DNA from: Schmidtea nova
Taxonomy: Eukaryota
Length of the DNA stretch: 64,000 nt
Assembly (NCBI GenBank): GCA_044892505.1
Contig: CM097884.1
Span: forward strand, 98,766,001-98,830,000
Reading direction: 5' to 3'
Part shown: piece by piece, positions 1-64,000 of the stretch
Layout of the letters: every line of letters begins with the position of its first letter
Numbering within the stretch: the first letter of the stretch is position 1
The notes under the pieces: model-generated
The model's database searches: none
What the model was told of the DNA's origin: nothing
The model's input: the letters and a program-made list of their open reading frames with translations, nothing else
Made by a program: the position numbers and the translations under genes

Positions 1-929
1 AGTAGATCAGGTGAGGCGCATTCCTGTTCAAATATTTAGAGAGACGGCATCATTCTGCGCATTAAAAGTATGCCAGTTTGAAGCTTTGCTCAACCTGATT
101 AAATTTTATCTGTCACCGACATATATCGCGTTTGTGTATTTTTCTGCTATTTTATGATTTATTAGCCCATAAAAAATACAGTTTTCAAAATCAGTGAATT
201 CTCGATCAACGAAAATTCATATGCATTAAAATGAATTTATATTACCTTGTTGTTTTTCTTAACCTTCCGAGTCACTAACCTGCTGTGGTATCCCAGCTTG
301 TTGCGTTGTAGGAATTCAATGTGAGTTCACAAGTTTGGAGGGAATTTTTCTTAACAGTCAAGCCCCATGCGGTCAATGCGACTTCCAATTTCAGCCTCGT
401 ACTCACGATCATGTGAAAGAACAGCCAGAGGAGTATCCGCTAGACTGTTAGAAAAACATGTCTTCCTTAAAATATTTCCTTAAAATTCTTTAAATAGCAG
501 AAACAATTTAATACGGATGTCTCACATATATAGTGTGCGGAAGGGTTGTTCAAAACCTGAAAAAGGGTACAGCATGTCGTATTAAAATAATAATATGGTA
601 TTCTGAACTTTATCGATACAAATATTATAAATGAATATAATTTAAAAAGTAAAAATCGGAAATCGGAAACAGTGGTGAGCGNNNNNNNNNNNNNNNNNNN
701 NNNNNNNNNNNNNNNNNNNNNNNNNNNNNNNNNNNNNNNNNNNNNNNNNNNNNNNNNNNNNNNNNNNNNNNNNNNNNNNNNNNNNNNNNNNNNNNNNNNN
801 NNNNNNNNNNNNNNNNNNNNNNNNNNNNNNNNNNNNNNNGGTAGTGGTTATTTTTATGATTATGATTATTGTTATTCCTGTATGTTGGTGTAAGCGCCGT
901 CATTGTTATGGACGGTGCCTTTGAGGCCA

Positions 930-1500
930 CCGGGGACCCCCCCTCTTTTTTTTTGAGTGTTATGATTTTTTCTATTTATTTAATTATTATTATTATTATT
1001 AAAATTCAAATATTGAATTTTAATTCAAATAGCTTACTATAGTAATAAACTATAGTAAGCTAAGAAATCGACAGAAATTATAAAAAATTGATTTAAAAAA
1101 AATAATAATCATAAATCGCAGATTGTTAAAAGTAAATTGTGACAAATACAGAAATCCAATCCAAATAAGAAAAAGAGCAAGAAAAGTTAGCCGTTATCCA
1201 AGAGTTATCCAAGAAAAGTTAGCCGTTATCTAAGTTACTTACCCCAGTTATTTATACAAATATAACAATATCCTACTCATTATCTAAGAGTTATCCAAGA
1301 AGAGTTATCCTTTTTTTAAAAGTAACTTTAAATTGGTTATCCCTAAGTTCTCTAATAAAAGTTTTTTTTAAATATTGTTATTTTGTTAGATATTGTTATT
1401 CTATTAAAATTTGGTTCTATGTATACACCTATATAGGCACCTGTGTACATAGCATACACCCCGAGTGTCCCCACAATAATCGGGCTGACTCTCTCGGGCA
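930..1500 (-). repeat. Dispersed non-coding element, family X (inverted relative of 48450-49335)
   Basis: Shares the terminal motif GCCCGAGAGAGTC..GGGACACTCGGGGT (1461-1500, minus) and a hairpin with core CTTACTATAG/CTATAGTAAG (1030-1062) with 48450-49335; short internal AAGTTATCC-type repeats at 1183-1300. Confidence 0.5.
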
Positions 1501-1899
1501 CTTCCATTCCTCTTACACTAACAAATTTACACTGACAAATTTACCCAAAAAATATTAAAAAGTCAATACATACATTTACAACTGGTGTCAGAAGTCAACA
1601 CACACACATACTCGACGAAACTTTTCTCAAATCACCTTTTCCTTTTAGAATAGTTAGTATAGAACTATAAAGGAAGGTGAGATCTTTTGGCTGAACACAG
1701 TAAGCCATATCCTTGAAACAAACTCGATTTTTTTTGCATCAACAAGCAACACATAAATAAAAGCGATGGCAACCAACCAACTAAACCAAACAAATATTAC
1801 CCAAACACCTATTGACAACGAAAATGCACAATCCCAACACCAAAACAACAACTACTACAACTAAGATTAAGATTCTAATTTGTCATATGTAAAAAACCA

Positions 1900-2400
1900 C
1901 AACATTAGAATTTTACTGATGAATGTTAAATTTTAATTGCGGTTTTCTGCACTGTGATTCGACTTTAGACATTCCCCTAGATAATATAATTGAATCCCAG
2001 AAGTTGATGACAAAAAATCCAAACATTAAGTTTTGCATGGACTGAATGTCCTAGTCATGAATGATCGTTAACATATCCAAAGGCGAGCTGGAGCAGGGGT
2101 AACGAATAGTGGTTTCTCCATCAGGATCATCTAAAAATCTAAAAATTGAATCAATAAGTTATAATATAAGATCTTACTCAGGCATGAGGAACTCATATCA
2201 CATCTGGCCAATTCCAAGTAGGCCTTGATCAATTTTTGAACCGATCGATAAATAATATCACAGATCTTCTTTATGCTAGCAACACTCACTTTTCCTTTCT
2301 ACCCTCGAAAAACATCTGGGCAAATTTTATACATCTTTATTAAATAAATGGATAAATCCAAAATTGAGATTTTATAAAATAAATATAAGATCCATCTTTA
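1900..2400 (-). pseudogene. Degenerate spliced coding remnant, identity unknown
   Basis: Coding-like frames (VSVASIKKICDIIYRSVQKLIKAYLELARCD; NDPDGETTIRYPC) joined by a 47-nt GTAAG..TTTTAG intron-like segment (2177-2131); in-frame stops present. Confidence 0.3.
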
Positions 2401-3310
2401 CTTCATACTGTCGCGATGCTAAAAATAATTTAAGGATTAAAGAGAGCTCGATCATCGAAAATCCTTATAAAATTATAAAAGTAGGGAGAATTATTCATAT
2501 CATTCGGGAAACTTTAACAAGCATATTTATCATGAAATTACGACTTACATATAAAAGTTACAGACTTTTTTACAGACATTTTCATTTTTTTAAAAGATCA
2601 AATATTTTTCGGTACGAGTACGACTATTTCAAGTGCCAATGGAAAAATATTTCTGAAATAAAAAAGAAAAAGTCAAACGTAAAAAAATAAAATATGCTAA
2701 CAAATAGGAAAATCAAAATAGATAAATTTCATTTTTCACTGAAATTTAAATCTTAAAATATGTTAAACATTGAAATTGAAATGTTTTTATTTATTTTTCA
2801 AAAGTGTTTATGTTATGTTGATAATCTGATATTTTTGTTTATTCTACGATTATTTAAATTTTTGTTTTTCGATTTAAACAAATATAACTCTACATGCCGG
2901 GTTAATAGTATCTAAAAGTTATTAAATACATTTTAAAAATGAATTTTGCCAAAAAACATAAATTATAAAAATACACTGAGTTTAGCTTAATCGTATAAAA
3001 ATCCCAGAAAATACAGCTCAATAATTTAAAAACTTAGAACTTCTATAATTTTTGAATTATTAAATTCTTTACAAAGATTTACTATTAGAATATTTCGTTT
3101 AAGTGGGAAAGACAATAGAAAACGACTATAAAGTCATTAGGAATAAATATACTTTAATCATATTTATTAATAAAATGATGTATAATTTCCATCAAATTCG
3201 TTTGCGATAAATCATTGATACTAAACATTTATACGCATTTGTGTGGAAGTTTTTTATTGTCAGTTTATTTAGAATGTCTGAAAATGATTAGATACCCTTT
3301 TTGAGTTAAT

Positions 3311-3333
3311 TTAACCCTTTGGACGCGTTAAAA

Positions 3334-3402
<69 letters not shown>

Positions 3403-3437
3403 GTGACTTTAGTCGACTTACGCGTCCAAAAGGTTAC
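3311..3437. mobile_element. Tiny piggyBac-like MITE with internal (TA)n
   Basis: TTAA|CCCTTTGGACGCGT ... ACGCGTCCAAAAGG|TTAC; 14-bp TIRs, 13/14 match; TTAA target and CCC terminus typical of piggyBac. Confidence 0.45.
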
Positions 3438-3569
3438 AATAATAATAAATATTGTAAATAGTTTCTTTATATTTTAGAGACTCTTTTAAAGACTTTACTT
3501 TATCTGATTAAAATCAGCAGGCTATTTTTATAATTTTAATAGTTGGTATTGTTGAGGATACCTAAATAA

Positions 3570-3940
3570 TAACTTCATTCTTAAGTATCTGCCTGATGGA
3601 ATTATCTGCTTTTATCTTTAGTTTCAATTAACGAGTCTGGTTTTGAAGGAATTTGCGGAGCAATGTCAAAATTTGTGATTAAACTATGGATATTTCAATA
3701 CTGTAAATCTAGTTGACATTGAGAACATTTAATAATCTTATTTTTATATTTACTAATAACGCAATAACGATCGATTAGATAATCACAATGTAATTTAACT
3801 GGATCTGAGAAGACATCTTCACAACATAGACTTCTTAGAGAAGCGCGCAGATTTTAAAGTGTTATATAACATTCATCAGTTTCGTTTTCGGAACAAACAA
3901 TTCCATTCACATTTATGCTAACACCACCAATGTTTTTGAA
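3570..3940 (-). pseudogene. Degenerate RING-finger gene remnant
   Basis: Translation SLCCEDVFSDPVKLHCDYLIDRYCVISKYKNKIIKCSQCQ follows RING-HC spacing with lost ligands; in-frame stops flank it. Confidence 0.4.
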
Positions 3941-4257
3941 GTAGAATTTGTGTTATTTGATAAATAAGAATCATTCATAGTTGAAAAATTGATAAAATAA
4001 ATATAACATTTATATAGACTGCCTAACGGCTTGCAGCCGAGAATGTAAAATTTTCATTAACTCTAGTTCACCTCAAATCCCCTCATCAGTGAAACCACCT
4101 TTTAAGAATTGTTAACCCGGTTATTTGGATAAAAAACAATCCTTGGAACACGAAAATAAATTTTTATTATTACTAATCACTTTTACCAATTGCATAAGTA
4201 ATTATATATTAAGTATTAACAGAGAAAACAAGATATAATATCAAAAAACTGTATATA

Positions 4258-4335
<78 letters not shown>

Positions 4336-4336
4336 C

Positions 4337-4517
4337 TTATTATCAATAATTATCAGAATGCTGACTACAGATCAAAATTTTTTTATAAACAATAACACAA
4401 TATTTCGGCACAGCCTTTATCAAGTGTGTATTGATAAAGGCTGTGCAGAAATATTGTGTTATTGTTTATAAAAAAATTTTGATCTATAGTCAGCATTATG
4501 AGAATTATTGATAATAA
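4337..4517. repeat. 87-bp inverted repeat made of two head-to-head copies of the TACACACTTGATAAAGG short element
   Basis: Arms 4337-4423 and 4431-4517, 7-nt loop GTGTGTA, about 4 mismatches. Confidence 0.85.
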
Positions 4518-5289
4518 TAATAAAAAAAGATCAAAGGNNNNNNNNNNNNNNNNNNNNNNNNNNNNNNNNNNNNNNNNNNNNNNNNNNNNNNNNNNNNNNN
4601 NNNNNNNNNNNNNNNNNNNNNNNNNNNNNNNNNNNNNNNNNNNNNNNNNNNNNNNNNNNNNNNNNNNNNNNNNNNNNNNNNNNNNNNNNNNNNNNNNNNN
4701 NNNNNNNNNNNNNNNNNNNNNNNNNNNNNNNNNNNNNNNNNNNNNNNNNNNNNNNNNNNNNNNNNNNNNNNNNNNNNNNNNNNNNNNNNNNNNNNNNNNN
4801 NNNNNNNNNNNNNNNNNNNNNNNNNNNNNNNNNNNNNNNNNNNNNNNNNNNNNNNNNNNNNNNNNNNNNNNNNNNNNNNNNNNNNNNNNNNNNNNNNNNN
4901 NNGCCCAAGAACAGGAACAGGCCCCCCTCCCCCCAAAAAAAATTTCAAAAATTTCAAAATTCAATATATCAGATTAAGATAATGATTCAAGGCTTCAAAG
5001 AATCTAATGATGTTGTCAAACCTGTTTGGAAAATTATAGAAACAAATATATGTGAGTAAAATTTATTTATCAAATCTTATCTTTTCATTTTTATTTATAT
5101 AATTATTTATTTATTTATTTTTTGTTTTGGTTAATTTAAATTTTTAATAACAATTATTTTATGTGTTAAATTTATTACCAAATATTTAAAATCGATTAGT
5201 TTTTTATTAAAATAAAAATAATTAATTTTATTATCATAATTATTCTAAATTGATTTTGTTTTTATAATTGATTATACGTTTAAAATTAA

Positions 5290-5597
5290 AATTAAAATTA
5301 ATTTTCGTTAATATTTCCCCGGCAACAATAATTAATTCGGAATTTGATATATACACGCATAGATTATACATGCATTGTTTCAATGTAACAGGTTCCTATA
5401 AAATAAATATTAAAAATTTATTTTAAATAAATAAATATATACTTTAAATGAATAAATGATTGGAAATTTTAAATATTCCATCGAGTATTGTAGAAATTGA
5501 ACTGCAGGATTCCTAACCAAATTTGATGCCGAAATAGAATTTTCTTCAAGAATAATTTTCATTACTTCTTGTTTCAACATCTTTTTGTTTGAAGATT
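5290..5597 (-). pseudogene. Second degenerate, spliced RING-like remnant
   Basis: Exon 5597-5443 (TTCTAG acceptor, GTATAT donor) ends LKFPIIYSFK; after a ~49-nt intron it continues EPVTLKQCMYNLC, resembling CPIC..F.EPVTL.C.H.C with Cys/His lost. Confidence 0.35.
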
Positions 5598-6182
5598 CTA
5601 GAATAAAATATTAAAAATAATCATTTAAAATTAATTAAACTTACTTTTAAGTTGATACATTTTTAATGAAATCTGTAATTTTTAATCAATTTATATATAT
5701 GTTTTCATAATTTAAATTGACCAAACAGATTTCGTTTAACATTTTTATTAATTTTTATTTATCGATATGTTTGTGTGCAGATACACACTTTATTTTAATA
5801 TGATAATTAATTATTTATGCAAAATCTTTTAATAGACAGATTATATCAAAACAATATTGTAATGCATCGAATTATGATAAAAACTTTCACAATTCAATGA
5901 AAAGTTACTATACCCAAACAGGTAACTGCAACACATACATAATTTGCCCTTTGTGAATAAATTGATTAGTTTTTCTTATTATATCAACTTTTATAAATTT
6001 CATAAAGAACATTCCAAACAGATTTAATGTTACAAAATTATTACGTGGTAATAATAAAAAATAATAAAAATATTAATAATTCACTGAAAATATTTAAAAT
6101 GAAAAATCAATAAATATTTTGGTAAAATTCATTATTAACAATTATATTCAGTATCAGAACTTATCTAATATAACCTTAGTAT

Positions 6183-6495
6183 CAGAACCTTTCTAGCAGA
6201 ACCTTTGGTAGCAGAACCTCTTTTGTGATGGTTTTTACCTGTAAAAGATTCATATTGTATATTCACTTATATACCATTATCGATACATTTTCAATAAATT
6301 TATCACGTAGCAGAACCTTTCTAGCAGAACCTCTTTTGTGATGGTTTTTACCTGTAAAAGATTCATATTGTATATTCACTTATATACCATTATCGATACA
6401 TTTTCACTAAATTTATCACGTAGCAGAACCTTTCTAGCAGAACCTTTGGTAGCAGAACCTCTTTTGTGATGGGTTTTACCTGTAAAAGATTCAAA
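6183..6495. repeat. Tandem repeat, about 2.6 units of 110-125 bp with AGCAGAACCT sub-repeats
   Basis: Near-identical units start near 6183, 6310 and 6422. Confidence 0.85.
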
Positions 6496-6499
6496 TTAT

Positions 6500-6695
6500 A
6501 TTTTCATGATTGCAGTTTATGTGAAACCCGATAAAATACACATGTTTGATCCAATGGAATTTTATTATACGCCGCTATTGATAAAAAACATATCGTCAAT
6601 GTTGATGTGAATTGAATATAACAGAATCTGATACTAGAATCCAATGACAAAAACACTTGCTAGTACTGTTTAGCATGGTTAATAAAAATGTTTAA
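6500..6695 (+). pseudogene. Polinton-type adenain-like cysteine protease remnant
   Basis: IAVYVKPDKIHMFDP..IEYNRI..NP..TC*YCLAWL aligns with the protease at 45075-45428 (ITVYVTP..FD..YNRIRYQHP..TC.Q.CLAWL). Confidence 0.65.
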
Positions 6696-7329
6696 TAAAT
6701 AAATATTTGTATTGAAATTTTTGAATTAATTTTTATTATTTTTAGAATTAATTGAATATTTATTTATTTATTCCTTTAAATTAACGGAGTGAAAAATTAA
6801 ATTGAACATGTAATAAGAAGTATCAAAAAATATTTCATTAGTTGCTTACTTATCATTTTAATATGTTTACCTAGTTAACAGAGTTTTTTATAATGATTTT
6901 TAAATTAATTATACATGTTAGTTATCAAGTGATGAAATAGATGAACAATGATTTCAATAGAGCTTTGAATTAAAAGTCATTTGCATTTTAAATATATTCA
7001 AAATTTTAATAACTTTAATTAATAAAAAAATTTCATTTTAACTACGTAGATATTAGTATACCTTTTTTAAAAACTGATAATCAATTAAAGATTAATTTAA
7101 TTATTCAAAGTAATAAATTTAATTTTATGACACGACATTTATTATCAGTTAGTTTTAAATATCATATCTAGTTAATGCGAAGAGTTAATTGATACGTGGA
7201 ACAATTTCCTTAGAGTGAAGATTTATTTGTTTAATATTTAGAGTCAGTTGGTATCCGATTAGTTGATTTAACTAGTAGATTGTGGATAGAATCAATTGAT
7301 ATTTAATAATTAACTAGTCTTTTGTTGAT

Positions 7330-8400
7330 TTATGAATAGAGTTAGTTGGTTGATGAATAGAACTAGTTGGTTAGTAAGAGATTTGTTGTTGGTTAGTATG
7401 TATAGCTAGTTAGTTGGTTAGTGTAGTTGGTTGGTTGGTACAAGAATAATGTATAGAACTAGTTGGTTGATGTATATAACTAGTTGGTTAGTAAGGAATT
7501 GATTGCTGGTTAGTGTGTATAGGTAGTTAGTTGGTTGGTTGGTAGACTGATAGGTATAAGATTAATGAATAGAACTAGTTAGTTGATGTATATAACTAGT
7601 TGGTTAGTAAGGAAGTGGTTGCTGGTTAGTATGTATAGTTAGTTAGTTACTTGGTTAATGTGAAGAGTTAGTTGGTTGATGTATAGAACTAGTTGGTTAG
7701 TAAGGAATTGATTGCTGGTTAGTGTGTATAGGTAGTTAGTTGGTTGGTTGGTAGACTGATAGGTATAAGATTAATGAATAGAACTAGTTAGTTGATGTAT
7801 ATAACTAGTTGGTTAGTAAGGAAGTGGTTGCTGGTTAGTATGTATAGTTAGTTAGTTACTTGGTTAATGTGAAGAGTTAGTTGGTTGATGTATAGAACTA
7901 GTTGGTTAGTAAGGAATTGATTGCTGGTTAGTGTGTATAGGTAGTTAGTTGGTTGGTTGGTAGACTGATAGGTATAAGATTAATGAATAGAACTAGTTAG
8001 TTGATGTATATAACTAGTTGGTTAGTAAGGAAGTGGTTGCTGGTTAGTATGTATAGTTAGTTAGTTACTTGGTTAATGTGAAGAGTTAGTTGGTTGATGT
8101 ATAGAACTAGTTGGTTAGTAAGGAATTGATTGCTGGTTAGTATGTATAGTTAGTTGGTTGGTGATTTGTGAATAAAGTTAGTTGGTTAATGTATAGAACT
8201 AGTTGGTTAGTAAGGTATTGGTTGCTGATTAGAATGTATAGTTAGTTAGTTACTTGGTTAATGTGAAGAGTTAGTTGGTTGATGTATAGAACTATTTGTT
8301 TAGTAAGGAAGTGGTTGCTGGTTAGTATGTATAGTTAGTTAGTTGGTTAGTATTGATAAAGTTAGTAAGTAAGGAATTGTACTATTTGTTAACTAAGGGA
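7330..8400. repeat. G/T-rich strand-asymmetric satellite, 209-bp period
   Basis: Units start at 7472, 7681, 7890 and 8099; built of TAGTTGGT/TTAG sub-repeats; C is scarce on the + strand. Confidence 0.95.
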
Positions 8401-8635
8401 TTGGATTATTTGATATATAGGCAATAGGAAGTGATTGTCACATGGAACAATTTCCTAGTTGGTTAATATATTGAGTCAGTTGGTAACTTGTAAGTAACTA
8501 GTCGATTGATGATTTGTGGATAGAGTCAGTTGGCATTTGATCAGTTACTAGTCAGTGGTTTATTTGTGTGTGTAATGAGATTATTAGTTAGTTGATCGGT
8601 TTATTGTTGGTACTTAGATTGATTGATAGACGTTA

Positions 8636-8636
8636 C

Positions 8637-8712
<76 letters not shown>
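8636..8712. repeat. (TTA)n microsatellite
   Basis: Pure TTA run. Confidence 0.95.
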
Positions 8713-8723
<11 letters not shown>

Positions 8724-9649
8724 TTTACTTGTTCCCATATTTTCAATTATTACGTTTATTTTTTAAAAATTTATGTCATTAATCGATATTTTTTAACTTA
8801 GTATACAAAATTGTAACAACTCTTGTTTAATAACTATTTTTATTCTAAATAAATTCAATAATTACATATGTTTTATTTACTACATTTATTTGTTGTTATT
8901 TGATCATTTCCTTAAAAAACATCATATTGAAAAACAATTAGATTTGTATTTATTAGTTAAAAATTTTACTTGTGAAAAATATTTACTTTTCGAAAAAATG
9001 TTTACTTTGTATTTATTAATTAAAATATTTACATTGATTTTATTGATAAAAAATTCTACATTGACTTTATTGTTAAAAAATTTTACTTTAAAAAATTTCA
9101 AAAATAATTAATTATTCTCACATTTTTCAAATATTACCTTAAAAAGTTCCTTTAAAACCAATTCATTTTAAAATTATGACATTAAAACTCACGTCTTTCT
9201 TAATTACTTTTTTATTCTTAATTTACTTATAATTCTATTTATCATTAAATTCATAATTATTTTTAAAATTCAATCTTTAATTTATTTACTTTTCCATTTT
9301 TCATAAATCCAGTACAAATTATTTTTAAATTCTAAGTTTAATTTACTTATTATTTCCATGCTTTTATTTAATGTACCATTTTACTTGATAAATTCAATAC
9401 AAAATAATGAGTGAATTATTTACTGAGTTTTGAAATTCGTATAGAATTTATTTACTTTTCTATTTAATGTACCATTTTACTTGATAAATTCAATACAAAA
9501 TAATGAGTGAATTATTTACTGAGTTTTGAAATTTGTTTAGAATTTATTTACTTTTTTATTTAATTATCATAAATTTATTTAGATTTAATTATTTAGTTTA
9601 AAAATTTTTATTTTAAATATTTCCACGTTTTTATGTACTTTACCCTTTT

Positions 9650-10570
9650 TTACTGAGACTGTCATTTCCCGTATAAAATTTTGATTTTTTCATGATTTTA
9701 ATTTTTTGACCTTTATTGTTCGCTTTTCAATTCTCAGTAGATTGGTATAAAAACTATTGAATTCTGAGCATTTTTTTGATTTTTTGGAAATTCCCCGAGT
9801 TGACCCTTTTTACGTGTAAAAATTGGATTGGAAAAGTCAAAGTTTTCATGTTTTTACTTTTTGAACCTTTTTTGTTCGCCATTCGATTCTCAGTAGATTG
9901 GTATAAAAATTATTTGATTCTGAGCATTTTTGATTTTTTGGAAATTCCCCGAGTTGACCTTTTACGTTTAAAAATTGAGTCGGAAAAAATCAATTTTTCA
10001 TGTTTTTAAATTTTTGACCATTATTGTTCGCCATTCGATTCTCAGTAGATTGATATAAAAATTATTGAAATCTGACCACTTTTTAATTTTTGATTTTTTT
10101 TTCCCCCGACCAAAATAATATTTCAAAAATACCAGACAAAAAATCCTATACAAAATCAAGATCAAAAATCATATTCAAAATTACCAGAGTCCCTTTTTGT
10201 TCGAGAAAAATCTCGGAGTAGAAAATCATATACAAAATAACCAGAATTAAAAACACTACAAAATATCAGATCAAAATATTGTATTCAAAAATCTAGATCA
10301 AAAATTCATGTACAAAAAACCCAGAGTCCCTTTTTGCCCGAGAAAATCTCGGAGTTGAAAATCCTATTCAAAATAATTTCAATGTATTTTACTAGTTTAA
10401 AAAATTTACACGTGTTTTTTATTTACCAATAAAATTTCAGTTCAAAATTACCAGAGTCCCTTTTTGCCCTAGAAAATATCTGGGAGTAGAAAATCCTATA
10501 CAAAATAACCAGAGTAAAATTCCTTTACAAAAATAACCGGATCAAAATATTGTATTCAAAAATCCAGATC
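9650..10570. repeat. Two adjacent tandem arrays: ~150-160-bp units, then ~120-bp CCAGAGTCCCTTTTTG units
   Basis: The first array (ATTCTCAGTAGATTGGTATAAAA..CTGAGCATTTTT..TTCCCCGAGTTGACC) recurs just downstream of the pPolB fragments at 41880-42180 (minus) and 52740-53040 (plus). Confidence 0.8.
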
Positions 10571-11476
10571 AAAACATTAAATAAAAATAAATTAAAATTA
10601 ATAATTAATATAAAATTAAAATAAATTAATAAATTAATTAAAATAAATTAGTTAAAATAAATTAATAAATTAATTAATAAATATAAAAATNNNNNNNNNN
10701 NNNNNNNNNNNNNNNNNNNNNNNNNNNNNNNNNNNNNNNNNNNNNNNNNNNNNNNNNNNNNNNNNNNNNNNNNNNNNNNNNNNNNNNNNNNNNNNNNNNN
10801 NNNNNNNNNNNNNNNNNNNNNNNNNNNNNNNNNNAAAATAAAAAATTAAAAAATTTTTTAGGGGGGGTGGGGGGGTTTAAAAATTTTTTTTAGGGGGATG
10901 GGGGTGGGGGGTCTGTTCCTGTTCTTGGGCNNNNNNNNNNNNNNNNNNNNNNNNNNNNNNNNNNNNNNNNNNNNNNNNNNNNNNNNNNNNNNNNNNNNNN
11001 NNNNNNNNNNNNNNNNNNNNNNNNNNNNNNNNNNNNNNNNNNNNNNNNNNNNNNNNNNNNNNNNNNNNNNNNNNNNNNNNNNNNNNNNNNNNNNNNNNNN
11101 NNNNNNNNNNNNNNNNNNNNNNNNNNNNNNNNNNNNATTTAATTATTTAATTTAATATAATTTTTCAAAATGTTTCAAAAGTCCATTTAGCAATTAAATT
11201 ACGCTGAATGTCATTCAACCACATATGTGGTAAGACCGCTTTTATTGTTAAATACCATTCAAGGTTGAAAAGCAAAGGAGATGAGTTATTACTTTTTTTA
11301 TCGCTATCAAAATCAGTTTGGGACGATTGACCTATATCCCAGGCAAATATCCAAGATCAGTTCATAACTTTCTAATTAAAAAACAATTTTAGCATTTCTT
11401 TTAATATTATAGATATATTTAATATTCGTAAAACACATTAAAATAAATAACATATTTATTATGAATTCACTAATAT

Positions 11477-11733
11477 TTATGACAAATGTTCATTTTTAAA
11501 GACAAATGCAATCGCTCCGCAACAATTCTTGTATTTCTGGTTTAAAATGGCAGCATTGACAATTTTTCTCGCTATAGTTTTGGATTGGCAGATATTGTTT
11601 TTGCGAATATTACCTTCTTCGACATCACAGGAAGTAGAAATATTAAGAATTGGTTCTAAAACATCTAATGAATTTAGTGATAAACTTTGTAAGTCTTCTT
11701 CAATTTCAACAAGTTTTGCAAATCTTGATTGGG
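11477..11733 (-). CDS. PP2D1: PP2D1-like gene, exon 8 (terminal)
   Basis: TTCTAG acceptor, phase 1; IARKIVNAAIL..FVFKN matches the PP2D1/PP2C C-terminal helix (ELVNAALL..VIFLN); TAA stop. Confidence 0.7.
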
Positions 11734-11742
11734 CTAGAATAA

Positions 11743-11746
<4 letters not shown>

Positions 11747-11818
<72 letters not shown>

Positions 11819-11970
11819 TGATACTGTCATAATTATCTTTTGGTTTCACCTTTGACCTCTTTTTATTTAAATCACTTATTTTCATATTAATAATTGTATG
11901 ACTATAAATCAAAAAACATTTTTGGTTGTTAAGTACACGATATTTCGGCAAAGTCTTTATCAGGTGTGTA
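11747..11970 (-). mobile_element. Short (~155 bp) interspersed element with a (TTA)n 3' tail
   Basis: Starts TACACACCTGATAAAG, ends AAGATAATTATGACAGTAT followed by (TTA)n; homologs at 4337-4537, 31686-31850 and 61202-61274. Confidence 0.65.
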
Positions 11971-37830: not shown

Positions 37831-37843
37831 GTTGCTTAGCAAC
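37831..37843. promoter_or_regulatory. RFX X-box-like palindrome GTTGCTTAGCAAC
   Basis: Palindromic half-sites GTTGC/GCAAC; a second near-match GTAACCTAGGCAAT at 37712-37725; both lie upstream of the PP2D1-like ATG. Confidence 0.45.
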
Positions 37844-37869
37844 GTTAATGCTGTAACAAATGAACGGAC

Positions 37870-39230
37870 ATTCTTAAAAAGTAAGCACTGTTTCCAGGAC
37901 CATAATTAAAAGTGGAGGAAAGATTGATTATTCAATGGTAAAATAAGTCCCTTTGGAATCAATCCATCCAAGAAAATGAATCCGACTATTAAAAACTCAA
38001 CCTCAAGCCAGCTCTTCTCAATCGAAACGCAAACAAACGCATAAAATTGTCTCAGAATTTTTGGATTCTTAAACTGTTGCTTCTTCACCCGAGTTGCCAA
38101 CCTCTTCTTCCACGTCATCTTCTCCTGAATGCAAAACGAAATACCAAAGAGCAAGCACTACAACAGCGGGTTTACTAGTACAGAAAAAAAACATTTCTAC
38201 ACATAAAACACATGACGTTCTTGCAACCATTGCTGAACGGGGTCATAATGTGCCGTTTCTAGGTCAAGCGGGTATCTGAAAACGAGTAATCTCTGAAGGA
38301 CAGAAAATGAAAACCAAAATTGTTCAAAATCTTCACAGCAAAGATCCCTATTGTCTCCAGTTTGATGGTAAGAAACTGCCAGGGTAGAGTATCAAGTAGT
38401 TCTGCTGAAAAATATGACAACCGAAATCTAACTCGTTATTCTTAAATGTGCGAGTGATTCTGCCGCGGCTATTCACAAGGAACTTTATCAGCTAATTGAT
38501 GAATACGATGCTTGGAAAAACATTTGCATGATAATCTGGGACACGACCGCAGTAAATACTGGTCGTTTGTCCGGGATAGTAAAGCTCATACAGGATAATG
38601 TCTTGAGCAAGGGCTTTCAGAAGCCACAATATATAGGCTGTCAGCACCATGTACTCGACCTCTTTCTGAAGCATGTCATGAAATTTCTTATTCAAGAGCC
38701 AACGAACAGACCAGGACTCAACTATTCCTTCATTGATAAATTAAAAGAAAACTGTGTCTCTCTTCAGGCTGATTACCGTCTCGTTGTGACAGATGATGTT
38801 AACAAATTTGAGAACCCTGGATGGCGAGATGATTTCAAATTTATATATGAACTATGTCAGGTATATGGTCATTACAAAACAACTTCACATTGGTCTCGAA
38901 ACTACCAAATTTACACCAGGCAAGATGGAACTCACGTGAGATATATGCTGTTATAGAATTAACGAGTAACGTTAGAGTAACGCAGAATCCTCGCTCCAGC
39001 ATGCAACTTAATTTGCTACGAATGGGCAAATGCTTGTTTCCATTCGCAATACTGCAACGAAGGTCCTTCAATGAACATTTTGCCTCACTCAACACTATAA
39101 TATGCAAGAAGGCAATTAAGTGTTTAAAGACACATTGGTTAGTCGAGGAGTCATTATTTGACATTCCCAGATCTAACCAAATTACTTAACTTGCTGTAAA
39201 TCTAATGGTGGAACTTCATGCGAAATAGAT
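37870..39230 (+). mobile_element. hAT-superfamily (hATm-like) transposase pseudogene
   Basis: LQFDGK, WDTTAVNTG, YIGCQHHVLDL (CxxH), HQARWNSREIY; stops and frameshifts; TIRs not located. Confidence 0.7.
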
Positions 39231-41589
39231 AAAAAATTGAATTTTTGAAACTGAAGTTCATAGGAAAAAAATATTTTTTAAACATTTCTTATACATTTTG
39301 TACAGATTACTAACTGTTCCGTATCTTATTTCTTAATAAAAGTTGCTTAGTTATTACTATTACTCTTCTGAATAAATCTAAATACACATGTCCTTTTTTA
39401 GAAAAAAAAATATTTTTTCACTTTCTTCTCCCGAAGGGGGGGGGGGGGCTTTTTAAAAAAAATCAAAAATGCAATTTTTATTCTTAAATTACACATAGAC
39501 TTTCCTCGATTGCAAGTCGTTTCATAAAGTTTTTCTGTGTGTGTTTACCTCAATTTTTGCGGTTTAAGTAAATTAACTGATGTGATTGTTATTAATGTTT
39601 ATTTTTTCTTTTGATTTGAGTACTATACTCGTTTAATTATTCAAATGTCATGCCACATACTTTGTAGAAGACTGATCGCCTTTTCTGTACTCGAATATTA
39701 GAGCCTTTTCAATTGATTATTAAGGACTTTGTTCTCAGTCATACTGTTGTTTATAAATATGAAAATATTTATAAAATATTCTTAGAAAAATATTTTTTTT
39801 ATAAAAAAGAGAATTTTAATTTTTTTAAGATTAATTTATTTAAATTTAAAAAAATTTGATCGTTTTAAATTTTTTGGATATTTTATAAAATTAATAATAT
39901 ACATTTTATTTAAAAATTATTAAGTTCTAAATTATTAAAAATTAAATTAAGTTCTCGAAATATATTGTGCAGAATATATATTNNNNNNNNNNNNNNNNNN
40001 NNNNNNNNNNNNNNNNNNNNNNNNNNNNNNNNNNNNNNNNNNNNNNNNNNNNNNNNNNNNNNNNNNNNNNNNNNNNNNNNNNNNNNNNNNNNNNNNNNNN
40101 NNNNNNNNNNNNNNNNNNNNNNNNNNNNNNNNNNNNNNNNNNNNNNNNNNNNNNNNNNNNNNNNNNNNNNNNNNNNNNNNNNNNNGTAAAATTACAGGAT
40201 ATATATTTTTTTGGGTAATAAATTGTAGAAACTTGATCAGATTAATTTGTAAGATGATTTATTTGATCTTAGTATTTCATCCATGCCTCAAGGCATATAG
40301 GAATAAATAAATCACAGAGAATTACGGCAAAATACAAAGAAATTAAATCTAAAAATTTCAAGTATTCACAAATAATTCTAGTGATACAATATTGTTGAAG
40401 TTATAAAACAATTTTAACCATCTAATTATAAATATATTATTTTATATGAATGCAATATTTTCTTTAATTCTATAAAAGGTTCTGAAAAGATTCAATATGC
40501 TTACGATCTAAAAACTATTTATTATATTCGTGTAATTTATGCTTTCGGAAGGTATTAATTTTCGGTCGACATACTTTTTTAATAACTTTTTTGTTCAAGA
40601 GTTAGCGCTTTTACAGCATTTCTTTTTATTGGGTTCAAAAATTTTTTTTTTGGAATAAATTTCAGAGATAATTCTGTGGTCCTCTTCCATCGAAACCATT
40701 TCTCAATTTATAAATTACCCAATTTATTCCATTGTTAAAAGGAATTAGAAATTACCTATTTATTCTTCCAGATATATTTTAGCATAATATTATATTATCT
40801 ATTTTAGGGTAATTTTTCTAAACTTATATATTTCGTAACTTCTTTTACGAAGTTGAAACAAAATCTTATAAAGCTTACAGATCATCAATGTCAACAATCT
40901 TTATTATTCTTATATTAATAAATAATGTGCACACTTGAAATACACTTGAAAAAGCACTGCCGAAAATTCGTGTACCTTCATAAAAATATTGATATGCATT
41001 TATAAGTAAAATAATAGAATAATATACAATTTTAAGTCAATTTGCACCAAATTTGTCAGTATTGTGTATGCTTTCAAATGATGTAGAAGGGGGTTCTTTA
41101 AAAGCCGTTGAAAAATAATGATTTCGATTTCCAAATATGTAACAAATAAGAGAGATAAATATTTAAAAATATATTTAAGCACATATTTTAGTTAGTTGAA
41201 CAGAATTGCATTTTTTGAGGCTGTAATAATAGGATAAGTCCAAATATATTTCAGAGCCTAACATTCTCTCAAATAATATTTTTGATACTTTCTCATACCA
41301 ATACCGCGCTTAAAGTTTCAAATAATTGTAAATTTCAAATATTTATATTGTTGGATTATTATTTAAGAACCCGGCCAATGTCTGATTCCACGTGTTTATT
41401 TTTTAAAAATTAATCAACGAAACCCAGCACAGAACAATTTGTTTACTTCTTAAAACATAAGTCACAATATTACAACTTTTACACTCTTCGTCGTAAAATA
41501 ATTTTACTTTAAGTTTGCATTGTTTTTCTGTTGTCGTCCTGATTAGGAGATAGTTAGCGATCTAGCAAAAGCCATTTATCCCTAAACTG

Positions 41590-41800
41590 TATATATTACG
41601 TAAGAACTATACAGTTTGTCACCCTCATAAAGTGGCGTAATTGTTACGTAATAATGACATAGCACTTCATATCCTACATATCAATGACGTAACAGTTACG
41701 TTATACTTTGAACCTTATAAAATTCTTTATTTATTACGTAATTCTTATATAAAACTTAAAAAATTAAAAAATAGTAATTCCTTTACGTAACTGACGATGT
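41590..41800. promoter_or_regulatory. Cluster of TTACGTAA/TGACGTAA bZIP-like sites (mirror at about 53120-53330)
   Basis: Perfect TTACGTAA at 41596, 41644, 41734 and 41783; TGACGTAA at 41685. Confidence 0.5.
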
Positions 41801-42186
41801 AATACTGAATTTTATTAATTTTTATTTATTATTTCTTAAATTTTACAAAAATTTAAATTAATTAACCTTTTCAACATTTTTTCCCAAATTTCCAAAAATG
41901 CACAGAACCAAATAATTTTTATACCAATCTACTGAGAATTAAATGGTGAACAAAAAAGGGTCAAAAATGCAAAATTGAACTCATCCGATCAAATTTACAC
42001 GTAAAAAGGGTCGATTCGGGGAAATTCCAAAAATCAAAAATGCTCAGATTTCAATAATATTTATATCAATCTACTAAGAGTTAAATGCGAACAAAAATGA
42101 AAACATTAAAAATTAGTCTCCTCCGATAAATTTATACGAAAAAAACTTATTTGGGTAAAAATGCTCATAATTTAATAATTTTTAAA

Positions 42187-42611
42187 TCAAGTCAAGGCAA
42201 TTTTCGAATATTTATTAGTAAAGATTTGATGATTCTTATTAACTATTCCTGACGGATCAACAGAAACTATTGAATTATTATTATAACAATCCAGATGCGA
42301 CTAATGATTCAATTTAGTATCCTTCAATGTTATACCATTAGCTTTAAGACACTCTTCATCACCTAAAAGACTGTAACACTTAGGCCTAAGAAACACCCAC
42401 TCGTCATACTTGAATCCTTTATTCTCGTCTTTAATTTACCAATGACGGAATCTAGGTTTTTTGAGTACAAGGTATGATTTGGGTCATAATTCGAAGCATC
42501 CAATAACATATCCCTAAATATAGCAGACAAACGAATATCCAGCTTACAATTCATAACTTCCAAGAAGAAAGAATCTGTATTACCAGAGACTATAACAATC
42601 TCACAGTTGAA
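42187..42611 (-). pseudogene. Polinton pPolB C-terminal fragment (left arm)
   Basis: Mirror of 52308-52732. Confidence 0.85.
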
Positions 42612-42687
42612 TTAATGTCATATAAAAACACACAATTTTAAAAAATAAATCTTTATTTAAATAAATCTTCGGCAATTAATTTGTATT

Positions 42688-43060
42688 CTAAAGATCATCG
42701 TAGTATGCCTTTTGCATTTCAGCAACCAAAATATGCACAGATTGTTGTCTTTTAAAATCGTGGCAACAGGCACATCCATTGGTGTATGAAACACGCATTG
42801 ATTCTTACAAACAACGCAATTTTCTACACACTTGACTCTAGCCCCAAACCATATCATAGTGCATTTCGAGCAACTCCTCGATATTGATCCCAGTGTAATG
42901 GTATATTTTATGTACTAACAACTCAGGGGCACAATAATCGAGGTTATATTTAATCTTTGGGTATAGATCTTGGATCTTCTTGAGAAGTACTTCGAGCAAA
43001 TAAAATAAAAAAATAAATTAATATAAAAATTAAAATAAAAATACTCTTACTTTTCGACAT
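42688..43060 (-). pseudogene. CxxCH-motif gene, spliced, with stops (left arm)
   Basis: Mirror of 51859-52231. Confidence 0.6.
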
Positions 43061-43110
43061 TTTCAAATTTTCACAATCAATGAATAACAATTAATACAAA
43101 CAAAATTTAT

Positions 43111-43545
43111 TTAATAAATTAATGTATTTATTTCATTAATTATATTTTCAACATAATTTTTAAAATCAAAAGCTTTTATTCCAAGCATAACAACTTTTCC
43201 GCTGCTAAAAACATTGACACATACTAGATCAAATTTCTGTAGGCGTAATGCAGGGAATATTTCTGGTTCGAACCAACAATGAAATTTCTTTTGTAATTCG
43301 TATAAATTAATAAATTTACCGACATCGACCGTCACGGTAATTGATTGAATCTCTAACTTTTTAATCTTGAATTTCAAATCCTCCAGCTCTAACGGTTGTT
43401 TGCATCCCATTACCCGACACTTGCCAGAATTGAAGAAGATGATGGGGTTCTTGCCGCTTCTGTCAACAACTTGTTTCGGTTTGCCACTCGAGAGTATCAT
43501 ACCGGGAACTAAACATTTACCTTTATAATTGATGTAGCTCAACAT
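43111..43545 (-). CDS. TATA-binding-protein-like protein, 144 aa (left arm)
   Basis: Both TBP repeats are recognisable: IIFFNSGKCRVMGCK, IQSITVTVDVG..INL, FEPEIFPAL, VFSSGKVVMLGIK; open frame. Confidence 0.85.
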   Translation of the reverse strand: MLSYINYKGKCLVPGMILSSGKPKQVVDRSGKNPIIFFNSGKCRVMGCKQPLELEDLKFKIKKLEIQSITVTVDVGKFINLYELQKKFHCWFEPEIFPALRLQKFDLVCVNVFSSGKVVMLGIKAFDFKNYVENIINEINTLIY

Positions 43546-43599
43546 TTTTCATTAGTTAAACAAATATAAACAATATTAATATTAATTAATTAATTAAAA

Positions 43600-44185
43600 A
43601 TGGAAATAAAAAATGATGCCGTATATCAAATAGTAGGACCCAGTGGGAGTGGGAAAACCTTGTTTGTATGTAGATTTCTACAATAAAAAATGTTTAAATC
43701 GAAATTCAATAAAATATATTCGCATCCGGGAGCTGATGAGGAACATGGATTGACTCAAGATCAGTTTTGTAAATTTAAAATGACTATTATAAAAGGTTTT
43801 AACAAAAATTGGTCATCAAGATTACAACAAGCTGATATTATAATTAGATGATTTGTATCAGGAAGTCAATAAAGAAAATTATTTCAACAATTTATTTACA
43901 AAACTTATTAGACACTTGGGTGTTACAGTTATTTTCATTACTCAAAATTTATTCCATCAAGGTGGTATTCATAGAACCCAGAATTTAAATGTACAGAATT
44001 TGGTTATATTCAAAAACCCACGAGATGCAACAATTATTGATTTTCTTGCAAGACAAGCTTACCCTAATGATAGAACATCTTTACTTGATTAATTTCAAGA
44101 TGCAATTAAAATTCCACATGGATATCTGTTTTTCGACTTTACACAACAATGTCCTGATGATTTACGTATAAGAACTAATCTTTGA
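43600..44185 (+). pseudogene. Polinton A32/FtsK-like packaging ATPase (left arm)
   Basis: Walker A GPSGSGKT, Walker B II(D)DL, FITQN, FKNPRD..LARQ, PHGYLFFD..LRIRT; stops and one frameshift. Confidence 0.92.
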
Positions 44186-44486
44186 ATTATTTATTTAATA
44201 TTTGATAAAATTTAATTTTAAATTAAATTCATATATTTTTGAAATATTTGTTATTTATTCCAATATGTGTATGTCTGATATGGCTTCATTTTATGCGTGA
44301 AAATTATTTAAATAATCAAAAATCTTTATTTTTGTCTCTATCTCTGTAACTTTAACGATATTTTATTGGGGATCTATCATTTTTTTTGAATTATTCTGTG
44401 TATTTTGATATAAAATTTCTCTCAATCATGCTTTTTCGTATTTGAAATATGACTAATGATTATCCTCTTTCAATAATTACCCACTT

Positions 44487-44523
<37 letters not shown>

Positions 44524-44548
44524 TGGATTCCCCCAAGTAAGGGATAGT

Positions 44549-44790
44549 GAGCGCACGTCACCACTTTTTTCACAGCAACGGTTGCTAACGTAAATACACA
44601 CATTAAGGTGAATTCACTGCGTAAACTGTTGCTAAGGTAGTACACACACATCAATATAGTCCCAGTGAAATATGTTGCTAGGATATACACACACATCAAT
44701 ATATAGTCAAATTGAAATATGTTGCTAGGGTATACGCACACATCAACATATAGTCCTAGTGAAATATGTTGCTAGGGTAAACAAACATCA
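44549..44790. repeat. Array of 4-5 units of 44-47 bp (GTTGCTA..ACACACATCA)
   Basis: Also at 49340-49577 (same strand) and about 50085-50330 (inverted). Confidence 0.9.
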
Positions 44791-44799
44791 ATACACAAT

Positions 44800-45019
44800 C
44801 CCCGAGGAACCTAAACTTTTACTAAATGAGAATTTGAGATTAGATATAAAGTTCGCTAAAGCTATTATTGATTTAAATCAAAGTCAAATACCTCTAAATG
44901 AAAATTTGAGATTGAATATAAAGTTTGCTAAAGCTATTGAAGAACCAGTACATGTAATAATATATGGAATATTTGAAAATGAAATTCAAATTACTGCTAA
45001 TCGAACAGTTTTGGTATAA
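44800..45019 (+). pseudogene. Polinton major capsid protein C-terminal fragment (left arm)
   Basis: NLRLNIKFAKAIEEPVHVIIYGIFENEIQITANRTVLV matches the Polinton MCP C-terminus. Confidence 0.8.
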
Positions 45020-45074
45020 TCTTTGTTCAAAGAACAAACAGTATAAATAAAATAGGAAAATTCAGCAAATTGTC

Positions 45075-45428
45075 ATGGATTAAGTCTTTTAATTATCTAG
45101 TTCTATTTAATTAAATTTAATTAGAAAACAGTTGTTAGGAAATCAATTTATTGAAGTCTACCCACTAGTTAAAATCCCTAATTTAGATGTAAATTAAGCC
45201 ATAGTTGTCAATATTCAATCATCTACTCTAAACGGGGAACATTGGATTACTGTTTACGTGACACCATGCAAGGTATATGCATTTGATTTATTACTTAATA
45301 AACTTCAAACGTTGGGCAAACCAATAGTATATAATAGAATTCGTTATCAGCATCCATTAATAATTACTTGTAATCAAACCTGCCTTGCATGGCTTATCTA
45401 TCTAAAAAGTATAAACTGTGTAGTTTAA
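45075..45428 (+). pseudogene. Polinton adenain-like cysteine protease
   Basis: FIEVYP..KIP, AIVVN, GEHWITVYV, FD, YNRIRYQ, TCNQTCLAWL; in-frame stops near the 5' end. Confidence 0.85.
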
Positions 45429-46196
45429 TAAATGTTATTAGAAAAATGAATTGTTATTTTATTGATATTTATGGTTTTAATGATAATTGCAAATGGATAA
45501 TTATAAAATAATTCTGTATTATGAATGTTAATAGTATTTTTCTACCAAAATATTGGATATACTGTATAATAACGTTCCTTTTTGAGCTGGAATTGGCGAA
45601 TAATTTTAAGGAAATAGAAGATTATCCTGACAATATTTGATGTCCATATCGAGATCATACAAACTGTGCTTATAAAGGATGCTTGGTGGGGGTTTTAGTT
45701 TATTTGAAAAAATAAATAATTACTTTGCAATCTAAATGCATGACCTCTGCGGTCATCGTGCATGATTATTTATGTGTGTGAGAGACTGATTATTAATATT
45801 GACGTAATATGTGTGTATGACAATACATATAGCATGTGTGTATAAATTGTTAATACATGTTATATGTGTGCGAGCGACTCTTTTCTTCCCATAAACGAAT
45901 TTCATTAACTGAATAAATATTATGCAATAGACGATAAATAAAGTAATATTTTCATTATTTTAATCACTTTTTACATAACCCAAAATTTTTATATCGAATA
46001 TAATTAATCAACAAAATGTACAACAATATGATAAACATTATAAATACTAATGTCACGAGTGGAAATAGTAAGAACTTTTTATTTTATTGTTTAATGTTAA
46101 TTGCATTTCAAAAATGTCAATAATCATTACTTCCCATCTCTGATAATATATAAATATAAATATTGTCTCAAAAATAAAATATAGAAAAAATAAACT

Positions 46197-47489
46197 TTAT
46201 TCAATAAAATTGTGACAAATTAAGAAAGAAGTCAATTGTTCAATGAGAATTTGAATAACTTTGACTTGTTCATTCGGTTCAATCATCAAGCAAAGGGTTT
46301 TCATGTCGTTCAAGGTTTTTGAAAAGTCATCATTAAATCTTTTTTGGACAGTTTTGTAAGATTCACAAGAAAATAATGACTTACACAAGTATGTCAGTTT
46401 AACTTGTACTTTCACCATTCTTGAAACGATATAATTTAACTTATTTTTTGACGATAAAACATCAAAGATTACAGTTCCTATCCGTAACTCGTAATCAGCA
46501 TCATCATCCAATTCTATAATTATCATCTTCCGCTCTACGTCCGTCAGTTGAAATGATGTCAATTGTTTAAACAAATTCGGAAACGTTTTTAATAAATCTT
46601 CAAGCTGAAAAATAATAATATTCAATTTATCTTTAACAATATAATTGTCAGAATCTTCTTCCTTGTTTTCAGACGTACTAGAGATCTTTGAAACGTAGAA
46701 ATCTTTTGATTCAGTTAGTAAACGGGGGAAGAATCCAGGATATGTTTTAGATAAGTAAATATTAATAAAATCAAGAAATTCGTTCACTATTATTGCAAGC
46801 AATTTAACAGTGCTGTCATATCGCTGGCTGAATTTCTCCAATAATCTTGAGAGCCTTTGAAAAATAAAAATAAATTCTTCTTCATTCATGATTTTCTTTC
46901 GATAAGAATTACAAACTTCTTCCACAATTTCGAAAATTTCATATTTTTTCTTGTAGAAATGTTTTAATTTTTGATCTAGTTTCTGGATTTCATACGCTAA
47001 CACCCGATGAGTCTGGCTATTTATTGTCCCATCCATATTGATAATGTCGGAAATATTGCTGATCGTTCCAATTAAATGATGATGTTGACATGACACGTAA
47101 GCTTTCAATGTGCGCATTTCTAAGATCTTTTGAAAAATCTTTGTTACGATATACGTTAGTTCTACTTTTGTTATATTTTCATTCACAGAAAGGAAACCTA
47201 GATTGAAAATATTGTCAAAGTTGACTTTTAAATCAATCAAAATAGAATTAATCATGTTAATTAATTCATTTAATTTAATATAGAAGGATACATTTGTATA
47301 AAATTCATTTGTTTCATGAATAGTTTTAAGCGATGTAATTTCTTCTTTGTCCAATGGACATGTTGAACTCTCACGTAGCAAAGTGTACAAACAATTCTGA
47401 CAAAAAGAATGTTTACAAGAATCAAATTGTATATTGCATTCAGTGCTCATTGTGGAATAGCATATCAAACATACTTGATAAACGTTCAT
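46197..47489 (-). CDS. RING-HC (C3HC3D) E3-ligase-like protein with a long helical C-terminus, 430 aa
   Basis: CLIC..CKHSFCQNC..CPLD; intronless and stop-free; convergent with the protease, and the same layout recurs at 56678-58246. Confidence 0.85.
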   Translation of the reverse strand: MNVYQVCLICYSTMSTECNIQFDSCKHSFCQNCLYTLLRESSTCPLDKEEITSLKTIHETNEFYTNVSFYIKLNELINMINSILIDLKVNFDNIFNLGFLSVNENITKVELTYIVTKIFQKILEMRTLKAYVSCQHHHLIGTISNISDIINMDGTINSQTHRVLAYEIQKLDQKLKHFYKKKYEIFEIVEEVCNSYRKKIMNEEEFIFIFQRLSRLLEKFSQRYDSTVKLLAIIVNEFLDFINIYLSKTYPGFFPRLLTESKDFYVSKISSTSENKEEDSDNYIVKDKLNIIIFQLEDLLKTFPNLFKQLTSFQLTDVERKMIIIELDDDADYELRIGTVIFDVLSSKNKLNYIVSRMVKVQVKLTYLCKSLFSCESYKTVQKRFNDDFSKTLNDMKTLCLMIEPNEQVKVIQILIEQLTSFLICHNFIE

Positions 47490-48309
47490 ATCTATATCTA
47501 TATTTCAAATATTATATTATTTAAACAATTTATTTTTCAATTAAACAATTAATTAATATTTTTTACTCTTGAAAATTTTATTTGAAAATTTTAATAAAAT
47601 AAAAAATCTTTTTAATTTTAAAATCGAATTTTATTTTATTTATTTTAAAATCATTTAAATTTAAATTAATTTAAATATTGTATCAAGAAATTATTTTAAA
47701 AATTAAAAATTCATATTTATTTATTTTTAAAAGTTTTAATAATTCCTAATAATTTAATATTTAAACTTTTTTAAACTTTAATATACGTTAAAATTTGATT
47801 TGAAAATATTAATAAAATAATATATTTTCGGATTGAATTTAACATATAATTTTAATAAAATCATTTAGAATAAAAATTTTAAAAGTTAATTAAATAGATT
47901 TAATAATAATTAAGTAAATTTATTGAATTTTAAATAAAAATTATGCAATTATTAAAATTAATTATGTAATAAATATATTTCTTTATTATGAAGTAATTTT
48001 ATAATTTAATGATTATTTTTTCTTTATTATTCCATAATCTATGATAAGCACATAATTTCTTTGAATTTTTACTAATAATCTATAAAATATTAATTATAAC
48101 TTAATCAATTAATTTACTGTATTTTATAATATTTTAATTATTTTAAATAGTTTTACATTATTTAAACTTTATATTTTTGATTATTATTAATTATTTAAAC
48201 TATTCTAATTTTAAATATAGTATTGCTTTATGATATTATATTATTTTTTTAATATTTAAATTAATTAATTATATAAATTAGTCTAGTAGAAGTAAAATTA
48301 TTTTTTAAC

Positions 48310-48360
<51 letters not shown>

Positions 48361-48449
48361 TATATATATTGTTGTTAACATTTGTTAATGTTTGAAAAAA
48401 ACTGTTATTTATCATGTTATTTTATGTTCAAGAGAAGAATATTTGAAGG

Positions 48450-49335
48450 GCCCGAGAGAGTCTCCGATTTAAGTTGGGACACTCGGGGTACTTGCTGTGT
48501 ATTAGTGTGAGTGCGTAATAACAATAAAATAACAGAACTAACTATGCTATTACAAAAGTTTTATTTTTTTTAAATTATTCGAATCCAAACCAAAAAACCA
48601 CGAAAAGTTTACTTTGTAATATAGGTGGTAATGTTTATCAATTCGGAAGAGACTTCTTTTCTTTTAGAAAAATAGCGTTAGTAAAATTTCTTTTAGCAAT
48701 ATAGGGGTAAATTGCAAATTGCAAAAATGGAAAGTCGAAATTGTAGACTGCAAATTGCGAAATTGGGGATTAGAAATTGGAAATTGTAAATTGCAAGATT
48801 GAGGGTTGGAAATTATAAACTGCAAATTGCTAAATTAAGAATTGGAAGTTGGGAATTGAAAATTAGAAATAGGAAATTGGAGATCGGAAATTTGAAATCT
48901 TAAATCTTCTTTAATTTCTTCACCAAATATTTGCTATAAATCAACTGTTTTGAATAATAATTATTATGACGTTTCCAACTTCTTACAAAAGCAATATTGT
49001 CTAAAATAATGTTTTGGTATCGATGGAGCTGAGCCCTGTTGTCGTAATTCGGTTGATTTTATTATTATTTTTATTATTATTATTGCTAAATAAGGATACG
49101 GTTTTCATTCAATTAAAATAGCATTTGATTGACAACGTTTGCTAAAATTTCTTAAAACTTATTGATTTTCTTAATTTGTCAATTTGGCTTACTATAGCAT
49201 TTGCTATAGTAAGCCAAATTCGAATTTCAAAATTGAAAATTTTAAAATTAATTTTAACATTAAACGAAAATAATAATTAAAAATAAAAATACCAATGAAA
49301 TTGCCCTTATTATACAGGGATGGGGGAGTAGGGCA
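48450..49335 (+). repeat. Dispersed element family X with a perfect 40-nt palindrome
   Basis: Terminal motif shared with 1461-1500; AAATTGC micro-repeats at 48700-48900; palindrome at 49181-49220 (19-bp stem). Confidence 0.55.
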
Positions 49336-49581
49336 TAGTAAGCGCACGTCACCACTTTTTTTCACGGTTGCTAACGTAAATACACACATTAAGGTGAATT
49401 CCCTGCGTAAACTGTTGCTAAGGTTAGTACACACACATCAATATTGTCCCAGTGAAATATGTTGCTAGGATATACACACACATCAATATATAGTCAAATT
49501 GAAATATGTTGCTAGGGTATACGCACACATCAACATATAGTCCAAGTGAAATATGTTGCTAGGGTAAACACACATCACTAT

Positions 49582-49711
49582 TATTACAAAGTAAACTTTT
49601 CGTGGTTTTTTGGTTTGGATTCGAATAATTTAAAAAAAATAAAACTTTTGTAATAGCATAGTTAGTTCTGTTATTTTATTGTTATTACGCACTCACACTA
49701 ATACACAGCAA
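49582..49711. repeat. Perfect 130-bp inverted copy of 48492-48621
   Basis: Base-by-base reverse complement. Confidence 0.95.
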
Positions 49712-49857
49712 ATAAATTGATTTAAATAAATTGATTTCCTAACAACTGTTTTCTAATTAAATTTAATTAAATAGAACTAGATAATTAAAAGACTTAATCC
49801 ATGACAATTTGCTGAATTTTCCTATTTTATTTATACTGTTTGTTCTTTGAACAAAGA

Positions 49858-50070
49858 TTATACCAAAACTGTTCGATTAGCAGTAATTTGAATTTCATTT
49901 TCAAATATTCCATATATTATTACATGTACTGGTTCTTCAATAGCTTTAGCAAACTTTATATTCAATCTCAAATTTTCATTTAGAGGTATTTGACTTTGAT
50001 TTAAATCAATAATAGCTTTAGCGAACTTTATATCTAATCTCAAATTCTCATTTAGTAAAAGTTTAGGTTC
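49858..50070 (-). pseudogene. Polinton MCP C-terminal fragment (right arm)
   Basis: Identical translation to the left-arm copy. Confidence 0.8.
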
Positions 50071-50353
50071 CTCGGGGATTGTGTATTGATGTTTGTTTAC
50101 CCTAGCAACATATTTCACTAGGACTATATGTTGATGTGTGCGTATACCCTAGCAACATATTTCAATTTGACTATATATTGATGTGTGTGTATATCCTAGC
50201 AACATATTTCACTGGGACTATATTGATGTGTGTGTACTACCTTAGCAACAGTTTACGCAGTGAATTCACCTTAATGTGTGTATTTACGTTAGCAACCGTT
50301 GCTGTGAAAAAAGTGGTGACGTGCGCTCACTATCCCTTACTTGGGGGAATCCA

Positions 50354-50432
<79 letters not shown>

Positions 50433-50733
50433 AAGTGGGTAATTATTGAAAGAGGATAATCATTAGTCATATTTCAAATACGAAAAAGCATGATTGAGAG
50501 AAATTTTATATCAAAATACACAGAATAATTCAAAAAAAATGATAGATCCCCAATAAAATATCGTTTAAGTTACAGAGATAGAGACAAAAATAAAGATTTT
50601 TGATTATTTAAATAATTTTCACGCATAAAATGAAGCCATATCAGACATACACATATTGGAATAAATAACAAATATTTCAAAAATATATGAATTTAATTTA
50701 AAATTAAATTTTATCAAATATTAAATAAATAAT

Positions 50734-51319
50734 TCAAAGATTAGTTCTTATACGTAAATCATCAGGACATTGTTGTGTAAAGTCGAAAAACAGATATCCA
50801 TGTGGAATTTTAATTGCATCTTGAAATTAATCAAGTAAAGATGTTCTATCATTAGGGTAAGCTTGTCTTGCAAGAAAATCAATAATTGTTGCATCTCGTG
50901 GGTTTTTGAATATAACCAAATTCTGTACATTTAAATTCTGGGTTCTATGAATACCACCTTGATGGAATAAATTTTGAGTAATGAAAATAACTGTAACACC
51001 CAAGTGTCTAATAAGTTTTGTAAATAAATTGTTGAAATAATTTTCTTTATTGACTTCCTGATACAAATCATCTAATTATAATATCAGCTTGTTGTAATCT
51101 TGATGACCAATTTTTGTTAAAACCTTTTATAATAGTCATTTTAAATTTACAAAACTGATCTTGAGTCAATCCATGTTCCTCATCAGCTCCCGGATGCGAA
51201 TATATTTTATTGAATTTCGATTTAAACATTTTTTATTGTAGAAATCTACATACAAACAAGGTTTTCCCACTCCCACTGGGTCCTACTATTTGATATACGG
51301 CATCATTTTTTATTTCCAT
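50734..51319 (-). pseudogene. Polinton packaging ATPase (right arm)
   Basis: Mirror of 43600-44185, with the same lesions in the frames checked. Confidence 0.92.
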
Positions 51320-51373
51320 TTTTAATTAATTAATTAATATTAATATTGTTTATATTTGTTTAACTAATGAAAA

Positions 51374-51808
51374 ATGTTGAGCTACATCAATTATAAAGGT
51401 AAATGTTTAGTTCCCGGTATGATACTCTCGAGTGGCAAACCGAAACAAGTTGTTGACAGAAGCGGCAAGAACCCCATCATCTTCTTCAATTCTGGCAAGT
51501 GTCGGGTAATGGGATGCAAACAACCGTTAGAGCTGGAGGATTTGAAATTCAAGATTAAAAAGTTAGAGATTCAATCAATTACCGTGACGGTCGATGTCGG
51601 TAAATTTATTAATTTATACGAATTACAAAAGAAATTTCATTGTTGGTTCGAACCAGAAATATTCCCTGCATTACGCCTACAGAAATTTGATCTAGTATGT
51701 GTCAATGTTTTTAGCAGCGGAAAAGTTGTTATGCTTGGAATAAAAGCTTTTGATTTTAAAAATTATGTTGAAAATATAATTAATGAAATAAATACATTAA
51801 TTTATTAA
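51374..51808 (+). CDS. TBP-like protein, 144 aa (right arm)
   Basis: Identical translation to 43111-43545. Confidence 0.85.
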   Translation: MLSYINYKGKCLVPGMILSSGKPKQVVDRSGKNPIIFFNSGKCRVMGCKQPLELEDLKFKIKKLEIQSITVTVDVGKFINLYELQKKFHCWFEPEIFPALRLQKFDLVCVNVFSSGKVVMLGIKAFDFKNYVENIINEINTLIY

Positions 51809-51858
51809 ATAAATTTTGTTTGTATTAATTGTTATTCATTGATTGTGAAAATTTGAAA

Positions 51859-52231
51859 ATGTCGAAAAGTAAGAGTATTTTTATTTTAATTTTTATATTA
51901 ATTTATTTTTTTATTTTATTTGCTCGAAGTACTTCTCAAGAAGATCCAAGATCTATACCCAAAGATTAAATATAACCTCGATTATTGTGCCCCTGAGTTG
52001 TTAGTACATAAAATATACCATTACACTGGGATCAATATCGAGGAGTTGCTCGAAATGCACTATGATATGGTTTGGGGCTAGAGTCAAGTGTGTAGAAAAT
52101 TGCGTTGTTTGTAAGAATCAATGCGTGTTTCATACACCAATGGATGTGCCTGTTGCCACGATTTTAAAAGACAACAATCTGTGCATATTTTGGTTGCTGA
52201 AATGCAAAAGGCATACTACGATGATCTTTAG
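51859..52231 (+). pseudogene. CxxCH-motif gene with a 61-nt phase-1 intron (51869-51929) and two in-frame stops
   Basis: Spliced frame MSK|ILLKKIQDLYPK..INIEELLEMH..GCACCHD aligns with 62384-62985. Confidence 0.6.
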
Positions 52232-52307
52232 AATACAAATTAATTGCCGAAGATTTATTTAAATAAAGATTTATTTTTTAAAATTGTGTGTTTTTATATG
52301 ACATTAA

Positions 52308-52732
52308 TTCAACTGTGAGATTGTTATAGTCTCTGGTAATACAGATTCTTTCTTCTTGGAAGTTATGAATTGTAAGCTGGATATTCGTTTGTCTGCTATA
52401 TTTAGGGATATGTTATTGGATGCTTCGAATTATGACCCAAATCATACCTTGTACTCAAAAAACCTAGATTCCGTCATTGGTAAATTAAAGACGAGAATAA
52501 AGGATTCAAGTATGACGAGTGGGTGTTTCTTAGGCCTAAGTGTTACAGTCTTTTAGGTGATGAAGAGTGTCTTAAAGCTAATGGTATAACATTGAAGGAT
52601 ACTAAATTGAATCATTAGTCGCATCTGGATTGTTATAATAATAATTCAATAGTTTCTGTTGATCCGTCAGGAATAGTTAATAAGAATCATCAAATCTTTA
52701 CTAATAAATATTCGAAAATTGCCTTGACTTGA
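52308..52732 (+). pseudogene. Polinton pPolB C-terminal fragment (right arm)
   Basis: SGNTDSFF (motif C), LLDASNYDPNH..VIGK, then after a frameshift KDE..FLRPKCYSL..KANGI..HQIFT..KIALT. Confidence 0.85.
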
Positions 52733-55238
52733 TTTAAAAATTATTAAATTATGAGCATTTTTACCCAAATAAGTTTTTTTCGTATAAATTTATCGGAGGA
52801 GACTAATTTTTAATGTTTTCATTTTTGTTCGCATTTAACTCTTAGTAGATTGATATAAATATTATTGAAATCTGAGCATTTTTGATTTTTGGAATTTCCC
52901 CGAATCGACCCTTTTTACGTGTAAATTTGATCGGATGAGTTCAATTTTGCATTTTTGACCCTTTTTTGTTCACCATTTAATTCTCAGTAGATTGGTATAA
53001 AAATTATTTGGTTCTGTGCATTTTTGGAAATTTGGTAAAAAATGTTGAAAAGGTTAATTAATTTAAATTTTTGTAAAATTTAAGAAATAATAAATAAAAA
53101 TTAATAAAATTCAGTATTACATCGTCAGTTACGTAAAGGAATTACTATTTTTTAATTTTTTAAGTTTTATATAAGAATTACGTAATAAATAAAGAATTTT
53201 ATAAGGTTCAAAGTATAACGTAACTGTTACGTCATTGATATGTAGGATATGAAGTGCTATGTCATTATTACGTAACAATTACGCCACTTTATGAGGGTGA
53301 CAAACTGTATAGTTCTTACGTAATATATACAGTTTAGGGATAAATGGCTTTTGCTAGATCGCTAACTATCTCCTAATCAGGACGACAACAGAAAAACAAT
53401 GCAAACTTAAAGTAAAATTATTTTACGACGAAGAGTGTAAAAGTTGTAATATTGTGACTTATGTTTTAAGAAGTAAACAAATTGTTCTGTGCTGGGTTTC
53501 GTTGATTAATTTTTAAAAAATAAACACGTGGAATCAGACATTGGCCGGGTTCTTAAATAATAATCCAACAATATAAATATTTGAAATTTACAATTATTTG
53601 AAACTTTAAGCGCGGTATTGGTATGAGAAAGTATCAAAAATATTATTTGAGAGAATGTTAGGCTCTGAAATATACTTAGACTTATCCTATTATTACAGCC
53701 TCAAAAAATGCAATTCTGTTCAACTAACTAAAATATGTGCTTAAATATATTTTTAAATATTTATCTCTCTTATTTGTTACACATTTTGAAATCGAAATCA
53801 TTATTTTTCAACGGCTTTTAAAGAACCCCCTTCTACATCATTTGAAAGCATACACAATACTGACAAATTTGGTGCAAATTGACTTAAAATTGTATATTAT
53901 TCTATTATTTTACTTATAAATGCATATCAATATTTTTATGAAGGTACACGAATTTTCGGCAGTGCTTTTTCAAGTGTATTTCAAGTGTGCACATTATTTA
54001 TTAATATAAGAATAATAAAGATTGTTGACATTGATGATCTGTAAGCTTTATAAGATTTTGTTTCAACTTCGTAAAAGAAGTTACGAAATATATAAGTTTA
54101 GAAAAATTACCCTAAAATAGATAATATAATATTATGCTAAAATATATCTGGAAGAATAAATAGGTAATTTCTAATTCCTTTTAACAATGGAATAAATTGG
54201 GTAATTTATAAATTGAGAAATGGTTTCGATGGAAGAGGACCACAGAATTATCTCTGAAATTTATTCCAGAAAAAAAAGTTTTTGAACCCAATAAAAAGAA
54301 ATGCTGTAAAAGCGCTAACTCTTGAACAAAAAAGTTATGAAAAAAAGGTATGTCGACCGATAATTAATACCTTCCGAAAGCATAAATTACACGAATATAA
54401 CAAATAGTTTTTAGATCGTAAGCATATTGAATCTTTTCAGAACCTTTTATAGAATTAAAGAAAATATTGCATTCATATAAAATAATATATTTATAATTAG
54501 ATGGTTAAAATTGTTTTATAACTTCAACAATATTGTATCACTAGAATTATTTGTGAATACTTGAAATTTTTAGATTTAATTTCTTTGTATTTTGCCGTAA
54601 TTCTCTGTGATTTATTTATTCCTATATGCCTTGAGGAATGGATGAAATACTAAGATCAAATAAATCATCTTACAAATTAATCTGATCAAGTTTCTACAAT
54701 TTATTACCCAAAAAATTATATATCCTGTAATTTTACNNNNNNNNNNNNNNNNNNNNNNNNNNNNNNNNNNNNNNNNNNNNNNNNNNNNNNNNNNNNNNNN
54801 NNNNNNNNNNNNNNNNNNNNNNNNNNNNNNNNNNNNNNNNNNNNNNNNNNNNNNNNNNNNNNNNNNNNNNNNNNNNNNNNNNNNNNNNNNNNNNNNNNNN
54901 NNNNNNNNNNNNNCTAAAGATTTTTATAAAATTATTTTAATAAAAGAAGGTATTTTTCAAAGAAAACATCTCGTTTAAAATAAAAATGATTATCAGTAAA
55001 GATTTAAATAATTAGAACATTTAAAATCAAATTTAAAATGTACTGTAAAAAGTCTTATTAAAGTTTTTATTAAATATATAGGTTTATTAAAATATAGTTG
55101 AAATTAATTAAAAAATCGTATGTTGAATGTATGTATGAATGTTCTGTATGAAAACTCTGTCAAGAAAAATTACATATTTATGTGAATCTCCTAACGTTGT
55201 TTTAATAATTGTGGTAAAAAATACAGTTTTGAAATTTT

Positions 55239-56680
55239 GTGAATTTAATTAATTATTTAATGATCGATGCAATTAATACTCGAAGTTCGGGAAAAGAAGA
55301 TACTAACATGGCGACCACGCTTTTGGCAAATTTTGTCGAACAACCGAAACATTTCGAAATGGGCCAAGATATCCACAAGTTCATAGCAGACATCGAACGT
55401 TTCTTCGAGATATTAAATATCGAAGGCAGATTAAGAAATAACTTTGTAAGAGCATTCCTTTCTGGAAAAGCCATTGAACTATACGATGAGATAACATCAG
55501 AAATGGGATATAAAGAAAAACTTATTAGGGCGTTTTCAAAACCATCAACATTAATCGAAAATCTACAAGAAGCTCTGAATTATACGAAAGGAGAAGATAG
55601 AGTTAATGATTATTGGAGGAAACTGGAAAAATTAACAGATGGTATCCTCAAACATAAGATGGATAAAGATACGTTAATGAAGTTTCTATTGTTCAATACA
55701 TTGGATTATAAGGAGATGAAATACGATCTCAAAATCCAAGACATAAAGCCTATCGGAGAAATAAAAGCGAGAATGGAGAAATTAGAAAAGATTAAAGACG
55801 AGTTAAACGAAACCTACAGACCGATTGCAGTGATTTCAAAGAGAACATTTGCTGATACCGTTAAATTTCAGAATATGGAAAACAATATGCCTGTTGCAAG
55901 AAGTAATTTTTCAAATCAAAACGTCATTAGACATGAAGGTAAACGCTGGGAGGGTAATAAACAAAGTTTTTTCCCAAGGACAAATGGTTTACGTCAAGGA
56001 AATCGGGTACAAGATAATCAATATAAAGGATATAACTACAACAGATATAGCAACAACCAGAAAAGAAAACAATATAAAGATGAGGAAGCTGGCCAACCGA
56101 GAAAATACCAGTGCTGGGCATGCAGAGAATGGGGTCATAGAAGGCACGAATGTCCAAATGTACAATGTACTCACTGCCATAAACAAGGACATTTCAAACA
56201 TCAATGTTTTGCAATGAATAACTACAGATCCAGAGGACAGGTTGCCGGTATGGAAGAAGACTATGTGGATGACAACTACGAGGATCAGATACCGACCCCA
56301 AATGCCAAAGCTTTTGTGATGGAGGAGAGCACAAAAGCACAGAACTAAAAGTATGTAATATTCTTGACAGAAACTGTATGTATGCGAATGATTGTGATTG
56401 TATGTTTGATTCTTGTGATTTTAATATTAAATATTTAAATAATAATTTTATTAATATAAATAATATTTGTGAATTAAATAGAAATAGTATATCTGAATAT
56501 AACTCTCAAAATAGCGAATCCATAAGTTTACTAAATGAAATTACCAGCCACTATGATGCAAGTGGAAGTAGTACTGAAGAAAGATTACTAACAATTGATT
56601 CAAGTATGTGCTCGATGAATGACAGGGATTCAATTATCAGATATGATGCTATGGAAGGCAGACCGAGCGTTGATGTTAAG
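55239..56680 (+). mobile_element. Second Ty3/Gypsy element, 3'-truncated at the start of protease
   Basis: LTR end TAACA|TGGCGACCACG PBS at 55309; gag, spacer ORF, then AMEGRPSV (compare MQGRPSV at 19326), joined to the RING fragment at about 56678. Confidence 0.9.
55308..56348 (+). CDS. gag: Gypsy Gag, open frame, two CCHC knuckles
   Basis: MATTLLANFVEQPKHF..; CWACREWGHRRHEC and CTHCHKQGHFKHQC. Confidence 0.88.
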   Translation: MATTLLANFVEQPKHFEMGQDIHKFIADIERFFEILNIEGRLRNNFVRAFLSGKAIELYDEITSEMGYKEKLIRAFSKPSTLIENLQEALNYTKGEDRVNDYWRKLEKLTDGILKHKMDKDTLMKFLLFNTLDYKEMKYDLKIQDIKPIGEIKARMEKLEKIKDELNETYRPIAVISKRTFADTVKFQNMENNMPVARSNFSNQNVIRHEGKRWEGNKQSFFPRTNGLRQGNRVQDNQYKGYNYNRYSNNQKRKQYKDEEAGQPRKYQCWACREWGHRRHECPNVQCTHCHKQGHFKHQCFAMNNYRSRGQVAGMEEDYVDDNYEDQIPTPNAKAFVMEESTKAQN

Positions 56681-57060
56681 AAGTTTGTAATTCTTATCGA
56701 AAGAAAATCATGAATGAAGAAGAATTTATTTTTATTTTTCAAAGGCTCTCAAGATTATTGGAGAAATTCAGCCAGCGATATGACAGCACTGTTAAATTGC
56801 TTGCAATAATAGTGAACGAATTTCTTGATTTTATTAATATTTACTTATCTAAAACATATCCTGGATTCTTCCCCCGTTTACTAACTGAATCAAAAGATTT
56901 CTACGTTTCAAAGATCTCTAGTACGTCTGAAAACAAGGAAGAAGATTCTGACAATCATATTGTTAAAGATAAATTGAATATTATTATTTTTCAGCTTGAA
57001 GATTTATTAAAAACGTTTCCGAATTTGTTTAAACAATTGACATCATTTCAAAGTTTATTT
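56678..57060 (+). pseudogene. Internal fragment of the RING gene (second copy)
   Basis: Nearly identical to about 46920-46550; 5' end replaced by Gypsy sequence; about 350 bp before the stop deleted. Confidence 0.9.
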
Positions 57061-57891
57061 TTTCTATATTTTATTTTTGAGACAATATTTATATTTATAT
57101 ATTATCAGAGATGGGAAGTAATGATTATTGACATTTTTGAAAAGCAATTAACATTAAACAATAAAATAAAAAGTTCTTACTATTTCCACTCTTGAAATTA
57201 GTATTTATAATGTTTATCATATTGTTGTACATTTTGTTGATTAATTATATTCGATATAAAAATTTTGGGTTATGTAAAAAGTGATTAAAATAATGAAAAT
57301 ATTACTTTATTTATCGTCTATTGCATAATATTTATTCAGTTAATGAAATTCGTTTATGGGAAGAAAAGAGTCGCTCGCACACATACAACATGTATTAACA
57401 ATTTATACAGACATGCTATATGTATTGTCATACACACATATTTCGTCAATATTAATAATCAATATTAATAATAGTCAATATTATTAATCAGTCTCTCACA
57501 CACATAAATAATCATGCACGATGACCGCAGAGGTCATGCATTTAAATTGCAAAGCAATTATTTATTTTTTCAAATAAACTAAAACCCCAACCAAGCATCC
57601 TTTATAAGCACAGTTTGTATGATCTCGATATGGACATCAAATAATGTCAGGATAATCTTCTATTTCCTTAAAATTATTCGCCAATTCCAGCCCAAAAAGG
57701 AACGTTATTATACAGTATATCCAATATTTTGGTAGAAAAATACTATTAACATTCGTAATACATAATTATTATATAATTATCCATACTATTAACATTCGTA
57801 ATACAGAATTATTATATAATTATCCATTTGCATTTATCAATAAAACCATAAATATCAATAAAATAACAATTCATTTTTCTAATAACATTTA

Positions 57892-58246
57892 TTAAACTAC
57901 ATTGTTTATACCTTTTAGATAAATATAAGCCATGCAAGGCAAGGTTGACCACAAGTTATTATTAATGGATGCTCATAACGAATTCTATTATATACTATTG
58001 GTTTGCCCAACGTTTGAAGTTTATTAGGTAATAAGTCAAATGCATATACCTTTTTGGTGTCACATATACAGTAATCCAATGTTCCCCGTTTAGAATAGAT
58101 GATTGAATATTAACAACTATGGCTTATTTTACATCTAAAAAATGGATTTTATATAGTGCGTGGACTTCAATAAATTGATTTCCTAACAAATGTTTTCCAA
58201 TTCAATTTACCTAAATAGAACTAGATAAATAAAAGACTTAATTCAT
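57892..58246 (-). pseudogene. Polinton cysteine protease (second copy)
   Basis: GEHWITVYV, YNRIRY and TCGQPCLAW with the catalytic Cys-Gly; frameshifts. Confidence 0.85.
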
Positions 58247-58274
58247 GACAATTTGCTGAATTATCCTATTTTAT

Positions 58275-58860
58275 TTATAATGTTTGTTCTTTGAACAAAG
58301 ATAATACCAAAACTGTTCGATTAGCAGTAATTTGAATTTCATTTTTAAATATTCCATATATTATTACATGTACTGGTTCTTCAATAGCTTTAGCGAACTT
58401 TATATTCAATCTCAAATTCTCATTTAAAGGTATTTGACTTTGATATAAATCAATAATAGCTTTAGCGAACTTTATATCTAATCTCAAATTCTCATTTAGA
58501 GGTATTTGACTTTGATTTAAATCAAAGTCCGGAGCTAAAACAAGGGTAAATGGTTCTTTGGTTTTAAAATCAGCAGAAGATATACCTAAATTCAAATTCT
58601 TATCCAAATATTCCATATTTCTCACCATCGACTGTTAGTATCTAATACAATAATTATCATTTTCGAAATATTAAGTATATTTTTCTCGATAATCAGTGTT
58701 TTTAGATAGAGATAAGGAATTTACATTAAAATGTTTGAATTTCCCATGATTGTCGAGCGCTTTCAAATCAATCTCGGATCGAATGCGATTGTCCGATGGA
58801 GCAATAGCCAGAATGCGATCAATCAATTGAATCCCCTCAATCTCCAGATTGTGTGAATAT
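58275..58860 (-). pseudogene. Polinton major capsid protein, C-terminal third
   Basis: FKHFNVNSLSL, GISSADF..FTLVLAPDFDL, NLRLDIKFAK..EEPVHVIIYGIF; 72-nt internal duplication. Confidence 0.8.
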
Positions 58861-59062
58861 TATAAACAAGATAAACAAAAGAATGAATATTATAAACAGA
58901 ATAAAAATCATAAAAAATTAATTAATTAAAATGTCATTCAAAAATGTCGTTGTTCAACCCGTTATGGGAAAAACCGATAAAAAACAAATATTAAAGGTAA
59001 AGAAGATGTCATAAACAGACATCATTGAAAAAGAAGTAAAAAATCAAGAAATCAAAGAAGAA

Positions 59063-59437
59063 ATGGATTAAATTATAAACAAATCAAATTGTGAAAAGTT
59101 GATAATAAGGAAAACTGAACGCAGTTTACCATATTTTAATGCCATGATAAAGGCTCCAATTAATAAACGTATGACAATTTTACAGGCTTTTCCCCCATTT
59201 GTTATTGATGATTTGCTTGAGGTTATTGTCAATTTAATTCGTGGTAATGTAAATATTAGTAAAGCCAAAAGATTAGTGCTACCAAAACACAAAAGATCTC
59301 TTTTATTACTAGTCAACACTAAAAATAGTAAGCTTATGCAAATGATAATTTATAAGCAAAATGTCAGTTTCCTAGGTACATTAGTGTCAATAGTATTATC
59401 AGCTATAAGTGCAATTTCATCATTAAATGGAAACTAA
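59063..59437 (+). pseudogene. Small Polinton/adintovirus basic ORF with a C-terminal amphipathic helix (pX/Cah-like)
   Basis: LLEVIVNLIRGNV..KHKRSLLLL..YKQNVSFLGTLVSIVLSAI resembles the Q.GGFL..L motif; early stop after ATG 59063. Confidence 0.55.
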
Positions 59438-59496
59438 GCATTCAATTCCGGATAAACATAATTTAGACTTGAATATATTAACATCTTGTTGTAACA

Positions 59497-60470
59497 ATGA
59501 CGGAAATATTATACAAAAAGAAGGTAACCAAAAATCAATTAAAAAAGATTTATACAAACCCAAAAGATCCCGATTTGTTTGATGGGGTAAACAAAATTTC
59601 AAAAAGAGTTAATAATTATAGAAAGATACACAAAAATGGTTATCTGATCAATTGGCATATAGTTTAAATAAACCAATGTTAAAAGGATTTCCTACACGTA
59701 GTTACAAACAATTGGTATTGATGATTTATGGCAAATAGATTTAATGGAAATGATACCTTTTTCAAAAATAAATAATGGATACAAGTATATTTTGACTTGT
59801 ATTGATGTGTTTAGTCGCTATGTATGTGCAGTTCCAACAAAAACTAAATCTGCAAATGAAATGGCTGAAGCTATAAAAACTTTATTTGCAGAAGGTCAAC
59901 CTCGAAATTTACAAACTAATTTGGGTAAGATTTTAATTTATTTTAAATTAATTTAAATTTTATTCTAAGTAAAGAATTTTATAATAGTAAAGTTAAAGAA
60001 ATTATCAAGGGTATTAATCATTACTCTGTATTTTCACAATTCAAGGCAGTTGTTGTTGTAAGATTCAATCGAACACTGAGATAAATTGAAAAAATACTTT
60101 GTTTTTCAAGGAAATAAAACTTGGATAAATGTTTTGCCTAAATTGATTTATAGTTATAATTATTCTCCCCATAAAGGAATACAAGGAAAGTGACTCATTG
60201 ATGTTTATTCTACAATTAATATGGATAGTTGGTTATCTGAACAAAGAAAATCAATAAAGAAAAAGCTGAAGTACAAGGTCGGTGATCATGTTAGGATCAG
60301 TAAAATCAATGGATCCACTTTATCAAGAATTTTGACAATAATTGGAGCGATGCAGTTTATCAAATCTAGAAAATCAATACAAATCAGAACCCGGTCATGT
60401 ACTTTATTACCGATTCTTAAAATAATGAAATCAGTGGGAAATTCTATCAAAATTCTATCGAAAGAGTTTT
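59497..60470 (+). pseudogene. Polinton rve integrase with a 44-nt intron-like insert
   Basis: IYTNP, LWQIDL, YILTCIDVFSRY, QTNLG|KEF, VVRFNRTL, YNYSPH, KVGDHVRISK, NWS, GKFY; second D is N and E is V; stops and frameshifts. Confidence 0.92.
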
Positions 60471-60479
60471 AAGAATATA

Positions 60480-61098
60480 AAGGTATAAAGTTATGGAAAA
60501 ATCCTATTTTTTAGATCTAAAAAAATACTTTCTTAGCGAACCATACCACAATAAACGCAACAATAAGAAACGCCAGAAACACAATGACAATAGCAAACAA
60601 ACAACATACCTAAGATTACCTTTCTTAAATGACACCACAGCCAATAAAATCACAACCATTTTTAACCAAACAGATTTGCCTATCCACATTAGTCCTACTT
60701 TCATAACTTCCGCACCGTTAAAATCACAACTCCGAAAGCCACCAATTTCCAACATCTCCTAACATAAATGTCTTTGCCGTTCCACAACCCGATGATTTTG
60801 CTTTTCCAAAAATATACTATATAAACTTTTTTGTCAAAAATGTGACGCTACTTACATAGGAGAAACACATAGAACTTTTCGCACCCGACTTAATGAACAC
60901 ATTAAAATCAAAACCAGTAATTATTACGAACACTGGGAAAAAGTACATAAAACAACTCCATCTATAGAAGAAACAAAATGCCTGATTCTACAAGAGGGAT
61001 TCAAAAATTCATTACAAAGATTAGCTTCCGAGACTTTTTACATCAAAAAATACAAACCTTCCATCAACATTCAATTCGCACAAAAACGTCATTTTTAA
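60480..61098 (+). mobile_element. Penelope-like element 3, 3' fragment (GIY-YIG)
   Basis: YLRLPF, ILYKLFCQKCDATYIGETHRTFRTRLNEH, ETFYIKKYKPSIN; two stops. Confidence 0.9.
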
Positions 61099-61201
61099 AA
61101 AGAAAATTAAAATAAATTTTTTCATCCAATAAAATCATTATAAAATATAAAATAAATAATTAATGTTAGTATTAAGGATTAAGTTAATATAACGATTAAA
61201 A

Positions 61202-61274
61202 TACACACTTGATAAAGGCTGTTCCGAAATATTTTGTACTTATTTAAAATTTTTTTTATCTATAGTCATTATGG
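61202..61274 (+). mobile_element. Copy of the short TACACACTTGATAAAGG element (runs into an N block)
   Basis: 5' 70 bp match 31686-31760. Confidence 0.65.
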
Positions 61275-61449
61275 NNNNNNNNNNNNNNNNNNNNNNNNNN
61301 NNNNNNNNNNNNNNNNNNNNNNNNNNNNNNNNNNNNNNNNNNNNNNNNNNNNNNNNNNNNNNNNNNNNNNNNNNNNNNNNNNNNNNNNNNNNNNNNNNNN
61401 NNNNNNATCAAAAACTAAAATTTAAATTATTAACATTTATTGAATATAA

Positions 61450-61948
61450 CATTTATAAAATAAAATTTATGCATATCGTGCACTGTCAATTCTCCAAATT
61501 GGAGTTATAACATCTTTTGTATCAATTTTATATCCCTGAATGATTATGGTAATAAACCAATTTTCTTGATCCTTGTATTCGATAGATCGAAAGCATCGTG
61601 GAAACGGGTTTTTCGGCTGTTAATTCATACAGTTTCCTTGCGATTTAAATTGTTATTGATTTTGAATAAAACTTTATTTAGTGCATCAACATCTTCTTTA
61701 CTTAGATTTGCAGCTAAATTGTCATACAAAGACTTTGTTAATTTCACTGGATAGAAAAAACGAAACGATATTTCTTGTTCCAAGAAATAAATTTTGTAAT
61801 CGTAGTACATTTGTACTGGTTTCACTTCATTTTTGATTTTTTTCTTCACTGATGTCATAAGTTGATTTACGTGCTGGCATTTTTTAAATTGTGACAATAT
61901 CTTAAAAATGTCTTTGTATTTATAGTGATGAGTAATGCCTTTGTCCAA
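61450..61948 (-). pseudogene. Unknown ORF in the third Polinton-like copy
   Basis: 107-aa open part, and the frame stays coding-like past its stop; same strand as and downstream of the CxxCH and TBP-like genes. Confidence 0.35.
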
Positions 61949-62383
61949 TCAAAATGACGCATTCTAACTGCGCATGATATGTATGTCTTTGTTGCATGCA
62001 TGTATGTCTTTGTTACATATGTGTCTTTGTTGTAGCTATGCATATGTGTTTAATGATAATGCATTTATCATCTTTAATTATCGCGTTTTTAAAACATATC
62101 TCAGAAACTTATTTACTTTAAAATACTTTAAAACTTTTATACTTATTTGCATTAAAACTTCATTACTTTAAAATTTATATATTTACTTTTATATCTTATT
62201 TTACTATAAAATAAAAACAAAAACATAAATTAATATACATTTATTAAATAATAACAAAAAATGACAATATATATATATATAAAAATGACAACATGTAAAA
62301 AACATTTATTCTGCCATGTCCATATCATCATTTTTACAATGACATTCATCGCAATTGGAAGATTCTGGCGACTGATCGCATTG

Positions 62384-62985
62384 TTACAACTGATTGCATT
62401 GTGGCGACTGATCACATTCCAGTGTATATGGCTCATCGAGAGATTGGCATTCTAAAGAAAAATCAGAATGAGCTGGACAATCTGTAGTATCCGAAGTATT
62501 AGGACATTCATTGCAATCTTTTGGCTTTATGAAATCCATCGATTCATCGGGAGTGCAGTTGGGCCATTCTTCTTTTTCTTCGTTTTCTTCTTCTTCTTTA
62601 ATATCATTTATTTTCTTTGACTCCATCTCATATTTTTGGAGTGCTTTTCGTAACACCCAAAAACGACATTTTTCGATCCGATCGTGGCAACCCGCGCATT
62701 GGTTTCCACAAAGAATGTGTTCCGCCATGTATGCAAGATCCATGTCCAAGTTAGTCAGGTGATCCAACAATATTTGATTGATATCAATCACGGTGATTGA
62801 TAAAATTTCAATCGACAGCATCTCCGAAGCCCTGTAGATTAGTTTTAGCATTAACGTTGGGAACAGTTCATCCAATTTGCCGAATAGTATGGCCATCAAT
62901 TTATCTAAAAGATAAATATTATAAAAATGAAAAATGAAAAATTTAAAACTTTACCATATTTCATTAACGTTGATTTCAGACACAT
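62384..62985 (-). CDS. CxxCH-motif protein, two exons (62985-62955, 62904-62384), open after splicing
   Basis: 50-nt GTAAAG..TTTTAG intron joins MCLKSTLMKY-D-KLMAILFGK in frame; QCAGCHD; acidic, Cys-containing tail. Confidence 0.65.
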
Positions 62986-63155
62986 TGTAAATTATAAATG
63001 ATTGTAAATGTTCAGTGTATATATACTAAAGTAACACACAAGAAAATGAAACACACAATCAACCAGTCAAATTAGAGTATGCATAACATGTCTTTATTAT
63101 CGAAATACATACTAAACTAATCAGAATCTTGCATTTTTTTGCATCTTTATTGGAA

Positions 63156-63635
63156 TTATGAGTCACACGATAATATGAAATCAACAAAGGCTTTATCTTC
63201 AATAATTGATTTTATATCCATAATTATATTATCAACTATATTTAAATAGTCCCTAGTTTTTAGACCTAATATAACTACTTTACCACTTGAAAATATATTA
63301 ACACACATGGAATTATATTTTATATATCTCAAAGCTGGAAATATTTATGGTTCATAAACACATTCTATTAATTTAGCCAAATCATTTAAATTACAATTAA
63401 ATCCCAAGTCTGCCATTACAGTAATCGATTGGATTGTTAAATCATAAATCTTTACCTTTTCATCACTAATAAATTCCTTGCATCCCATAATTCTAAATAT
63501 CCTGGTCTTAAAATATATTTTCGGATATTTACCACTTCTATCAATAATTTGTTATGGGATCCCCTTAGGAAAATTCATGTGTGATACATCAGTCTTACCC
63601 TTATAATTTATATTGCTAATCAATAATGAAAATAT
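63156..63635 (-). pseudogene. Divergent second-lineage TBP-like gene
   Basis: SNINYKGK..IIDRSGK..IYF..RIMGCK..IQSITV..YEP*IFPALR..VNIFSSGKVVILGLK; two stops; start codon uncertain. Confidence 0.85.
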
Positions 63636-63714
63636 TTTAAATATGACAATAATAAAAACAATTATCATTTAAAAAAAATATAAACAATAATAATTTATTA
63701 ATAAAATTAGAAAT

Positions 63715-64000
63715 ATGGAATTAAGAAATGATGCAGTGTTTCAAATTGTTGGACCGAGCGGGAGTGGAAAAACTTTATTTATTTGTAAATTATTACAATC
63801 AAAATTATTCAAATCAAAGTTTAATAAACTTTATTGGCATAGGGGAGCAGATGAAGAACATGGAATGACTCAATGACAATTTTGTAAAATAAAAATGACA
63901 ATCATGAAAGGTTTCGATAAAAATTGGTCATCTAGATTAAGAGAAAGGGATGTGATTATTATTGATGATTTGTATCAAGAAGCAAGTAAAGAAAATGAGT
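63715..64000 (+). pseudogene. Divergent second-lineage packaging ATPase, 5' part (cut by window end)
   Basis: MELRNDAVFQIVGPSGSGKT..IIIDDLYQE; one in-frame stop. Confidence 0.92.

What the first reader, a model, noticed from the sequence alone, without database searches (positions are those of the whole stretch)
43111..44185. Polinton-like virus carrying its own TBP-like gene, head-to-head with the packaging ATPase
Seen: a compact 144-aa two-repeat TBP fold starts 54 bp from the ATPase ATG on the opposite strand. The same divergent pair recurs at 63156-64000 in a clearly diverged lineage. Three of the four positions matching TBP's DNA-intercalating Phe are kept, and repeat 1 is shortened. In the repeat arms this frame is open while the adjacent ATPase, pPolB and CxxCH genes are broken. 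Known: the Polinton core set is pPolB, integrase, ATPase, protease and capsids; TBP homologs are known from some giant DNA viruses. Inference: this lineage encodes a basal transcription factor or TBP mimic that may drive late genes or compete with host TBP. I cannot check whether it has been described.
Basis: partly seen in the sequence, partly recalled or inferred. Interest (0 to 1): 0.88.

Follow-up and report, generated by a model that had tools for sequence, protein, structure and literature searches.

The report
Polinton's own TBP and matching promoter
A virus-like jumping element carries a cut-down copy of the cell's TATA-binding protein, and a private TATA-like word sits in front of most of its virus-particle genes but not in front of this gene, so the element likely brings its own switch for late genes; TBP genes in such elements were already labelled in published supplementary data, and this particular copy is decayed.

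Summary
Observation largely confirmed. 43111-43545(-) encodes a 144-aa TBP-fold protein (Pfam TBP E 9e-14; fold Z 12.9 over 144 residues), 54 bp head-to-head with a broken packaging ATPase. It belongs to a high-copy Polinton/Maverick family (at least 150 copies; TIRs, 6-bp TSD, double-jelly-roll capsid) and to a Polinton-borne TBP clade separate from host TBP/TRF. The first lobe lacks both helices; three of four Phe and both TFIIB-contact glutamates are kept; the DNA face is remodelled. The word YATAAAC lies on the sense strand before 113 of 137 virion/integrase genes (0 antisense), but before 1 of 66 TBP and 0 of 6 polymerase genes. Best reading: an early-made late-transcription factor, analogous to herpesvirus ORF24 (binding untested). 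Corrections: this copy is decayed and its open frame shows no selection; the 63156 copy is broken; head-to-head layout is lineage-specific (2 of 29 metagenome loci). Not unreported: a 2024 preprint's supplement labels TBP in 14 adintoviruses, some of this subfamily by eye. I found the cognate promoter in no paper searched. This scan noted the same system before on other genomes (9 findings).

The parts
43111..43545 (-). TBP-like gene, 144 aa; first lobe lacks both helices; decayed copy with open frame
43546..43599 (.). 54-bp divergent spacer between TBP-like gene and ATPase
43565..43571 (+). YATAAAC candidate late promoter word, 35 nt before the ATPase ATG
43600..44185 (+). Packaging ATPase (A32-like in young copies), broken by stops and a frameshift
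42660..43017 (-). Remains of a small Cys/His-containing gene of unknown function downstream of the TBP-like gene
   Evidence: no usable hit for the other lineage's version
42190..42611 (-). 3' fragment of pPolB; in young copies this fragment belongs to the terminal inverted repeat
44867..45016 (+). 3' fragment of the major capsid gene (double jelly-roll fold shown for the family)
45084..45398 (+). Adenain-like protease, decayed
45410..45416 (+). YATAAAC word before the gene that follows the protease
40623..44520 (.). Left arm of a 3,898-nt 100% inverted repeat (right arm 50399-54296); recent duplication or assembly artefact
51374..51808 (+). Identical second copy of the TBP-like gene in the right arm (word at 51348-51354, - strand; ATPase copy 50737-51319, - strand)
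63156..63623 (-). TBP-like gene of a second lineage (55% identity), broken
63679..63685 (+). YATAAAC word, 36 nt before the second ATPase ATG
63715..64000 (+). ATPase of the second lineage, broken by a stop; the element continues beyond the window with integrase, capsids, protease and pPolB

Best explanation
This Polinton lineage encodes a reduced TBP-fold protein, and the word YATAAAC precedes most of its virion and integrase genes but not the TBP or polymerase genes; the protein likely binds that word and would switch on late genes with host RNA polymerase II. Shown: the fold, the clade, purifying selection between lineages, loss of both first-lobe helices, retention of three Phe and of E93/E95, a family-specific polar DNA face (R44, M46, N111 almost or fully invariant), and the strand- and gene-class-specific word, mostly 32-50 nt before the ATG. 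Inferred: the TBP gene is early and read by host TFIID (its upstream DNA is enriched in canonical TATA and Inr-like words); its product reads YATAAAC; it recruits host TFIIB through the kept glutamates; and, lacking the first-lobe helix H2 surface, it escapes TFIIA/TAF1/Mot1/Brf control. In this genome's lineages the ATPase word lies in the short spacer just before the TBP start, so binding might also shut off the TBP gene (speculative). The copy at 43111 is a decayed relic of this system.
For: Fold. Core gene of the clade: 150 of 150 scored own-genome candidates match at 88-100%; 8 of 8 ATPases in 7 further regions have it; 41 of 80 metagenome loci, and 19 of 22 loci of 4 kb or more, carry another Polinton core gene. 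Selection: lineage 1 vs 2 has 67 of 84 synonymous sites different but dN 0.19; lineage 2 vs a lineage-3 copy gives dN/dS 0.21. Clade 100/100 apart from host and cellular TBPs. Word: 113 of 137 virion/integrase upstream regions on the sense strand, 0 of 137 antisense, 1 of 66 TBP, 0 of 6 pPolB, 7% of random windows; 91 of 107 in metagenome loci alone, 22 of 30 in this genome; 10 sites against 1.5 expected in the lineage-1 late block. Canonical TATA at -70..-20: 26 of 66 TBP genes against 15 of 137 late genes, p 9e-6. E93 92 of 102, E95 101 of 102; these are the TFIIB-contact glutamates, and first-lobe H2 is the regulator surface (PMC7221094, passages). R101, C109 and N111 align with yeast I194, V203 and L205, the altered-specificity positions of TBPm3 (PMC1636458, passages; register). 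Precedent: herpesvirus ORF24 with TATTWAA late promoters (PMC12529657, abstract and introduction).
Against: No binding, expression or start-site data. No TBP-less Polinton was obtained as a control, so the link between gene and word is co-occurrence only. Wild-type plant TBP has been crystallised on a C(-25) variant of the adenovirus major late TATA box (PDB 1qn3 title; that this reads TATAAAC is recalled), so host TBP can bind the word. One intercalating Phe is missing, which may weaken DNA bending. The 137 regions come from 46 related loci and are not independent; the first base was widened from T to Y after seeing two loci. 24 of 137 late genes lack the word. The TBP-like protein evolves about ten times faster than the ATPase (dN 0.19 vs 0.018). 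Herpes ORF24 needs five partners and is predicted not to bind TFIIB, so the analogy is imperfect.
Confidence: 0.7

Rival explanations
1. The word is a weak TATA box read by host TBP or a host TRF, and the viral protein is a decoy that titrates TFIIB or blocks host promoters (host shut-off) without driving late genes.
For: Host-type TBP can bind a C(-25) TATA variant (title). The host has TBP and several paralogues. The TFIIB glutamates are kept while one Phe and two helices are lost.
Against: Late genes avoid the canonical box: TATAAAC is enriched while TATAAAA and TATAAAT are not in most blocks. A yeast TBP mutant discriminates against C at positions 6-8. A decoy would not need an invariant, remodelled DNA face (R44 101, M46 102, N111 102 of 102).
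Confidence: 0.15
2. The word is a Forkhead-type site (ATAAACA; consensus recalled) or a site for another host or element-encoded factor, and the TBP-like protein has a separate role, for example at the termini or in packaging.
For: The base after the word is A in 101 of 122 sites, giving ATAAACA. Other small genes of unknown function lie beside the TBP gene.
Against: GTAAAYA shows no enrichment (8 sense, 7 antisense of 137); 21 of 122 sites lack the final A; strict sense-strand bias and a lower distance limit near 32 nt fit a core promoter element, not an enhancer site.
Confidence: 0.1
3. The protein binds the word as a repressor that keeps virion genes off in the integrated state.
For: Loss of first-lobe surfaces could make a non-productive complex; DNA binding alone would explain the remodelled face.
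Against: Conservation of both TFIIB-contact glutamates and TATA-like spacing fit productive initiation; the late genes would then need another activator, and none was identified.
Confidence: 0.05

Closest known systems
Adintovirus/Polinton genes labelled TBP (Buck et al. 2024 preprint, PMC11071296, supplementary file 2; Starrett et al. 2021, PMC8502044, Fig. 5 legend)
   Same: Small TBP-like ORFs in adintovirus genomes: 14 curated 'Adinto_TBP' entries among 27 'tbp' places in the stored, cut file. Adinto18043_TBP, the C-terminal part of Adinto12437_TBP and uAdinto17206 show this subfamily's signatures by eye, and each is listed right after the packaging ATPase.
   Different: Only labels: the main text has 0 occurrences of TBP, TATA or promoter. 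No cognate promoter, early/late logic or residue analysis was seen. Several other adintovirus TBPs there look like different subfamilies, some paired with a TFIIB-like 'Tiib'; no TFIIB hit was found among 31 accessory ORFs scanned here.
Beta/gamma-herpesvirus late-transcription TBP mimics (KSHV ORF24, HCMV UL87, EBV BcRF1)
   Same: Viral TBP fold with kept Phe and a polar DNA face, non-canonical TATA-like word at late (virion) genes, host Pol II (PMC12529657, abstract and introduction).
   Different: ORF24 is a large multidomain protein in a six-protein complex, binds Pol II directly and is predicted incompatible with TFIIB (section heading only). This protein is 144 aa, keeps the TFIIB glutamates, and the word is YATAAAC rather than TATTWAA. 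No sequence relationship beyond the fold was tested.
TBP-like proteins of giant and large DNA viruses (NCLDV, mirusviruses, poxviruses)
   Same: Same fold (BFVD matches); first-lobe regulator residues not conserved (PMC7221094, passages).
   Different: That paper reports those viral TBPs have diverged at the TFIIB signature and several viruses bring their own TFIIB; here E93/E95 are kept in 92 and 101 of 102. The element encodes no recognised RNA polymerase.
Cellular TBP, TRF/TBPL1 and archaeal TBP (PF00352)
   Same: Two-lobed saddle, Z 12.9 over 144 residues; second lobe intact with EPExFP stirrup.
   Different: About 25% identity; separate clade; first-lobe helices absent in this lineage; one Phe lost; DNA-facing hydrophobic residues replaced by polar ones; intronless gene inside a mobile element.

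Membership tests
TBP family (PF00352) | Two-lobed TBP saddle fold | tested here: met
   Pfam 51.5 bits over cut-off 22.9; Foldseek E 2.6e-9; Z 12.9, rmsd 2.5, 144 aligned
TBP family (PF00352) | Four DNA-intercalating Phe | tested here: not met
   Three kept (102, 101, 102 of 102); the fourth column is variable
TBP family (PF00352) | Helices H1 and H2 in each lobe | tested here: not met
   Model has only second-lobe helices; longer relatives have more residues there, not folded
TBP family (PF00352) | Second-lobe glutamate pair that contacts TFIIB/TFB | tested here: met
   E93 92 of 102, E95 101 of 102; feature from PMC7221094
TBP family (PF00352) | Binds and bends a TATA-type element | not testable with these tools
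   Needs a binding assay; only a candidate word was found
Host TBP/TRF paralogue | Nests among host or cellular TBPs | tested here: not met
   All 5 own and 18 Polinton-context rows fall on one side of a 100/100 branch, all 5 host rows on the other; AU test not run; long branches possible
Polinton/Maverick (adintovirus) | Protein-primed PolB | tested here: met
   PF03175 matches in the genome are 59-96% identical to the family's pPolB; only fragments in the window copy
Polinton/Maverick (adintovirus) | rve integrase with C-terminal chromodomain | tested here: met
   rve E 2.5e-8, Chromo E 9e-4 below cut-off
Polinton/Maverick (adintovirus) | A32-like ATPase and adenain protease | tested here: met
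   Pox_A32 E 1e-6, Peptidase_C5 E 1.6e-5
Polinton/Maverick (adintovirus) | Double jelly-roll major capsid protein | tested here: met
   Model pLDDT 80 matches PBCV-1, iridovirus and mavirus capsids, E 7e-16
Polinton/Maverick (adintovirus) | Single jelly-roll minor capsid protein | not tested
   Two paralogous 340-345 aa genes labelled from recall and position; no Pfam hit
Polinton/Maverick (adintovirus) | Terminal inverted repeats and 6-bp target-site duplication | tested here: met
   About 1.35-kb TIRs; 6-bp duplication in 2 of 3 copies examined, third not resolved. Not shown for the rearranged window copy
Herpesvirus ORF24-type late factor | Extra Pol II-binding and partner-binding domains; TATT word | tested here: not met
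   Whole 144-aa protein aligns to the TBP core; word is YATAAAC. It may work like one without being a member

The most novel reading that the evidence does not exclude
A large clade of Polintons runs a true early-to-late viral programme with the smallest known kit: one 144-aa TBP that reads a private word (YATAAAC), borrows host TFIIB and Pol II, has shed the surfaces used by TFIIA, TAF1, Mot1 and Brf, and in this lineage shuts off its own gene from the shared 54-bp spacer. That would be a natural orthogonal TBP-promoter pair and evidence that these elements are transcriptionally autonomous viruses.
Probability: 0.4. Interest if true: 0.85.

Novelty: new variant of a known kind. Interest (0 to 1): 0.68.

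Why it matters
How Polintons time their capsid genes, and whether they need a helper virus, is open. A TBP gene behind host-type promoter words plus a private word before the virion genes gives a directly testable answer: a self-contained late-gene switch, convergent with herpesviruses but far smaller. The protein is also a natural minimal TBP, showing which surfaces can be dropped, and could give an orthogonal TBP-promoter pair. The claim 'a Polinton carries TBP' alone is not new, and this window's copy is a relic; the value lies in the protein-word pairing.

Tried and rejected
Expression: no RNA holder listed; four contig-only runs of unknown kind cover the family stretch but say nothing on transcription. 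TBP-less control: not obtained. IMG/VR scans with the TBP or ATPase gave no Polinton loci (one search gave 3 and one search gave 1 distant TBP loci, of which only L052 was read). All own-genome ATPase and pPolB hits examined belonged to the same clade. TFIIB-like partner: none among 31 accessory ORFs, which is a partial set and weak evidence. The neighbouring Cys/His gene gave no usable Atlas hit. ESM Atlas for the TBP gave TBP clusters with uninformative taxa. No TBP-TFIIB complex was predicted: host TFIIB is split into exons, DNA cannot be included, and a pass would follow from likeness to solved structures. Rejected: selection on the window copy's open frame; head-to-head as a family trait; recent capture from the host; Forkhead site as main reading. 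Literature: 8 full-text searches found no paper describing a Polinton TBP with a cognate promoter; subscription journals, Repbase reports, figures and cut supplements were not seen. Term searches in PMC11071308 and 10.64898/2026.10.13.758929 found no TBP. The stored supplement of PMC8502044 is cut and had no TBP hit. A planarian piRNA paper (PMC8532177, passages) was read as background only; the host was not identified, so it is not used. The label 'PY' is my misnomer for the gene after the protease, which looks MAEL-like (recalled).

Full report
Observation. The ORF at 43111-43545(-) is real: 144 aa, Pfam TBP at E 9.1e-14, TBPs as best PDB sequence hits. The ATPase starts at 43600, 54 bp away on the other strand, and is broken. 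An identical copy at 51374-51808 lies in a 3,898-nt 100% inverted repeat and is not independent. The pair at 63156-64000 is a second lineage, 55% identical, with both genes broken.

The element. In the 1.25-Gb own genome, 150 of 150 scored candidates (18,722 at first look) match at 88-100% identity; 147 of 150 have no internal stop, a set biased to best scores. Of 28 fetched young loci, 25 have an open TBP frame and 24 an open ATPase. Young copies are about 15.5 kb, with TIRs of about 1.35 kb and a 6-bp target duplication in 2 of 3 copies examined. They carry ATPase, a mu-like core protein, rve integrase and adenain, a double-jelly-roll capsid, two putative minor capsids (label recalled) and pPolB. 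The TIR includes the 3' end of pPolB, which explains the fragment beside the TBP gene. In 7 further regions, 8 of 8 ATPases have a divergent TBP gene at 53-74% identity.

The window copy is a relic. It differs from a young copy by 6.2% in the TBP gene and 6.3% in the ATPase; 8 of 19 similarly diverged copies of the other lineage also keep a long TBP frame. Its dN/dS to young copies is 0.33 (11 synonymous, 16 non-synonymous), and two changes bring residues seen in 0 of 100 relatives. Selection is seen between lineages: synonymous sites are saturated while dN is 0.19, against 0.018 for the ATPase.

Distribution. A profile finds 53 clusters at E under 1e-30 and 600 under 1e-10 among 1.84 billion representatives, the weaker ones including ordinary TBPs; a second search gives 602 proteins. 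Of 160 confirmed metagenome matches, the best 80 were kept: 41 of 80, and 19 of 22 loci of 4 kb or more, have another Polinton core gene; the ATPase is on the same strand in 27 and opposite in 2 of 29. Head-to-head is therefore lineage-specific. In a 70-row tree, 5 own, 18 Polinton-context and 29 family rows, plus one row I had classed as 'other', are separated from the 5 host and 12 cellular or viral rows by a 100/100 branch. Caveats: long branches, one giant-virus row, no published adintovirus or herpes rows, no AU test.

Protein anatomy. The model of a natural family copy (pLDDT 97, 102 sequences) aligns to TBP over its whole length. The second lobe is complete; the first keeps its strands but has no helices. 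In 102 sequences F38, F97 and F113 are kept and the fourth Phe is not; E93 (92) and E95 (101) are kept; R44 (101), M46 (102), N111 (102), P23 (97) and R101 (71) replace cellular residues. PMC7221094 (passages) names the two glutamates as TFIIB contacts, places the TFIIA/TAF1/Brf/Mot1 surface on first-lobe H2, and reports that large-virus TBPs diverge at the TFIIB signature. R101, C109 and N111 align with yeast I194, V203 and L205 (register), the three altered-specificity positions of TBPm3 (PMC1636458, passages). That these changes alter specificity is inference.

Candidate promoter. Earlier notes of this scan on other genomes mentioned a shared TATA-like word; I tested it here. TATAAAC occurs 10 times against 1.5 expected on the sense strand of the lineage-1 late block, once antisense, and is enriched in most of 11 blocks; two distant loci prefer CATAAAC, so I widened the word to YATAAAC. 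After removing upstream regions over 80% identical, and dropping genes whose start could not be placed or had under 140 nt of flank, the word lies within 140 nt upstream of 113 of 137 virion/integrase genes (ATPase 31 of 32, major capsid 14 of 15, integrase 12 of 19), 0 of 137 antisense, 1 of 66 TBP genes and 0 of 6 pPolB genes; random windows give 7%. Metagenome loci alone give 91 of 107. Most nearest distances are 32-50 nt, and many sites lie inside the upstream coding sequence. TBP genes instead show canonical TATA (26 of 66 vs 15 of 137) and Inr-like words (62 of 66 vs 57 of 137). In the window the word is at 43565 and 63679. The 137 regions come from 46 related loci, so the p values overstate independence.

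Mechanism. Most likely (0.7) an early gene read by host machinery makes a minimal TBP that reads YATAAAC and recruits host TFIIB and Pol II to virion genes. Shown: fold, clade, selection, residue pattern, word distribution. Inferred: binding, activation, TFIIB use, escape from regulators, timing. Speculative: auto-shutoff in the short spacer. Against: no expression or binding data, no TBP-less control, host-type TBP can bind a C(-25) box (title), one Phe lost. Rivals: decoy with host-read word (0.15), other factor (0.1), repressor (0.05).

Prior knowledge. PMC8502044 (section 3.4, passages, part of a cut supplement) and its preprint 10.1101/697771 (passages) mention 'TBP' only in figure legends for viruses from non-animal datasets. 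PMC11071296 (passages and supplement searches) labels TBP in 14 curated adintovirus entries, some of this subfamily by eye and some with a TFIIB-like gene, without main-text comment. PMC12529657 (abstract, outline, introduction) gives the herpesvirus analogue. Eight searches found no description of the cognate word; unseen journals, figures and cut supplements may hold one. This scan has 9 earlier findings of the same system on other DNA and none in this genome.

Verdict. Real feature; new variant of a known kind; interest 0.68. The gene's existence is already annotated elsewhere; the protein-word pairing and early/late logic are the testable part.

Noticed in passing
L205+L206, L207+L208, L209+L210: A roughly 15.7-kb palindromic element with two full pPolB genes pointing outward in 7-kb inverted arms (over 99.8% identical in 2 of 3 loci) and no capsid, ATPase or TBP match; only one YATAAAC per strand in the one copy counted. 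Possibly a polymerase-only derivative or linear-plasmid-like element.
   Followed up: partly
L042/L043/L204 and L046/L047/L212: Lineage-1 TIRs of about 1.35 kb contain the last 170 or so codons of pPolB, so each element carries a partial second copy of the polymerase end.
   Followed up: partly
L139:1387-2241; L140; L141: A multi-copy, long-branch TBP/TRF-like host family (285-aa open frame in L139, several broken copies), grouping with the host's TRF-like paralogues and unrelated to the Polinton protein; the host also has at least two TBP-like and two TRF-like genes.
   Followed up: partly
window 46197-47489 (-): A 430-aa RING-finger ORF between the inverted-repeat arms, partly duplicated at 56678-57461.
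   Followed up: no
window 40009-45158 and 49719-54913: Near-perfect giant inverted repeat made of a decayed element's left part; recent duplication or assembly artefact not distinguished.
   Followed up: no
L031-L033: Tandem array with period about 8.3 kb of a deleted element (TBP, ATPase, integrase, two minor capsids, no major capsid) alternating with a 612-aa ORF.
   Followed up: no
upstream of TBP genes in metagenome loci (L053-L132): A second word, TTGTTTTA, occurs before 20 of 66 TBP genes but 4 of 137 late genes, typically followed by an Inr-like word; a candidate TATA-less early promoter element.
   Followed up: partly
L069:225-722 (-): A related Polinton carries an E2 ubiquitin-conjugating enzyme gene (Pfam UQ_con E 1.7e-12).
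   Followed up: no
window 29604-31067 (-): Old, heavily decayed pPolB remnant of the same broad clade.
   Followed up: partly
window 58055-59950: Further Polinton fragments: capsid and protease on the minus strand, core-protein and integrase genes on the plus strand, with YATAAAC words at 58861-59080.
   Followed up: no
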